Notes: generated by a model not told the origin, from the letters alone. 64,000 nucleotides of DNA from an uncultured Spirochaetota bacterium (GCA_963781885.1 CAWAHW010000007.1:160001-224000); one strand, 5' to 3'. Counted from the first letter of the stretch, positions 1 to 64,000 are shown. Numbers and translations are program-made.

Positions 1-551
1 CCTGGGAAGGCAAGGCCGGGCAGCCCGCGCCTCTAAAAGTCGGGGACGGACCCGGCGTCGGCGCGACCGTGGAGACCGTGAGGGACGCGGCGGCGGTCCT
101 GGAGTTCTTCGGTCGCCAGGGATACTTCACGGCAATGAGCGGCCTGCTGGTCGACGGCTGGAAGGTGCATCCCTTTTCACCGGCCACGCTCGCCGAGCGC
201 TACATCGCGGCCGGCCGATGCCGCGGGCTGATCGTGGGCGGAGAGATACGGGCCGCGCTGATCGAATCGCCCGCCTTCGAGACCCGGCGCACCGCGGCAC
301 GGATCGTTGCCCTGGACAGCGTGGATGACCGGGGTGCGTTCCTCCTGCTGGACGACCAGCGCGCGCGCTTCCTGGCGGCGCTGCCTCCCGGAAACACGCT
401 GGAGATGGAGTGGATGGTGCCAAGGGTGCCGCGGCTCAAGGAATGGTGCGCGGCATGGGGCCTGGCCAGCTGGGAGCAGGAGGACGACTATTTCGTCTAC
501 GAGCTGCCCCTGGACCTGCTCCCGAGATTTGCCGCGCGGGAAGGCGCATGA
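1..551 (+). CDS. 5'-truncated hypothetical protein (possibly the C-terminal half of a GNAT-family protein)
   Basis: Frame is open from the window edge to TGA at 549-551, which overlaps the next ATG (ATGA). No diagnostic motif in the visible part. Confidence 0.55.
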   Translation, partial: WEGKAGQPAPLKVGDGPGVGATVETVRDAAAVLEFFGRQGYFTAMSGLLVDGWKVHPFSPATLAERYIAAGRCRGLIVGGEIRAALIESPAFETRRTAARIVALDSVDDRGAFLLLDDQRARFLAALPPGNTLEMEWMVPRVPRLKEWCAAWGLASWEQEDDYFVYELPLDLLPRFAAREGA

Positions 552-970
552 GCATGACGTTCCAGAAAAGCATCACGACAGAGACCACCGGCCACGGGAA
601 CATGAAGGACCTGACGGCGCAGATCGCGGATCTCGTCACCGCATCGGGCATCGCGACGGGGATCGCAAGCGTTTTCGTGGTCGGGAGCACGGCAGCGGTC
701 GGGGCCATCGAGCTGGAGCCGGGCCTTGCGCACGATCTTCCCGAGCTTTTCGACCGGCTCATTCCGCCCAGCAGGTCGTACGGGCACGAGCGGGCCTGGC
801 ACGATGGAAATGGGCATTCCCATCTTCAGGCCACGTGGCTGGGTCCGTCGCTCTCCCTGCCCATCCACGACGGAGCGCCCATTCTCGGAACCTGGCAGCA
901 GATATTCCTGCTTGAATGCGATGTGAAGCCGCGCCGCCGGACCGTCATCATCACGATCGTCGGCGATTGA
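548..970 (+). CDS. yjbQ: YjbQ/UPF0047 family protein (secondary thiamine-phosphate synthase)
   Basis: Motifs GST..IELEPGL..D, H...DGNGHSHL, LGTWQQIFLLECD..PR.R. ATG at 548. Confidence 0.9.
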   Translation: MSMTFQKSITTETTGHGNMKDLTAQIADLVTASGIATGIASVFVVGSTAAVGAIELEPGLAHDLPELFDRLIPPSRSYGHERAWHDGNGHSHLQATWLGPSLSLPIHDGAPILGTWQQIFLLECDVKPRRRTVIITIVGD

Positions 971-980
971 GCACCCCCTG

Positions 981-1026
981 TTGAAAAGCGTCACTCCTTG
1001 TGATAAATTAAAACCGACCGGTCGGT
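981..1026 (+). promoter_or_regulatory. Sigma-70 promoter with a 14-bp palindromic operator
   Basis: TTGAAA (981-986), 17 bp, TAAATT (1004-1009) preceded by TG. Perfect palindrome ACCGACCGGTCGGT at 1013-1026 over the predicted start site. Confidence 0.7.
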
Positions 1027-1048
1027 ATTTTATTTACAGGAGAAAAGC

Positions 1049-2023
1049 ATGGGTCCCTTCACGTTGGTGCCTGCGTGGATCGTCGAGGACATGATCGTCA
1101 TCGCGGTCGCCGTTTTCACCGTCATCTTCATCCTCAAGAACGAGAAGCATCCTGCGAGCATCCTCATGGAGATGTTCTGCTTCATCGTGCTCTATGCCGC
1201 CGTCTATGAGAACCTCGCGACCCTCATGGGCTGGTACGGGTACGGGCGCACGCTGTTCATGATCGGGAATGTCCCGCTCGTCGTGCCCCTGGTGGAGTAC
1301 CTGGTGGTGTATTCGGCCCTGCGCGTGCTGGGCACCATGAATGTCCCGACCTGGGTCAAGCCATTCGCCGTCGGAGGGGCAGGGATGCTGTTCGACTTCG
1401 CCCTGGATCCCCTTGCCATCAAACAGGTGTTCGTCACCCTCGAGCGCACCATCGGGCGCTGGACGTGGTACATGGGGCCGCGCGACGTGGGGATCTATGG
1501 CGAGCCCGTCTACAACTTCACCGGGTGGGTCCTGATCTGCGGCTACGCAGCGGCGCTCCTCCTCCTGGGCAGGTACTGGCATCGCCGGTCGGGATACGCG
1601 GGGGCGGTCGGAATCGCCTATCCCTTCGTGACGATGGGCGCGGCGCTCGGGCTCGTCGTGTCGCCCCTCAGCCAGGCGCTTCTCTGGCTGGAACCGATCT
1701 TCCACAAGGGGAGCATCGGCGAATGGATCATGCTCGGGGTGTGGCTCTGCGTCCCGGTGGTCCTGCTTGTCGTGTTCTGGCGCGGAAAGATGAGGGAGAG
1801 ATTCCTCATCGGGAAGAATCTGCCGGTCGTCCTGACCCTCGTCGGGCTGCCGCTCGTGACGGTGATATGGACGCTTGCCGCCGGGCAGCTCGAGATCGTG
1901 TGGATCGAGGCCCTGGCGACCCTGGGGCTGGCGGGCCTGCTCGCCGGGGCGAGCCTGCTGCCCGCCCCGGTCGCGTCGCGGCAGCGGCGGGTCACAGCCC
2001 AAGGAGCGGCGCGAGCTCGCTGA
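1049..2023 (+). CDS. Polytopic membrane protein, DUF422/carotenoid biosynthesis (CruF-like) family
   Basis: RBS AGGAG, about 9 hydrophobic segments, motifs YEN, VPL, D..LDPLA, W.W and GEPVYNFTGW. Confidence 0.6.
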   Translation: MGPFTLVPAWIVEDMIVIAVAVFTVIFILKNEKHPASILMEMFCFIVLYAAVYENLATLMGWYGYGRTLFMIGNVPLVVPLVEYLVVYSALRVLGTMNVPTWVKPFAVGGAGMLFDFALDPLAIKQVFVTLERTIGRWTWYMGPRDVGIYGEPVYNFTGWVLICGYAAALLLLGRYWHRRSGYAGAVGIAYPFVTMGAALGLVVSPLSQALLWLEPIFHKGSIGEWIMLGVWLCVPVVLLVVFWRGKMRERFLIGKNLPVVLTLVGLPLVTVIWTLAAGQLEIVWIEALATLGLAGLLAGASLLPAPVASRQRRVTAQGAARAR

Positions 2024-2615
2024 GGCTCTCTATCGTGTAGTCGGGGACGGCTTTTTTAGCGTTTTCATGCGCCCAGGTGGTTGCGCTCGACACGACGCGG
2101 CCGTTCGTCACGAGCACGGTCGGCGAGCCTGCCGCCCTGCCCGCGGCGATGTCGAACGTGAAATCGCCGACGACCAGCATGTCCGCCGTCTCCACCCCGA
2201 GCCTGCGCGCCGCGTCGATCACCCCGTCGGGGTGCGGCTTCGGCCTTCCCGGGCTTTCCCGGGTGTGGATCACGGTGAAATCCGTCTCCGAGACGGTGCG
2301 GAAGTTCTTGAGCGATTCGCGGATGGAGGCGAGCGTGTTGCGCGTGAGGATGCCGCAGGCGATGCCCCGGTTCCTCAGGAGCGCCACGGTCTCCTCGGCG
2401 CCCGTGTTGGGAGACGACGCGCGGGCCGCTGCCAGCTCGAAGTCGGAAAGGATGCCGTGCGCTCTTTCGCGCTCCTCCTGTCCGGGGAGCGCTTCGATGT
2501 ATTCCAGTATCGTCGCGGTACCGGGACATCCGAGCGCCCGGCGCAGCGCGCCGAAATCGAGGGAATCGGGCCGCGTGAGCGTGCCGTCGAAATCGAAAAG
2601 GACGGCGCGGATCAT
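1992..2615 (-). CDS. HAD-superfamily hydrolase (phosphoglycolate phosphatase-like)
   Basis: Motif I FDFDGTL, motif II LTRN, KPHPDG, VGD...DI.AG..AG. Confidence 0.9.
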   Translation of the reverse strand: MIRAVLFDFDGTLTRPDSLDFGALRRALGCPGTATILEYIEALPGQEERERAHGILSDFELAAARASSPNTGAEETVALLRNRGIACGILTRNTLASIRESLKNFRTVSETDFTVIHTRESPGRPKPHPDGVIDAARRLGVETADMLVVGDFTFDIAAGRAAGSPTVLVTNGRVVSSATTWAHENAKKAVPDYTIESLSELAPLLGL

Positions 2616-2746
2616 GGGGTGCCCCCCGCGCGCACCGAGGCCCCGTCGGTCTGCTTCCCCGTCGACGCGTTGGCGGCCTGGGCGCAGACCTTATCGGGGT
2701 GTCCTTCGTTGACGGACTCCGAGGTGAAAAGGAAATCCTTCGGCAT
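2612..2746 (-). CDS. 44-aa mini-ORF or remnant carrying the MetK (SAM synthetase) N-terminal motif
   Basis: MPKDFLFTSESVNEGHPDKVC matches the MetK N-terminus, then diverges. GAGGAG RBS upstream; its stop overlaps the HAD ATG (ATGA). Confidence 0.6.
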   Translation of the reverse strand: MPKDFLFTSESVNEGHPDKVCAQAANASTGKQTDGASVRAGGTP

Positions 2747-2827
2747 GGGGTTGGGCTCCTCGTGATGGCGCCGTGAGTGTAGCGCGGATGACTGCCGTGG
2801 GCTATACTCGTGGAAAAGGGGGAGATC

Positions 2828-3496
2828 GTGCGAAAAATAATCGGCATCGCTCTCGTGCTGGCCGCGTTTTCCGCGGCCACGGCATTCGCGTTCAACCCGG
2901 ACGAGCTCAACAAGGTCACGATCCAGAACAACACAGGCACGAAGATCGAGATGATCTTCCTGTCGCCCGGCGACAGCGACTACTGGGGCCCCGACATCAT
3001 CGGCGCGGACTACGTCCTGAAGGATGGCGGCTCCATCGGCTACTATCTCCACTACCCCGATAAATCCTTCAAGTTCGATGTCATGGCCACCGACGACAAA
3101 GGCAACAAATTCGAGCAGCGCGACCTCGTGGTCACGGACGGGGTGGAGCTCACGCTGAAGCTCTCGAAGAAGAACCTCGACGCGGCCGCGCCCGATTTCA
3201 CGCTCGCGACGGTGCACTTCGAGAACAACACCGGCCACGAGCTGCAGTACCTCTTCGTATCGCCCAACGACTCCAAGGCGTGGGGCGTCGACTTGCTCGA
3301 CGAATCGACCACGCTCGCCGACGGCGACACCCACAGCATCGTCGTGCCCATCGGCAAGAACAAGGCGAAGTACAATCTCATGGCCGTGGATGAGAACAAC
3401 GATGAGTATTCCTTCAACCTTACCCTGGACCCCGCCAAGGCGAGCAAAGAGTTCAGCTGGAGCATCGACCCGAGCGATCTGTCCACGGGCAAATGA
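2828..3496 (+). CDS. Exported protein with two tandem ~100-aa repeats
   Basis: Signal peptide (..ATAFA). Repeats NNTG.KIEMIFLSPGDSDYWGPDII and NNTGHELQYLFVSPNDSKAWGVDLL. Confidence 0.8.
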   Translation: MRKIIGIALVLAAFSAATAFAFNPDELNKVTIQNNTGTKIEMIFLSPGDSDYWGPDIIGADYVLKDGGSIGYYLHYPDKSFKFDVMATDDKGNKFEQRDLVVTDGVELTLKLSKKNLDAAAPDFTLATVHFENNTGHELQYLFVSPNDSKAWGVDLLDESTTLADGDTHSIVVPIGKNKAKYNLMAVDENNDEYSFNLTLDPAKASKEFSWSIDPSDLSTGK

Positions 3497-3547
3497 GCAG
3501 GAACGGGCGGGCCGCGCCGCGCGTCGCCTGCCGGCGCGCCCGCTCTC

Positions 3548-5092
3548 TCATATCCCTTCGAGGAACGCCACGATCTCGGCAATGCGGACCGGCTTCGCGA
3601 TGAACCCGTCGAAGCCTTCCGCGAGGAAGCGCTCGGGGTCGCCCTTCATGGCATAGGCGGTGAGCGCGACAAAGGGCCCGCGCACGCCGCCATCCCGCAG
3701 CCGGCGCATCGCCTCGATGCCGTTCATGCCGGGGAGCTGGATGTCCATGAAGACGATGTCGCAGCTTCCGCCGGCCGCCACGCTGAGGGCCTCTTCTCCC
3801 GTCGCCGCCATGAGCACCGTGCAGCCGAATGCCGCGAGGATGCGCTCCATGAGCGCGCGGTTGGCGGCACTGTCGTCGACCACCAGGGCGGTCTTCCCCG
3901 AGAGGTCCGGGACGTTGTCGCTGGGCACCGGCGCCGCGCCCGGCGCGGGGGAGGCGGCGGGGCCGGCCGTCGGGGCCTGCAGGCCCGGGAACCGCACGGT
4001 GAACCTGCTCCCCGCGCCGGGCGTGCTTTCCACCGCCACGGAGCCGGCGTGCAGCTCGACGAGCCGCTTCACGATGGCGAGCCCCAGCCCCGTGCCCTCG
4101 CCGCTGCGCCCCGCGCGCGACTGGGAGTACGGCTCGAAGATGCGCGGCAGATCGGCCGGCGCGATGCCGATCCCCTCGTCCCACACGGTGATCGTGAGCA
4201 TGCCGCCCTGCGCGGAGGCATCCACCCCGATGCGCTTCTCCCGCGCGGTGAACTTGATCGCATTCGACAGCAGATTGTAGAGGACCTGCTTGAAGCGCAC
4301 CTCGTCGACGTCGACCAAGCCAACGCCATCCGGCAGCTTTGTCTCGATGCGCAGGTGCTTCTTGGCCGCCAGGGAGCGCACGGTCGTGAGGACGCGGCGG
4401 ATGACGAGCAGGGGATCGATGTGCGTCTTCTCCAGCTCCACCTTGCCCGCCTCCACCTTCGACAGGTCGAGCACGTCGTTCACCATGTCCAGGAGGTGCT
4501 CCCCCCCTTCGCGGATCCAGTGCACGTACTCGTGCTGCTTCGCCGTGAGCGTTTCCCCGCCCTGCAGCTCCATGAGCTGGCTGAAGCCCAGGATGGAGTT
4601 CAAGGGAGTGCGCAGCTCGTGGCTCATGTCGGCAAGGAAGCGGCTCTTGGCGCGGTTGGCGGCCTCTGCCGCGGCCGTTGCCTCGCGGAGCAGCTCCTCC
4701 ATCGCCTTGCGCTCGGTGATGTCCTCCTTGACCCCGAGGTAGTGGCTGATATCGCCGTCGGCATCGCGGATGGCGGATATCGCCACGAGCTCCCAGTACA
4801 GGTCGCCGCTCTTCTTGCGGTTGCACAACTCGCCTCGCCATTCGCGGCCCGCGCTGATCGTCCGCCACAGGTCGCGGTATATCTCGGGACCCTGGACACC
4901 TGACTTGAGGATGCGGGGGTTGCGGCCGATCACCTCTTCCCGCGCGTAGCCCGTGAGGAGCGTGAACTTGCCGTTGACGTATTCGATGTTGCCCAGGGGG
5001 TCGGTGATCACGACGGTCGTGGGGCTCTCTTCCACGATGGAGACGAAGATCCGCGGATCCAGCCCCCGCCGTTCCTGCGGGCTGTCGGCCAC
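3548..5092 (-). CDS. Cytoplasmic PAS hybrid sensor histidine kinase/response regulator
   Basis: PAS/PAC (GRNPRILKSG, WRGELCNRKKSG), H-box SHELRTPL, NAIKFT, GTGLGL, C-terminal REC (VVDD, FMDIQLPGMNG, KP). GTG start 5 nt after the upstream M42 stop. Confidence 0.9.
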   Translation of the reverse strand: MADSPQERRGLDPRIFVSIVEESPTTVVITDPLGNIEYVNGKFTLLTGYAREEVIGRNPRILKSGVQGPEIYRDLWRTISAGREWRGELCNRKKSGDLYWELVAISAIRDADGDISHYLGVKEDITERKAMEELLREATAAAEAANRAKSRFLADMSHELRTPLNSILGFSQLMELQGGETLTAKQHEYVHWIREGGEHLLDMVNDVLDLSKVEAGKVELEKTHIDPLLVIRRVLTTVRSLAAKKHLRIETKLPDGVGLVDVDEVRFKQVLYNLLSNAIKFTAREKRIGVDASAQGGMLTITVWDEGIGIAPADLPRIFEPYSQSRAGRSGEGTGLGLAIVKRLVELHAGSVAVESTPGAGSRFTVRFPGLQAPTAGPAASPAPGAAPVPSDNVPDLSGKTALVVDDSAANRALMERILAAFGCTVLMAATGEEALSVAAGGSCDIVFMDIQLPGMNGIEAMRRLRDGGVRGPFVALTAYAMKGDPERFLAEGFDGFIAKPVRIAEIVAFLEGI

Positions 5093-5096
5093 AGGC

Positions 5097-6089
5097 CTAC
5101 CCGATGTCGATGGGTCCCGCGAGGGCCTCGCAGAGGAGCCGGACCGATGCCTGCACGTCCGCGTAGTCCACCATCTCGGACGGAGAGTGGGCGTAGCGGG
5201 TGGGAATGGAGAGGCAGCCGGAAGGCACCCCGGCCCGCGAGACCTGGATGACGCTTGCATCCGTCGTCCCCATGACGAGCACCTCGCGCTGGCAGGGGAT
5301 GCCGGACGCCTCCGCGGTGCGGAGGAGCCAGTCCTTCACGCCCGGATGGGCGAGCATGCCGCGGTCCTTGATCTTGACCGCCGGTCCCGCGCCAAGCGCC
5401 ACCGCCATGGGGGCGCATTCCGGAGTGTCGCCCGTCAGCGTGATGTCGACGGCCAGCGCGATGTCGGGCTCCACGCTGAAACCCGAGGTCGTCGCGCCGC
5501 GCAGCCCCACCTCCTCCTGGACGGTGAAGACGAAGGACAGGTCGTGCGGCGATTCACCGAGCTCCTTCAGCACCTGCAGCATCACCGCGCAGCCCACGCG
5601 GTCGTCCAGGGCCTTCGCCACGATCCGCGTTCCCCTTTCCTCGCAGGTGCGATGGAAGCAGGCCACGTCGCCGACCCGCACCGGGCAGTCCCCCGGTCCC
5701 GTCGCGCCCACGTCGATGTAGAACTTGTCCATGCCGGGGACCCTGCTTGCATCGTCGGTCTTTTCAACGCCGATCGCGCCGATCGTCCCGTCGGCAAACC
5801 GCACGCGGCCGCCGAGCAGCGGCAGGAGCTGCACGCCGCCCACGTTGCCGAAGCGCAGGAATCCGCGCGTGTCGACGTGCGTGACCACGATGCCGATCTC
5901 GTCCATGTGGGCGGCGAGCATCAGGCGGCGGCCCCCGGCCTTTCCCGTGCGGTGCACGATGAGATTGCCCATCGCGTCAACGCGCTTCTCCACGCCCATG
6001 GGCAGCTCGGCGAGTATCGCCTCGCGCACCGCGGTCTCGTACCCCGAGGGCCCGAAGCATTCCGTGAGCTTCTTGATGAGGTCTTTCAT
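5097..6089 (-). CDS. M42 (TET) aminopeptidase, copy 3
   Basis: GPSGYE, AAHMDEIG, KALDDRVG, TVQEEVGLRGA, AVDIT, YAHSP. Confidence 0.92.
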   Translation of the reverse strand: MKDLIKKLTECFGPSGYETAVREAILAELPMGVEKRVDAMGNLIVHRTGKAGGRRLMLAAHMDEIGIVVTHVDTRGFLRFGNVGGVQLLPLLGGRVRFADGTIGAIGVEKTDDASRVPGMDKFYIDVGATGPGDCPVRVGDVACFHRTCEERGTRIVAKALDDRVGCAVMLQVLKELGESPHDLSFVFTVQEEVGLRGATTSGFSVEPDIALAVDITLTGDTPECAPMAVALGAGPAVKIKDRGMLAHPGVKDWLLRTAEASGIPCQREVLVMGTTDASVIQVSRAGVPSGCLSIPTRYAHSPSEMVDYADVQASVRLLCEALAGPIDIG

Positions 6090-6099
6090 TATCAACTCC

Positions 6100-7140
6100 T
6101 CAGGAGGACAGGGCCGCGGGCAGGCCCGGAAGAGCTTCGCGGACGAGCGCGAGCGCCGCATCGAAATCGCGCAGGTCCATGATGGCGGCGGGCGAATGGA
6201 TGTAGCGGGCGGGCACGGCAATGGTGATGCTGGGGATGCCCGCACGCGACTTGTGGATGACGCCCGCGTCCGTGCCGCCGATGTTCGGCTGCTTGAACTG
6301 GTGGGGGATGCCGCCGCGCCGCGCGGCGGAGCCGAAAAGCTCGACCAGACGCGGGTCGGCGATGAAGCTCGTGTCGCGGATGGTGATGGCGGCGCCGCCG
6401 CCCAGCCGCGTGGAAGGGCTCACGTCCAGGGGCGTGGGGACTTCATTCGCGCCCGTGCACTCCAGCACCACGGCGGCGTCGGGGCTTTCCGCATATGCTG
6501 CCACCTTCGCGCCCCGCAACCCCACCTCTTCCTGGACCGTGAAAGCCGTCGAGAGCTCGAAGGGGAAACGCTCCTTGAGGAGCTCGACAAGAAGCGCACA
6601 GCCGACCCTGTCGTCGAGGGCCTTTCCCTGCACGGTTCTCCAGGCGGAGCCTTCTCCCGCAAGACTGCGGAACCGGGTGGCAAAAATCGCCGTGTCTCCC
6701 CGCTGCACGAGCTTCTCCGCCTCCGCCTTGTTCGACGCGCCGATGTCGATGAGAAGCTGCCTGCTCTCCACGACCTTGTTCCGTTCCGCGGCATCCGTGA
6801 GATGCACCGGTTTCATGCCGATCACGCCCGGCACGCGCTTCGCGCCGATGAGCACGGTGCGCGCGGGCAGCACCCGGTCGTCGATGCCGCCAACCTTCGC
6901 GAAGCGCAGGAGGCCCGAATCCTCCGCGAGGGTGATCATGAGCCCGACCTCGTCCATGTGCGCGGCCAGGAGCACGCGCAGCGGCGAGGCACCCGTGCCT
7001 TTCCTGCGCGCGATGAGGTTTCCCACGCCGTCGACCCGGCACGCATCCACACGGCCGCGTATCTCGGGGAGGATGATCGATCGGATCTCCTCCTCACGGC
7101 CCGAGACGCCGTGCCCCTCCGACAGCCTTTCCAGCAGCAT
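6100..7140 (-). CDS. M42 (TET) aminopeptidase, copy 2
   Basis: GVSGRE, AAHMDEVG, KALDDRVG, TVQEEVGLRGA, VLECT, GGTDAG, YIHSP. Confidence 0.92.
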   Translation of the reverse strand: MLLERLSEGHGVSGREEEIRSIILPEIRGRVDACRVDGVGNLIARRKGTGASPLRVLLAAHMDEVGLMITLAEDSGLLRFAKVGGIDDRVLPARTVLIGAKRVPGVIGMKPVHLTDAAERNKVVESRQLLIDIGASNKAEAEKLVQRGDTAIFATRFRSLAGEGSAWRTVQGKALDDRVGCALLVELLKERFPFELSTAFTVQEEVGLRGAKVAAYAESPDAAVVLECTGANEVPTPLDVSPSTRLGGGAAITIRDTSFIADPRLVELFGSAARRGGIPHQFKQPNIGGTDAGVIHKSRAGIPSITIAVPARYIHSPAAIMDLRDFDAALALVREALPGLPAALSS

Positions 7141-7142
7141 CT

Positions 7143-8249
7143 TTAGTCCTCCTGCGCCGAAGAGGCAGGCGCCTCTTCGGCCAGAGCGTCACGAACCACG
7201 AGCGTCCCGGCGAAATCCAGGGGGAGCCGGCAGATGAACTCTGCCAGCAGCCGGCCGGTCCGCTCGACGTCGCGCAGGCAGACCGTCTCGATCGGGGTGT
7301 GCATGGAGCGCAGAGGGATGCTGAGGAGGCCGCAGGGGATGCCCGACCTGCTCACCTGGATGCCCCACGCATCGGTGCCGCTCGGACCGGGGAGCGGCTC
7401 GATCTGGTAGGCGAGCTCGAGCGCCTTCGCCGCGCGCACGAGGCCATCGTGGATCAGCGGGTGGAAGTTGGGGCCCACCGCGACGGCCGGTCCCCCGTCC
7501 ATGACGACGGTCTCCGCGGCGGAAAGCCCGGGCTGCGCGCCGAACGTGACGTCGACGGCGATTGCCGCCGTGGGATCGATGCCGTAGGCGCCCGTCACGG
7601 CGCCCGCCATCGTGCTCTCTTCCTGCACCGTTGCCACCGCATACACGTCCCACGCATGGGTGCGCCGCGCGAGCTCCTCCAGGCAGAGCACCATGGCAGC
7701 GACAGAGGCGCGGTCATCCATGGACTTGCACGCTGCGTAGCCGTGTGCAAGGTCGGACCAGCGCGGGGCAAGGGTCACGATGTCGCCGACGCGCACGAGC
7801 GACTCCACCTCCGCGGGAGGCAGCCCGACGTCGACAAACAGCTTGTCCAGGGGAACCGGCTTCTCCCTCTCGGAAGGCGCGGTGAAGTGCGGGGGCACGC
7901 TCACGACGAGGCCCGCGAGCTCGCGGCGTCCATGGACCGCGACCTCCTGGCCGAACAGCACGCGCGGGTCGAATCCGCCGATCTCCGTGACACGGAGAAA
8001 GCCTTTCTCACGACCGGTGACCACGAGGGCGATTTCGTCCATGTGCGCCGCGATCATGAGCGACGGCCGTGCGGCGCCGTCCGCCGCGCCCGTCCCGCGC
8101 CGCAGCGCCACGCAGTTTCCCAGGCGGTCGACGCGCACGTCGTGGGAGTGGGCGCGGAGCAGGTTGCCCACGATTTCGCGGACCTCCGCCTCATAGCCCG
8201 ACGGCCCACGAGCCTCGGCGAGCTGCCGCAGGAGGGTGGCGGTTTCCAT
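7143..8249 (-). CDS. M42 (TET) aminopeptidase, copy 1
   Basis: GPSGYE, AAHMDEI, KSMDDRA, TVQEES, AVDVT, GTDA, SMHTP. Confidence 0.92.
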   Translation of the reverse strand: METATLLRQLAEARGPSGYEAEVREIVGNLLRAHSHDVRVDRLGNCVALRRGTGAADGAARPSLMIAAHMDEIALVVTGREKGFLRVTEIGGFDPRVLFGQEVAVHGRRELAGLVVSVPPHFTAPSEREKPVPLDKLFVDVGLPPAEVESLVRVGDIVTLAPRWSDLAHGYAACKSMDDRASVAAMVLCLEELARRTHAWDVYAVATVQEESTMAGAVTGAYGIDPTAAIAVDVTFGAQPGLSAAETVVMDGGPAVAVGPNFHPLIHDGLVRAAKALELAYQIEPLPGPSGTDAWGIQVSRSGIPCGLLSIPLRSMHTPIETVCLRDVERTGRLLAEFICRLPLDFAGTLVVRDALAEEAPASSAQED

Positions 8250-8306
8250 GACGGCAACAATAGCAGGGGGTGCGCCTGTTGGTAAAGAACCGGGCGCCGC
8301 GGAGGA

Positions 8307-9480
8307 TCAGCCGGAGAGCCGCTCGTAAATGGCGGCGAACTCCTCCGCGACCGTGGAGAAAACGGCGAGGATGCGCGGGTCGAAGTGGGAGGGCATCGTG
8401 CGGCCGTCGCCTTTCGTGATGATGGCGACGCTATCGGCGTGGGTAACCGCAGGCTTGTAGCGGCGCGGCGAGCGCAGCGCGTCGTAGACGTCGGCGACGG
8501 ACATGATCTGCGCGGCTAGCGGGATGTCGTCCCCCGCGAGCCCCCGTGGGTAGCCGCTGCCGTCGCGCCGCTCGTGGTGCGCGTGCGCGATCTCCGCGCC
8601 CATGCTGATGAAGCCGTTGCGCGGGTAGTTCTCCTGCACGCCGTGGAGCGTGCGCGCGCCGATGGTCGTGTGCGTCTTCATGATCTCGAACTCTTCAGGG
8701 GTGTGACGGTCCGGGCTTCAGGAGGATGAGATCCGAGATGCCCACCTTTCCAATGTCGTGCAGGGGCGCCGCGTTGTACAGGTCGCGCACGAAGGGCTCG
8801 GTGATCCTGCCCTGGAACGCGGGCTCGTCGCGGAGAGCGTTTCCCAGCGCGAGGCAGTATTCACGGACGCGCCAGATGTGCGTCCCCGTTTCGTCGTCAC
8901 GGGACTCGGCGAGCTTCACCATGGCGAAGATGGTCGCCAGCTGCGACTCGGAGATCTCCTTCACCTTCTCGTTCACGAGCTGCTCGAGGTAGCGGTTGTA
9001 GCGTTCCAGCTCCGCCTGGGCGCGGCGCAGCTTCAGGTGCGTCTCCACGCGCGCCTCCACCTCCTCGATCTGGAACGGCTTCGTGATGTAGTCCACGCCG
9101 CCGCGTTGGAAGGCCTTCACCTTGCCCTCCATCTCCGTGAGGGCGCTGAGGAAGATCACGGGCACGTCGCGCAGCCGGGCATCCTCCTTCATGAGCCGGC
9201 AGACCTCGAAGCCGTCCATCTCGGGCATGCTGATGTCCAGGAGCACGAGGTCCGGGGGATCGCTCGCCGCGGCCTTCAGCGCGAGCCTGCCGGACGGCAC
9301 GGGACGCACGCGGTAGCCGCGCTCGCCGAGCATGCGCGCGAGAAGCGTGAGGTTCGCAGGCGTGTCGTCCACGACGAGGATGTTGCCCCGCGTGGGGGCG
9401 GCAGGTGTGTCGGCCAAGGCTCTACCCGCCGGCGAGCATACCCTGCCGACGGCGCCGCTGTCAAAGATGGCGGGCGGCAC
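8307..9480 (-). pseudogene. RpfG-type REC + HD-GYP c-di-GMP phosphodiesterase, split by a +1 frameshift near 8703 (possibly a sequencing error)
   Basis: ORF 8695..9480 has REC and PLHDIGKVGI..ILLKPG. It continues in another frame as [11 protein letters not shown]...[11 protein letters not shown] (8307..8681). True start may be TTG 9417. Confidence 0.85.
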
Positions 9481-9517
9481 TTGCCACGCCGCTGTCGGAG
9501 ACGCAGTATCGGCCTAT

Positions 9518-10006
9518 ATGAAACGCACAATCATCATCGTCGTGATCCTGTTCGTGTTCTCCGGTTCTGCGGCCTTTGCCGCCGAGGCGCCGTGCCCGTG
9601 GAGCTTTCAGTCCGAGTTCGATCTCTACCTGTCGCTGAAAGCCGGTGCCGAGTACCGGTTCTCCGACCACTTCGGGATACGCGGCACGCTTGGGGCGTGC
9701 GTCATCTCCCCCACCCAGTTCTCCTGGACGCTCGCGGGTGTCGACCACTTCCTCGGCCCCGCGAGCAGGTTCCAGTTGGATCTCCATCTCGGCCTCATTG
9801 AGGACATCATCGATGTCCTGGGCCCGCTCCCCTCCACCTACCTGGTTCCCGGCGCCTGTCTTTCTTTCGGCTACCTGTCGCCCTCCGGCCACGGAATTGC
9901 GATACGCGTCGGGGCCGGGGTCACCATCGGCTACGACCTGGGCGCATGGCAGAAGCCGGGTTTCCTGCCCGACCTCGCCCTGGAATACAGCTGGCGCCCA
10001 CGGTAA
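9518..10006 (+). CDS. Exported, probably outer-membrane beta-strand protein
   Basis: Signal peptide MKRTIIIVVILFVFSGSAAFA, alternating beta-strands, C-terminal LEYSW. Confidence 0.7.
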   Translation: MKRTIIIVVILFVFSGSAAFAAEAPCPWSFQSEFDLYLSLKAGAEYRFSDHFGIRGTLGACVISPTQFSWTLAGVDHFLGPASRFQLDLHLGLIEDIIDVLGPLPSTYLVPGACLSFGYLSPSGHGIAIRVGAGVTIGYDLGAWQKPGFLPDLALEYSWRPR

Positions 10007-10027
10007 ACGGGCGGACCCTCCGCAGCC

Positions 10028-10327
10028 CCGCGAATGCCACGGATTACAAATGCCGCGGAACTGCGCGGAGTACCGTGCAAGGTACCGCGGCCGGTGTGGC
10101 CGCGAATGCCACGGACTACAAATGCCGCGGAACTGCGCGGAGTACCGTGCAAGGTACCGCGGCCGGTGTGGCCGCGAATGCCACGGATTACAAATGCCGC
10201 GGAACTGCGTGGAGTACCGTGCAAGGTACCGCGGCCGGTGTGGCCGCGATTGCCACGGATTACAAATGCCGCGGAACTGCGTGGAGTACCGTGCAAGGTA
10301 CCGCGGCCGGTGTGGCCGCGATTGCCA
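10028..10327. repeat. Intergenic tandem repeat, 72-bp unit, about 4.2 copies
   Basis: Units start at 10028, 10100, 10172, 10244 and 10316 (partial): CCGCGAATGCCACGGATTACAAATGCCGCGGAACTGCGCGGAGTACCGTGCAAGGTACCGCGGCCGGTGTGG. Only a few substitutions between units, no spacers. Confidence 0.97.
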
Positions 10328-10359
10328 GATCGGTGACCGGCTGATACCATGGCGGCATC

Positions 10360-12915
10360 ATGAGTGACACGGCGCAGGCTTTGGCGGCGAAAAACCGCGT
10401 GCCCCGGTTCACGATGTTAGGCGTCGTTCTGGTCTGCATCGTGCTGTACTACTTCCTCACCTCTTTCCTGTTCGTCTTCGTCTGGGCGCGCAGCATCCCG
10501 ACGGAGTTCTTCATGAGCCACCTGGCGCAGGGTGGCGCGGCGGCCTCTTCCATGCGGACCTCCGAGCTGTCGCAGAACTTTTTCCTTTTTACCCTGCGCG
10601 CGCCGCCCGCGGTCCACACCTGGGTGACGTTTCTGCGGATCTTTTCCATCGTGTGCGTGCTGTCCATCCTGCTCATGCATGCGCCGCTCCGCGGCATGCT
10701 CACCCTGCGCCGCCACGGCCGTTCCGTGCCCGACATGCTCGTGGAGAAATGCGAAAAGCTCGCGCTGCGCTCCGCGAGGAGCACGGCGGGTCTTTTCTTC
10801 ACCGCGGCCGCGGCCGACGTGGCGATCCAGATCGTCAAGATGCTCGCCAGCGACGGAAACATCTCCGCCGGCGCCCCGCGGAGCGTCCCCTTCCTCATCG
10901 TCGTGGCGCTGCTGGTGACATTTTTCATCTACTTCTGGCAGAACCACCGCATCACGGGCACGTACTCCCCGTTCGTCTTTACGCGCGCCGGTTTCGTCCA
11001 GGCGCAGCCGCGCCTGGGGCGCAAGAGCATCCGGTCCCAGATGTGGCTCTCCAAGGTCATCACGGCGCTCCTTCCGATGATCATCGTGCTGCTCTACCTC
11101 CTTGCGTTCGTGTCGCGGACGGATATCCACGCGCTTCCCCCTGATCAGAGGCAGCTTCTCCTGGGGAATTTCGCGAGCGTCTACGCCGCGGTGGACAAGG
11201 CAGGCGACATTCCCGCCAAGGCGGTCTTCATCGCGCCGTACCTGACGGTGGTGGACACCTTCCTCTTCATCGGCGGCGTGAGCGCCGCCTTCGTCATCTC
11301 ACTCGTGCTTCTCCTTCTGATCGCGCAATGGTCGACCCTCTCCATTGTCGTGCCGCTCCAAGAGCTGCAGAAGAACGTGATGAAGACCGCGCAAGGGGAC
11401 TTCACGCACGTCACGCCGGTGCGCGACACCGACGAAATTGGCGAGCTCACGGAGAACTTCAACTCCATGCTCGCGAGTCTCCGGGAGTCGGACAGGTTTC
11501 GCATCGAAAAGGAGGCCGCGGAAAAGGCGAATCTCGCCAAGAGCGCCTTCCTGGCCAACATGAGTCACGAGCTGCGCACGCCGCTGAATGCCATCCTCGG
11601 TTTCTCCCAGCTCCTTTCGCGCGGGGAGAACCTCGACCAGGACCAGCGCGACAACATAGGGACCATCACGCAGAGCGGGACGCACCTGCTTGCCCTCATC
11701 AACGACATCCTGGACATGTCGAAGATCGAGGCGGGCCGCGCGGAGCTCAACGCGCATGCCTTCGATCTGCGCGAGATGCTCACCTCCCTGGAGGCGATGT
11801 TCTCCCTGAAGGCGCGGGAAAAGGGGCTCGCCCTGATCTTCGACGTCGCCCCCGATGTGCCGCCGTACGTCGTGAGCGATGAGGGGAAGCTGCGCCAGGT
11901 GATCGTGAACCTCGTGGGCAACGCGGTGAAGTTCACCACCACCGGAGGGGCCACGCTGCGGGTACGCGCGCGGCCCGAGCCGGGAAACGACGTGCGGCTT
12001 TTCTTCGAGGTGGAGGACACGGGGGTGGGCATCGCCCCGGAAGAGATCGCGAACCTCTTCGAGCCGTTCGTGCAGACGAAAAGCGGATCCGAGGCCCAGG
12101 AAGGGACGGGCCTGGGGCTTCCCATCAGCCGTAAATACGTCTCGCTCATGGGGGGCAAGGTCACCGCGAAAAGCGAACCCGGCAAGGGAAGCATCTTCAG
12201 CTTCGACGTGCGGGTGGGTCCGGCGGATCCCAGCCAGGTGAGCGCGCCGAAATCGCGGAGGAGGGTGATCGGGGCGGCGCCCGGCCAACAGCGCTTCAGG
12301 ATCCTCATCGCGGAGGACCGGGATTCCAACCGTACGCTCCTCATGAAGATGCTGGAGCCGCTCGGTCTGGACGTGAAGGGCGTGCGCAACGGGGCGGAGT
12401 GCGTCGCGACGTGGGAGTCGTGGGAGCCGCATCTGATCTGGATGGACATGCGCATGCCCGTGATGGACGGCTACGAGGCGACACGGCGCATCAAGGCGAC
12501 GGCGCGGGGCCAGGCCACCGTCATCATCGCCATCACGGCGAGCGCGTTTGAGAGCGACCGCAGGCTCATCCTCACGGAGGGCTGCGACGACTTCGTGCGC
12601 AAGCCTTTCATCGAGGACGAGATCTACGAGAAGCTGGAGAAGCACCTGGGGCTGCGCCTCCTCGTTGCCGAGGAATCCGCGGCCGCGGGCGGCGAGGCCG
12701 CGCCCGGCGCGTCTCTTGCGGCGGAGGACGTCGCGACGCTCCCCGCCGAATGGCGCGACGCGTTCCGCAAGGCGACTGCCGACGCGGACTACGCGCGGCT
12801 TCTGTCGATGCTGGGCGAGATCGGCACGCAGCACCCCGCTGTCGCCCGGGCGCTCGGACAGCTCGTGGAGTCATTCCAGTATGAGAAGATTCTCGCGGCG
12901 CTCGGCGCGGTGTGA
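10360..12915 (+). CDS. Membrane-bound HAMP hybrid sensor histidine kinase
   Basis: Several N-terminal TM segments, HAMP (DEIGELTENFNSML), MSHELRTPLNAILG, GTGLGL, REC (WMDMRMPVMDG). Confidence 0.92.
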   Translation: MSDTAQALAAKNRVPRFTMLGVVLVCIVLYYFLTSFLFVFVWARSIPTEFFMSHLAQGGAAASSMRTSELSQNFFLFTLRAPPAVHTWVTFLRIFSIVCVLSILLMHAPLRGMLTLRRHGRSVPDMLVEKCEKLALRSARSTAGLFFTAAAADVAIQIVKMLASDGNISAGAPRSVPFLIVVALLVTFFIYFWQNHRITGTYSPFVFTRAGFVQAQPRLGRKSIRSQMWLSKVITALLPMIIVLLYLLAFVSRTDIHALPPDQRQLLLGNFASVYAAVDKAGDIPAKAVFIAPYLTVVDTFLFIGGVSAAFVISLVLLLLIAQWSTLSIVVPLQELQKNVMKTAQGDFTHVTPVRDTDEIGELTENFNSMLASLRESDRFRIEKEAAEKANLAKSAFLANMSHELRTPLNAILGFSQLLSRGENLDQDQRDNIGTITQSGTHLLALINDILDMSKIEAGRAELNAHAFDLREMLTSLEAMFSLKAREKGLALIFDVAPDVPPYVVSDEGKLRQVIVNLVGNAVKFTTTGGATLRVRARPEPGNDVRLFFEVEDTGVGIAPEEIANLFEPFVQTKSGSEAQEGTGLGLPISRKYVSLMGGKVTAKSEPGKGSIFSFDVRVGPADPSQVSAPKSRRRVIGAAPGQQRFRILIAEDRDSNRTLLMKMLEPLGLDVKGVRNGAECVATWESWEPHLIWMDMRMPVMDGYEATRRIKATARGQATVIIAITASAFESDRRLILTEGCDDFVRKPFIEDEIYEKLEKHLGLRLLVAEESAAAGGEAAPGASLAAEDVATLPAEWRDAFRKATADADYARLLSMLGEIGTQHPAVARALGQLVESFQYEKILAALGAV

Positions 12916-12962
12916 CAGAAGCGGCGCTGTTATCGGCATGCCGCCTATGATACTATTCCGGC

Positions 12963-13340
12963 ATGTCGACGAGCGAGTCCGAACTCGCCCAGATGCGCAG
13001 AAACCTGGAGGAAAAAGCGGCGCGGCGCGCGCAGGCGCTCCAGGAACGCCTTGGCGAAGCACGGCGTGATTTCACGAACATCGTGGGACACATCGTGGAG
13101 ACGTATCGACCGGTGCGCATCCGCCAGTGGGGTTCCCTTGTCGATGGAGCCCACTTCCAGGAATGGTCCGACATCGATATCGCCGTGGAGGGTATCACGT
13201 CCGCCGAGGTTTTTTTTGCAATCCTCCGCGACGCGGAGGCCATGAGCAGGTTCGCCGTGGATCTGGTGCAGATGGAAACGATCCATCCCGCATTCGCCGA
13301 ATCCATCCGGGAACGCGGCAGGATTGTCTATGAGCGATAG
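12963..13340 (+). CDS. Minimal nucleotidyltransferase (MntA-like antitoxin)
   Basis: GS...SDIDIAVEG and VDLV motifs, 125 aa, overlaps the downstream HEPN gene. Confidence 0.85.
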   Translation: MSTSESELAQMRRNLEEKAARRAQALQERLGEARRDFTNIVGHIVETYRPVRIRQWGSLVDGAHFQEWSDIDIAVEGITSAEVFFAILRDAEAMSRFAVDLVQMETIHPAFAESIRERGRIVYER

Positions 13341-13815
13341 TACGGCGATACTCGTCGGCGAGATTCAAAGGGTCTCTTCCGTCCTGTTGGACGTCGACGC
13401 ACGATTGGAGACTTTTCGCGGCAAGGAACTCGCCCTTCTCGGCCGAACAAACGTCACCGCGGTGTTCGTCGCCCAGGTGCTGGACAACTACTGCACGGCG
13501 CTTGAGACTCTGTTCCTGCGCATCTCTCAGTTCTTCGAGAACAATCTCGTGGCCGATCGCTGGCATGCCGACCTTCTGGACAAGATGATGCTCCACGTTC
13601 CCGATGTCCGGGAACGGGTCCTGTCAGACGAATGCGGTCGCCTGTTGCAGGAGCTGCTCCGTTTCAGGCATTTCAAGCGATACTACTACGAGCTGGATTT
13701 CGATTGGCTCAAGCTTGACTACCTGCTTTCCGTGTACGAGCGCGCAAAACCATTGGTGCAGCGTGATCTCCTGGCATTCTCTGATTTCCTTGGGAGGCTG
13801 GCAAACACCAACTGA
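13330..13815 (+). CDS. HEPN-domain (HepT-like) ribonuclease toxin
   Basis: Y..LE..F.RI, WH..LL..M, L.EL.RFRHFKRYYY (variant of RX4HXY). Coupled to the MNT gene. Confidence 0.8.
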   Translation: MSDSTAILVGEIQRVSSVLLDVDARLETFRGKELALLGRTNVTAVFVAQVLDNYCTALETLFLRISQFFENNLVADRWHADLLDKMMLHVPDVRERVLSDECGRLLQELLRFRHFKRYYYELDFDWLKLDYLLSVYERAKPLVQRDLLAFSDFLGRLANTN

Positions 13816-14048
13816 TAATGCTTTGCGAGGATGTCGGGACCGCTTTTCTTATTCCGTGTCGCCAACAGTCGTTCAGGGGATCAAGTCGGGCAAGCGGAAG
13901 AACATCCAGTACAAAACACCGAAAGCGCGAAAGCGCTGACGCTCGCCCTGGCCTATCAAATTGAGTTCAAAAGGAGGCATGCGGCAAAAACGTGAGGGGG
14001 CTCCTGTGCCGTCATGCCATTTGGTCTCTGTACTCCTTTTCCCGGTCG

Positions 14049-14744
14049 CTATTTCACCTTGATGAAGTAGTTGACCGTCACGCTCTTGGACCTGGTTTCG
14101 GAACCGACGCGGGCCGCCACCAGTGACATTCCGGCGCCGTTCGACCAAGGCCCGTTCACCGTGGTGACCATCCCCACATGGGGCGGATCATTTGTGATGG
14201 CCGTCCAGGTCCCGGTCAAGCCGAAATAGCTTCCGCCGGTTGGGGCATAGGGGCTGGGGGCAGGGATTCCGTGGCCGGCGGACGTGTCATCCAGCCAGTT
14301 GTGCATATGGTCCTGCAATTGGTCGGCTTCATAAGTCCCGATGGCGCTCTCGCCAGCCGGATCCTGTTTGCCGTCGCTGCGTCCATTGTTCTTGCCTCGC
14401 AGGAAGACGCCCCTGAGGTCGGGCAGGGTGGATTGCCCAGTAGCGGTCTGGTAGGTGCTCGGGGCGGCGCTGCCGTCAGCAATGAGCCACAGGCCTGCGC
14501 CGCACTGGGCGTCCATCTGAGCCTGGGTCAGGGTCGAAGCGATGATCGTGCCGATTGGCACGGCATTGTCAGCGGCTTGGGCTTGCAGCGCGTTGATGGC
14601 GGTCACAAGAGTAGTGAGATAGGTGTCCATTGCGCTCGCGTTGATAGCGCTGTTAGCCGTGAAGGTCGGGGCTGAAACCGCCTGGGCCCCGAGCGAGGCT
14701 GTCATTCCTAACACTGCAATAAAAACAATGGCTGATCGCTTCAT
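14049..14744 (-). CDS. Secreted protein with a phage tail-collar/tail-fibre domain
   Basis: Sec signal (MKRSAIVFIAVLGMTASLGA), VPIGTII, W..ADG, LPDLRGVFLRG, G..E.DQLQDH.H, ETRSKSVTVNYFIK. Confidence 0.8.
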   Translation of the reverse strand: MKRSAIVFIAVLGMTASLGAQAVSAPTFTANSAINASAMDTYLTTLVTAINALQAQAADNAVPIGTIIASTLTQAQMDAQCGAGLWLIADGSAAPSTYQTATGQSTLPDLRGVFLRGKNNGRSDGKQDPAGESAIGTYEADQLQDHMHNWLDDTSAGHGIPAPSPYAPTGGSYFGLTGTWTAITNDPPHVGMVTTVNGPWSNGAGMSLVAARVGSETRSKSVTVNYFIKVK

Positions 14745-14819
14745 GCTACCCCCCGCTTTTCCAACTGATTGATGAACTCATTCATTTTGTTTGCCATAGT
14801 CTCCTCCTGTATTGTGCCC

Positions 14820-16274
14820 TTATTGCCAGGTGGCTTGGTCCCAGTTCGACGAGTCCCACTTTCCTGGTCCGCAGATATTGAACACGCCGCTCAGGATCGT
14901 GGAATCCTGCCAGTTTGCTTGATGTGCGATTGCCGTGATTGTCAGACTTCTGCTGGTACCTTGATCTCCTAACGCAGCAGATATCGCCCCGGTGTAAGTC
15001 GCTCCCGAAACGTCAGGAGGTGATGCCAGTGAGCCCGTCGTGGACGTGGAATAGGTCATGGTTGCTGTGCCGCCGCCGCCGTTTGCGCAGGCCAGCGTCA
15101 CGGTCTGTGCCGCCGCATAATATGTCGCCAGGGGCTGGACACCACTAAAAGTCGGCGTCGACAATTGGAATGTGTAGGGCACTGATGTCGTGAGGGGGGA
15201 CTGGCTCGTACCTGTCCCGACAAAGGCTACAGCCTTAAGCGTGACGCTACCGGACGGCAAAGCACAATAGAAGTTGCTGCCGTTCGTAATCAGGTAGGTT
15301 TTTCCTGGCGCACTGGCAATTGGATACGGCGGAGTAGGCGTTGCAGTCAGGAGCACCGGACTGGATGTCGGGTCCGGAGCAGTCGTGCCGTCAATGGTAA
15401 ACGCGATTGCCGCGTTTGTGGTGGTTGAGGAAATGCTGAAGATGGGCTGCGGAGTCACCGCAGAGAGAAAGAGAGGGCCACCGTTGACCGTTATGCTGGG
15501 CGCAGCCGGTAGCGATGTGGAGAAGTTTGCGGTCACTATGCTTGAATTGGTCATTCCTGTGACGACAGCCATCGCCCGAATCATACCGGTCCCGGCGCTT
15601 AAGAAATTGAATGCAAAGGGGGATGTGTACTTGGTAGTCGTTGCACCGACTGCGCCAACAGAAGGCGCGGAACCATCAACAGTATAGTAAATCGTTGCGC
15701 TCGGGTTGGAGCATGTGATTGTGACAGTGGTAATTCCGCTCGGAATGCACTGATTGTTGCCGCCGCTAAAAGCCGGCATGGGCGCCGAATCGATGCCAAT
15801 GCCCGTGAGGTTGAAGGAGAAAGTCGAGGCGGACACGTCGTTCGTGGCGAAGACGGCACTGGCGGCTTTGGCCCCGCTCACATCGGGTTTGAATGCAATG
15901 GTAAACGTGGCGCTGGCCGATGGCGCCAGGTTGGCGGGCGGCGGGGCCTTGTATGAAAAGCAGCCCGCATTGGCGCCCGCACACGTGCTTGAAGATATCG
16001 TAAGGGCAACCTTGCCGGTATTCTTTACCGTGAAGCTGGTAGTCGCCGCGGGATCACTGACGCCAACGGTTCCGAAATCGTATGAACCGCCATTCGCAAT
16101 GGCCGTGGAAGTGGCGTCGACGACGGTGACTTCGATCTTCGATGAAGCGGCAACCTGTCCCATTGTCCTGACAGCTTGCGTCAACGGGTTTGGGCACGAT
16201 ACCAAAACAGCAAGGAGAATAAGAACTACCGCTCTGCCGATGTGCCACGCGCTCAGGCGTTTGATTTCTCGCAT
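14820..16274 (-). CDS. Ser/Thr-rich surface lipoprotein with an Ig-like (choice-of-anchor D/ASH-like) domain and chitobiase/Fn3-associated repeats
   Basis: Lipobox LVSC, YDFG.V..FTVKNTG..L, three repeats of the IYYTVDGS.P type, C-terminal WDSSNWDQATWQ. Confidence 0.8.
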   Translation of the reverse strand: MREIKRLSAWHIGRAVVLILLAVLVSCPNPLTQAVRTMGQVAASSKIEVTVVDATSTAIANGGSYDFGTVGVSDPAATTSFTVKNTGKVALTISSSTCAGANAGCFSYKAPPPANLAPSASATFTIAFKPDVSGAKAASAVFATNDVSASTFSFNLTGIGIDSAPMPAFSGGNNQCIPSGITTVTITCSNPSATIYYTVDGSAPSVGAVGATTTKYTSPFAFNFLSAGTGMIRAMAVVTGMTNSSIVTANFSTSLPAAPSITVNGGPLFLSAVTPQPIFSISSTTTNAAIAFTIDGTTAPDPTSSPVLLTATPTPPYPIASAPGKTYLITNGSNFYCALPSGSVTLKAVAFVGTGTSQSPLTTSVPYTFQLSTPTFSGVQPLATYYAAAQTVTLACANGGGGTATMTYSTSTTGSLASPPDVSGATYTGAISAALGDQGTSRSLTITAIAHQANWQDSTILSGVFNICGPGKWDSSNWDQATWQ

Positions 16275-16292
16275 TTTTGGTTTTCCTTGCAG

Positions 16293-18366
16293 TTAGAACC
16301 ACACCACGCTGCCGCTGTCCACCTCGGCGGCCCTTGTTCCGGAAGTTCCCGCCTGGGCAAGCTCGGCATATTTATCCGCCGCCTGGGGGTCGATCTGGCG
16401 GACCTTGTTCAGGGCGGATGCAGCGTCATCTTTCTTCCCCAGAGCGGCAGCGGCTCTCGCGATATTGACATAAAGCCCCGCGTTGTCGGTCACCTGCTTC
16501 GCGGCTTCCTGGTAATATGCAAAGGCGCCCGCCGGATCGGACTTGACCATCGCGATGTTGCCGAGATTCACCAGCGCGGAGACCGATCCCGCCTTGGCTG
16601 CGCCCTGCAGATCTCGCAGTGCATCGTCGTAGCGGCCATATTTTGCATACAGCACGCCCCGCTTGTTCAGGGCATTGCCGACCGCGGGGCCGTTGACCGG
16701 CAAAGCGCCCATTTCCGCGATCCGCGCGCCAAGCTCGGCGTCCACTGCCTTTGAAAGCTCCGTTTCAAACGCTGCTCCGACCTTGTCGCTCGGCGGCAGC
16801 GCAACGCTCGTGCCGTCAGCGGGCAGGCCCATCGGCGCATAGGTCTTCCAGGAGTCATGCATGGGGTAGAAGGCGGCGGCCTGCCGGGACGAGGCGTCGC
16901 GCCACTCCTCGGCGCCTTTCTTCCAGATGTCGATGAAACCCGAATCGCGCATCGTCGTTTCGATGGGCACCCAGAACCTTGTCGCCCTGGAAGATGAGAT
17001 CATTCTGATCCATCGCCCGCGCCATCGCCTCGTCGCGCGAGATACCGAGGTCAATGGCGATAAGGATGTGACCAGGTATGGTGATGAAGGCCGTCTCGAC
17101 ACCGGCGGCCTCGAGGCAGGAGGCGTACAGCACCGACAGGTCGGCGCAGTCGCCTGCGCGGAAGGTAAGGGTCTGCCGGGGGAACTTGAGAGAGTCGACG
17201 GCGTCAGGATCGAGGACCGTCTGCTCGAAGGGGCGGGTGGTGCTCAGCATGTAGCCTATGCCGTAGGTCCCGAGGCCCTCATGAACCGCAATCGCGGTCT
17301 GGAGGTTTTTCGGAAGCTCGGGGTTGCGCTTGCTCTTCACCGTGGCCATGAAGTTCCCGGCCAGGTCGAGGACCCAGGGGTCCCTGCTCGAAACAAAGGC
17401 GGCCGCCTTGCGATCGTCGCTCCATGTGAGAGCGTTTCGGTCATAGACGACGACAGTCACGCTGCGGCTCTGGGAAATATCGACGTTATACTCCAACGAG
17501 ACTTCGCCGGTCACTTTGGTGGCTTCGGTGATGTCGAGGATGCGGTCATTAAAAAGGGCGTAGAGCGGCACTTCGATGGAGTTGCCCGGCTCCAGCCTGG
17601 CGATGGTTGCGCACTCCTTGGGAGCGTCCATGTACTGCTTGATGATGAAGCTGACCCGGACGTTACTGGCAGTCATCTTGCTCGTATTTGAGATCTTCGC
17701 CGTGCCGACGGGGTTCTGGTCGTAGAAGGAGCGCAGGACCGGGAAAACGCTCTTCATGCTGATGGAAAGCAGGTCGAGAAGTCGAGGCTTTTCCGCCTGG
17801 GCGGGTGCAGGGAACGAATAGTTGAGACCGACGACCCCGCCGACTCCGCCGTACATCCCCATTTTATAGAGAGCTGCAATGTCCAGCCGGGCGCCAAGGC
17901 TGGGGCTCAGTTTGTATCCCAGTCCCAGCCCGGCCTGGGCGACGGCGTATGCCGCGCTCTGGCCTGAAGAAAGGATGCCGAAAGCTCCACCGACATCCAG
18001 AAAGCCACGGAAAGAGAGGCCCCCTCCGATGTCGAGGCCGCTGCTTGCTCCCGCCAGGAGAAGAATCTCGTTTATGGAGCCCGCTACATCAAAGCCATTG
18101 TAGGGCAGGAATCCTGCGTAGTTATACCCGGCCCCCAGGCGGAGCGCGAGGGGAAAGGACAAAGGAAGGGCATATTCCGCGGTCAACTCCCCGCCCCATG
18201 CAGTGGAGAAGAGCTCAGAGTCCGTGCCATCGACTGCGATAAGTGGAAGGGCAACTGAGGGAGAGACGGTTATCGACCATGGTGATCTGGGTTGAGCGGG
18301 AGTCTGGGCCGATAGAGCGCCGACTGCCGCCAGTGCGATCGCAACTGTCCAAAATATTCGTTTCAC
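16293..18366 (-). pseudogene. Exported protein with N-terminal beta-barrel-like region, transglutaminase-like domain and C-terminal TPRs; +1 frameshift near 16976 (possibly a sequencing error)
   Basis: GTG 18366 with GGAGG RBS and signal peptide, GDCADLS..CLE..G and PGHI motifs. KV(c)WVPIETT joins ORF 16855..18513 to 16293..17102, which has TPRs (NKRGVLYAKYG, VNLGNI). Confidence 0.8.
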
Positions 18367-18587
18367 ATAAACCTCCGCCAACGACAACATGGAAGGCGCG
18401 CGGGCGATAGTGCCGGAATGACCGCGCCGGAACCGACTTGTACGATAAATGTGCCCCCCGTTGCCGTCCCCATCCACGCCACGACACATTCTCCTTATCA
18501 CGCAATTGGTCATGAGGCCCGAGCGCGCAGCACTTAAGTCGGGAGGTAAATGCGTTTGGAAGGCTGTAGCGGTCTCAGCCCTTTTGG

Positions 18588-18616
18588 ATTATATCATATT
18601 CGGCCCGTTGTAAAAA
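18588..18616 (-). promoter_or_regulatory. Sigma-70 promoter (extended -10) for the surface-module operon
   Basis: TGaTATAAT on the minus strand (TATAAT at 18588-18593) with an AT-rich -35 region, about 215 nt upstream of GTG 18366. Confidence 0.5.
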
Positions 18617-18700
18617 GTACTCAGTCCTTCAATACGTACCCATCGGGTGGCGGTCTACGACGAGCGGGACCACCTGTCTCACGCCGAATTGGAGTCTCTT

Positions 18701-21700
18701 CTACGGTTCTTCGTTCTCCGTCGACAGTTCCGCCTGCTTCAAGACAAGTTGCGTCGCATCTTCGGAAAGGTCAGGCGGGTAACCATACCGCGCCAGGAGT
18801 CGCCGCACCTGCCGACGCAGGTCTGCGCGAACCGATTCGCGCTGCGACCAATCCAGCTTGGGCAGTTTCTTCACCATCTCTGCCAGTTCGCGCGCCATCA
18901 GGCGCAACGTGTCATTCTCCATGACTTTGCGGGCCGACTCGTTGTCCGCAATAGCATCGTAGAACGCCGTCTCCTCGGTGCTGAGGCCAAGCTCCTGACC
19001 GCGGCTTTGCACCTCACGCACCCATTTTGCGAGATCCAGCAACCGCGTGATCATTTCCGCGGTAGTGATGGCCTTGTTCGTATAGCGCATCATTGCATCT
19101 TCAAGGGCCTCGCGGAACTTTCGGCTTTGGACCAGGTTGGTTCGCTCCGCGCTGCGAATCTGGTCCGTCAGCAATTTTCGTAATGTCTCCAGTGCCAGGT
19201 TCTTTTGTTCCAGCGCTGCCACGCGCGAAAGGAAGTCCTCTGAAAAAATGTCGAGCCGGGCGTCTTCAATACCCGCCGCCGCAAAGAGGTCGATTACCTC
19301 CCCCGCCTTCACGGCTCCGCCGACAATTTGCCGGACCGCGGCGTCGATGTCTGCGTTCGCCCTCACAGGGGCGCCCGATTCGCGGTTGTCCGCAAGCCGC
19401 TTGCGAATCATTGCCTGGACGCGCTGAAAGAATGCCAGGTGCGGCGTGATGATTTCCGCTTCAGGGTGCGGCACGACGAGGGCAAAGGCAATCGATAGTT
19501 CCTTGACCATCGATTGGAAGCGCGCCCATCCATCACTCTGCTTGAAAACGTGATCCGCGGCGTCCGCGTAGACTCCCAATACCTTGGCAGGCGCTGCATT
19601 GAGGGCCTGGCTGTAGTGGAATTCGTGGAAGAACGAGCGCAACTTCTCGAATGCGGCGTTCATCACCGGCACCGCGTGGTCCTGGACGCTTTGCACAGCG
19701 TCGCCTCGTCCGCCTGCCTGTGTATACGTTGCGAGGGCGTCGGCTAGTTGGTCCGCCAGGCCGAGCATATCCACAATAAGCCCGCCCGGCTTTTCGCCAT
19801 ACACCCGGTTCACGCGGGCGATGGCTTGCATCAGGCTGTGTCCGGCCAGCGCCTTGTCCAAATACATCGTATGCATCGGGGGGCAATCGAAACCAGTGAG
19901 CCACATGTCGCAGACGATCACGAGCCGAAATTCGCTTTCCGGGTCCTTGTACCGAAGAGCCAGCGCCTTGCGCGCAGCCTTGCTACGAACGTGTTGGAGA
20001 ATCGGCTCCTCGTCGTTTGGGCCGCCGGTGATCACCACCTTCATCACTCCTTTGTCGTCGTCCGAGTGGTGCCACTCTGGTCTTATCCTGCGGATCTCCT
20101 CGTAAAGTCGCGCGGCGATGTCGCGGCTCATCGTCACGACCATCGCCTTGCCTTCCATTGCGGTACGCCGTTTCTCCCAATGCTCCACGACAAAGGCAGC
20201 GGCGCGTTCTATCCTCTCGGGGGCACCAACCAACGCTTCAAGCGGGATGCGCACCGCGTCATCCAGGTCCTCGCCCGAGCTTGACGCCTTGGCCGCCGCG
20301 TGAAGCTCGGCCTCCGCGGCGACAGCCCCCGCTTCGTTCACCGTCAGCTTGATGATCCGAGATTCATAATAGATCGGAACGGTCGCGCCATCGTCCACCG
20401 ATTGTCGGATGTCGTAGATGTCGGCGTATTGCCCGAATACCCGGGGTGTGCTTTTGTCATCGCGATCGAGCGGCGTTCCGGTGAAACCTACGAAGGTGGC
20501 GTTTGGCAGCGCCTCGCGCATCCAGCGGGCACCGCCTTCTCTGAAACCGTACTGGCTGCGGTGCGCTTCATCGGCCATCACTACGATGTTTGCCCGTTCA
20601 CTGATTGTCCCTTGCTCTTCCGCGAATTTGTAGATAGTCGTGAAGATTACTCCGCCTGAAGCGCGGTCCAGCAAGGCCTGGAGATCCTCTCTGCTTTCCG
20701 CCTGCACAGGGTCTTGCCCTAGGAGTGCCCGTCCTCCCGCGAAAGTGCCGAAGAGTTGGTCGTCCAGGTCGTTGCGGTCCGTCACCATAACGATAGTCGG
20801 ATTGGCCAGCGACGGTTCGCGTATCAGTGCCCCCGCGAGCATCAACATCGTGAGAGACTTGCCGGATCCCTGCGTATGCCACACCACCCCGCCTTTCCCG
20901 GCCTGTGTTGTGATGTTCGCACCGGCAGGGGGCTTCAGGGCCGCCAAAACTTTCGACCGGGTCTGACGCACAGCGCGGAACTGGTGATAGCCTGCCACCT
21001 TTTTCACGATGTTCCCGCGCTCATCTTCGTCGAATACGACGCATGACCGCAGGTAGTCGAGCAGCGCGACCGGTTCAAACAGGCCATGCACGAGAGCCTC
21101 CAGCGTCGGCTCACCTCCTGTCGCCGGACGCCAGGGCATGAAGCGTTGCCTCCCACTCGTGATCGAGCCAACCCGCGTCAAGAAGCCATCACTTGCAACG
21201 AGGATCATGTTCGCGACGAACAAGTCCGGCGCATTTCGCGTGTACCGTCCCAATTGATCGATTGCCCTCGCCAAGTCGGCCGCCTGGTCTGTCGGGTCCT
21301 TCAGCTCGATCACAGCCAGCGGCAGGCCGTTCAGGTACACGATCAGATCCGGCCGAATAACCTTGCCATCTGCGGCAGGCACCGTCAGTTGACGAACTAC
21401 GAGGAAATCGTTATTGGCCGGGTTGTCAAAATCCACCAAGCGCGCCTTTCCGCCACGGTTCTCGCCCGTCGCGGCATTGCGGTATTCGACATCAACGCCA
21501 TTTGTCATCAAGCCGTGCATCCAGCGGTTGTTCTCAATCAGCGTTGGATGCGGCGGACGCTGAACTAAACGCACCACTTGTTCAATGGTGTCAGGTGACA
21601 AGTATGGGCTAATACGGCGCATAGACTCCGCCAATCGGTGATGTATGAGAAGGTTCATGTGCGGTTCATTACCGTGGGTTGCTTGCCGGATTTCCACGCC

Positions 21701-21781
21701 ATACTCGACGGCGTAGCCGACCGCCTCAAACCAAGCTGCTCCGGATTCCTCTATCAAATACTCTGTTGGAGCAGTATTCAT
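18701..21781 (-). CDS. hsdR: Type I restriction enzyme R subunit
   Basis: Nuclease motif RPD..YLNGLPLAVIELK, WHTQGSGKS, DEAHRSQY, GFTGTP, MWLTGFD, QAIARVNR. Intact, 1026 aa. Confidence 0.95.
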   Translation of the reverse strand: MNTAPTEYLIEESGAAWFEAVGYAVEYGVEIRQATHGNEPHMNLLIHHRLAESMRRISPYLSPDTIEQVVRLVQRPPHPTLIENNRWMHGLMTNGVDVEYRNAATGENRGGKARLVDFDNPANNDFLVVRQLTVPAADGKVIRPDLIVYLNGLPLAVIELKDPTDQAADLARAIDQLGRYTRNAPDLFVANMILVASDGFLTRVGSITSGRQRFMPWRPATGGEPTLEALVHGLFEPVALLDYLRSCVVFDEDERGNIVKKVAGYHQFRAVRQTRSKVLAALKPPAGANITTQAGKGGVVWHTQGSGKSLTMLMLAGALIREPSLANPTIVMVTDRNDLDDQLFGTFAGGRALLGQDPVQAESREDLQALLDRASGGVIFTTIYKFAEEQGTISERANIVVMADEAHRSQYGFREGGARWMREALPNATFVGFTGTPLDRDDKSTPRVFGQYADIYDIRQSVDDGATVPIYYESRIIKLTVNEAGAVAAEAELHAAAKASSSGEDLDDAVRIPLEALVGAPERIERAAAFVVEHWEKRRTAMEGKAMVVTMSRDIAARLYEEIRRIRPEWHHSDDDKGVMKVVITGGPNDEEPILQHVRSKAARKALALRYKDPESEFRLVIVCDMWLTGFDCPPMHTMYLDKALAGHSLMQAIARVNRVYGEKPGGLIVDMLGLADQLADALATYTQAGGRGDAVQSVQDHAVPVMNAAFEKLRSFFHEFHYSQALNAAPAKVLGVYADAADHVFKQSDGWARFQSMVKELSIAFALVVPHPEAEIITPHLAFFQRVQAMIRKRLADNRESGAPVRANADIDAAVRQIVGGAVKAGEVIDLFAAAGIEDARLDIFSEDFLSRVAALEQKNLALETLRKLLTDQIRSAERTNLVQSRKFREALEDAMMRYTNKAITTAEMITRLLDLAKWVREVQSRGQELGLSTEETAFYDAIADNESARKVMENDTLRLMARELAEMVKKLPKLDWSQRESVRADLRRQVRRLLARYGYPPDLSEDATQLVLKQAELSTENEEP

Positions 21782-21990
21782 GGCGTGGCTCCTGCTTGAT
21801 TTGCCTTCTCAATTGTTGCCAACTCGATAGCAGTCTCCCGATAGAGTTCAGGGTCAATAGCATGCAAAACTTCGCTGCTGTGCCGCGCTTTTCCACATAC
21901 CTCGACCATTCCGAATTGGGTGTCTATCAAGCGGTCTTCTTCAATACTTCGAACTGGTCGCGGAGAGGGAGTTCGCTCCGCAAGATTCAT
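21778..21990 (-). CDS. Small ORF or 3' remnant of a deleted gene, coupled to hsdR
   Basis: 70-aa ORF whose TGA overlaps the hsdR ATG (ATGA). No family recognised. Confidence 0.4.
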   Translation of the reverse strand: MNLAERTPSPRPVRSIEEDRLIDTQFGMVEVCGKARHSSEVLHAIDPELYRETAIELATIEKANQAGATP

Positions 21991-22002
21991 GCGCGGATCC
22001 TT

Positions 22003-22200
22003 TCAGCGCATCGACTCGACGCAAAGCGCTTCCTGGCGGGACTCAAAGGCATCCGAAATATACTTGAGGAAGAGCAGACCAAGGACAACGTGCTTGTATT
22101 CGGCGGCATCCACCGTGCCGCGCAACGTGTCCGCGGCAGCCCAAAGCTTGTCTTCGAATCCTATGCCTGTCTCATCCGTTTCCGGTTTGGCCACGATCAC
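22003..22200 (-). pseudogene. hsdM: Truncated type I methyltransferase M subunit (N-terminal ~55 aa only)
   Basis: [39 protein letters not shown] is the HsdM N-terminus. GGAGG RBS; stops after 65 aa. Confidence 0.9.
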
Positions 22201-22304
22201 TCCTCCGAGCTGTTGACAGAGAAATCTCTTTTTCAGTGAAGGTCAAGGAATTTGATGTGCATAGTATAGCAGAGTCGGCTAACAATCGAGCGGCTGGTGT
22301 CCTA

Positions 22305-22667
22305 TTATGCCCGTTCTTTGATGCGCTCATGCGGGATCAGAATCATGCTGCGCGCGAGAAGCAGCTCGCCATGCAGATTTACTGGAACCTGTCGTCGGTC
22401 GGCCATGACCTGCAATTCTTCCCGGGAGAGAAAGAAAAGGCGTTTCGGTGGATCAAGCTCACGCCCAACTGGGAGCGGGATGCAGCCGCGGGCTTCGAGC
22501 CCATCCGCGTCGGCTTCACTTACGATCCACACCTCCGCCGCATCCACAAGGACCCGGCGGAAGCGATGCCAGACTCCATTGCTGAAAGCTCGCTGCCGAT
22601 ACTCCCAGGCCCGAATCAGCGATCGTTCACGCACACGGCGCGCGCGCGCATGCAGCTTCTCATTCAT
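22305..22667 (-). CDS. Hypothetical 120-aa basic protein, partner of the upstream nucleotidyltransferase
   Basis: ATG 22667 overlaps the upstream gene's end by 8 nt. Protein-like sequence MNEKLHARARRVRERSLIRAWEYRQR... Confidence 0.65.
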   Translation of the reverse strand: MNEKLHARARRVRERSLIRAWEYRQRAFSNGVWHRFRRVLVDAAEVWIVSEADADGLEARGCIPLPVGRELDPPKRLFFLSREELQVMADRRQVPVNLHGELLLARSMILIPHERIKERA

Positions 22668-23373
22668 GGATCGGTCCCGCCTTTTCAAGCCGCGCGAGCA
22701 GCTCGGCGACCAGGAGCCGATGAAGGGTCGGATCTGGCATGTTTTGCCGGGGCTCCAGGAGCGAAAGTGTGCTGAGGGCCGAGCGCGCAGAATAGCGGAG
22801 CTCGGGCGAGAGTCCGTGGTAAAGTTTTTCAACCTCGTCGAGATCGCCTGCCCCGGAGACAAGCAGGAGAGCGAGCGCGACCAGCAGGTCGCGGTCGCCT
22901 TTCTCGCCACTCCTGTCGGTGAGAAGCTTTTCCAGCAGCAGGCCAGCCGGGCGTGGCAAAGGAACGGGAATATCGTCAATTGTAAGCGTTTTTCCTGGCT
23001 GAAGCATGGAGAGATGACCGAACACCAGGAGAGGCAGCTCATCATCCTCGAACACGTACGTCTCACCCGCGCGCGTCCTGTCCGCATCCAATCCAATAAA
23101 GTTCACCTCGATAAGATCCGTTCTTTCGGGCAGCCAGACCGAGGGCTCTTCTTTGGAACGTGCAAGTCCTCGAATCTCATGGAGCCGCGCCTTGACGGCA
23201 GCGTGACGATTGACGGGAATCGCGATATCAACGTCCTGGGAGACAACGAGAGAGGATCGCGCGTCAGGCTCCAGCAGATTCGGCACTTCAGAACCCGCGA
23301 TCAAAACTCCCGATTCTCGTAGGATGGGTGCGACTGCACGAAGCGTTCGCAGAAGACGTGTTCTGAAATCCAT
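22660..23373 (-). CDS. DNA polymerase beta-superfamily nucleotidyltransferase (AbiEii/GSU2403-like)
   Basis: LIAGS...SQDVDIA, then P.P..LLLEKL...R..EK..RDL. AAGGA RBS with TATACT just upstream. Confidence 0.7.
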   Translation of the reverse strand: MDFRTRLLRTLRAVAPILRESGVLIAGSEVPNLLEPDARSSLVVSQDVDIAIPVNRHAAVKARLHEIRGLARSKEEPSVWLPERTDLIEVNFIGLDADRTRAGETYVFEDDELPLLVFGHLSMLQPGKTLTIDDIPVPLPRPAGLLLEKLLTDRSGEKGDRDLLVALALLLVSGAGDLDEVEKLYHGLSPELRYSARSALSTLSLLEPRQNMPDPTLHRLLVAELLARLEKAGPIHE

Positions 23374-23422
23374 TCTTTCCTTGGAGTATACGCTCCGTGG
23401 GTGCGCGGCGCAACGGCCTCCC

Positions 23423-24628
23423 TCACTCCCGCGCGCCAGCATCCGCCACTGCGTCTGTGCGCAGCATGTGGGCCGGCACGAGCGCGCGGCCGAAAATCGC
23501 CAGCACGATGATGCCCAAGAGCGGGATGACCGCGTAGCTTGCGAAAAGCGTCGTGAACCCGCGCGCCTCCACGATGAATCCACCCGCCACGCTTGCGAGG
23601 AAGGTTGCCAGACCCACCCCCACGGCGTTGTAGATTGCCATGCCCATGCCCCGGTTTTCTTTTCCCACCTTTGCGTTTATATAGGCCACGGCGGTCGTAT
23701 GGAATGTCCCGAATGTGAAGGCATGCAGGAGCTGCGCCAGCGCCACCACCACGATGGACGGGGCGATGACGAACACGCCGAGGCGCAGCGTAATGGCGGC
23801 CAGGGAAACGATGAGCAGCGTCCGAATCCCAAAGCGCCGCAGGAGCGGACCCGAAAACCAAATCGTCGTGATCTCCGCAAGCGGTCCGATCGCCCAGAGG
23901 AGGCTTACGCCCGACGTCGGGAACGCCGCCTTCAGGTAGAGCGAGAAAAAGGAATAATAGGCACCGAGCGCGAAACGCCCGATGAAGATGACGCCGATCA
24001 CGGCCCAGAACGCGAGGTCGAATCCGGTCCGCCGCGCGCGGGGCGTCGGTTTTGTCGTCATCTGCGCGCCCGTGTCGGCGCGGGACGCGGCGGGCAGCGT
24101 CGCGGATGCGAGGCCGGCGCAGAGACACGAGGCGCCGAAGGCCGCGAGGATGGAAAGTGATGAGTCCCCCGTCACGAGGCCGCCCAGCTGGAGGACGAGG
24201 GAGATGATGATGAAACCGAGGCTCCCGGCCACGCGCAGCCTGCCGTATTGCCGCGCCGGATCGGTGAGCACGCGGCTTACGATGGAATCCAGGAGCGGTA
24301 TCGTCGCGCGATAGGTGAAGCCCATGACGATCACGCACGCGACGTAGAGGGGAAAGAAAGAGGAGAGCTGGAGGGGGATCATCACCGCGGCGGGAACGAG
24401 AAAGCTCGCCGCGAGGATGGCGCGGGAGATGCCGCGCCGATCCGCCCATGCGCCCAGGAGCAGGGGGCCTGCCACGCCGGCGAGCTCGAATATCCCCAGG
24501 AGCAGGCCGATGCGGGACGGGGACAGGCCCCGCGCGCTCAGGTAGAGCTGGAAAAAGGGCGACAGAATGGCATAGGTGATGAAGAGGAAGAAATAGTTCG
24601 CGAACGCCGAGGCGGTGACGCGCCGCAG
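23423..24628 (-). CDS. MFS transporter (MFS_1-like, nucleoside/PPP type); start approximate
   Basis: About 12 TM segments, G.WADR.G, YGRLR..GSLGF, QLLHAFTFG.FH. Confidence 0.88.
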   Translation of the reverse strand: MRRVTASAFANYFFLFITYAILSPFFQLYLSARGLSPSRIGLLLGIFELAGVAGPLLLGAWADRRGISRAILAASFLVPAAVMIPLQLSSFFPLYVACVIVMGFTYRATIPLLDSIVSRVLTDPARQYGRLRVAGSLGFIIISLVLQLGGLVTGDSSLSILAAFGASCLCAGLASATLPAASRADTGAQMTTKPTPRARRTGFDLAFWAVIGVIFIGRFALGAYYSFFSLYLKAAFPTSGVSLLWAIGPLAEITTIWFSGPLLRRFGIRTLLIVSLAAITLRLGVFVIAPSIVVVALAQLLHAFTFGTFHTTAVAYINAKVGKENRGMGMAIYNAVGVGLATFLASVAGGFIVEARGFTTLFASYAVIPLLGIIVLAIFGRALVPAHMLRTDAVADAGARE

Positions 24629-24638
24629 AAGAGCTTCC

Positions 24639-25607
24639 CTACCGCGCGGCTTTCGAAAGCTCGTCGATGCGGGAAAGCTCCTTGTCGGTGAGCGCGAACG
24701 CCATCGCACCGGCGCTCTGCTCCGCCTGCGCCTTTTTCGTCGCGCCGGGGATGGCGACGATGGTCTCCCCATGGAAGCTCGTCTCCCAGCAGAGGGCGAC
24801 CTGCGCGACGCTCGCGCCATGCGCGCGCCCTATTGCGCGCATCTCGTCGATGAGGGGTGCGCTTTTCGCCCGGCGCGCCGCGGAAAAACCGTTCATCATG
24901 CGCCGCATGGTGGATACCTTTGCCGCCGATGCGGGGTCCTCGTGGAAGCGGCCCGTGAGCACCCCCTGCGCGAGCGGCGACCACGCGATGATCGTCACGC
25001 CCAGCTTCTTGGCGCTCTGTAGTACTCCGTTGCGCTCGATGCTCCTGTCCAGGAGATTGAAACGCATCTGGTTGGAGGCAAGGACGATGCCTTCCGCAGC
25101 AAGGGCGGCATGCGCGAGTGACATACGGCGCGCGGAGAAATTGCTCACCCCCACGGCGCGTATCTTTCCTGCCTTGAGGATCCGCGCCATCGCCTTCATC
25201 TGCGCGGCGGTGGTGGAGACGCTGAAAGGCTGGTGCACCTGGTAGAGGTCGATGGGGAAGGGGCTCAGGCAGGAGAGGCGCGTGTCGATGGTCGTCTCGA
25301 TGGACCGGGCGCTCCGGGGGAAGGGCCACCACTTTGTGGCGACAACCACCTGGCCGGGCCGCATCCCCGCGGCCGTGAGGGCCTTTGCGAGCGTCTGCTC
25401 CGAGGTGCCGCGGCCGTAGAGCTCCGCCGTATCGAACCAGGAGATGCCCCCCTTGAGCGCCGTGTCCACGATGCCGTTGATTGTCTCCTGGTCCACAGCA
25501 TCCCAGACTGCCGACATCCCTTTCGAGCCCTGGGAGAACTGCCAGCACCCCAGTCCGATCGGGGTGATCTCGATATCCGTTTTTCCAAGCCTGCGCTTTT
25601 TCGTCAT
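24639..25607 (-). CDS. Aldo/keto reductase
   Basis: IGLGCWQ, FDTAELYG.G.SE, ATK, DLYQVH, GVSNF, WSPLAQG, IPGA. Confidence 0.95.
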   Translation of the reverse strand: MTKKRRLGKTDIEITPIGLGCWQFSQGSKGMSAVWDAVDQETINGIVDTALKGGISWFDTAELYGRGTSEQTLAKALTAAGMRPGQVVVATKWWPFPRSARSIETTIDTRLSCLSPFPIDLYQVHQPFSVSTTAAQMKAMARILKAGKIRAVGVSNFSARRMSLAHAALAAEGIVLASNQMRFNLLDRSIERNGVLQSAKKLGVTIIAWSPLAQGVLTGRFHEDPASAAKVSTMRRMMNGFSAARRAKSAPLIDEMRAIGRAHGASVAQVALCWETSFHGETIVAIPGATKKAQAEQSAGAMAFALTDKELSRIDELSKAAR

Positions 25608-25616
25608 ATGCCCTCC

Positions 25617-26594
25617 TTAGTCAAGGATACAGGCAGAAAAGTGTCCCGGCGACACCTCGCGCAAAGGAGGCCGCGCCTCCTTGCAGCGTGCAATGGCGAA
25701 GGGGCAGCGGGGATGGAAGTGGCAGCCGGCGGGGGGGTCGATGGCGCTGGGGATCTCACCCTTGGGCAGGTTCTTTTCCCGCCGCGCGCGCGGGTCCGGT
25801 ACCGGTACCGCGGCCAGCAGCGCTTTCGTGTAGGGATGGTGTGCCCGGGAAAAAAGCTCGTCGCGCGTCGCAAGCTCCACGATGCGCCCCAGGTACATCA
25901 CCGCCACCCGGTCGCAGAGGTACTTCGCCGTGGCAAGATCGTGCGTGATGAAAAGGTACGTGAGCCCCATGTCGTCTTTCAGCTGGCGCATGAGCTGGAG
26001 GATGAGGGCCCGCACGGACACGTCCGCCATGGCGATGGGCTCGTCGGCCACGAGGAAATCGGGCCGCGTCACCAGCGCCCGCGCGATCACGACGCGTTGG
26101 CTCTGGCCGCCGGAGAGCTGGTGCGGGTACTTGCGGTAGAGGAAGGCGGCGGGGGTGAGCCCGACCTTCTCCATCAGATCCAGGACCTTGTCGCGCCGGT
26201 CGCGTCCCGCGCCGATGTGGTGGATGGAAAGCGGATGCTCGATGGCCTGACCGACGCTCATGCGCGGGCTCAGGGAGGAGTTGGGGTCCTGGAAGACGAT
26301 CTGCGCGCGCGCCCGGTGATCGGAAAGCTCCCGGGGGGAGAACGTGATGATGTCGCGGCCGCGGTATTCCACGCGCCCCGTTGTCGGCTCGATGAGACGC
26401 AGGAGGAGCCGCCCCGTCGTGGACTTACCCGAGCCGCTTTCGCCGGCGAGTCCCAGGACCTCCCCCTCCTCGATGGAGAAGCTCACGTCGTCCACCGCGT
26501 GCACGCTCTTGCGCCGCCGGGAAAAGGCGTCGAAGATCGTCCCGCGCAGCGGAAAGTTTTTCACCAGGTTGCGCGCAGAGACCAGCGTTGCCAT
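25617..26594 (-). CDS. Peptide ABC transporter ATP-binding protein (DppF/OppF-like)
   Basis: GESGSGKST, LSGGQSQR, ADEP, HPYT, GCHFHPRCP. Confidence 0.93.
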   Translation of the reverse strand: MATLVSARNLVKNFPLRGTIFDAFSRRRKSVHAVDDVSFSIEEGEVLGLAGESGSGKSTTGRLLLRLIEPTTGRVEYRGRDIITFSPRELSDHRARAQIVFQDPNSSLSPRMSVGQAIEHPLSIHHIGAGRDRRDKVLDLMEKVGLTPAAFLYRKYPHQLSGGQSQRVVIARALVTRPDFLVADEPIAMADVSVRALILQLMRQLKDDMGLTYLFITHDLATAKYLCDRVAVMYLGRIVELATRDELFSRAHHPYTKALLAAVPVPDPRARREKNLPKGEIPSAIDPPAGCHFHPRCPFAIARCKEARPPLREVSPGHFSACILD

Positions 26595-27583
26595 CAGCTC
26601 TCCCTTTTCCCGTACAGCCAGCAGGCGGCAATATGCGCGGGCGCGTGCTCCTGCAAGGGGGGCGCCTTTTCCCGGCAGATCGGCATCACCTTCGGGCAGC
26701 GCGGCGCAAAGCGGCAGCCTGTCGGAGGGGCGACGAGATCCGGCGGGCTGCCCGGCATCGTCACGAGCTCCTTCTGCTCCACGCGGATGTTCGGCACGCA
26801 GTTGATGAGCCCCTGCGTGTAGGGGTGCAGCGGGTGATCGAATATCTCCTGCGCGCTTGCGATCTCCATGATCCTGCCCGCATACATGACGGCGATCCGG
26901 TCCGCGATCTCCGCGACCAGACCCAGGTTGTGCGTGATGAGGACGATGGAGAGCTTGTACAGCCGGCGCAGCTCCAGGAGCAGCTCGGTGAAACCCGCCT
27001 CCACGATGACGTCGAGGGACGTCGTGGGCTCGTCGGCGATGAGGATGTCGGGGTTCATGATAAGGGCCAGCCCGATCATGATCCTCTGCCGCATGCCGCC
27101 GGAGAGCTGGTGGGGGTATTCCTTCAGCCGCTTCTTCTCGATGCCCAGCACGGCGAGTATCGTCTGGACCGCAGCGAGTGATTTCTCCTTCGTCATCGAG
27201 GAATCGTGAAAGTGGATCGTCTCCATGAAGTGTTTTTCCACGGTGAAGAGGGGATTCAACGAGGTGAGCGGGTTCTGGAAGATCATGGAGATGCTGCGGC
27301 CCCGCATGCCCAGGAGCGACCTTTCGCTCATGGAAAGGATGTCGGTGCCGCGGTACATGATCTTCCCGGCCGTGACCCGGCCGGGGGGACGCTGGAGCTT
27401 CAGGATGGAAAGGCCAAGGGTGGACTTCCCGCATCCCGATTCGCCCACCAGCCCGAGCGCTTCGCCGTCGTCGAGAGTGAAGGAGACGTCGTCCACCGCG
27501 CGGACTACGCCGATGGAGATGGGGTACGCGATGGAAAGGTGCTGGACGTCGAGGATGGTCTTCTGTGCGTCGTCTGCCATCAT
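26594..27583 (-). CDS. Peptide ABC transporter ATP-binding protein (DppD/OppD-like)
   Basis: GESGCGKST, YPHQLSGGMRQR, ADEPTT, GCRFAPRCP. Confidence 0.93.
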   Translation of the reverse strand: MMADDAQKTILDVQHLSIAYPISIGVVRAVDDVSFTLDDGEALGLVGESGCGKSTLGLSILKLQRPPGRVTAGKIMYRGTDILSMSERSLLGMRGRSISMIFQNPLTSLNPLFTVEKHFMETIHFHDSSMTKEKSLAAVQTILAVLGIEKKRLKEYPHQLSGGMRQRIMIGLALIMNPDILIADEPTTSLDVIVEAGFTELLLELRRLYKLSIVLITHNLGLVAEIADRIAVMYAGRIMEIASAQEIFDHPLHPYTQGLINCVPNIRVEQKELVTMPGSPPDLVAPPTGCRFAPRCPKVMPICREKAPPLQEHAPAHIAACWLYGKRES

Positions 27584-28500
27584 CTCTCCAGGAGACGCGG
27601 GTTGAGGATCTCCGCGAGCCCCTCGCCGAGCATCGTGAACCCGAGCGCGAGCAGCATGATCATGAGGCCGGGGAAGGTGATCATCCACCAGACGCCGGAG
27701 GGCAGGAACTTTTTTCCCATGGAAAGGTCCATGCCCCAGTCCGGAATGCCCGCGGGCAGTCCCAATCCGATGTAGGAAAGGGCCGCCTCCGTCATGATGG
27801 CGTCCGCAATGTTCAGGGAGAGAATCACGACCACCGTGGCGATCACGTTCGGGAATATGTAGCGGCCGAGGATGGTGTTGCGCCGCGCCCCGATTGCCCG
27901 CGCCGCCTCCACGTACACCTCCTCCTTGATGGAGAGGGTCTGACCGCGCACGAGACGGAAATAGGTCGGGATGTAGACCACGGCCACCGCCAGGGTGATG
28001 TTGATGACGCCCGGTCCGAGCATGGCGGCGAACGCGATGGCAAGGATGAGGCCGGGGAACGAATAGACCGAATCCATGATGAGCGACAGCACCCGGTCAA
28101 AGATGCCGCCGATAAAACCCGAGAGCAGCCCCAGGGGGATGCCGATGATCGCCGAAAGGAGCGCCGCGGCGATTGCCACGCCGAGGATGGTCTGCGCGCC
28201 GTAGACGACGCGTGCCCAGACATCACGGCTCAGGTTGTCCGTGCCCATGATGTGCTGGGCGCTCGGAGCCGTCATCTGGCCCCCGGCATTCTGGTCGAGT
28301 GGGCTGTAGTGCGCGAAGAGGTGCGGGAAAAGTGTCATCGCCACGATGAGCGCGATGACCAGAAGGCCCGCGATCATGATCCACCACTCGGAGCGGTAGG
28401 TCTTCCGCGAGCGGCCGAACCATCGGAAGAAGGTCGCGATCCACCCGGCCGGGGAAAAGCGGGCGGGTTCGATGGGCGGGCGTTCCGACGGCGTGCTCAT
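27580..28500 (-). CDS. Peptide ABC transporter permease (DppC-like)
   Basis: H.MGTD.L.RD, EAARAIGA (EAA loop), EAALSYIGLG. Confidence 0.93.
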   Translation of the reverse strand: MSTPSERPPIEPARFSPAGWIATFFRWFGRSRKTYRSEWWIMIAGLLVIALIVAMTLFPHLFAHYSPLDQNAGGQMTAPSAQHIMGTDNLSRDVWARVVYGAQTILGVAIAAALLSAIIGIPLGLLSGFIGGIFDRVLSLIMDSVYSFPGLILAIAFAAMLGPGVINITLAVAVVYIPTYFRLVRGQTLSIKEEVYVEAARAIGARRNTILGRYIFPNVIATVVVILSLNIADAIMTEAALSYIGLGLPAGIPDWGMDLSMGKKFLPSGVWWMITFPGLMIMLLALGFTMLGEGLAEILNPRLLER

Positions 28501-28501
28501 G

Positions 28502-29519
28502 TCAGTATTTCACCCGCGGGTCGATGGCGGCGTAGAGCAGGTCCACGAGGAGCGACACCGCGCTCACGAAGAGTGTGTAGACGATGATCACCCCCTGGAT
28601 GACCGGATAGTCCCTTAAGTAGATGCGCTCCAGGAGCAGCCGGCCCATGCCGGGCCAGGAGAAGGTGCTCTCCGTGAGGATGGCGCCGGCCAGGAGCAGG
28701 GCGAACTGGAGCCCCAGCATGGTCACGATCGGGATGAGCGCGTTGCGCAGCCCGTGATTATAGACGACGCGCCGCTCGGGAATGCCGCGGGCGCGCGCGG
28801 CCAGGATGTAGTCGCTCTTCAGCACATCGAGCATGTTCGCGCGCGTCAGACGCACGAAGATGCCCGAGAGCACGATGCCCAGCGTCACCGCCGGGAGCAC
28901 CAGGTGCCACATCACGTCGCCGAACGCGGCGAAGCTCCCGATGCGCAGCGTGTCGATGATGTAGAAGCCCGTGTGCGAAAACGTGGAGACGTCGACCCGC
29001 GGGCTCGTCCGTCCCGATACCGGGAAACCAGCTCAGGAACACGCCGAAGATGAGCTGCAGGAGCAGGCCCATCCAGAAAACCGGGATGCAGTAGACCACG
29101 TTTGCATACAAACGGATGCTGAAGTCGCGTCCCGTGCGGCGCCGGCGCGCGGCATAGGCGCCCAGCGGGATGCCGATCCCCAGGCTCACGAGCAGCCCGA
29201 AAACGGTCAGCTCGATCGTGGCGGGGAGCTTGTCCCTGATGGGAGAGATCACCTCTTCATTGTAGATCATCGACTTGCCGAGGTCGAAATGGGCGAGCTG
29301 GCCGAGGAATTCGATGTACTGCCTGCCGATGGGCTTGTTGAGCCCCAGCTCCTGCTTCTTCTGGTCGATGACCCTCTGCGGCGCGTGGCCGCCGAGCATT
29401 GCGCTCACGGGATCGCCCGGCATGACGCGGAGTACCACGAAGATCAGGGTCACCATGATAAACACCATCGGGATGGTGAGGAGGATTCGCGTGAACAGGT
29501 AATTCAGAAGATGACGCAT
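28502..29519 (-). pseudogene. Peptide ABC permease (DppB-like) with a +1 frameshift near 29023 (probably a sequencing error)
   Basis: PGDP..GL.KP..QY..DLGKS in 28758..29519. One extra base at WFP|VSGR joins it to HLVLPAVTL..ARARG..WPGMG in 28502..28915. Confidence 0.88.
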
Positions 29520-29530
29520 TGTTACCGTGA

Positions 29531-29568
29531 CAAAAAAAGGCCGGAATCCCCGAGAGGAGACCCGGCCT
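29531..29568 (-). terminator. Intrinsic terminator/attenuator between the substrate-binding gene and the permease
   Basis: Minus strand AGGCCGG...CCGGCCT followed by a T-run. Confidence 0.7.
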
Positions 29569-29580
29569 CTCAGTCTTTCC

Positions 29581-31128
29581 TTATTTCGTGAAACTCACCT
29601 GATCATAGTTGAAAATCAGGGTTGCGCCAACCTTGATACCGGTCACGTTCTTCTTGGAGAAGATGAACAGGTTGCCCTGGAAAATGGGCACCGTCATGCA
29701 CTCGTCGGTCCACATCTTCTGGATCTTGGCGAAAACCGCATTGCGCGCGGCTTCCGTCGTGGCCGACTGCTCCTGCACGAACAGGTCATCCCATGTCTTG
29801 CTGCTGAAGAAGATTCCCATGCCCTTCGCGCCTTCGGTCTGGGCGAATGGGGAAACGTAGTCGTCCGAGTCGATATAGTCGGGATACCAGCCGAGGAGGA
29901 ACGCCCCCATCTGCTTCTGGTCCCACTGCTGCTTGTACGTGGCCCACTCGGCGGACTTCAGGGTGACCTTCACGAGCGGGGTCAGCTCCATCTGCGCCTT
30001 GAGGACTTCCGCCATGTTCACTTCCGTGTCGCCGTAGTGGCTCGGGGTGTACCAGAGGTCGAAGGCGAAAGGCTTGTCCTTTGTGTAGCCGAGGCCGGTG
30101 AGGATCTTCTCCGCCGCCTTCACATTGCCGTCACCCCACACGGTCTTGAAGTCCTCCGTATGATAGGGCATCCCCTTGGGGACCATGGAGTACAGGGGCG
30201 AGTTCTCCCCGAGGTAGACCTTCTGGTTAATTTCCGGCCTGTTGATGAGGGCGCCCACCGCCTGGCGGAGCGCCTTGTCCTTGAACACGCTCTCCGAGGT
30301 CTCGAACACGAGGTAGCGGATCTGCTGCCCGGGGATCGGGTAGTTGACGAGATTCTTGTTTTTCTGAAGATCGAGAACATCGGAGGGAAGCATGGACTTG
30401 AATGTAACGTCCACCTCACCCTTCTCCAGGGCGAGTCTCATCGTGGTGGCATCCGCGAAGTAGCGGATGATGATCTTCTTGATGTTCGGCTCCTTGCCCC
30501 AGTAGTTCGGGTTGGCCTCGAAGACGGCCTGCTCGTCCCTCTTGAACGAGGTCAGGCGGTACGGCCCGAGCGCGACGATCTCTCCGCCGTTCAGCTCGTC
30601 CACGTCGTTGACGATCTTGTCGGCGGGATAGACGTTCGGATCCATGGGGAAGTACGTGGGCGTGGCCACGAGGGCCGGGAAGTAGGAAACGGGGCCCTTG
30701 AGGTTGAACCTCACCGTGTTGTCATCCACGACATCGACGGAGTTGACGTACTGGGTGACGAGCGCGGCCGGGTCACCATTGAGCTTGATGACGCGGTCGA
30801 TGCTCCACTTCACCGCCTGTGCGTTGAACGCATCGCCGTTGGAGAACTTCACGCCCTTGCGGAGATAGAAAGTGTACACATCGCCCTTGGCGTTCACCGT
30901 GTACTTTGTGGCAAGACCCGGCACGATGGTGCTTGTCCCCGGGGTGTACATCAGCAGACCCTGGCTGACGTTCTGGAAGATCTCCCAGGTGTGCATGTCG
31001 TAGGCGTCTGCCGGGTCCATCTTGGTGACCTTGTCCGTGGTCCCATAGACGAGTGTCGTCTGGGCCCAGGTCGCCGAGACGGAAAAGGCCAGTCCGACGA
31101 TCAGCAGAAGAACGAACAGTCTCTTCAT
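29581..31128 (-). CDS. Peptide/nickel ABC substrate-binding protein (family 5)
   Basis: Signal peptide, PGLA..Y, YTFYLRKGVKFSNG, GPY, NPNYWG, GWYPDY.D. Confidence 0.93.
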   Translation of the reverse strand: MKRLFVLLLIVGLAFSVSATWAQTTLVYGTTDKVTKMDPADAYDMHTWEIFQNVSQGLLMYTPGTSTIVPGLATKYTVNAKGDVYTFYLRKGVKFSNGDAFNAQAVKWSIDRVIKLNGDPAALVTQYVNSVDVVDDNTVRFNLKGPVSYFPALVATPTYFPMDPNVYPADKIVNDVDELNGGEIVALGPYRLTSFKRDEQAVFEANPNYWGKEPNIKKIIIRYFADATTMRLALEKGEVDVTFKSMLPSDVLDLQKNKNLVNYPIPGQQIRYLVFETSESVFKDKALRQAVGALINRPEINQKVYLGENSPLYSMVPKGMPYHTEDFKTVWGDGNVKAAEKILTGLGYTKDKPFAFDLWYTPSHYGDTEVNMAEVLKAQMELTPLVKVTLKSAEWATYKQQWDQKQMGAFLLGWYPDYIDSDDYVSPFAQTEGAKGMGIFFSSKTWDDLFVQEQSATTEAARNAVFAKIQKMWTDECMTVPIFQGNLFIFSKKNVTGIKVGATLIFNYDQVSFTK

Positions 31129-31159
31129 AAACTCTCCTTTCGTGCAAAAATATCATACC

Positions 31160-31188
31160 AAGATACGGGCCACCGTTGGTGCTGTCAA
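31160..31188 (-). promoter_or_regulatory. Sigma-70 promoter of the ABC operon
   Basis: TTGACA (31188-31183), 17 bp, TATCTT (31165-31160). Confidence 0.65.
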
Positions 31189-31254
31189 GGGAGCGGGCTG
31201 TCGGAAGCGCTTGTGGGGGCGGGAATCGCCCGCAAAAAGCGGGTGCGGGCGGGC

Positions 31255-31286
31255 AAAAAAAAGCCCTCCGTCTGCGCGGAGGGCTT
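31255..31286 (-). terminator. Rho-independent terminator after the ferritin gene
   Basis: AAGCCCTCCG-loop-CGGAGGGCTT followed by a T-run on the minus strand. Confidence 0.85.
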
Positions 31287-31301
31287 CCGTCCGAAGAGGC
31301 T

Positions 31302-31787
31302 CTACTCCCTCTTGCGGAGCTGGTGATCGAGCTGGAAGATACCGGCGGAATTGACCGGTATCTTTTTCAGGAGATCGAGGATCCGCGACGCGTTCTTCTC
31401 TTCTTCCACCTGCTCGGTGATGAACCACTGGATGAACACCTTTGTCGGGTGATCGTTCACCTTGTCGGCCATGTCGGCGATGCCGTCGATCAGGGCCGTC
31501 ACCTTCTGTTCGTGCTCCAGGCTCTTCTCGAAGACCTCGACTGCCGATGCGAACTCCGCGGGCGGCTGCGCGATGGACTGGAGCACCACCTTCACGCCCC
31601 TGTCGATGAGGAACTCGAACATCTTCTTGCCGTGCTCCTGTTCTTCACCGGCCTGCTTGTACATCCAATGGGCGAACCCCTCGAGATTGATGGATTCAAA
31701 GTACGCGGCCATGGAAAGGTACATGTACGCCGAGTACCATTCGTTCTTGATCTGGTCCTGGATGAGCTTCTCCAGCTGCTTCTCCAC
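31302..31787 (-). CDS. ftn: Non-heme ferritin
   Basis: E.YSAY.YLSM, EEQEH, EHE, QWFITEQVEEE ferroxidase residues. GTG start with AGGAGG RBS. Confidence 0.93.
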   Translation of the reverse strand: MEKQLEKLIQDQIKNEWYSAYMYLSMAAYFESINLEGFAHWMYKQAGEEQEHGKKMFEFLIDRGVKVVLQSIAQPPAEFASAVEVFEKSLEHEQKVTALIDGIADMADKVNDHPTKVFIQWFITEQVEEEKNASRILDLLKKIPVNSAGIFQLDHQLRKRE

Positions 31788-31806
31788 GCGATCCTCCTTG
31801 TTCGGT

Positions 31807-32202
31807 CTACCGGATGGAGAGCTTCCGCGCGCTCTCCCACAGTCCGTGTATGTTGCAATACGAAGAGGCCATAATGGTCCCGGGCTTGTCCGTCTTGAAC
31901 GAGCACTGGACGCTCGGGTTGGCGTAGACGGTGCTCGTGTCCGGCCCGTCGGGCGATTCGCCGTGCGCGGTGAAATCGAATCGTCCAACCTGGAAGGGGA
32001 ACTTGCCGCCGTCGGGCTGGAAGTACACCTCGATCCAGCGGATGTGGTGCGGCGTCGTGTTGGGATGCGGTATCTCCTTGCCGACGCTCACCGCGACCTG
32101 CACGGGCTCCCCCTTGGCGACCGTTTCCGGCGCCTCTATTGCGGGCGCGTGCTTTTCCTTTTTCCAATCCGCCTCTTGATACAAATCTTTCAATGACGAC
32201 AT
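31807..32202 (-). CDS. Superoxide reductase (neelaredoxin, 1Fe-SOR)
   Basis: EKH.P, HPNT..HHI.WI, CNIHGLW. Confidence 0.92.
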   Translation of the reverse strand: MSSLKDLYQEADWKKEKHAPAIEAPETVAKGEPVQVAVSVGKEIPHPNTTPHHIRWIEVYFQPDGGKFPFQVGRFDFTAHGESPDGPDTSTVYANPSVQCSFKTDKPGTIMASSYCNIHGLWESARKLSIR

Positions 32203-32223
32203 TCCGTTCCTCCCTTATCCGTT

Positions 32224-32448
32224 TTATGCGCCGATGACTTCACTCACCCCCGGCACTTTCTGCTTCAGTTGTTTCTCTATTCCCATCTTCAACGTCTGCA
32301 CGCCCATGGGGCAGCCATGGCATGCGCCGGTGAGCTTCACCTTCACGACGCCCGCCTCTGAAACATCCACGAGCTCCACGTCGCCGCCGTCCGCCTGGAG
32401 GGCGGGCCGGATCTCATTGAGCGCGGTCTGCACCGATTCCTTCAACAT
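32224..32448 (-). CDS. NifU/NfuA C-terminal domain protein
   Basis: IRPALQADGGDVELV..L.GACHGCP. Confidence 0.92.
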   Translation of the reverse strand: MLKESVQTALNEIRPALQADGGDVELVDVSEAGVVKVKLTGACHGCPMGVQTLKMGIEKQLKQKVPGVSEVIGA

Positions 32449-32575
32449 GATCGACTCCTGGTATGGTCTTGAAAGGTGCGCCCCTCCACGGGCGATCCGC
32501 GGGGCGGCACATATCGAAGGTAGCAAAAACCGGGGCGGAAGTAAACAATCGCCGGGAAGCGCGGCCCCGCTTGCC

Positions 32576-32603
32576 TTGATATCGGCCGTCCTCTCTCTAT
32601 AAT
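32576..32603 (+). promoter_or_regulatory. murA promoter, predicted leaderless transcript
   Basis: TTGATA (32576-81), 16 bp, TATAAT (32598-603). ATG follows after 7 nt with no SD. Confidence 0.65.
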
Positions 32604-32610
32604 ACTGGCC

Positions 32611-33903
32611 ATGCAGCAATCACAGTACGTCATCGAAGGCGGTTTCCCCCTCAAGGGCAGGATCCGGGCCAGCGGCAACAAGAACTCCGCGCTCCCCTGC
32701 CTTGCCGCCACGCTGCTCACCGACGAGCCCGTGGTCCTGCGCAATCTCCCCGAGATCGAGGACGTGCACGTGATGATCGAGATTCTCAAGGTGCTCGGAA
32801 GCTCCGTGCAGAAGCTCGGGCACAACGAGTACCGGTTTCACACCCTGGACATCAAGAGGGAGGAGATTCCTCCCCACCTCGCGCAGAAGATCAGGTCCTC
32901 CATCCTTTTCGCCGGTCCGATGCTCGCGCGCAAGGGGCGCGTCCTTCTGCCTTCCCCGGGGGGCGACTCGATCGGCCGGCGTCCGCTCGACACGCATTTC
33001 CTCGCCCTCATGGAGCTGGGGGCCCGGGTGGAGACGGGCAGCTTCTTCATCCTGTCCACGAACAAGCTCAAGGGGGCCGCCCTTTTCCTGGAAGAGGCGT
33101 CGGTGACGGCAACGGAGAACGCGATCATGGCGGCCGTGCTCGCCGAAGGGAGCACCGTCATCGAGAATGCTGCCTCGGAGCCGCACGTGCAGGACCTCTG
33201 CCGGATGCTCGTCGCCATGGGCGCGCGCATCGGCGGGATCGGCACGAATGTTCTCTCCATCGACGGTGTGGCGAAGCTCGCGGGCGCTGACGTGCGCATC
33301 GGCAGCGACTACATGGAGGTCGGCTCGCTCATCGGCCTTGCCGCCGCCACCCGGGGGGAGATCGAGATCGAAGACGCCTCACCGCGTAACCTGCGCATGA
33401 CGCGCATCGCTTTTGCGAAGCTGGGCATCTCCTGGGAGACCTCCGGCGAATCCATCCGCATCCCCGGCTCCCAGGCGTTGAAGGTCGTTCCCATGATGGG
33501 CGGGCAGATCCCGAAGATCGACGACGCCCCCTGGCCGGGTTTTCCCGCCGACCTCACGAGCATCGCGCTCGTGGCGGCGACGCAGGCGGAAGGGGTGGTG
33601 CTCATCCACGAGAAGATGTTCGAGTCGCGCATGTTCTACGTCGACAAGCTCATCGCCATGGGCGCGAAGATCATCCTCTGCGACCCGCACCGCGCCGTGG
33701 TCACCGGCCCGGCCCGTCTTGCCGGCTCCGAGCTCGTGTCCCCCGACGTGCGCGCCGGCATGGCGATGCTGATCGCCGCCATGGCCGCGCAGGGCCGAAG
33801 CACCATCCAGAACGTCTACCAGATCGAGCGCGGCTATGAGAATCTCACGCAGCGGCTCCAGTCGCTCGGCGCGCATATCGGGAGGAACGACGAATGCCCC
33901 TGA
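32611..33903 (+). CDS. murA: UDP-N-acetylglucosamine 1-carboxyvinyltransferase (Asp-type)
   Basis: SGNKNSALP, PGGDSIGRRP, SVTATEN, PWPGFPAD, PDVRAG, IERGYE. Confidence 0.96.
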   Translation: MQQSQYVIEGGFPLKGRIRASGNKNSALPCLAATLLTDEPVVLRNLPEIEDVHVMIEILKVLGSSVQKLGHNEYRFHTLDIKREEIPPHLAQKIRSSILFAGPMLARKGRVLLPSPGGDSIGRRPLDTHFLALMELGARVETGSFFILSTNKLKGAALFLEEASVTATENAIMAAVLAEGSTVIENAASEPHVQDLCRMLVAMGARIGGIGTNVLSIDGVAKLAGADVRIGSDYMEVGSLIGLAAATRGEIEIEDASPRNLRMTRIAFAKLGISWETSGESIRIPGSQALKVVPMMGGQIPKIDDAPWPGFPADLTSIALVAATQAEGVVLIHEKMFESRMFYVDKLIAMGAKIILCDPHRAVVTGPARLAGSELVSPDVRAGMAMLIAAMAAQGRSTIQNVYQIERGYENLTQRLQSLGAHIGRNDECP

Positions 33904-34688
33904 CGATACCCTTCTGGCACATCGATGCATTCACCGGCGAGCCTTTTTGCGGTAACCCCGCGGGCGTCTGCCTGCTGGATGCCTGGCTTGCCCCCGCGCA
34001 GATGCAGCGCATCGCCGCGGAAAACAACCTGCCGGAGACGGCGTTCCTCGTTCGTCAGGGAAAGGGATTCGACGTGCGGTGGTTTACCCCCGCCGTGGAG
34101 ATCGACCTCTGCGGGCATGCGACCCTTGCCGCCGCGCACGTGCTCTTCCAGCACAGGCAATGGCCGGGCGCTGCCATCGAGTTTTCCTCCCAGAGCGGGC
34201 CGCTCCTGGTGGAGCGCCGCGGCGACACGCTCGTCCTGGACTTCCCGTCGCGCCCTGCCCTGCCGCGGGAGCCGTCCCCGGCGCTCCACCGCGGGCTGGG
34301 CGGCAACCCGATCCAGGTCCTGGGCGCGCGCGACTACCTCGTGGTTTTTGCCAGTGAGAAGGAGGTACGCGCGCTCGCACCCGACATGGCGGAGCTTTCA
34401 CGCATCGACCTGATGGGCGTCATCGCCACGGCGCCCGCGGCCGACCCGGTGCGGGCGGATTTCGTCTCCCGGTTTTTCGCTCCCGGCGTGGGCATACCGG
34501 AGGACCCCGTCACGGGCTCATCGCACTGCACGCTCATTCCCTTCTGGTCGCGCAGGCTGTCGAAGAAGAGCCTCCACGCCTTCCAGGTCTCGGCGCGCGG
34601 CGGGGAGCTTTTCTGCGAGGATGCCGGCGCGCGGGTGAAGATCGGGGGCAGGGCCGTCACCTACGCGGCAGGGACCATCACGGCGTGA
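33894..34688 (+). CDS. PhzF-family isomerase/epimerase
   Basis: DAFT..F.GNPA, NLPETAF, EIDLCGHATLA, EDPVTGS.H. Confidence 0.92.
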   Translation: MPLTIPFWHIDAFTGEPFCGNPAGVCLLDAWLAPAQMQRIAAENNLPETAFLVRQGKGFDVRWFTPAVEIDLCGHATLAAAHVLFQHRQWPGAAIEFSSQSGPLLVERRGDTLVLDFPSRPALPREPSPALHRGLGGNPIQVLGARDYLVVFASEKEVRALAPDMAELSRIDLMGVIATAPAADPVRADFVSRFFAPGVGIPEDPVTGSSHCTLIPFWSRRLSKKSLHAFQVSARGGELFCEDAGARVKIGGRAVTYAAGTITA

Positions 34689-35479
34689 GAGGAGGGCGCG
34701 TCCGTCTCATCGTCTGGAACCCGGCAGAGGAGGCCGCGCGCGCGGCGCTCCTGGAAGAATCGGGGTGGACAGTGGACCCCCCGCTGCCGGCCGGCCCGGC
34801 GCTCCTGCGCGACATCCGCCGGTCTCCGCCGGATGCAATCGTCATCGACCTTGGCAGGCTCCCCACGCAGGGGCGCGACCTCGCGCTGTCGCTCCGTCAT
34901 GCGCGCGCCTCACGCGCAATCCCCCTTGTCTTCATCGAAGGGGACCCCGGGAAGACGGCCGCCGTCCGCGGGCATCTCCCCGATGCGCTGTACGTCGGGT
35001 GGCCCGGGATCTCTGGCGCGCTGGCGTCCGCGCTCGAAAACCCTCCGGCGAATCCCATTGCTCCCGCCTCCGTCTTTGCCGGATACTCCGGCACGCCGCT
35101 GCCCCGGAAGCTCGGCATTCGTCCCGGCATGACGGTGGCGCTGGTCGACGCGCCGGATGACTTTGCCGCCACCCTGGGTGCGCTTCCGGACAAGGTCACG
35201 CTCAGGGCCGGCGCGCGGGGCAGGGCGGACCTCGTCATCTGGTTCGTGCGGACCGAGACGAAGCTGACACGCGACGTCGCGCGAATGGCGCGCTTCATGG
35301 GCGACGGCCGTCTCTGGATCGCGTGGCGCAAGAGGGCCGCGCGGGAAGGCACAGGGGGTCCCGCGGAGGTGATGGTGCGCGCCGCGGGTCTTCACAATGG
35401 GCTTGTGGACTACAAGATCTGCGCCATCGACCGGACCTGGTCGGGGCTCCTTTTTGCCCGACGCCGGAGTGTTCGTTGA
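34685..35479 (+). CDS. Receiver-like N-terminal domain fused to a DUF3052-like domain
   Basis: PDAIVIDL..LP..G, then AGYSGTPL.RKLGI, LWIAW.K, GLVDYKICAID.TWSGL.F. Confidence 0.65.
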   Translation: MRGGRVRLIVWNPAEEAARAALLEESGWTVDPPLPAGPALLRDIRRSPPDAIVIDLGRLPTQGRDLALSLRHARASRAIPLVFIEGDPGKTAAVRGHLPDALYVGWPGISGALASALENPPANPIAPASVFAGYSGTPLPRKLGIRPGMTVALVDAPDDFAATLGALPDKVTLRAGARGRADLVIWFVRTETKLTRDVARMARFMGDGRLWIAWRKRAAREGTGGPAEVMVRAAGLHNGLVDYKICAIDRTWSGLLFARRRSVR

Positions 35480-35553
35480 ATTGCAATTTCCCCGTTCGGG
35501 GGGATATGATTGTGCATAGGGAAAAAATTCCGCATCGTGCGGAGGAGGGAATC

Positions 35554-36126
35554 ATGAAGAAAAGGCGTCTTATCGTATTCGTTGCGCTGGCCGTCATGCT
35601 CGCGGGGGCCGTACATGCAGGAGCGCAGCTGCGGCTGGACATCGACATCAACGATCCGGTCTATTTCGGTTATACGGCAAGCGGGTCGTCGCAGGGAGCC
35701 TGGAACCCGTATCCGTACATCCCCATTCCCGACGCCAAGCTGATGTACCAGTTCTCCTTGGGACCGGTCAACTTGGGCGCGGGCGTTCGCGTGTTCAGCC
35801 TCATCATCGAAAACTTCCTTTACCCCGAGCTCTACGCCGAGCTGAATCTGGGGCCGGTGGCCATCAACGCGAGCGTCGGGGGTTTGGCATTCCTGGAATT
35901 CGGGCTCCTGAGCACCGCCCTTGCCGAAGCGGGCATCAGCAATCTCAACGGCTTCCAGAGCGTGATACTCCCGGACCTGAGCGTTTCGTTCAAGCTGACC
36001 AATGTCTTCCGCCTGGGCGGCGGCGTGCTCATGATCGCCCCGCTGGGAAACAATCTCGGGGGTGTGCTGGGAGACAATGTTTTTGCCGGCTACATCAAGG
36101 CGACATTCGTCGTCGTGTTCAAGTAA
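35554..36126 (+). CDS. Exported, probable outer-membrane beta-barrel protein
   Basis: GGAGG RBS, signal peptide, amphipathic strands, C-terminal YIKATFVVVFK. Confidence 0.7.
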   Translation: MKKRRLIVFVALAVMLAGAVHAGAQLRLDIDINDPVYFGYTASGSSQGAWNPYPYIPIPDAKLMYQFSLGPVNLGAGVRVFSLIIENFLYPELYAELNLGPVAINASVGGLAFLEFGLLSTALAEAGISNLNGFQSVILPDLSVSFKLTNVFRLGGGVLMIAPLGNNLGGVLGDNVFAGYIKATFVVVFK

Positions 36127-36145
36127 GCCGACCGATTGATCGATG

Positions 36146-36176
36146 GGAGGGCCGGCCCCGCAGGTGCCGGCCTTCC
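36146..36176. terminator. GC hairpin between convergent genes
   Basis: GGAGGGCCGGC...GCCGGCCTTCC stem, no U-tract. Confidence 0.4.
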
Positions 36177-36177
36177 G

Positions 36178-36960
36178 TCAGAATCCCCGTTCCCTGCGGA
36201 TCTCGTCGTACGCTTCCTGGATGGTCTTGAACTTCTCCTCGGCGACCCGCACGAACGCAGGGCCGAGATTCGCCACCTTGTCCGGATGATTCTGGAGCGA
36301 GAGCTGGCGGTAGGCGCTCTTGATCTCCTCCACCGTCGCCTCCGGGCCGAGACCCAGGATTTCCCATGCGCGTCCGGACTCGCGAACGAACTCGGCGCGC
36401 ACCTGGCGGAAGGCCTGCTCGGTGAGACCGAGCATCAGCGCGATGCGCCGGATGAGCTCCTCTTCAGCGCGGCTCACACCCACGGCGTCCGCGCGCGCGG
36501 TCTGGAAGAGCAGCCGGAGCAGCAGCACCCGGCCTTCCGGGGTGGAGACCGCCGCATAGTACGCGCACAATCCCTGGACGTCGATGCGGGCGCGGTTGAC
36601 GTAGAGCTCGTCGATGAGGCGCTGGATGAGCTCCTGGTCCACGGCCGGGAACGTGAAGTTCTGGCCGAAGAATCCCTTCAACGCCTCCACGTGCGTGCTC
36701 CTCACCGGACCGTCGGCCTCGGCCACCGAGAGGGAAAGCCCGATGAGACATGTGAGGAAATTGATCTGCGCCTGGGAGACGGGATCGGGGCGCCACCCAT
36801 CGGCCGCGGATGCGAAGCGCCGCGTCGATGCGGGACCGAGGAACTGCCGCTCCTCCGCTGCCTTGTCGAAAAGGTGGCCGATGAAGCCGCCCAGGAGAGT
36901 GCCCAGAGGGCCGGCGACCGACCCGATCAGGGCCCCCAGAAGCTTGCCCGTGATCGCCAT
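36178..36960 (-). CDS. djlA: DjlA-like co-chaperone (TM, TerB-like domain, J domain)
   Basis: GKLLG..G...G...GH.FD, ADG, C-terminal J domain AW..LGL..EIK.AYR.L...HPDK. Confidence 0.85.
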   Translation of the reverse strand: MAITGKLLGALIGSVAGPLGTLLGGFIGHLFDKAAEERQFLGPASTRRFASAADGWRPDPVSQAQINFLTCLIGLSLSVAEADGPVRSTHVEALKGFFGQNFTFPAVDQELIQRLIDELYVNRARIDVQGLCAYYAAVSTPEGRVLLLRLLFQTARADAVGVSRAEEELIRRIALMLGLTEQAFRQVRAEFVRESGRAWEILGLGPEATVEEIKSAYRQLSLQNHPDKVANLGPAFVRVAEEKFKTIQEAYDEIRRERGF

Positions 36961-36961
36961 T

Positions 36962-37450
36962 CTATGCCAGCCCGACCAGCTCCCGCAGCTTTGCCGTGAG
37001 CGTCATGCCGCCGTCCAGCACGATTTCCCTGAACTCTGTATGCTCCTTCAGCTCCGCCGCGAGCCGGTCGAGGTGCTCGAACTCGTCGGTCAGCGCGAAC
37101 ATCTTGTCGTCCTGCTCGTTGTAGACGAAAAGCCGCCGCTCTTTCGTTCGCAGCCGGCCCTTGTCGTCCTGCTCGACCGCCATGCCCGCGAGCCGGATCC
37201 TTTCCCACGGGAAGGCGAGCTTCTCATCCCCGTGCATGACGAAGAGGATCTCGTCGGTGAGTGTTTCCACCTTCGAGGCGAGCTGTCGCCGCGCGAGCCT
37301 CAGGATCGACCAGGAAACAAAGGCGGCCGCCGCAAGTGCAACCAGGCCGAAGAGGAGGCCCAGAAGGAAGATGGCGCCGACGCCCGCGCCAAGGAGGACG
37401 GGGATGAAGAGATAGACCACGAGGAGGCGCGGATTGGAACGGAGCGTCAT
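36962..37450 (-). CDS. Hypothetical 2-TM membrane protein
   Basis: Two hydrophobic helices followed by a soluble domain, ends 1 nt before djlA. Confidence 0.7.
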   Translation of the reverse strand: MTLRSNPRLLVVYLFIPVLLGAGVGAIFLLGLLFGLVALAAAAFVSWSILRLARRQLASKVETLTDEILFVMHGDEKLAFPWERIRLAGMAVEQDDKGRLRTKERRLFVYNEQDDKMFALTDEFEHLDRLAAELKEHTEFREIVLDGGMTLTAKLRELVGLA

Positions 37451-37528
37451 GCGGTAGACCACGACGGAACACAGTACGGGCGCACGGCGCCGCATGTCAA
37501 GAAACCGCTGCAAGGGCAGCGGAAGGCC

Positions 37529-39232
37529 TCAGCGCGTCGATTGACCCGCGAGCATGACGAGGGACAGGGCGAGCAGGATGCCCTGGAGAAGCGCGAGCGC
37601 AATCAAGGCAACGCGCAGCCCGAATGCCAGGACGATGAAGCCCGCCACGATCCTGTGGCCGTAGAGATAGAGCAGCGTGAGCAGGGAGAGCACGATCGGG
37701 ACGAGCGGCAGGAGGATGACGCCGATGGCGGGCAGGCGGCCGGGGTAGCGGGCGCGGAAAGCCCACCCCATGGAGACGGCAAAAAGCGAGATGATGAGGA
37801 AGGCGAACGGCATGAGGAGCTTCATCACCATGTCGACGGTGAGCTCTTCCCGCGCCAGCCCGAATGCGCCCAGGTCCGCGCGGACGCGCAACAGCTCCGT
37901 GATGCCCATGGCGGCCAGGGTGGTGCGGCCGGTCGAAAGGGCGCGCAGCTCCTCGGGCGTCGGGCTCAGCGCCAGGATGTTTCTCTCCGCCGGGTCGCGC
38001 GTGCCCTTGATGTAGAGGGGCAGGTACTGGACCCGGGGATCCGTCCTGTCGATGCACCGCATCAAGACGGTGTTTCCCGTCGTGCGCACGCCATAGGGCG
38101 CCGAGAAATGCCACTGCACGTTGCCGTTGCCGTCGTAGCGGATTGCCTCGATGTCGAAGAAGTAGGCCTCACCGGTTGCAAGCTCCACCATTTTGCCGAT
38201 GGCAACCGCCTCCCGGCCGTCCGCGGCGACGCGATTGAGAAAGAGGATGCCCTGCGCGCCCGGAAGGGTCTGCAGCTTGCGCGCGTCGTCGAGGAAGAAG
38301 CTCGTTGCGGAAAGCGCCGCGCGCGCGCGCGCCAGGTAGGTGGCGATGTCCGGGTCCTTGGGATTTTTCGCGGCAAGCGCGACGAAGAGGTAGTATGCGC
38401 CGATGGCGTCCCCGTTCTCCAGGCGCGCGAAGGCGTCCTTCTTCTGGCTGAAGAGCGCGGCCGTCTGCGCGTCGTCCGACGGTAAAGGCCCGCCGATCCT
38501 GTTGAGCGCCTCGGCGGCCAGGCGCATCGCGTCGCGACGGCGCGCGTCCGCCGCGAGGGCCGCTTCCGCGTAGTAGTGCGCGGAGAACCAGTCCCCGTGG
38601 TCGAAATAGAACTGCGCCTTGTCGACGAGCGCCTGCGCATCCTGCGCCGGGGCAGGGGGGGGCGCGGCGGGGATACCCGTCGCGGGACCGCCCTTGGAAA
38701 TCGCCGCCTTGGCGGAGATGTCGAGCCGCCTTTCGAACATCGGCTTGTTCTTCGAATCGATGGCAAGGTAGCGGTCCATCGCGTCCAGGGCGGTGCCGTA
38801 GTCCAGCGTCGCGAGCGCGTCATTGGCCTGCCGCAGGTAGAGCCGCGCGAGGCTGCTCTGGTACTCCATGTCGGCGAGCCTGCTCTGCGCGCGCGGGTAA
38901 ACCCCTTCGAAGAGCGCGGTATACGCCGCGGTGAGGAGGAGGAACGCGACGAGCGTCGACGAGAGGATGCGGTTGAACGGCTGCGGCGCGCTTCCCCGCG
39001 AAGAGCCGATGGCGGCCAGGGAGGCGGCAACGGCGATCGCAGCAGCGTGCACCGGGATGAGGTAGTCCATGAACAGGACGAACGCCCGCTTCAGGGCGTA
39101 TTCCCAGCGGAGCATGGGGAGATAGCTCGAGACGGAAAACGTGATCAGTGCGTAGGCGAAGAGCACGACGAAAGAGAGCGCGTAGAAGCCGAGGAGGAAG
39201 GGCATGATACGGGAGAGGAGCGACCTGTTCAT
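37529..39232 (-). CDS. Membrane protein, 3 TM + periplasmic TPR-like domain + 3 TM (LptF/G-like topology)
   Basis: Hydrophobic N- and C-terminal blocks, helical repeats (DWFSAHYYA), K..MPF..L motif. ATGA-coupled to the upstream gene. Confidence 0.7.
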   Translation of the reverse strand: MNRSLLSRIMPFLLGFYALSFVVLFAYALITFSVSSYLPMLRWEYALKRAFVLFMDYLIPVHAAAIAVAASLAAIGSSRGSAPQPFNRILSSTLVAFLLLTAAYTALFEGVYPRAQSRLADMEYQSSLARLYLRQANDALATLDYGTALDAMDRYLAIDSKNKPMFERRLDISAKAAISKGGPATGIPAAPPPAPAQDAQALVDKAQFYFDHGDWFSAHYYAEAALAADARRRDAMRLAAEALNRIGGPLPSDDAQTAALFSQKKDAFARLENGDAIGAYYLFVALAAKNPKDPDIATYLARARAALSATSFFLDDARKLQTLPGAQGILFLNRVAADGREAVAIGKMVELATGEAYFFDIEAIRYDGNGNVQWHFSAPYGVRTTGNTVLMRCIDRTDPRVQYLPLYIKGTRDPAERNILALSPTPEELRALSTGRTTLAAMGITELLRVRADLGAFGLAREELTVDMVMKLLMPFAFLIISLFAVSMGWAFRARYPGRLPAIGVILLPLVPIVLSLLTLLYLYGHRIVAGFIVLAFGLRVALIALALLQGILLALSLVMLAGQSTR

Positions 39233-40197
39233 GTCGCGGCAGGCTCCTTCCACCGGTCGGCGGGGATGAAGAGGACGTCGATGAGCAGAAGGATGACGGC
39301 GAGCGCAGCGAGCGCACCGGAGGGAAACAGCCGGGCGACCGTCCCGTCGGTGACGATGCCGTTCACCTGCGGGGCAAGCTGGACGGCGAGCAGGTGGTAG
39401 AGGGAAAAGTACCCGCGCACCGCGATGATGAGGATCATGATGTTCACGAGCGGCCACCGCGTGATGCGCAGAAGCGCAAGCGACGCGGTGCAGAGGAGCA
39501 CGAGTGAAAAGCACGCGGCAAAAAATTGGGCGCGGGAGCCGTCGAGGAGGGCCTGGTAGTCGGTGGTGAGGGTGGCCACGTCGCGGAGGAAGGCGTGGGT
39601 GATCGGATCGGCGGCAAAGACGCCCGTCCACGCAAGATCGGGCGCACCGGTCAAGGAAGCGCCGCCGACGCCCAGGCTGAGCGATCCTGCGCGGACGCTT
39701 GCGCGGACCGTCCCATAGACGTCGAAACGTGGCGTCGGCCGCGTCGGATCGAAGACGAGGACGCCGCGGAGGTTGGAGCCTTCCACCGCGGTCGCGTTGA
39801 GCTCGACCCCGCCGATGCGCACGAACGTGGAGGGCCGAATGTACTGCCCGGGCGCCGCGGGCGTGGGACGCACGGCCGCGGAGAGGGAATGGAAGGCGAT
39901 CATGCCGTTCACGAGGGCTGCATAGCTGATGACGAGCACGATCAGGAGGCCCAGGAATCGGGAGAAGGGCCGGGCGGCCAGACGGAAGCCGATGAGCACG
40001 ATGGAGAGGACGACGGCCGGTATCATGACGTCGTAGAGGCTGCGCGGCAGCTTCTGCATGATGTAGGTGAAACCAAACGCGCGGGAGGAGGAATCCCCCA
40101 TGCCCCAGGCGCCGATGACTCCCAGCAGGGCGAGTACGAACGTCGCGCAGGCGAGGATGAGAATGAGGATGAACGGGACCTTCAGGGGCTCTTTCAC
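39229..40197 (-). CDS. Membrane protein, 3 TM + beta-rich domain + 3 TM
   Basis: Hydropathy pattern parallels the downstream gene; coupled by overlap. Confidence 0.7.
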   Translation of the reverse strand: MKEPLKVPFILILILACATFVLALLGVIGAWGMGDSSSRAFGFTYIMQKLPRSLYDVMIPAVVLSIVLIGFRLAARPFSRFLGLLIVLVISYAALVNGMIAFHSLSAAVRPTPAAPGQYIRPSTFVRIGGVELNATAVEGSNLRGVLVFDPTRPTPRFDVYGTVRASVRAGSLSLGVGGASLTGAPDLAWTGVFAADPITHAFLRDVATLTTDYQALLDGSRAQFFAACFSLVLLCTASLALLRITRWPLVNIMILIIAVRGYFSLYHLLAVQLAPQVNGIVTDGTVARLFPSGALAALAVILLLIDVLFIPADRWKEPAAT

Positions 40198-40221
40198 TCT
40201 GTGACCCAGCCTACCATAGAA

Positions 40222-40854
40222 TCATCTCACCATGTAGCCCTGGCCGCGCACGCAGACGATGAAGGGAAGCGCACCGGGCACCGCGCGTCCCATTTTCCCC
40301 CTGATGCCGGATATCTGCATGTCGATGGCGCGGCTGCGCGCGCTGCCCTCCCGGCCGGTGAGGGCGTAGGAGAGCGCGGCGCGCGGCACGGGCGTCCCCC
40401 GCGCACGCAGGAGCGCGGCCAGCACGACGGCCTCGCGGCGCGTGAGGGCCACCATGCCCCCCGGCGTCTGCAGCTCGTCGCCGTCGAGGCCCAGCTCCCC
40501 CCAGGAAAAGGAAAAGCGCCGCGCCGCGCGCGACAGGACCGCCTGCGCGCGCAGTGCAAGCTCCTCGGGACCCCACGGCTCGCGCAGGTAGTCGTCGCAG
40601 CCGCTCAGCCACGCGCTTCTCATACGGTCCGCCGGTCCCCAGGCGATCATCGGCACACCGGCCGCGGCCGTCTCCATCGCGTCCTGGACGGACAGCACGT
40701 AGAGGTCGACATCGTCGGGCGGCAGCGGCCGGGGCGTGGTCTCGAAATGGAACGGGCTTCTCCGCAGAGAAGCCCGGATTCGTTCACAGGTGACGGGGGG
40801 GCAGCCGACGAGATTGACCGTCCGGCCCGGTCTACTTCTTCTCTTTGTCTTCAA
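40222..40854 (-). CDS. Atypical OmpR-family regulator (degenerate receiver + winged helix); start uncertain
   Basis: GCDDYLREPW..EEL..R, LT.RE..VL..L, SRAIDMQIS.IR.K, VRGQGY. Confidence 0.75.
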   Translation of the reverse strand: MKTKRRSRPGRTVNLVGCPPVTCERIRASLRRSPFHFETTPRPLPPDDVDLYVLSVQDAMETAAAGVPMIAWGPADRMRSAWLSGCDDYLREPWGPEELALRAQAVLSRAARRFSFSWGELGLDGDELQTPGGMVALTRREAVVLAALLRARGTPVPRAALSYALTGREGSARSRAIDMQISGIRGKMGRAVPGALPFIVCVRGQGYMVR

Positions 40855-41533
40855 TCTGGCCCATCTTGGCCTTGAGATCCTCCAGCATCTTGTCCGTGCT
40901 GGAGCCCGCGGTCGACGCCTCCAACTCCTTGAACTTGTCTTCCAGCTTCTCATCGGCCGAGACGGTGCCCAGCTCCTTCATGGCCTCCGCCTCCGCCTCG
41001 ATCTGGTCCACCTTCTGCGCCATGCGGTCGAAGGTGTCGAAGGACGAGTTGGCGGACAGCGATCCCATGGTCTGCTGGATCTGCTTCTGCGCCTCGGCGC
41101 GCTTCGCGCGCGCGATGAGGAGGTTCTTCTTCCGGCTCGCTTCCTCGATCTTGCCCTGGAGCTGGCGCAGCGCGTCCTTCAGCTGCTCGACGGAGGCATG
41201 CTGGCTCTCGAACTCCTTCTGGAAGGAGGCGGCGTACCCGTCGTACTCCTGCTTGCGCTGGAGCGCTTCTTTTGCAAGGTCATCCTTGCCGGCCTTCACG
41301 GCGAGCATGGCCTTCTTTTCCCAGTCCTCGCTCTGCGCCTTGTTTTCCAGCATCTGCCGCTCGAGCTTCTTCTCATCCGCGATGGCCATCGCCGTCTGCT
41401 TCTTCGCCTCCAGCAGCGACTCGTTCATGTCCATGAGCAGCTGGTTGAGCATCTTCTCGGGATCTTCAGCCTTGCTGATGAGGGCATTGATATTGGATTT
41501 GAGGACCGTGCGAATGCGATCAAGAATCCCCAT
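40832..41533 (-). CDS. pspA: PspA/IM30 family protein
   Basis: MGI..R...LKSNINALI.KAEDPEKMLNQ, G.DDLAKEAL..K, coiled coil. Confidence 0.93.
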   Translation of the reverse strand: MGILDRIRTVLKSNINALISKAEDPEKMLNQLLMDMNESLLEAKKQTAMAIADEKKLERQMLENKAQSEDWEKKAMLAVKAGKDDLAKEALQRKQEYDGYAASFQKEFESQHASVEQLKDALRQLQGKIEEASRKKNLLIARAKRAEAQKQIQQTMGSLSANSSFDTFDRMAQKVDQIEAEAEAMKELGTVSADEKLEDKFKELEASTAGSSTDKMLEDLKAKMGQIEDKEKK

Positions 41534-41545
41534 GGATTCCTCCTG

Positions 41546-41935
41546 TCATGCCTTGACGCGGTATCGGGAGAGGGGGCGGTAATGCTGCGCGAGGGCGAGC
41601 CCGATGGCATCGATGGACGCCTCGAACTCTTCAAGGTCCATGGTGTCCGCCTCCAGCGTGTCGACGATGATGACGTTCTTTCCATCGACCGCATAGGCCC
41701 CGTGCACCATGTCGGTTGCGTTGAACCGCAGCAATTCCTCGAAGAACTTCTCCCTGCCCGTGGCGGGGACTTCCATCACGTGGATGCGGAGCACCACGAC
41801 GGGGTTGGAGAGGATGACGACGAGGTTTTCCAGCCCCCGCTGCTGGTCACGGACCACCCACGAACCCGGTCCTGCCTGGTGGAAGCTCAAGGAGAGCTTC
41901 GTGAGATACGCTTCGATCTTGTCATGGGAGATCAT
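41546..41935 (-). CDS. YbjN/CesT-like chaperone-fold protein
   Basis: F.ELLRFNATDMVHGAY, DTL....MD.EEF. Typical pspA neighbour. Confidence 0.75.
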   Translation of the reverse strand: MISHDKIEAYLTKLSLSFHQAGPGSWVVRDQQRGLENLVVILSNPVVVLRIHVMEVPATGREKFFEELLRFNATDMVHGAYAVDGKNVIIVDTLEADTMDLEEFEASIDAIGLALAQHYRPLSRYRVKA

Positions 41936-41945
41936 GGAGCCTCCC

Positions 41946-42497
41946 TCAGCCGAGGAACACCTGGCCGGCGTTGTCGATGGCGAGGATGGTTTTGCACTCC
42001 GAGCAGCGGAAGCGCCCGGCCTTGGAGGCCTTCAGCTTCTTGCTGCAGATGGGGCATTTGAATATCCGCGGGAACGTCGTTCCCTTGCCTTCCTCTCCGC
42101 GCGCCGCGAAGAAGGAGACCGCCTCGTCGAGGTTCTCCTTGATGTTGAAGAACTGGGAAAAACCCAGCAGTTGGAATACTTCATAGACTTTCGGCTGGAT
42201 CTCCAGGAGCACCAGGTCACCGCCGCGCGGTTTGACGGCCTTCAGGAATGCGGTGAAGGATCCGATTCCCGTGCTGGAAACGTAGTTCAGGCCGCTGCAA
42301 TGGAATATGAGCTTGATGAATCCCGTCTCGATCGCCTTGGCAACGCGCTTCTGGAAATAATTGGAATTGTACGTGTCGATGTAGCCGGTGAGATAGAGCA
42401 CAAGGCACCCTTCGGTGTCCTCGATTTTCTGGAGGCGGATTTTGAGGCTGTCGTCTTTTTCGTCGTCGAAGCCTGGAACAATCTCGTTGTTACTCAT
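41946..42497 (-). CDS. STAS anti-sigma factor antagonist with a C-terminal Zn ribbon
   Basis: L.GYIDTYNS, LNYVSSTGIG, CPIC...GRFRCSEC. Confidence 0.9.
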   Translation of the reverse strand: MSNNEIVPGFDDEKDDSLKIRLQKIEDTEGCLVLYLTGYIDTYNSNYFQKRVAKAIETGFIKLIFHCSGLNYVSSTGIGSFTAFLKAVKPRGGDLVLLEIQPKVYEVFQLLGFSQFFNIKENLDEAVSFFAARGEEGKGTTFPRIFKCPICSKKLKASKAGRFRCSECKTILAIDNAGQVFLG

Positions 42498-42535
42498 GGC
42501 GCCCCTTTGCCTTCGAAATTCCCCTCATCCCTTCA

Positions 42536-42634
42536 ATTATAGCCACGGCGCAACCGAGCCGCAAGAGCTCATGTCTTGTGAGTCTCATTGTGTGATTTCG
42601 AAGACATTCTAAGTGTTTGACGGGCTTTTGTCAA
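42536..42634 (-). promoter_or_regulatory. Tandem sigma-70 promoters for the STAS-ybjN-pspA cluster
   Basis: TTGACA (42634-29), 17 bp, TAGAAT (42611-06). TTGCGG (42564-59), 17 bp, TATAAT (42541-36). Confidence 0.7.
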
Positions 42635-42723
42635 ATGGAGACGCCATTTCCGCGCGGAAAATGGACTTTCCCGGGCGGTATGCCGGCAGGGTATGGGCGC
42701 GGCTGTGCCCTGCGCCGAACCAC

Positions 42724-43384
42724 TCATTGGTTCGGGATCCCACTGCAGGGAGACGGCCGCCGTGTTGTAGGCGTCGTTTCCCGTGGCTGCTGCCGTCGGG
42801 GATCGCAGCTCGCCGCGGTAGCGGGCGGAGAGAAGCCACTGTCCCAGCCGGGAGCTGAGCCCCGCGGCGAAGACCCACGTGGAGAGGGAATCCGCCGGAT
42901 TCTGCGCATCGGCGTAGCGCCAGTCCAGGCCCGCCTCGATGCTGGTTCCCTTGCGCACAGTAAGGCTCACGCTGCCGGCGGCGCTCGCGGTGACGACGTC
43001 CTTGGACAGGCCGTTCGAATCGAGCATCGCGTAGTCCATCGACTTCAGGCCCAGCGCATAACCGAGCTTCCACGCGCTGCCGATGCGGACGGCACCGTCC
43101 TGCTCGATCCTGACATAGTCGTAGTCGCCGGACTGGTCGCCGGGCAGATAGTAGTCCTTGCCCGACAGGGTGAGGGCCAATCCGAACGCCGCCGGTCCCG
43201 CCGCCTCTTTCACCTGGAAGGTGACGAGGTTGCGCAGGGACGCCGCGAGGTACGTCTCGTCATCGGGGTCCTCCGCCGCGCCGCCCGCGGCCTCGTATTT
43301 CACGCTGAAGACGGGATAGGTCCAATCGAGACCGCAGGCGGGCAGACCGATGCACAGGAGGAGGAGGCACACACTTTTCTTCAT
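42724..43384 (-). CDS. Exported beta-barrel-like protein; as assembled it reads to 42569, true end probably 42724
   Basis: Signal peptide and amphipathic strands. Removing one base at WDP gives VSLQWDPNQ* at 42724, whereas the extended tail runs over a promoter. Confidence 0.6.
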
Positions 43385-43530
43385 ACGCCCATTATCGGCC
43401 CCGGCGGGACGAAGATGAGCAGCGCCTTCAGGTGCCGATATCGCGCGGCAGGGCCGCCGGGCGGATCCCCGGGCGGCTCCCGCGGGCTCACGGTATCCGT
43501 CTGGCCGATTCTCGGCTACTCTGGACCCTC

Positions 43531-44265
43531 ATGAGCAGTCAGAATGCCGACGTGCGCATCGTGCTGGTGAGGCCGCGGGACGCCGGTAATGTCGGCGCGG
43601 TCTGCCGCGCGATGAAATGCATGGGCTGCGGGTCGCTCGCCATCGTGCCGGACGGGCTCCTGGACCCGCGGCGCGCGCGCACCCTCGCGCATTACGCGGC
43701 GGACGTGCTGGACCGTGCGACGATGCACGCGACGCTGCGCGATGCAATTGGCGACGCGGTGCTTGTGGCCGGCACGACGCGTCGCCGGGGCAGGAACCGC
43801 AAGTATTTCAGCCTTTTCCCCGAGCAGCTCGCGCAGCGGATCGCGCAGATCCGCACGGGCGCCGTGGCCGTTCTTTTCGGCAACGAGGAGACCGGCCTCA
43901 CCGACGCCGAGCTTTCGCTCTGCGATGTCGCCGTGACGATACCCGCCACGCCGCGCTTCCCCTCGCTGAACCTTTCCCACGCGGTGCAGGTGATCTGCTA
44001 CGAGATATTCCGCGCGCTGCACGCGGACCACCTCACGCCCTTCACCCCCATCGGCGCGGGGGCGGTGGATGACCTGGTGGGCACCATCACGCGCTCCCTT
44101 GAGAGCATCGGGTTTTTTACCCAGGTCACCCCGGACCAGATGGGGGTGTTCTTCAAGGACATCATCGCGCGGGCGGGGTTGTCCGTGAGCGAAGGCCGGA
44201 GGCTGGGCGTCGTGTTCGGAAAAATCGCCGGCCTGGCCTCGAAGAACAGGGTGCCGGCGGATTGA
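43531..44265 (+). CDS. trmJ: TrmJ/LasT SPOUT RNA methyltransferase
   Basis: IVLV.P...GNVGAVCRAMK.MG, GTT.R, LFGNE.TGL, SLNLSHAV. Confidence 0.88.
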   Translation: MSSQNADVRIVLVRPRDAGNVGAVCRAMKCMGCGSLAIVPDGLLDPRRARTLAHYAADVLDRATMHATLRDAIGDAVLVAGTTRRRGRNRKYFSLFPEQLAQRIAQIRTGAVAVLFGNEETGLTDAELSLCDVAVTIPATPRFPSLNLSHAVQVICYEIFRALHADHLTPFTPIGAGAVDDLVGTITRSLESIGFFTQVTPDQMGVFFKDIIARAGLSVSEGRRLGVVFGKIAGLASKNRVPAD

Positions 44266-44309
44266 CCCGGACCCGAATCCTCCATAGTATTGGCGCAAGG
44301 AGAGTTCCG

Positions 44310-44792
44310 ATGCGAAGATCCGTCCCAGTCATTGCGTGTGTCTTCCTTCTGCTCGGGTCCGGCTTTCTCCCCGCGCTCTCCCGCGCCGACCTGGACCGGG
44401 TGGTTGACATCAACGTCACCTTGAAGACCCTGTCCGAGGTCGCCGACGGCAAGGCCCCGCTTCCCGACGGCCGGCTCATCGTGCTGACGGGAACGGTCTC
44501 CGACGTGAACATCCTCAGCAAGGACCAGGCGACCTTCAAGGTGAGAATAGAGCTCCTGAGCGGCGAATGGTTCGGTGAAGAGGACGTGAAGGCATATGCC
44601 TGCTACGTCGAGTTCTCCGGGCCGGAGTACTTCAAGGTCTTCCCGGCGCGGCTTCCCGCCAATGCGCCTTCCGACCTCATCGGTCTCAGCACCCGGGTGC
44701 TCATCATCGGCAGGGCCGTGAGCGTCACCACGACCCCGCTGGGCGCCAAACGCGTGCTCGTCGACGGCGCGTACGTGCGGCCGATCGAATAG
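44310..44792 (+). CDS. Exported hypothetical protein (possible OB-fold)
   Basis: AAGGAG RBS, signal peptide, beta-rich. Confidence 0.7.
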   Translation: MRRSVPVIACVFLLLGSGFLPALSRADLDRVVDINVTLKTLSEVADGKAPLPDGRLIVLTGTVSDVNILSKDQATFKVRIELLSGEWFGEEDVKAYACYVEFSGPEYFKVFPARLPANAPSDLIGLSTRVLIIGRAVSVTTTPLGAKRVLVDGAYVRPIE

Positions 44793-44823
44793 GCCACGTC
44801 GCGGCGCCCGCCGGGCGCGCGCA

Positions 44824-45948
44824 TCAGTCGAAACGCAGATGCCGTGCGTGGAGGGGTCCGCCCTCCGCCGCGAGCACGGCCCTCTCCAGCACATTTCGCA
44901 GCTCCCGGATATTGCCCGGCCAGTGATGGCCGCGCAAGGCCGCCCGCGCGTCCGGCGCAAGCTCCGTGTCCGGCCTGCCCAGCAGGCAGAGGAGATGGAC
45001 CGCAAGCAGGGGGATGTCGACCGCGCGCTCCCGCAGCGGGGGAATACGGATGGGCAGCACCCCGAGCCGGTAATAGAGGTCGCCGCGGAATCCTCCCGAC
45101 GTGACGTCGGCCTTCAGGTCCCTGTTCGTCGCGGAGACCACGCGGACGTCCAGCGGCAGCGCACGTGCGCCGCCCACGCGCGTCACCGATCGGCCCTCGA
45201 TCACGCGCAGGAGACGGCTCTGCGCGGCCGCTGACATTTCCCCGATTTCGTCGAGGAAAAGCGTGCCCCCGTTGGCCTGCTCGAAGCTTCCCGGCCGCGC
45301 CACCGCGTCCGTGTAGGCGCCCTTCTCCGCGCCGAAGAGCTCCGTCTCGATGAGCGTGTCCGGAATTGCCGCGCAGTTGATCGGCACGAAGGGCCCTGCG
45401 CGGCGTCGGGAAGCGTCGTGGATGAGCCGGGCCGCGAGCTCCTTGCCCGTGCCGCTTTCCCCGAGCAGCAGGATGGGCGATTCGGAGGCGGCATAGCGGA
45501 GGATGAGCTCCTTGACCGAGTGGATGCCCGCGCTTTCCCCGATCATGGCGTCCATGAGCCCCTGTTCCGGGCAGGCCGCGCGCCGCGCGTCGGCGCCCGC
45601 CACGGCGGTCCGCAGCGCGCCCAGGAGCTCCGGCAGCTCGTACGGCTTCAGGATGTAGTCGCAGGCACCCGCGAGGACCGCCTCCTTGACGATGCGCGGC
45701 GCGTTCATGGCGGTGAGCATGACCACCGGCGGGGCAAGGGGCTGGGCGGCGATCTGCTTCAGCGCGGAGATGCCGTCCATGTCGGGCAGCGTGATGTCCA
45801 GGAGCACGACGTCCGGGCGGTCCCGCTTCACGGCCTCGATGCCCTGCCGCGCGCTGTACGCCGACCGCAGGGTGTACGGGTCGGGCAGGACAAGGTCGAG
45901 AGTTCTCTGTGCTTGGGGATCGTCGTCGACGAAGAGCACTTTCACCAT
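44824..45948 (-). CDS. Sigma-54-dependent response regulator (REC + AAA+, no obvious C-terminal HTH)
   Basis: [49 protein letters not shown]. Ends about 25 aa after the AAA+ domain. Confidence 0.9.
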
Positions 45949-46061
45949 GGGAACGACCTTTTCAATGCACCGAGCATAGCCCAAAGGAGGGGCAGCGGCA
46001 AGCGGCGAAGGCGGCGCGGCTCGCTCCGTGGTCCATCGAGCCCTGGCAATTGTTCCAGTCG

Positions 46062-46198
46062 ACAACCATGATTGTGGCGAGAAAAGCTCCCGTACAACCC
46101 GGCTTGTTGATTTTCTGCAAGGCGCGATATCGATCGATCGATAATTGTTTCTTCTGAAAAGACTTGCGACTGTTCCATAGGTTTGGCATGCAACGTGC
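46062..46198 (+). promoter_or_regulatory. Sigma-54 promoter 1 with a tandem upstream activator pair
   Basis: TTGGCATGCAACGTGCT (GG 46185-6, GC 46197-8). ACAACCnnnnTTGT at 46062 and 46094. Confidence 0.85.
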
Positions 46199-46248
46199 TT
46201 TGCATTTTATGGTCGCCGGCAATAGGCCGCGGCCTGAGGAGGCACGAG

Positions 46249-46926
46249 ATGCAGTATGGATCGAGGGTCGCGAGAGGGATCCTTTTGGCGTGTATCGGGG
46301 GATTGATCGCCATCTCCGGTCTGGGTGCGCAGACACGGGCGTTGCGCGTCCTGGCGGCAACGGGAAGCGCCGCTGAAATCACGAAGGCGCTCCAGGCGGG
46401 GGCGGATTTCAACGCGAGCGATTTCATCGGGGAAACGGCCCTCATGGCCGCCGCCGAGCGCAACCGGGACCCCAACGTCGTGCCGGCACTGCTGCGCTAT
46501 GGCGCGGTCGTGGACGCGCGCAACGGCTACGGTGAAACGGCGCTCATGTGCGCCGCGCAATTCAATGGGGATGCCGGGGTGATTGCGACGCTCCTCCAGG
46601 CCGGGGCTGACCCACGCGCGCGCGACACACTCGGCCGCACCACGGCGATGCACGCGGCGGCGTCGAATCCGTCGGTCGACGTCCTCCACGCGCTGATCCA
46701 GGCGGGGGCGGACGTGAACGCCATCGACGAAAGCGGCATGACCGCGTTGATGTTCGCGGCCTGGTCGAACCCGAATCCCGCGGTCGTCACCGCCCTGCTC
46801 GCCGCGGGCGCCGACGGCAGGGCGCGAAGCGCGGCCGGCAAGAGCGCATTTGAGTACGGGCAATCGAACCCCGCGCTTGCGGGCGGCGGCACGGTTCTCG
46901 CCTCCCTGGAAGCGGCGGCCAGGTAG
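46249..46926 (+). CDS. Exported ankyrin-repeat protein
   Basis: GAGGAGG RBS, signal peptide, repeats GETALMAAA / GETALMCAA / GRTTAMHAA / GMTALMFAA. Confidence 0.92.
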   Translation: MQYGSRVARGILLACIGGLIAISGLGAQTRALRVLAATGSAAEITKALQAGADFNASDFIGETALMAAAERNRDPNVVPALLRYGAVVDARNGYGETALMCAAQFNGDAGVIATLLQAGADPRARDTLGRTTAMHAAASNPSVDVLHALIQAGADVNAIDESGMTALMFAAWSNPNPAVVTALLAAGADGRARSAAGKSAFEYGQSNPALAGGGTVLASLEAAAR

Positions 46927-46956
46927 ACCGTGGCCCACGGGAAAGGTGAGATGGTC

Positions 46957-47175
46957 ATGGCGGACGAAAACAATCAGCCGGCAAAGATCGGTGACTTCAT
47001 GGTGTCGATCGGTGCGATGAAGGCCTGGCAGGTGCAGGACGTGCTCCTGGAGCAGACACTCGGCGACTCGCGGATATTCGGCGAGATCGCGATCAGCTTC
47101 GGCTACATCGACGACGACGCGGTGAAGCGGTATCTGGATTCCCGGGTCGCAAAGTCGGCGGGCGCACGGGCGTGA
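46957..47175 (+). CDS. Stand-alone MshEN-like (GspE N-terminal) putative c-di-GMP-binding protein
   Basis: KIGDFMVSIGAM....VQDVLLEQ.....RIFGEIAISFGYI resembles the tandem RLGxxLVxxGxxxxxxLxxxLxxQ motif. Confidence 0.65.
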   Translation: MADENNQPAKIGDFMVSIGAMKAWQVQDVLLEQTLGDSRIFGEIAISFGYIDDDAVKRYLDSRVAKSAGARA

Positions 47176-47975
47176 AGGAGCCTGCGCGGCGGACCGCCCA
47201 GGCGGAGAAGCAGGCAGCACTCGGCATCCTGGGCGGCGGGTTGGCGCATGAGATCGGCAATCCCAACCAGGTGATCCGGCTCGGCGCGGATTTCTTCGCG
47301 CGCGCGTGGGGCGCGGCGGAGAGCGCGCTCGACCGTTCCGCCCGGGAGGACGCCGACCTGCGCGTGGGCGGCATCCCCTGGCAGCAGGCGCGCGCGGAGG
47401 TGCCTGCCGCGATCGAGAACATTCGCGCGGCCTGCGTGCGGATCGACGCCGTCGTGCGGGGCCTCGTGAGGTTCGCGCGCCCGGACAGCGACGCGCCGCC
47501 GACGCTTCTCGACCTGAATCTCGTCGTCACCGCGGCCCTGACACGGACCACGGCGCTCGTGCGACCCTGCCCGCGGCACATCGCCGTCGATCTTGCGCCG
47601 ACCCTGCCTCCCGTGCGCGGGTGCCTCGCGAAGATGCAGGAGGCGATCGTCAACGTAGTGACCAATGCCTGCCAGTCCCTGCGGTCACCGCAAGACGCGC
47701 TGGGCGTGTCGACCGCCTTTGACGACGGCACCAAAGAAGTGGTACTACTTGTCGTGGATGGTGGTCGCGGGATGAGCCCGGCGCAACTGCAGCAGATCAA
47801 GGATCCATTCTTCACGACGCGGCGCGAATCCGGCGGCCTCGGCCTGGGTGTCCCCATCGCCGATGCCATCATCACCGCGCACGGCGGCTCACTCGCCTAT
47901 GAGTCCACGGAGGGACGCGGCACGACGGCGATCGTGCGGCTTCCCGCGGACCCCGGGCCGGCGGCCGACGCATGA
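47172..47975 (+). CDS. NtrB-type histidine kinase without an input domain
   Basis: EK.AALG.L.GG.AHEIGNP within the first 30 aa, N box NVVTNA, DGG.GM, PFFTT, GLGLG. Confidence 0.88.
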   Translation: MKEPARRTAQAEKQAALGILGGGLAHEIGNPNQVIRLGADFFARAWGAAESALDRSAREDADLRVGGIPWQQARAEVPAAIENIRAACVRIDAVVRGLVRFARPDSDAPPTLLDLNLVVTAALTRTTALVRPCPRHIAVDLAPTLPPVRGCLAKMQEAIVNVVTNACQSLRSPQDALGVSTAFDDGTKEVVLLVVDGGRGMSPAQLQQIKDPFFTTRRESGGLGLGVPIADAIITAHGGSLAYESTEGRGTTAIVRLPADPGPAADA

Positions 47976-49387
47976 CGGACGCCTCCCCCGGCGCCATCTC
48001 CGTCCTCATCGTCGACGACGAGGAGGCGATCCTCCAGACATTCGCGGTCACGCTCCGGTCGGAAGGCATCGCGAACGTCTCCACGGAAAAGGACAGCACG
48101 CGCGTCATGGACCGCATCGCGCGCGAGCCGCCTGGTCTGATCCTCCTTGACCTCACGATGCCGCTCCTGTCCGGCCAGGAGCTGCTCCATCTCATCCACG
48201 AGAGTCATCCCCAGCTTCCGGTGGTCATCGTCACGGGAAACGCGGAGCTCGATACCGCGGTGGCGTGCATGAAGGCCGGCGCGGTGGACTACCTCGTGAA
48301 GCCCATCGATCGTCAGAAGCTCATCTCCACGGTACGCACCTACGGCGAGCTGCGCGAGCTGCGGGAGGAGAACGCCTCCCTCGCCCGGCACCTCTTCACG
48401 CGCACCCTGGAGCGGCCCGAGGTGTTCGAGCAGATCATCACGCGCGATCCGCGCATGCTCGCCCTTTTCCAGTACGTGGAAGCCGTCGCCTTCAGCTCCC
48501 ACCCCGTGCTCCTCACGGGCGAGACGGGGACCGGCAAGGACCTTTTCGCCGCGGCAATCCACCGGGCAAGCGCCCGGCCGGGCGAGCTGGTGACAATCAA
48601 TGCGGCGGGTCTCGATGACACGATGTTTTCGGACGTCCTTTTCGGCCATCGCAAAGGCGCCTTCACGGGGGCGGAGCAGCCGCTGCGCGGTCTCGTGGAG
48701 CGCGCGGGGACGGGCACGCTCTTCCTCGATGAGATCGGCGACCTGAGCCCCGCGTCCCAGGTGAAGCTCCTGCGTCTGGCCGAATCCGGCGAATACTACG
48801 CCCTTGGCACCGACGTCGTGCGCCGCTGCCAGGCGCGTCTGGTCGTGGCCACCAACAGGAACCTGGAGGAGGCCGTCGCGTCGGGGGCGTTCCGCTCGGA
48901 CCTCTATTACCGCCTCTCCACGCATCGCGTCTCGATTCCGCCGCTGCGCAGCCGCACCATGGATCTCCCCCTCCTGGTGGACAAGTTCGTGCAGAGCGCG
49001 GCGGAAGAGCTGGGCAAGGAGCCGCCGCTGGTTCCGCGCGCGCTGCTCGCGCACCTGCGCGTCTATGATTTTCCCGGCAACGTGCGGGAGCTGCGGTCGA
49101 GCATCCTGGACGCCGTGGGACGCCATCGCGAAGGGCCGCTCAGCGTGGAGCTGCCCGGCGAGGGCAATCGTGCCGGGTCCCTGCGGGAAGAGGCGCGGGC
49201 CGTCGTTGGATTCGGAGAATCCCTGCCGACGATCCAGCAATCGGTGCGCATGCTCATCCAGGAGGCGCTCAGCCGGTCGGGCGGAAACCAGACCGCGGCG
49301 GCGCGTCTCCTGGGAATCAGCCAGCAGGCGCTGAGCAAGCGACTGAAGGATTTCTCCCGGAACGAGGAATCGTCCGAAGACGTGTAG
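47972..49387 (+). CDS. Sigma-54-dependent response regulator (NtrC family, REC-AAA+-Fis HTH)
   Basis: IVDDE, LLDLTMP, GETGTGK, GAFTGA, FPGNVREL, GNQTAAARLLGISQQALSKRL. Confidence 0.95.
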   Translation: MTDASPGAISVLIVDDEEAILQTFAVTLRSEGIANVSTEKDSTRVMDRIAREPPGLILLDLTMPLLSGQELLHLIHESHPQLPVVIVTGNAELDTAVACMKAGAVDYLVKPIDRQKLISTVRTYGELRELREENASLARHLFTRTLERPEVFEQIITRDPRMLALFQYVEAVAFSSHPVLLTGETGTGKDLFAAAIHRASARPGELVTINAAGLDDTMFSDVLFGHRKGAFTGAEQPLRGLVERAGTGTLFLDEIGDLSPASQVKLLRLAESGEYYALGTDVVRRCQARLVVATNRNLEEAVASGAFRSDLYYRLSTHRVSIPPLRSRTMDLPLLVDKFVQSAAEELGKEPPLVPRALLAHLRVYDFPGNVRELRSSILDAVGRHREGPLSVELPGEGNRAGSLREEARAVVGFGESLPTIQQSVRMLIQEALSRSGGNQTAAARLLGISQQALSKRLKDFSRNEESSEDV

Positions 49388-49400
49388 AGGCTGCTTGCCG

Positions 49401-49537
49401 ACAACCGACATTGTGTGAGCGCCCCCGGCACGACAACCTGTCTTGTGTCCTGCCTACCTTTGCCAGAACAGGTCGAACTGTAAGCCCTTATGCGAAAAAG
49501 AATTATGCCATACCTGTCGCCCTGGCATGCGGATTGC
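49401..49537 (+). promoter_or_regulatory. Sigma-54 promoter 2 with a tandem upstream activator pair
   Basis: CTGGCATGCGGATTGCA (GG 49524-5). ACAACCnnnnTTGT at 49401 and 49433. Confidence 0.85.
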
Positions 49538-49572
49538 ATTTCAATGCGAATGACAGGTGGGGAGGTGAGCCC

Positions 49573-50133
49573 ATGAGAAGGGTCTGTGCATGGTGCAACA
49601 CGCCAATGAGTGACGACGCGCGCGCGGAAACAAGCGGTGAGCCGATCACGCACGGAATCTGCGATGCTTGCGCGGCTGTTTTCGGCAACCCGTACCGCCG
49701 TGCGCTGCGCGATTTTCTCGATTCGGTAGCGGAGCCCATTCTCGTCGTCGACGTGGCGGGCGTCGTCATCACGGCGAATGCCTGCGCGCGCGCGGCCCTC
49801 GGCAAGGACCTTGCCGACATGGAAGGCTTCCCGGGCGGCGACGTCTTCGAGTGCGTCAACGCGCGGCTCCCCGGCGGATGCGGGCGGACGGTGCACTGCG
49901 CCTCCTGCCAGGTGCGCAGCTCCGTGACCTACACGGTGGAGACGGGGTGCCCGCTCTGCAAGGTCGAGGCCTACCTCGACGTGGCCACCCCGCGGGGCTT
50001 CCAGAGGCGGCGTCTTCTCATTTCGACGGAAAAGGTGGGCGTCACGGTGCTCGTCCGACTGGATGCAATGCAGCCCGCGCTTGCCGGCGAGTTTGCACCC
50101 CTTGGATCCGGCTCTTCTTCCGCCGTGCCGTGA
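49573..50133 (+). CDS. Cys-rich protein: N-terminal CxxC..HGICxxC finger plus a PAS-like domain with a Cys cluster
   Basis: GGAGG RBS, CAWC..THGICDAC, FLD....PILVVD..G.V..AN, ECVNA....GCG...HCASC. Confidence 0.8.
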   Translation: MRRVCAWCNTPMSDDARAETSGEPITHGICDACAAVFGNPYRRALRDFLDSVAEPILVVDVAGVVITANACARAALGKDLADMEGFPGGDVFECVNARLPGGCGRTVHCASCQVRSSVTYTVETGCPLCKVEAYLDVATPRGFQRRRLLISTEKVGVTVLVRLDAMQPALAGEFAPLGSGSSSAVP

Positions 50134-50137
50134 GCGG

Positions 50138-50881
50138 CTAACGGCCCCGCGCCCCGAGGCGCCATCGCCAGCGCGGCTTCGCAAAGCTCGGCCGCGCGTC
50201 GCGACCGGTCACCGGGTTTCCCGGCAGCACGGCAGAGGCGCCCTCGATCCAGACATTGATGTTGCGTGCCACCTCGCCATCCATCGCGATGCTCGCACCG
50301 TCGCATTCGATGACGTAGGACGGATAGGCCTGGTGGAGCTTCACCACCGTCCCGGGCCGGATCTGCAGCGAGGTGAGCCGGTGGAGCTGCTGGTCGCTGC
50401 GCGTGTAGACGTAGGCGACGCGCGCCGTCTGCCCGATGGCGAGCTCCGTGAGGGGCACGATGATCTTCTGCACGTAGCGCGCGGAGATGCGGCAGCATTC
50501 CCCTTCGGGGATGGGGAAGCCGTGCGGGCACTCCCGGGGGTGTCCCAGGAGCGTGCAGATGCCGTCCACGATCTCCGTCGCGAGGATATGCTCGAACTCG
50601 CAGGCCCCGGATTCGAACTCGCGGCCCATGACGTCGTGGATGAGCCGCTCGCCGATGCGGTGCGCGCGGATGAGCCTCTGCGCGTGCGCGATGCCGCTCT
50701 CCGTGAGCGCCACCTGCTCGCCGTCGCGCGTCACGAGGCCGTCCGCCTGCAGCCACTCCAGGTCCCGGGGCTGGAAGCGGTCGCGCAGGGAGGCGCGCAG
50801 CTCGTCCATGCCGGACGCGCCGCGCTCCCGCAGCTGCCACAGCCTTTCCAGCATCTCTTCACGGTCGGTGATCTGGTTCAT
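50138..50881 (-). CDS. DtxR/MntR-family metal-dependent regulator with a FeoA-like SH3 domain
   Basis: EE.LE, LT..G...A..LIR.HRI.ERL, AC.FEH, LGHP..CPHG.PIP, C-terminal PL.EL..G..A.V. Confidence 0.9.
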   Translation of the reverse strand: MNQITDREEMLERLWQLRERGASGMDELRASLRDRFQPRDLEWLQADGLVTRDGEQVALTESGIAHAQRLIRAHRIGERLIHDVMGREFESGACEFEHILATEIVDGICTLLGHPRECPHGFPIPEGECCRISARYVQKIIVPLTELAIGQTARVAYVYTRSDQQLHRLTSLQIRPGTVVKLHQAYPSYVIECDGASIAMDGEVARNINVWIEGASAVLPGNPVTGRDARPSFAKPRWRWRLGARGR

Positions 50882-52882
50882 AGCTTCAGCACCCCCGATG
50901 CAAGGACCAGGAGCCAGTGCACGGCGCCCGTGTAGGCGAATGCCGCGGCATAGATCCCGATCACGATGAAGACGGCCGCGCGCGGGCCGATCTCCTTGAA
51001 CATGGCGGCGATGTTGGCGAAGCACTGGGCGAATGTCGTGAGGAGCACGACGGCGACGATGGCCTGCATGCCGTTGAGAAGCCCTTCGTGCGACATGCGC
51101 AGGATGAAGCCCGCGGCGGCCTCGCTGCGCGCGAAGGTGAGGAGGAGCGCGTCCACCATGTCCAGCGGCAGACCCAGCCACCCGGTGATGAGCGGCCGCA
51201 GCGCCTCCTTGAGGAGCGCCAGGGCGCCAATCTTGTCCAGGACGAACATCGCCAGCGCCGCGGCGATGAATATCGGTATCGCCTCTTTCAGGAACCAGAG
51301 AAGGCGGTAGCCGGTCTTGCGCGCCACGGCGCCCACGCGCGGCATGCGGATGGGCGGCAGCTCCTGGATGAACTGGCTGTCCGTCTCGCCGGGGAGGAAA
51401 CGGTTGAGGAGCAGGCCGGCGGCGACTTCCAGGAGCGCAAGGAAGCCGAATGCGAGGATGAAATACTTCACGCCGTGCTGCCCGAGGATGGCGATGGAGA
51501 GCCCCATCTGCGCCGAGCAGGGTATGGCAAGGCCGATGAGGGCCACGACGATCAGCTTTTCCTTGCGCGACTGCAGTGTGCGCGCCGACATGGTCGCCAT
51601 GGTCTTGCATCCGAACCCGAGCACGAGCGGGATCACCGCGTTGCCCGTGATGCCGATCTTCTCCGATGCCCTCCGCGTGAGGATGGCAAGGTTGGGGAGG
51701 TAGCCGATGTCCTCCAGCAGCCCGAAGACCATGAAGAAGACCGAGAGGATGGGAAGCACCGTCGTGAGCGAGTTGAAGAGCCCCAGCGTCAGGAGGCCGT
51801 GCGGGCCGATCAAAAGGTCGTTCCAGAAGCCGCCCGGGACGATCCGCTGGATGAGGGCAACGACGGGGTCCGTGATCGCCGTCGTGAGCAGAAGGGAAAG
51901 CCCGCCGGCGACATAGACCACCATGATGTAGATGACGCCAAGGAAGAATGCCAGGAGCGGAAGCCCGTAGAGGGGATGCCGGCAGAGGGCGGCGAAGGTC
52001 TGGGAGAAACGCGGCCGCTGTCGCGCCGCGGCGGTGTTCACCGTCACGTGCGCCGCGATCTCGTCCACCCACTGCGTGCGCCGTGCGCTCACCAGGAGCG
52101 GCGCCTTTCCCGCCAGCCGTGCGCGCGTGTCCTCGATGGCGTTGAGCGCGGCCGCCGCGGCGTCGGGCGGGAGGCCGCCGAGCGCGAAGGTGGGGTCGTT
52201 TTCCAGCAGGAGAAGCGCCGAGGATCGGGGGAAGGGGGCCGATGCCGGCAGGAGACCGCTCACGCGGGCAACGGCGGCCTCGGTCTCCTCCCCGTAGGAG
52301 AGCGGCGGCGGTGCCGCGGGCCGCATCCGCAGCGCGCGCCGCAGCTCCGCCATGCCCGGCACCGGGCTCGGGTGAGGAGATGACGGGAACGCCCAGCCGC
52401 CGCGCGAGCGCATCCGGGTCGAGGCGGAGCCCGTCGCGCGCGCTCTCCCCGACCGCGGTGAGCACGAGGACGAGCGGCAGGCCGAGGCCGAGCAGGTCGG
52501 CGGTGAGCAGGAGCGATTCGCGCAGGCGGTGCGTGTCCACGCACTGCACGAGCACGTCGGGCGGCTCGGAGAAAAGCCGCGCGCGCACCACCAGCTCCTC
52601 CTCCGACTGGATGTACAGGCCGTGCAGCCCCGGAGTGTCCGTGACCGCCCACGCCTCCCCGTCGATGGCGCAGTCGTGCGTCTTCACCTCCACGGTGGTC
52701 TGCGGGTAGTTGGACACAAGCTCGTAGGCGCCGGTGAGGCTGTTGCAGAGCTGGCTTTTGCCGCTGTTGGGGAGCCCCGTGACGAGGATGCCGAGCGGGC
52801 GCGGGCGGGGGGAAAGGAGCGGCCCGCCCGCGGCGGGGCGGGGGACCGTGCCCGCGGCGCCCGGCCGACCCGTCTGCCTCAT
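50878..52882 (-). pseudogene. feoB: Ferrous iron transporter B with a +1 frameshift near 52357 (probably a sequencing error)
   Basis: GLPNSGKS, NYP.TT, DTPG in one frame; LED.GYLP, LGFGC, IPCSAQ, FI.ELP in 50878..52413. One extra G in GCCGGGCATG. Confidence 0.88.
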
Positions 52883-52884
52883 TC

Positions 52885-52905
52885 TGAGATTGAGATGCAT
52901 TCTCA
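52885..52905. promoter_or_regulatory. Fur-box-like operator upstream of feoB
   Basis: TGAGATTGAGATGCATTCTCA, 18/21 identical to the palindrome upstream of fur. Confidence 0.75.
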
Positions 52906-52938
52906 TATTGGAGACATGATGACGATGCGCCACGCGCC

Positions 52939-53373
52939 CTACCTTTTCGCCTTGCGGCAGGCGGCGCAGTAGCCGCGGATGCCGAGGTGATGCTCGACGG
53001 GGCGGAAGCCGTGGCGCCGGCAAACCTTGTCCTGCAGCATCTCCAGCTCGTCGTCCTTGAACTCGATGATGCGGCCGCAGGAGATGCACTCCAGGTGATC
53101 GTGGTGATCGCGGCCCCAGGCGGGCTCGTAGCGGGCCCTCCCGCGGGCGCGCAGGGTTTCCGTGATGATGCCGCTCTGCACGAAGAGGGGGAGCGTCCGA
53201 TAGATCGTCGCGCTGGACAAGGTTTCCCCTTTGCGCTTCAGGAGCTCGTGCAGCCCGTCGGCGTCGAAATGCCCGCGGGAGGCGACGATCCCCTGGAGGA
53301 TTGCGCTCCGTGTCGAGGTGAAGGAGAGACCCCTCCTCTTCAGGTATGCGCGAAAGTGCTCCGCCGGTTCCAT
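52939..53373 (-). CDS. fur: Fur-family transcriptional regulator
   Basis: T..R..IL, HF.A, S.ATIYRTL, HHDHL.C..CG.IIEF, GYC..C. Confidence 0.93.
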   Translation of the reverse strand: MEPAEHFRAYLKRRGLSFTSTRSAILQGIVASRGHFDADGLHELLKRKGETLSSATIYRTLPLFVQSGIITETLRARGRARYEPAWGRDHHDHLECISCGRIIEFKDDELEMLQDKVCRRHGFRPVEHHLGIRGYCAACRKAKR

Positions 53374-53374
53374 G

Positions 53375-53423
53375 TGAGATTGATTCTCAATCTCATAATG
53401 GCCCGCCGCGCGGCCCCTGTCAA
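53375..53423 (-). promoter_or_regulatory. fur promoter with an autoregulatory 9-3-9 palindrome
   Basis: TTGACA (53423-18), 17 bp, CATTAT (53400-395). TGAGATTGA-TTC-TCAATCTCA at 53375-53395. Confidence 0.8.
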
Positions 53424-53501
53424 GGGCGTTCGTGCAGGAATGCGCGGGAGCGGGCTCCGTGCCGCGCAAAGGCCGCCCTGCGCCGCACGTCCGCTCCCCG
53501 G

Positions 53502-54341
53502 CTAGACCGCCTTGTCGCGCGGCCGGGGCGCCTCCGGGGCGGCTGCCTCCGTCGGGCGGGGCGCTGCGTCCCGATGCTTCACGAGGCGCGGCATCATGCC
53601 GCGGGACATGGTCTTGCAGCCGCCCTCCGCGTCGATCGTCTGCTGCATCGCCTCGCGCACGGCGGAAGACAGCGCGCGCGCCGCCCGGCGGGGCGAGGCG
53701 CCGGATGACGCCGCGCCCGCCGCATCGGCGGGGAGCGGGAAGACGGGCGTCCCCACGATGACCGATACCCGCGGCGGGATGCGGAAAGCCCGACCCGCGA
53801 TGCGGAGTGTCGCCCTGCCGCGCCAGGAGCGCCGATGGAGGACCGTCGTCACCGGAATGACGGGAACGCGCAACGTGCAGGCAAGGAGGAATGCGCCCGG
53901 GTGGAAGGGCATCAGCTCCTGGTTGCCGCGGTAGCATTCCCCTTCGGGGAAGAAGTGCAGGAATCCAAGCGAATGGAAAGCGCGGTGCGCCGCCGCATCG
54001 AGGATGCGCAGCGCGTCGGGCCTCTCCGGGATGGGCACGCCGCCCAGGAGCCGGACAAATGTGCCCAGCCAGGGGATGAGCGCCGTCTCCTCCAGCATCG
54101 TGAAGTAGGTCCGACGCGGCCGTATCGCGTGCGCGATGATGCCCGGGTCCAGGAGCAGGGTGTGGTTGCTCACGAGGATCGCCCGCTTCACACGGCGCAG
54201 GTTCTCCCGGCCGCGGATGCGGATATCGTAGACGATCCAGTCGAACAGCCGCACGACGGAGACGGCGAAGTGGTAGAGGAGAAAGAAGGGAATGAATGCG
54301 GGGTCAAACCGGATGATGCGGGCACCGTGCGTATATGCCAT
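53502..54341 (-). CDS. PlsC-family lysophospholipid acyltransferase
   Basis: SNHTLLLD (HX4D), FFPEG, F..GAF, PVIPV. Confidence 0.9.
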   Translation of the reverse strand: MAYTHGARIIRFDPAFIPFFLLYHFAVSVVRLFDWIVYDIRIRGRENLRRVKRAILVSNHTLLLDPGIIAHAIRPRRTYFTMLEETALIPWLGTFVRLLGGVPIPERPDALRILDAAAHRAFHSLGFLHFFPEGECYRGNQELMPFHPGAFLLACTLRVPVIPVTTVLHRRSWRGRATLRIAGRAFRIPPRVSVIVGTPVFPLPADAAGAASSGASPRRAARALSSAVREAMQQTIDAEGGCKTMSRGMMPRLVKHRDAAPRPTEAAAPEAPRPRDKAV

Positions 54342-54351
54342 GGAGAGCCTC

Positions 54352-55479
54352 CTAGTGCAGGGTGCGTCCCTTCCAGACGACCCCGTGCCCCGTGACGGAC
54401 TGCGCGAAGCTCCACCACGCCATGTAGAGCAGATGGCCGAAGAGGATGGGGTAGAGGAAGGGCACCCACCATTTCAGGCCCCGGTCGTAGAGAACGAGGG
54501 CCCATGCGAAAAGGAAAAGTCCGACGCAGAGCAGCGAGCGATCCGCACCCGCGATGCCGATCAGCGCCTGGACGGGCAGGAGCGCGAGTGGCAGCATGAC
54601 GAAGCCGACGAGCAGCGTCAGGGCCGCGGCGAAAAGGACCGACCGTGTGCGGGCGATATCGTAGATGTTCTTCGAGACGCCGGCGAAAGAGGCGCGGTAG
54701 CCGTCGTACATCCGGCAGCGCACGTGCCGGCGGATGTCGAGGAAGACCTCGCGGTAGCCCGCCTTCTTCAGCTCGCGCGCGATGGCGAGGTCGTCGGTGA
54801 TCGTGCCGCGCACGCGCGTGTAGCCCCCGATCGATTCGAAGGCGGCGCGGCGGAACACGATCACCTGCCCGATGGCGAATGAGAGCGCGGGAGAGCGCAG
54901 CGGCGCGATCAGCCAGAGGGGGAGCAGCATGGCGGACATGATGTAGGTGGCGGGCACGATGAAGTGCTCGCCGAGGCTTTCCATGTCCTGGTGCACGTAC
55001 CCCGACAGGCAGTCGGCGCGGTGAAACTCGATGTTCGTCACGACCCAGGCGAGGCTTTCCGCTCCGTGCACGGTGTCGGCGTCGGTGAACATCAGGTACT
55101 CGCCGCGCGCCTGGCCCGCGAGCTGCTGCATCGCGTGCGGCTTGCCCAGCCAGCCCGTGTCGGCAAGCGGCGCGCCGCGCACGGCGCGGACCTTTCCCGG
55201 GTAGCGATCGGCGTAGCCCGCGAGGATGCCCCACGTGTCGTCGGTTGACTGGTCGTCGAGCACGACGATCTCGTAATTGTCGTAGGTCTGCCGGAGGAGC
55301 GAATCCAGGCACGCCGCGATGTTCTTCTCTTCGTTTCGTGCCGGTATGAGGACGGATACCTTCCTGCCGCGCCGCACGCGCGGTGCCCGGGAGCTGAGAC
55401 GGAGCCACGCGATATTGGAGAGAGAGAGGAAAACAAAATAGATGGTTCCGAGCAGAAGGGCCGATCGCACGAGCCACAT
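54352..55479 (-). CDS. GT2 glycosyltransferase (carotenoid/hopanoid glucosyltransferase-like)
   Basis: VSVLIPARNEE, DDQSTD, GW.GKP.A, FTDAD, DD..LAR, CRMY. Confidence 0.88.
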   Translation of the reverse strand: MWLVRSALLLGTIYFVFLSLSNIAWLRLSSRAPRVRRGRKVSVLIPARNEEKNIAACLDSLLRQTYDNYEIVVLDDQSTDDTWGILAGYADRYPGKVRAVRGAPLADTGWLGKPHAMQQLAGQARGEYLMFTDADTVHGAESLAWVVTNIEFHRADCLSGYVHQDMESLGEHFIVPATYIMSAMLLPLWLIAPLRSPALSFAIGQVIVFRRAAFESIGGYTRVRGTITDDLAIARELKKAGYREVFLDIRRHVRCRMYDGYRASFAGVSKNIYDIARTRSVLFAAALTLLVGFVMLPLALLPVQALIGIAGADRSLLCVGLFLFAWALVLYDRGLKWWVPFLYPILFGHLLYMAWWSFAQSVTGHGVVWKGRTLH

Positions 55480-55662
55480 GTTTTCCCCCGTTCGTTCTCA
55501 GCCGCTATTACATCGACACACAATGCATAGACAGGCTATGTAATAATAGTCAAGGGGGAGATGTGCCGTCAACCTGGATCGACGTCATGACTTTGTCAGT
55601 CGGAGTACGTGTTATTTCTGGGCGGGAGGCGGATTATTCCGCCTGTTTGCCGATAAGGAGGC

Positions 55663-55845
55663 ATGATGTCAGGAATTGCGAGCTCATCGCCCGTAGACCT
55701 CGCGAGATCCCTCGATGAGTTGGGCGCGGTCCTTCAGAACGCGCAGGGCCAGGCTTCCCAGCTCGCCGAAAAGCTTCTCAAAGCCGGCGTTCAGCAGGCC
55801 GTCCAGGACGATGCGCTCGGCACGCTCATCGACACGTCCGCCTGA
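55663..55845 (+). CDS. Small YjfB-like (putative motility) protein
   Basis: AAGGAGG RBS, C-terminal LG..ID..A, GCCGATAA just upstream. Confidence 0.6.
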   Translation: MMSGIASSSPVDLARSLDELGAVLQNAQGQASQLAEKLLKAGVQQAVQDDALGTLIDTSA

Positions 55846-55927
55846 AGCAAGGCCGTCCTCCGCGTCGGTGCCGCGCGCGGCGAGGCCGGTTGGCAGGGGC
55901 GGCGTCATCCTGCTACACTCCAAACTC

Positions 55928-56377
55928 ATGACTATCACGCGTGTGCTGCTCAGGTTTCGCGACAGGGATTTTCTGTTTCGGACGATCCTGGTCCTCCTTC
56001 TTTTCTCCCTCGTTCCCCTGGCCGAGATTTTCCTGTTCGTGCTCCTGGGGAACGTGATCGGCAACTACCTCGTTCTCCTCTGTGCCGTGGTCGTGGGGCT
56101 GGTCGGGGGATACGTCGCCCTGACGCAGGCCCGACGCGCCGAGGCGCGGTTGCGCGAACGCGTGGCGGCCGGCGCCTGGCCCGGTCGGGAGATTGCCGAT
56201 TTCCTCGGCTGCGTCGCCGCGGCCATTCTCCTCATCACGCCCGGCTTCATCACCGATTGCGCCGGCCTGCTCCTGCTCATCCCGGCCCTGCGGCGCGCCG
56301 TGGGACGCATGCTCGCCGCGCGGCTTTCGACCGGCTTCAAGGAGCTCTACGACCTGCTTGTGCTGTCACGACTGTGA
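55928..56377 (+). CDS. fxsA: FxsA family membrane protein
   Basis: VPLAEI, LLITPGFITD..GLLLLIP..R. Confidence 0.88.
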   Translation: MTITRVLLRFRDRDFLFRTILVLLLFSLVPLAEIFLFVLLGNVIGNYLVLLCAVVVGLVGGYVALTQARRAEARLRERVAAGAWPGREIADFLGCVAAAILLITPGFITDCAGLLLLIPALRRAVGRMLAARLSTGFKELYDLLVLSRL

Positions 56378-56413
56378 GGTTTGATAGGCCGTCCGCGAGG
56401 CCCTGACGGGCCC

Positions 56414-57166
56414 CTACAGCTTGAAGATCCGGGAAACGAGCAGAAGTACCAAATAGTAGAAGTACGGGAATACGGCGGCGAGCCGCCATGGCTTGCGGCC
56501 GATGCCGGAAAGCGCGCCGAGACCCGCGGCATGCAGCTTCTTCGACGTCTGCTTCTCCCGGCCGGCGAAGATCTCGAAACAGTTCGCTGCATATAGCGAA
56601 ATGCCGGGATTGAGCTCCTTGCGGTGCTTGAGGATCCACTTGTCGCGCCCGGGGACGCCGGTTCCCACGAGGACCATCGAGGGCGACGACTTCTTCACCG
56701 CCATCACGATGTCCCCTTCCACACCCCGGGGGAAAAAGCCGTAGAAGCGGCCGACGACGCGGATCTCGTGGAAACTTCCCTTGAGATTTTCCTCCGCGAT
56801 CTCCAAGACCTCCTTGCGCGCGCCCAGGAGATAGACGGATCCCTTTGCCTTTTCGATGACGCTCAGGATGCGGATGATGTATTCGAAGGGATTGAACAGG
56901 CTGAGATTTCCCGCCCCGAGGAAGTGCGCGCCTTGCACGATGGGCAGGGAGACCGGGAGGATGAGGGCAGCGTCGCGCAGACAGCGCATGAGCTCGGGGT
57001 CGTGACGCGCGCGGAGCAGACCCCGCAGCGACAGGAAGACGACCTGGTTGTGCTGCCCGTTGTCCAGCAGCTCCGCGACGACCTGCGGCGTGGCATCCGC
57101 GCCGATGCAGTCCACGGGAACGTTGAGAACCTTGATCCTTTTCACTCCGCTTGTGCCGGTCTCCAC
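56414..57166 (-). CDS. WecB/TagA/CpsF family glycosyltransferase
   Basis: LNVPVD, VYLLGA, G...GFF, VLVG.GVP. Confidence 0.85.
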   Translation of the reverse strand: METGTSGVKRIKVLNVPVDCIGADATPQVVAELLDNGQHNQVVFLSLRGLLRARHDPELMRCLRDAALILPVSLPIVQGAHFLGAGNLSLFNPFEYIIRILSVIEKAKGSVYLLGARKEVLEIAEENLKGSFHEIRVVGRFYGFFPRGVEGDIVMAVKKSSPSMVLVGTGVPGRDKWILKHRKELNPGISLYAANCFEIFAGREKQTSKKLHAAGLGALSGIGRKPWRLAAVFPYFYYLVLLLVSRIFKL

Positions 57167-57924
57167 GCATCATTCTCCTGAAGAATCGTCATGACCGCCC
57201 CGAGCGCAAACGTCGCGGCGGTTTCCACGCGCAAGATGCCGGTGTCGAAATGCACCGGCTGGAAGCCCGCGCCCGTCGCCCGGGTGAGCTCCGCGTCAGA
57301 CAGGCCGCCTTCCGGGCCGATGAGCACGCTCACCGTCGCGGGCCTTCCCGCGAGGATCTGGTGGAGCGTCCTGCCGGCCACCGGCTTCTCGTGGAACACG
57401 AGCCCCGTCCCCCAGTCCTCCCCGGCTTCGAAAAGGGAGCTAAAGCTCCGCGGCTCGTCGATCACCGGCACCGTCGGCGTGCCGCTCTGCTGGACGGCCT
57501 CCCGCGCGATCCGCATCAGCCGTTCCGCCCTGCCGTCCCGGTTGCCCGGGCGCACGACCGAATGCTCGCTTTCAAGCGGAACGATCCGGGCCACTCCTGC
57601 CTCTGTCGCCTGTCGGACAATGAGATCGATTTTGCGCCCCTTTGGCAAGCACTGCAGGAGGACGATCCGCGTCCCTGTCGTCCGCGTCGGGGGCGCGCCG
57701 TCCGCGGCCTTTCCGCCGGCGGGCTGCGGGGTGAGCGCGACGAGGCAGTCGCGTGCGCCGACGCTGACGATGCGCATGAGGTAGGAGGCGCCCGCGAGGT
57801 CGCGCGCAGGCAGCTCCGCTCCCGGGGCGAGCCGCCGCACGACGATGAGGTGGCGGAAATCCCCGCCGTGGAGCGTGAGTCTCTCTTCCCCGGCGTACCG
57901 ACCGGGCAGGAGGAACTGTTTCAT
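57142..57924 (-). CDS. rsmE: 16S rRNA m3U1498 methyltransferase
   Basis: H...V.R, LPKG.K.DLIVRQATE.GV, EA..QSG, IGPEGG, ILRVETA. Confidence 0.93.
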   Translation of the reverse strand: MKQFLLPGRYAGEERLTLHGGDFRHLIVVRRLAPGAELPARDLAGASYLMRIVSVGARDCLVALTPQPAGGKAADGAPPTRTTGTRIVLLQCLPKGRKIDLIVRQATEAGVARIVPLESEHSVVRPGNRDGRAERLMRIAREAVQQSGTPTVPVIDEPRSFSSLFEAGEDWGTGLVFHEKPVAGRTLHQILAGRPATVSVLIGPEGGLSDAELTRATGAGFQPVHFDTGILRVETAATFALGAVMTILQENDAWRPAQAE

Positions 57925-57958
57925 GGCAGCGCCTCCTTTCGAGGGCCGTGTGGATGCC

Positions 57959-59368
57959 TTAAGAGGCGGGCGTCGGTATTTCGTGGTTCTCCAGGGCCTT
58001 CACCGCCGCCTGGAGAACGGTATCGAAGTCCAGGTCATAGGCCGGCGGCGTGTTCACGGAGGATTCCACCTGGTCGCGCACGAGCCGCCGCAGGTAACGG
58101 TCGTTCAGCACGTTGCCCTGCGCGTGGAGCGAGGCGACGAACTTCGTCACCTGGTCGTCGGTGGGCTGCGGGTTGGCCTTCACGAAATCCTTGATGAGCG
58201 TGCCGTTGAGCAGGTCGTTCAGCGATTTTTGCTCGACGTCCGTCAGGTCGGGCTCCTTGATCTCGCGGTCCGGCAGGATGCCCACCTTGTCGATCGTCAC
58301 GCCCGAGGGCAGGTAGTAGCGGGACGTGGTGAGGCGGAATCCGCCGTCGCCCAACGGCTGGACCGTCTGCACCGATCCTTTGCCATACGTCTTGACGCCG
58401 AAGAGCAAGGCGCGGTGGTAGTCGCGCAGCGCCCCCGCCACGATCTCCGAGGCGGATGCGGATCCTCCGTCCACGAGAACGACGACCGGGATCTTGGGAT
58501 CCACGAGCATGCGATTGCGCCGCGCGTTGTAGACGATGTTCTCCGAGGCGACCCGTTCGTTCTTCCTCTGGACGATGAGACCCTGGTCGATGAAGAGGTT
58601 CGCCACCTCCACGCCCGCGTCCAGGACGCCGCCCGGATTCTGCCGTAGGTCGAGGATGAGCGACGTGTAGCCCGCGTCCTGGAAGGCGCGGATGGCGTCG
58701 CGGGCGCGCTCGGGCGCCTGCGGCGTGAACTGCGTGATGCGCATGTAGCCGATGGTGCCGTCGATCATGGCATGGACGACGACGGGAAGCTCGATGATGT
58801 CGCGCGTGAGGGTGGCGTCGAACTGGATGTGCTCGCCGCGCTTCACCGTGACCGTCACGTCGGTCTTCGGCTCCCCGCGCAGCCGGGCGGTGATGTCGGT
58901 GAGGGAGATGTCCGCCATGGAGTCACCGTTCACCTTGATGATCACGTCCCCCGCGGTGATGCCGGCCTTGAAGGCGGGCGTGCCCTCGAAGGCGGTCGTC
59001 ACCTGGGCGCCCACCTTTTCGAGCTTCGTGATGGCAAGACCCACGCCGCCGAAGGATCCGTTCACGGTATCGCTCAGGGACTCCCAGTCTTTCGCCGCCA
59101 TGAAACGGGAGTTCTGGTCGCCCAGCGCGTTGAACATGCCGGTGAGCGCCCCTTCGTAGAGGGCCTTGGGCTGCGCCTTGTCGGCGTCAACGTAGTCGTC
59201 GCGTATCTCGCGAAAGACCTGGCCGATGGTTGCGAGGTACGCCTGCGTCTCATCCTCCGCGCTGCCGGCGAGCAGCCGCGGCGACAGGGCAAAGAAGGCG
59301 AGGCCGGCGAGCAGCACGGCGGTGACAACGGTCCAGACGATACGCTCTTTCGAGCCAAACGGTCTCAT
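57959..59368 (-). CDS. ctpA: S41 carboxyl-terminal processing protease
   Basis: PDZ (FGGVG..PA.KAGI..GD), LDLRQNPGG, SASASEIVAGAL, YGKGSVQ, GI.PD. Confidence 0.93.
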   Translation of the reverse strand: MRPFGSKERIVWTVVTAVLLAGLAFFALSPRLLAGSAEDETQAYLATIGQVFREIRDDYVDADKAQPKALYEGALTGMFNALGDQNSRFMAAKDWESLSDTVNGSFGGVGLAITKLEKVGAQVTTAFEGTPAFKAGITAGDVIIKVNGDSMADISLTDITARLRGEPKTDVTVTVKRGEHIQFDATLTRDIIELPVVVHAMIDGTIGYMRITQFTPQAPERARDAIRAFQDAGYTSLILDLRQNPGGVLDAGVEVANLFIDQGLIVQRKNERVASENIVYNARRNRMLVDPKIPVVVLVDGGSASASEIVAGALRDYHRALLFGVKTYGKGSVQTVQPLGDGGFRLTTSRYYLPSGVTIDKVGILPDREIKEPDLTDVEQKSLNDLLNGTLIKDFVKANPQPTDDQVTKFVASLHAQGNVLNDRYLRRLVRDQVESSVNTPPAYDLDFDTVLQAAVKALENHEIPTPAS

Positions 59369-59506
59369 GCGCTTCTCCCCAAGGCACCATACCACGCCGG
59401 CGCCAATGGTTGTCAATGTACATCCTTTTCCCCTTGCCGGCATGTGCAGGCGGTGGCAGGTCAATGCCTTGACCTCTCTTTTGCACCCCCGCTACACTCA
59501 CCCGCG

Positions 59507-59980
59507 ATGTCCACACGGCGCGGCGTCCTCCTTGCCTGCTCCCTCTGGGAGCTGGTGCGTTTTTTTCTCGTCCTCCTCCTCTTTGTCGCCACGCTGCAGG
59601 ACGCCGCGGGAGTGGGCCCCTGGGTCTACCCGTGGCTGCTCTTCGTCGGTTCGGGAAACCTCCTCATCGCCGTGGGCGACGGCATGCTCGCCCTCTTTCC
59701 GGCGCGGTATGAGGCGCTCATCGCTTTCCTGCGTCTGGGCAAGCTCATGAGCGTCTTTTCATTCCTCCTCCTCATCCTCGCCGGCTCTCTCCGTGTCGCC
59801 TCCTCCCGCGTGGTTTTCGGCGTCGGTCTGGTCGCGGTCACCCAGGGTGCCGTGCTGCTTGCGGTGTTTCTCCTGGACCTCGTGAGCCTGGGAGTCCTCA
59901 TGACTTGGAAAAAGGAGTCGACGCCTGTCGCTCCGTCAGACGACAACCTGCCGGCGTATACGGAGACCGAATGTAGATGA
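59507..59980 (+). CDS. Hypothetical 4-TM membrane protein
   Basis: TTGACC-18-TACACT promoter just upstream of ATG 59507; four hydrophobic helices. Confidence 0.7.
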   Translation: MSTRRGVLLACSLWELVRFFLVLLLFVATLQDAAGVGPWVYPWLLFVGSGNLLIAVGDGMLALFPARYEALIAFLRLGKLMSVFSFLLLILAGSLRVASSRVVFGVGLVAVTQGAVLLAVFLLDLVSLGVLMTWKKESTPVAPSDDNLPAYTETECR

Positions 59981-60032
59981 CTATCACTAGGACATCCCCG
60001 CGCCTCTCCTCCCGCCCCGCTCCGGCCTGAGC

Positions 60033-61508
60033 ATGCCGCATCGACGGTTGTTTGGGGTAGCCCTGCTCCTGCTCTGTCTTTGCCCGTCCGTCTTTGCCGC
60101 AACGACGCCGCGGCTGCTCATGACGCCACCCGTTTGGAGATTCGGGTGGGTGCGGCAGGGCGACAAGATTTCGCTGGCCGTCGTCGTGAGAAACGAAGAG
60201 ACCCGCGGCCTTTCCGTGACATTCGTGCCGACCTGCGACTGCCTCACGGTGGAGAAGGGGACCCAGCAGGTCCCGGCCGGGGGACAGGCGACATTCGTCC
60301 TGCACTACGATTCCACGGACGATACCGGCAATATCCGTCGAGGCTTCCTCATCTCCACGGACCTCGCCGATGCAAAGCAGATCTCCTACATGATCTACGG
60401 CACCGTTCGGCAGGAGCGCGCGCTCCCCGCGGCTGGCGCCGCGCCGCCCGCGGGCGCGGACACGACGGGCAGCGTGACGGTGAGCTATTTCTACACGCCG
60501 GGCTGCCGCAGCTGCGAGGAGTTCCTTGATACGGAGATCCCGCGCCTCTCACGGGCGCTGGGCCGCGATATCGTGGTGGTGAAAAAGGACCTGCTGGACC
60601 CCGCGGTATTCGAGGAGCTGAATGCGGCGGCCGCGGCGCGCGGGCGCGCGCTCACCGAGGTGCCGGTCCTGCTCGCCGGGGATACGCTCCTGGTCGGCGA
60701 CAAGGAGATCCGCGCGCGCCTCCCGGGCGTATTGACGGCGCTCGTCGCCGGGGAGCCGCGCGCCGCGGCCCCGTCCGCGGCGGGCCCTCTCGGTCTCACG
60801 GACAAGCTTGCGATTCTTCCCGTGTTCGTTGCCGGGCTGATCGACGGAATCAACCCGTGTGCCTTCACCACCCTCATCTTTCTCCTCGCGTCCCTCGCCC
60901 TGGCGGGCAGGGGAAGACGCGAGGTGCTCCTCATCGGCGCGATCTTCTCCGCGTCGGTCTTTCTCACCTACTTTCTCATCGGTCTGGGATTCTTTGCGGC
61001 CCTTCGCGCGGCGAATGCCGTTCCCGTGGTCTCCGCGATCCTCCGCTGGGTGCTCGTCGCCGTGCTCGCGGTCTTCGCGGGTCTTTCCGTCTACGACTAC
61101 ACCCGCATCCGCGCCGGCCATCCCACGGAAATGCTCCTCCAGCTTCCCGCGTCTTTCAAAAAGCGCATCCATTCCTCGATTCGCGGCGGGGTCCGGACCG
61201 CGGCCATCGCGGGAAGCTCCGTTGTCATGGGCTTCCTGGTGTCCATCTTCGAGTTCGCCTGCACGGGGCAGGTCTATCTGCCCACCCTCGCCTACTTCGC
61301 GCGCTCCGCGCACCGGCTCTCCGCCGTGCTTCTTCTTGCCCTCTACAATATCTGCTTCATTCTCCCCCTCCTGGTAGTCTTCGCGGTCAGCTATTTCGGG
61401 GTGAGCTCCGCCCGCATCACGACGGCGTTCCAGAAGCACATGGGAAAGGTGAAGCTCGCCCTTGCGGTCGTGTTCGTCGGGCTCGCCGTCTTCACCCTTG
61501 TCGGATGA
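60033..61508 (+). CDS. DUF1573 Ig-like + thioredoxin-like + CcdA/DsbD-type membrane domain protein
   Basis: Signal peptide, TCDCL, YFYTPGCRSC, GL.DGINPCAF, E..CTGQVYLP. Confidence 0.85.
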   Translation: MPHRRLFGVALLLLCLCPSVFAATTPRLLMTPPVWRFGWVRQGDKISLAVVVRNEETRGLSVTFVPTCDCLTVEKGTQQVPAGGQATFVLHYDSTDDTGNIRRGFLISTDLADAKQISYMIYGTVRQERALPAAGAAPPAGADTTGSVTVSYFYTPGCRSCEEFLDTEIPRLSRALGRDIVVVKKDLLDPAVFEELNAAAAARGRALTEVPVLLAGDTLLVGDKEIRARLPGVLTALVAGEPRAAAPSAAGPLGLTDKLAILPVFVAGLIDGINPCAFTTLIFLLASLALAGRGRREVLLIGAIFSASVFLTYFLIGLGFFAALRAANAVPVVSAILRWVLVAVLAVFAGLSVYDYTRIRAGHPTEMLLQLPASFKKRIHSSIRGGVRTAAIAGSSVVMGFLVSIFEFACTGQVYLPTLAYFARSAHRLSAVLLLALYNICFILPLLVVFAVSYFGVSSARITTAFQKHMGKVKLALAVVFVGLAVFTLVG

Positions 61509-61568
61509 TATGCCTTTGGCTATGCTTTCCCTGACGGACCGCGGCACGAAGGGTCTGATGGAACCTCA

Positions 61569-64000
61569 ATGGCAATAAAAGGCGATCTGAAGCTCGAGAT
61601 CGACGAGCAGGGCATCGAGGTCCGCATCACCATCACGCCGGACGAGGCGGGCGGGGAGATCACGCCCGAGAGCATTGGCGCGATGCTCGCGGAAAAGAAG
61701 GTCCGGACCGGCATCGACAGCGAATCCATCGACAAGGCTTTCCGCACCCTCGCGCGAAAGAAGACGGAGCCCCTCACATTCGTCGCCGCGGCCGGCGCGG
61801 CTCCCCAGCCGGGCGCGCCGGAAAGCGTCGAGTTCATCGAGAGCCCGATCCCCGCGCGCCTCGCCGCGGTTGCGGAGAAGCTGCTCGTCGCAGCAGCCGC
61901 GCCCGTGGGCTACCGGCTGCGCGAAGAGCGGGTGAAGGTGGAGAAAAAGGTCCTCAAAAAGCCCGCGCTCCCCTTCCTTCCCGCACGGGTGCAGGTCGAG
62001 GTCGTCATTGAAAAGAGGATCGTGAAGGACCCGGTTCCGATCGACCCGACCGTGACGGAAACCGGTTACGTGATCAAAGGGGCCGTGGTGGCCCGCATAA
62101 AGCCGGGTGTGCAGGGAAAAGAAGGAAAGAGCGTCTTCGGCCGGCTCATTCCCGCCCCACGCCCCGAGGACGATGGCCTTCTCTTCTGCGCCGGCCTCAC
62201 GCGCGCGGGTGCCGAGGTCACCGCCGACGTCACTGGTTTCCTCCGCAAGGGCGCCGGCTGGTGCGACATGGTGCCCTTCCGCGATCATGCCGTGGTCGTC
62301 GCGGCATCAAAGGACAACCTCACGTGCCTCCTGTCGCTCGTGCCCGGCGACCCCGCGGCACCACGGCCCGACGCGGCGGACGTCCTTGCGCGGGCGCAGA
62401 CGCTGGGCTTCGCCGGGACGGACCTGCTTGCCGCCGATGAGATCGACGCGATGCTGCGCGATGCCATCTCCCGGCGGGCGCCCCTCACTGCCGTGTCCAT
62501 CACGCCCGTCGTCAACGGCGCCGCCGCGGTCATCGTGTCCGAGGATCGGATGAAGGCCGTGCTGCACCTGCGCAAGGGTCGGGGAGGCGGGAGGCCGCTC
62601 CTGCCCGCCGCGGTGAGCGAGGCAATCCGGGCGAGCCGGGTCAAGGGATTCGATGCGCAGACCGTCCGCAAGGATCTGCTTGCGTTCTTTGCGGGCCGCA
62701 CCGCGGAGCTTGCCGACTACGTGCTCGTGAGCGGAAGAGCCCCGAAGCCGGGCTCCGACCCCAAGCTGGAGTGGCGCGCCCTTTTCCTTCCGGCCGATGA
62801 AATGGAAACGATCCGGGGCACGGCGATGGCGAATGCCGGCCGTCTTGCATCCCTCGCGTCACTGACCTCGTTCCCCCTGGACAAAGTGGAGGCCGTGGCG
62901 CGCGTGAAGGCGGACGCCGAGGTCCTGAAGATCACCGCTTCCATCGGCGGGGAGCCGGGCGTCGACGTCTTCGGCACCGTCACGCCCCCTCCGCGCAGCG
63001 GCCGCGGCGAGGTGCGGCTTTTCGAAGGCGTCGCCCTGCGCAAGGACGCGGTGGTCGCCACCGAAGAAGGAATCCTGGAAAAGGGCAGCGACGGCCTGGT
63101 GACGCTCCTGCGGGTGCGGCCGCATCGGGACGCGGAGCTGCAGGTCGCCGTCGCTGCGGACCGCATGAAGGCCGTCCTCAGCCACTTTCCGCCGCGCGGC
63201 GACGGGGCCCTCCTCTCCGCGGAGGACGTGCGCGAGCGCATCCGCAGGGCCGGCGTGCAGAAGGGCATCGACGAGCCGATGCTGCGCGTCGCCCTGGACA
63301 GGGTGGCGCGCGGGGAGGAGTTCGCCGACCTCCTCATCGCGACCGGGAAGAAGCCTGCCCTGGAAGCGCGGAAGAGGATCGTCTATCACGTGCAGGTCGC
63401 CACCGGCAAGGCGGTGTCCATCCGCGCCGACGGCAGGGCGGATTTCCGCGCGCAGGACCGCATCACGCGGGTGACCAAGGGCGACAGGATCGCGACCGTC
63501 CGCGCGCGCGACCCGCAGGCAGAGGACGGCTGGGACGTCACGGGCACGGCCCTCACGCTTCCGCCAGAAGCGCAGGAAACGCTCCATCCGGGGAAGGGCG
63601 TGCGCGAAGACCTCCAGACGGATGGGAGCATTCTCTTCACGGCGGAGGCCTCCGGCGAGCTCGTCCACGACGGCGGCACGCTCTCCATCATGGAGGCGCA
63701 TACCGTGGAGGGCGACATCGGCATGGCCACCGGCAACGTCAAGTTTCCCGGCAACGTCCGCGTGGGCGGGTCGGTACGCGCGGGCTTCACCGTCGTGGCC
63801 GGCGGCGTGCTCGAGGTGGAGGCCTCCGTGGAAGCGGCCCTTCTCTCCGCGGACGGCTCCATCACCATCGGCCAGGGCATCAAGGGTGAAGGCAAGGCCG
63901 TCCTGCGCTCGAAGAAGGACATCTTCAGCGTGTTCGCGGAGCACTCCGTGCTCCTCGCCATCGGCGACGTGCACCTGCGCGGGCCCTGCGTCCGCTGCCA
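61569..64000 (+). CDS. fapA: FapA (DUF342) flagellar assembly protein A, long form, truncated by the window end
   Basis: Open frame from ATG 61569 to the edge. Repeated DRMKA.L modules, V..GI, G.DV.G, GDI...TGNVKFPGNV.V.GSV..GF.V.A.G. Confidence 0.85.
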   Translation, partial: MAIKGDLKLEIDEQGIEVRITITPDEAGGEITPESIGAMLAEKKVRTGIDSESIDKAFRTLARKKTEPLTFVAAAGAAPQPGAPESVEFIESPIPARLAAVAEKLLVAAAAPVGYRLREERVKVEKKVLKKPALPFLPARVQVEVVIEKRIVKDPVPIDPTVTETGYVIKGAVVARIKPGVQGKEGKSVFGRLIPAPRPEDDGLLFCAGLTRAGAEVTADVTGFLRKGAGWCDMVPFRDHAVVVAASKDNLTCLLSLVPGDPAAPRPDAADVLARAQTLGFAGTDLLAADEIDAMLRDAISRRAPLTAVSITPVVNGAAAVIVSEDRMKAVLHLRKGRGGGRPLLPAAVSEAIRASRVKGFDAQTVRKDLLAFFAGRTAELADYVLVSGRAPKPGSDPKLEWRALFLPADEMETIRGTAMANAGRLASLASLTSFPLDKVEAVARVKADAEVLKITASIGGEPGVDVFGTVTPPPRSGRGEVRLFEGVALRKDAVVATEEGILEKGSDGLVTLLRVRPHRDAELQVAVAADRMKAVLSHFPPRGDGALLSAEDVRERIRRAGVQKGIDEPMLRVALDRVARGEEFADLLIATGKKPALEARKRIVYHVQVATGKAVSIRADGRADFRAQDRITRVTKGDRIATVRARDPQAEDGWDVTGTALTLPPEAQETLHPGKGVREDLQTDGSILFTAEASGELVHDGGTLSIMEAHTVEGDIGMATGNVKFPGNVRVGGSVRAGFTVVAGGVLEVEASVEAALLSADGSITIGQGIKGEGKAVLRSKKDIFSVFAEHSVLLAIGDVHLRGPCVRC

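Follow-up and report, generated by a model that had tools for sequence, protein, structure and literature searches.

Why would a bacterium export what appears to be the tip of a phage tail fibre, and why should its gene lie directly behind that of a lipoprotein ending in regularly spaced tryptophans? The question is raised by a locus in an uncultured Spirochaetota bacterium, found in a window (the whole stretch of DNA analysed, 64,000 nucleotides, GCA_963781885.1 CAWAHW010000007.1:160001-224000). A sequence-only reading had described three co-oriented, closely spaced genes between positions 14,049 and 18,366, and they are indeed all on the minus strand with intergenic gaps of 18 and 75 bp. We consider it probable, relying in large part on a modelled complex, that the WDxxxWDxxxW tail of the lipoprotein plugs the exported trimer at the base of the fibre and in this way anchors a binding fibre of phage origin to the envelope, where it would serve as an exchangeable adhesin. 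Instead of one obligate trio, the locus comprises two modules. Module A is a barrel/transglutaminase-like/TPR gene (gene 1) followed by a lipoprotein gene, and module B is a gene with a C-terminal WDxxxWDxxxW tail followed by one whose product has a signal peptide, then a docking segment of the form FxxGxxAxAxxVNxNF and finally a head that varies. The features are as follows.

14049..14744, minus: secreted T4 gp12/gp37-like short fibre, 231 aa, with signal peptide, docking loop, helix and collar/needle head (profile matches, model)
14052..14561, minus: fibre collar and needle head with HxH (H146/H148), a putative metal site (PHROG, family profile, motifs)
14568..14639, minus: fibre helix, residues 36-59, predicted coiled-coil stalk (model, H16-39 of the mature chain)
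14616..14630, minus: divergent fibre stretch MDTYL (family: V/M-N-x-N-F) at the start of the trimer helix (family alignment, leave-out HMM)
14637..14663, minus: fibre docking loop F28-A36, with which each of the three protomers is predicted to contact the Trp tail (modelled interface, family alignment)
14685..14744, minus: predicted Sec/SPI signal peptide of the fibre, residues 1-20 (sequence and hydrophobicity heuristic; also in the three closest homologues)
14820..16274, minus: 484-aa lipoprotein stalk with lipobox C27, choice-of-anchor D/Ig and Fn3_assoc/CHB_HEX_C repeats and Trp tail (domain matches)
14823..14858, minus: C-terminal WDxxxWDxxxW tag, W473/W478/W483 (sequence, complex model)
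16194..16205, minus: lipobox LVSC of the lipoprotein (sequence)
16293..18366, minus: gene 1, an outer-membrane barrel/Ig-like/transglutaminase-like/TPR protein of about 690 aa, module A (domain matches, orthologue model; co-located, not obligate)
16296..16673, minus: TPR repeats and conserved C-terminal RAA...W tail (114/120 homologues)
16956..17154, minus: putative catalytic C407, H433 and E (in W-V-P-I-E) of the transglutaminase-like core (regex conservation)
16975, no strand: extra base splitting gene 1 in the assembly (missing from one short-read contig, X1, depth 2.2)
17812..18279, minus: predicted 8-stranded OmpA/NspA-like beta-barrel (orthologue model, alignment)

Every tail-collar and fibre-tip motif quoted earlier is present in the 231-aa protein, which matches the PHROG 523 tail-collar fibres (E 7.6e-12), and a profile of its family matches the tips of T4 gp12 and gp37 (1OCY, E 6.3e-9; 1PDI; 2XGF, E 1.3e-4). 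Within the HxH pair, H148 is invariant and H146 is present in at least 90% of 40 alignment rows, the homotrimer itself being a model. A Foldseek search with the fibre returned nothing at E<=0.001, and Pfam Collar (PF07484) did not match it above the cut-off, which fibre partners in other loci (L160, L311) do pass. The three genes as first described are confirmed; PHROG and profile matches support the fibre head, and PF01841 stayed below its cut-off in gene 1. Signal peptides were called from the sequence with a hydrophobicity heuristic.

At E<=1e-8, none of the window's 41 other long ORFs matched a head, tail or connector PHROG, in agreement with the initial statement that no further phage genes are nearby. 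For the same reason, a prophage remnant or a tailocin fibre gene was rejected as an explanation. The locus is flanked by a nucleotidyltransferase/HepT-like pair on one side and a type I restriction subunit on the other, and scans for promoters and terminators gave results at chance level. A truncated methyltransferase-like ORF also lies near the locus.

Such surroundings invite the proposal that the pair acts against phages, either because the fibre masks a phage receptor or because the Trp tail, resembling a hub, sequesters the fibres of phages during infection. The locus occupies a stretch of lower GC fraction (0.56-0.61 versus mostly 0.62-0.70) between the two flanks just described, its tag matches a phage hub motif and its head is homologous to receptor-binding tips. 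However, phage fibres assemble in the cytoplasm, so an exported tag would not meet them, many of the heads found elsewhere are not phage-like, and the neighbours in other spirochaete gene maps, inspected by eye, are mostly exported proteins and regulators. An anti-phage role therefore seems improbable to us, and we return to the tethered adhesin.

The second partner carries a lipobox, LVS-C27, after a hydrophobic leader (again by sequence and heuristic), with the Cys retained in homologues P0315 and P0316, and it ends in WDSSNWDQATWQ. The Trp tail is retained in homologues P0315-P0317, and the WDxxxWDxxxW motif is unique to this lipoprotein among the 60,091 six-frame ORF segments of the genome. 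In the genus, the Trp pattern had 4 matches in 20 other genomes versus 7 for a reversed control.

That tail and fibre belong together is supported by their pairing across genomes. We sampled 120 pattern matches from genome contigs, of which 54 ended at an in-frame stop and 41 of these formed ORFs of at least 40 aa, and the regular expression for a dock segment in the next gene was set in advance. A dock gene came next in 23 of the 41 W-tail ORFs and after none of the 79 other matches (0/13 short ORFs, 0/66 internal matches). An HMM added one further next-gene case and three within 5 kb. The available flank, sometimes only 300 bp, held no dock gene for 14 of the 41, a portion of which are probably not real genes or have too short a flank. 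Among spirochaetes, a dock gene follows six of seven W-tail lipoproteins of other genomes. In the reverse direction, a gene with an aromatic-triplet tail adjoins nine of ten dock matches in the order, our own copy included, and the single miss is a partial match (L313, E 5.7e-6). These counts, in which loci from related genomes are not independent, show the pairing of the genes in both directions.

The dock profile itself is widespread, matching 9,196 clusters at 50% identity, and a hydrophobic leader precedes the motif in 140 of the 147 top matches that carry it. In the order, it finds 8 of 92 genomes. The heads behind the dock include Collar, Peptidase_S74 and Gly-rich types as well as some that lack an assignment, no Pfam family matched the socket domain among the partners scanned, and the PDB held no significant match to the profile. 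A metagenome scan for relatives of the fibre yielded eight loci, of which five were viewed as gene maps; four of those looked phage-like and the fifth, L282, was informative. There, gene 1 (64-66%) and the lipoprotein (47%) are kept, and an S74 fibre follows the tail in place of the collar fibre. The gene pair recurs over many bacterial phyla with swappable heads and is likely an undescribed mode of fixing fibres to the envelope.

How the two proteins would fit together is suggested by a model of the fibre trimer with the Trp tail, in which every Trp is seated between two protomers and W21, W26 and W31 touch each of the three copies at residues 8-16 and 19. The complex scored 0.63 and the best control 0.00, on a scale where 116 of 157 solved pairs and 2 of 215 mismatched pairs attained the mark, with the caveat that custom alignments were used and that the 3:1 stoichiometry differs from the calibration set. 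At least 97% of the contacts are common to the runs, and partner pLDDT is at least 66. The predicted interaction thus passed its controls and, with the two-way gene pairing, supports the original proposal that a Sec-exported fibre of phage origin docks on the lipoprotein by way of the Trp tail.

We envision that both proteins, judging by their export signals, would leave the cytoplasm, and that the fibre would trimerise, as T4 homology, the S74 chaperones of other heads and the model suggest. The N-terminal loop F28-A36 would then form a three-fold socket for the three Trp residues, as modelled, while the Ig/Fn3 stalk would hold the head off the membrane and the collar/needle tip might attach to a glycan or protein at a surface. 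We identified no way across the outer membrane. This last point is among those that would suit a transient role, in which the Trp tail binds the fibre only as a periplasmic trimer-nucleating template or pilot and the fibre is then released or passed to a secretion system. Many tail carriers elsewhere are only about 50 aa long, some (L307, L312) are devoid of a lipobox, and at locus L154 a single W-tail lipoprotein precedes four dock-bearing fibre genes. Against this, the tail ends long Ig/Fn3 stalks of 484-1,171 aa here and in several other loci, which are a better fit to display than to chaperoning, and the precedent in Pseudomonas phage Pa223 is a permanent joint. We therefore regard a pilot function as unlikely, and stable tethering as the better reading.

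Even if the cassette is real in general, the copy in this window could be decaying, such that its fibre no longer docks or trimerises. The fibre was found in 1 of 60 related genomes, and its dock segment scores 5.5 bits against a leave-out HMM compared with 41-47 for its closest homologues. The N-x-N-F positions kept in at least 90% of the family alignment read D-T-Y-L here, L282 also holds a broken remnant of the same fibre gene, and the truncated methyltransferase-like ORF is close by. Yet nothing in the frame, leader, docking loop or head is broken, homologues share 50-68% identity with the fibre from end to end, and the MDTYL stretch, which is identical in a short-read contig, lies outside the modelled interface except for M39. 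Moreover, the model that passed was that of the window's own sequence, and the S74 partner in L282 is likewise divergent at the N-x-N-F positions. Decay of this copy is accordingly a reading to which we give little credence, and we continue to treat the fibre as a functional partner of the tail.

Gene 1 was originally cast as an integral assembler or cross-linker of the system. An orthologue models as a barrel that resembles NspA (Z 18.0, rmsd 2.8 Å, 147 aligned) and OmpA (Foldseek E 3.9e-6), and the barrel is followed by GDC..PGH and then TPRs. What had been overlooked is a frameshift at 16975. The extra base is probably a sequencing or assembly error, and the gene of about 690 aa is probably intact because one short-read contig (depth 2.2) does not have it; with that single low-depth contig as the guide, a true pseudogene was judged less likely. 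The core is well conserved by regex in 120 homologues (C in 118, GH in 112, E in 110). PF01841 reached 15 bits over the Cys region versus a cut-off of 23 (E 0.031), and the top fold matches of whole-protein models covered the barrel and TPRs, with no transglutaminase core.

A dedicated transglutaminase-like cross-linker, covalently joining fibre and lipoprotein, would account for that conserved Cys, His and Glu and for the co-occurrence of the three gene types, which does extend to four other spirochaete-type loci (L154, L282, L307, L312). In addition, homologues of gene 1 and the fibre are both found on one 9,156-bp contig, where adjacency is not established. The distribution of gene 1 argues otherwise. 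Of 92 genomes in the order, 63 have the family whereas the dock profile finds 8, and this genome has ten copies, only one of which adjoins a fibre gene. Its type occurs near none of 120 W-pattern loci (mostly non-spirochaete), and among 16 extended spirochaete loci with a W tail or a dock, 3 have it within about 7 kb. Conversely, 17 stretches with paralogues and orthologues of gene 1 (one paralogue without downstream DNA, one stretch at a contig edge) contained neither a tail gene nor a dock gene. Furthermore, LapG, a characterised bacterial relative, cleaves an adhesin and does no cross-linking (PMC3032545). The covalent trio is thus very improbable, and gene 1 is a separate spirochaete module that the joint does not need.

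It is likely that the gene 1 protein is a periplasm-facing cysteine enzyme or a chaperone for the lipoprotein encoded next. An HMM for an N-terminal tether shared by lipoproteins behind gene 1, with one training row mis-registered, placed the window lipoprotein top and others low, and a gene 1 copy is found no more than 8 kb away from 15 of the 137 candidate lipoproteins. Like LapG and other BTLCPs (PMC3032545), the gene 1 protein has a transglutaminase-like Cys/His core, is exported and is encoded beside surface proteins. Unlike them, it has Glu (110/120 homologues) as its third conserved acid where their triad is Cys-His-Asp, and it adds an outer-membrane barrel, an Ig-like domain and TPRs. 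BTLCP models in Pfam and NCBIfam did not match gene 1, and the ORFs adjoining it encode neither a LapD-type receptor nor a T1SS adhesin substrate.

Where might the Trp joint have come from? By analogy, it was likely taken from short-tailed phages, whose tail-hub protein has the same motif. Viral matches to the motif sit 57-70 aa from the C-terminus in 81 of 120 cases, all 11 viral motif proteins tested match PHROG 5107, and a cultured-phage homologue annotated as tubular tail B carries the motif. Dock-domain genes were significant at 3 of 120 viral loci, and a tblastn search of cultured phages with one dock segment found no match. The role of the motif in podovirus hubs is itself deduced, because the viral hub profile had no significant match in the PDB.

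More broadly, we lean, with somewhat more confidence than doubt, towards the view that in many phyla a phage hub-fibre joint has become a 12-residue, enzyme-free sorting tag, through which any tagged exported protein could capture any Sec-exported socket trimer in a plug-and-play manner with thousands of heads, and that the spirochaete tag on lipoproteins is served by an undescribed barrel/cysteine-enzyme family. Bacterial adhesins are known to be anchored by sortase, exosortase, T9SS and autotransporter routes. If true, our proposal would add a non-covalent peptide-tag route to these modes, give a socket domain of about 9,200 clusters a candidate and testable function, and show a phage tail joint reused on cells, with hints of how fibre heads swap between genomes. 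A 12-mer that binds the base of a trimer would also be a compact tool for protein engineering, and the locus separately draws attention to an outer-membrane enzyme family that spirochaetes carry in multiple copies and that is linked to lipoprotein genes.

Literature searches found WDxxxWD-type terms nowhere, with partial full-text cover of subscription journals, and at the level of titles and abstract openings nothing on the W-tail/dock cassette or the barrel/transglutaminase/TPR family. Several characterised systems are comparable. The T4 gp12/gp37 tip has a homologous head domain with HxH, but the window fibre is exported, very short and devoid of a baseplate-binding part, and no prophage genes were matched in its window. 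PHROG 5107 podovirus hubs (Sulfitobacter phiGT1 gp15 'tubular tail B', Myxococcus Mx8 p52) have the same W-D-x3-W-D-x3-W about 60 aa from the C-terminus, and some are followed by dock-segment proteins, as here. Unlike the exported lipoprotein tag, these hubs are virion proteins assembled in the cytoplasm.

A mechanistic precedent is Pa223, in which the Fiber Attachment Loop of hub gp59 forms a three-Trp joint with fibre gp60 at 1:3 (bioRxiv 10.1101/2025.06.11.659172). Both joints, ours as modelled, have three Trp residues inserted with pseudo-three-fold arrangement at a trimeric fibre base, along with a T4 gp37-like fibre tip. The Pa223 Trp spacing is 7, within an internal loop of a beta-propeller hub, whereas here the spacing is 5 and the tag forms the free C-terminus of an exported lipoprotein; no sequence homology was detected (no HMM match to gp60), and Foldseek gave E 1.9 to 9nxk. 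On the cellular side, the mosaic adhesive trimer (MAT) fibres of Bdellovibrio are located on the bacterial surface and share with our fibre a signal peptide, a phage-like trimer, variable tips and, in some, S74 chaperones (PMC10769870). Their existence, and the hydrophobic leaders on two phage dock proteins, make the premise that phage-like fibres never have signal peptides too strong. MATs have a beta-rich domain of about 130 aa after the signal peptide, in contrast to the loop of about 15 aa and helix of 24 aa that precede the collar in the window fibre. The anchor of MATs awaits identification according to their authors (PMC10769870), whereas the window fibre is paired with a Trp tag on the neighbouring gene.

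In the source genome (4.64 Mb in 7 contigs, with the window at 160001-224000 of contig 7), reading of the ORFs resolves three co-oriented genes:

18366-16293, minus strand: gene 1, encoding a barrel, a transglutaminase-like core and TPRs
16274-14820, minus strand: lipoprotein gene
14744-14049, minus strand: fibre gene

All of the tail-collar and fibre-tip motifs claimed for the fibre in the sequence-only reading are present. The protein matches PHROG tail-collar fibres (E 7.6e-12), its family profile (40 rows) matches the tips of T4 gp12 and gp37, and it falls below Pfam Collar in a Pfam scan. The lipoprotein is also as described, with a lipobox (LVS-C27), choice-of-anchor D and Fn3_assoc/CHB_HEX_C domains, and a C-terminal tail that is the sole instance of W[DN]xxxW[DN]xxxW among 60,091 ORF segments of the genome. 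Structural phage families were matched by none of the 41 other long ORFs of the window, as expected from the earlier remark that no other phage genes lie nearby. We infer a phage origin for the fibre, and signal peptides, called by a sequence and hydrophobicity heuristic, suggest its export. The frame of gene 1 is broken by one additional base at 16975, likely an assembly error, since this base is absent from a contig of short-read run X1 (one contig, depth 2.2, possibly from the source sample) and, of nine paralogues, two are likewise split and seven are in one frame or only partly read.

GC content is lower over 13-24 kb of the window. Just downstream of the fibre (12963-13815, plus strand), a nucleotidyltransferase (PF18765, slightly under cut-off) and a HepT-like protein (PF20797) likely form a toxin-antitoxin module. 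On the other side (18701-22200, minus strand) the gene for a type I restriction R subunit is intact, and ahead of it stands an ORF of 65 aa (22003-22200) that we take to resemble the start of an HsdM methyltransferase; no HsdS was seen nearby. A gene at 8307-9480 (minus strand), presumably response-regulator/HD-GYP-like, is broken into two ORFs, probably by a further assembly indel. Four near-identical repeats of ~63 bp, encoding repeated peptides in several frames, lie upstream of a sensor kinase (~10030-10340).

The tryptophan tail and a particular fibre start occur together. The three closest homologues of the fibre (50-68% identity) begin with a leader followed by F-x-x-G/N-x-x-I-S-A-x-x-M/V-N-x-N-F, a segment that we call the dock. 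Among 60 related genomes, the fibre was matched only in G039, behind a lipoprotein with a terminal W/F/F triplet. Of 401 genomes of the phylum, 22 have a DNA match to the tail with its stop codon. Reading of 30 loci gave seven W-tail lipoproteins in other genomes; directly downstream of six of them comes a gene with leader and dock, and the seventh has a collar fibre two genes upstream. A broader forward sample comprised at least 120 matches in genome contigs. Among the 120 listed, an in-frame stop ends 54, and 41 are ORFs of at least 40 aa. The dock motif, whose regular expression was fixed before the sample was read, occurs in the next gene for 23 of these 41 versus 0 of the remaining 79 matches, in line with the enrichment for downstream exported fibre genes that the sequence-only reading proposed to look for; related loci are not independent, so such pairing figures are to be read as plain counts. 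With an HMM, L116 gains a dock in the next gene, and L056, L089 and L105 gain one within 5 kb; the 14 dock-negative ORFs include some that are probably not genes and some at loci where the flank is 300 bp. Named dock-positive records include Gammaproteobacteria, Deinococcus, Myxococcales/Polyangiaceae and Magnetococcales. Searching in reverse, the dock profile gives 10 matches, the window's own among them, spread over 8 of 92 genomes of the order, and at 9 of the 10 an adjoining gene ends in an aromatic triplet with a spacing of 5. The profile matches 9,196 clusters (50% identity), with a hydrophobic leader ahead of the motif in 140 of the 147 top motif-bearing matches.

Arrangements vary. At L154 (G430:C64) four tandem fibre genes with docks stand behind a single W-tail lipoprotein, and at L089 one tail gene lies amid several dock genes. 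Small W/F-tail lipoproteins without a next dock gene (L159:2215-3685, L155:11327-12799) precede genes that we take to be sigma-factor-like and anti-sigma-like. Among other spirochaetes, exported proteins with a CsgG domain (L154, L155, L158, L159) or a caspase domain, Peptidase_C14 (L309, L311, L314), often lie directly ahead of the W-tail lipoprotein and end in an aromatic residue, as barrel proteins do; they may point to how the pair is exported.

Structural modelling of three mature fibre chains with the C-terminal 32 residues of the lipoprotein supports, short of proving, the docking that had been proposed. The complex scores 0.63 versus 0.00 for the best control; the score mark is attained for 116 of 157 solved complexes versus 2 of 215 mismatched pairs, a calibration that is only approximate for the alignments used and for a 3:1 complex. 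Contact agreement between runs is at least 97% and partner pLDDT at least 66. The modelled tail contacts mature fibre residues 8-16 and 19 of all three chains, with every tryptophan close to two chains. The window fibre has M-D-T-Y-L at the family V-N-x-N-F position, and its dock scores 5.5 bits versus 41-47 for its homologues, as might be seen if the local copy had decayed. We consider such decay improbable. The change is genuine, being identical in a short-read contig, and lies mostly beyond the modelled interface.

We propose a mechanism in which the lipoprotein tail would seat three tryptophans in the socket of an exported fibre trimer, so that the lipoprotein would hold the fibre tethered and displayed as an adhesin. 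Tethered display is probably the correct reading, with surface exposure and adhesion presumed. That the tail is a transient pilot in the periplasm is unlikely, and that the pair is an anti-phage decoy is slightly less likely still; the readings weighed here overlap in part. Fibre heads are variable: those of 12 dock partners from the forward sample include one S74 and one Gly-rich head, and those of 10 spirochaete-type partners comprise two Collar, two S74 (one below cut-off) and six without assignment. At L282, a broken collar-fibre remnant with an internal deletion (5900-6200) sits behind an intact S74 fibre, which would be a head replacement caught midway.

Gene 1 belongs to a separate module, and the joint does not require it. 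An intact orthologue (48% identity over the N-part) is modelled as an 8-stranded barrel, beta-sandwich, alpha/beta core and TPRs, and its barrel resembles NspA (Z 18.0, rmsd 2.8 A, 147 aligned). OmpA-like barrels have both termini on the periplasmic side, which would place the enzyme part in the periplasm. By regular expression, the core of 120 homologues retains Cys in 118, Gly-His in 112 and Glu in 110. The family, of which we found no description in the literature, is present in 63 of 92 genomes of the order, at most 18 matches being seen per genome, and has 10 copies in the source genome. The nine paralogues there, by contig and position, are:

C7:14631, C1:99468, C1:528230, C1:207282, C6:298228
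C4:139034, C4:142627, C4:23001, C2:323951

Most abut a lipoprotein gene, and a lipoprotein is next after the family member at 18 of 21 evaluable loci (by eye; many orthologous). A tail or dock gene turned up in none of 17 stretches with gene 1 paralogues or orthologues. The three genes proposed as one system are real and do recur in spirochaetes, near 3 of 16 extended tail/dock loci (L154, L307, L312) and at L282, the closest relative, which has gene 1, two lipoproteins (the second W-tailed), the S74 fibre and the collar remnant. An obligate role for gene 1 is not supported, as the gene lies near 0 of the 120 listed, mostly non-spirochaete tail-pattern loci; the trio recurs because the tag lands on lipoprotein genes of gene 1 operons. 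None of these results points to the suggested cross-linking, and the characterised bacterial relative, LapG, is a protease (PMC3032545). An obligate cross-linking trio is very improbable.

Phages carry candidate counterparts of the joint. In viral contigs, 81 of the 120 matches listed lie 57-70 residues before the C-terminus, and the 11 of these proteins that were tested all fall in PHROG 5107. Its label, amidase, is probably a mis-annotation, as family members (see L324:11362-12960) occupy the tail-hub position and one is annotated tubular tail B. Cultured-phage homologues are annotated as tubular tail B, stabilisation, neck or head-closure proteins. The motif is present in phiGT1 gp15 and Mx8 p52 and degenerate in two other fetched homologues. 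In the flanking DNA covered, 3 of 120 listed viral loci have a significant dock-domain gene (L173, L211, L216), and fibre starts of cultured phages look similar to the docking loop by eye. Phage dock or dock-like proteins at L216, L211 and in Mx8 (p64, L326) have an N-terminal leader resembling a signal peptide, and two of these are encoded immediately after a W-motif hub gene. We infer that the joint passed from phage to cell.

In open-access text we found no literature on the W tag or the tail/fibre cassette. The molecular joint has a phage precedent, and the bacterial anchoring system appears to be undescribed. In Pseudomonas phage Pa223, three hub-loop tryptophans insert with pseudo-three-fold symmetry at the trimeric fibre base, like our model, although their spacing is 7 rather than 5 (bioRxiv 10.1101/2025.06.11.659172). 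Given this spacing, and with no homology detected by profile and structure searches, the two would share a mode of action, but a common family is not established. Bdellovibrio exports phage-like trimeric MAT fibres whose anchor is stated to be as yet unidentified, and whose N-terminal domain is unlike that of the window fibre (PMC10769870). Beside these systems, the present locus contributes a T4-like head carried on a long stalk and a socket that passes the complex model despite its divergence. It also contributes the finding that podovirus hub proteins carry the motif with its exact spacing of five, and it separates the transglutaminase-like module from the joint.
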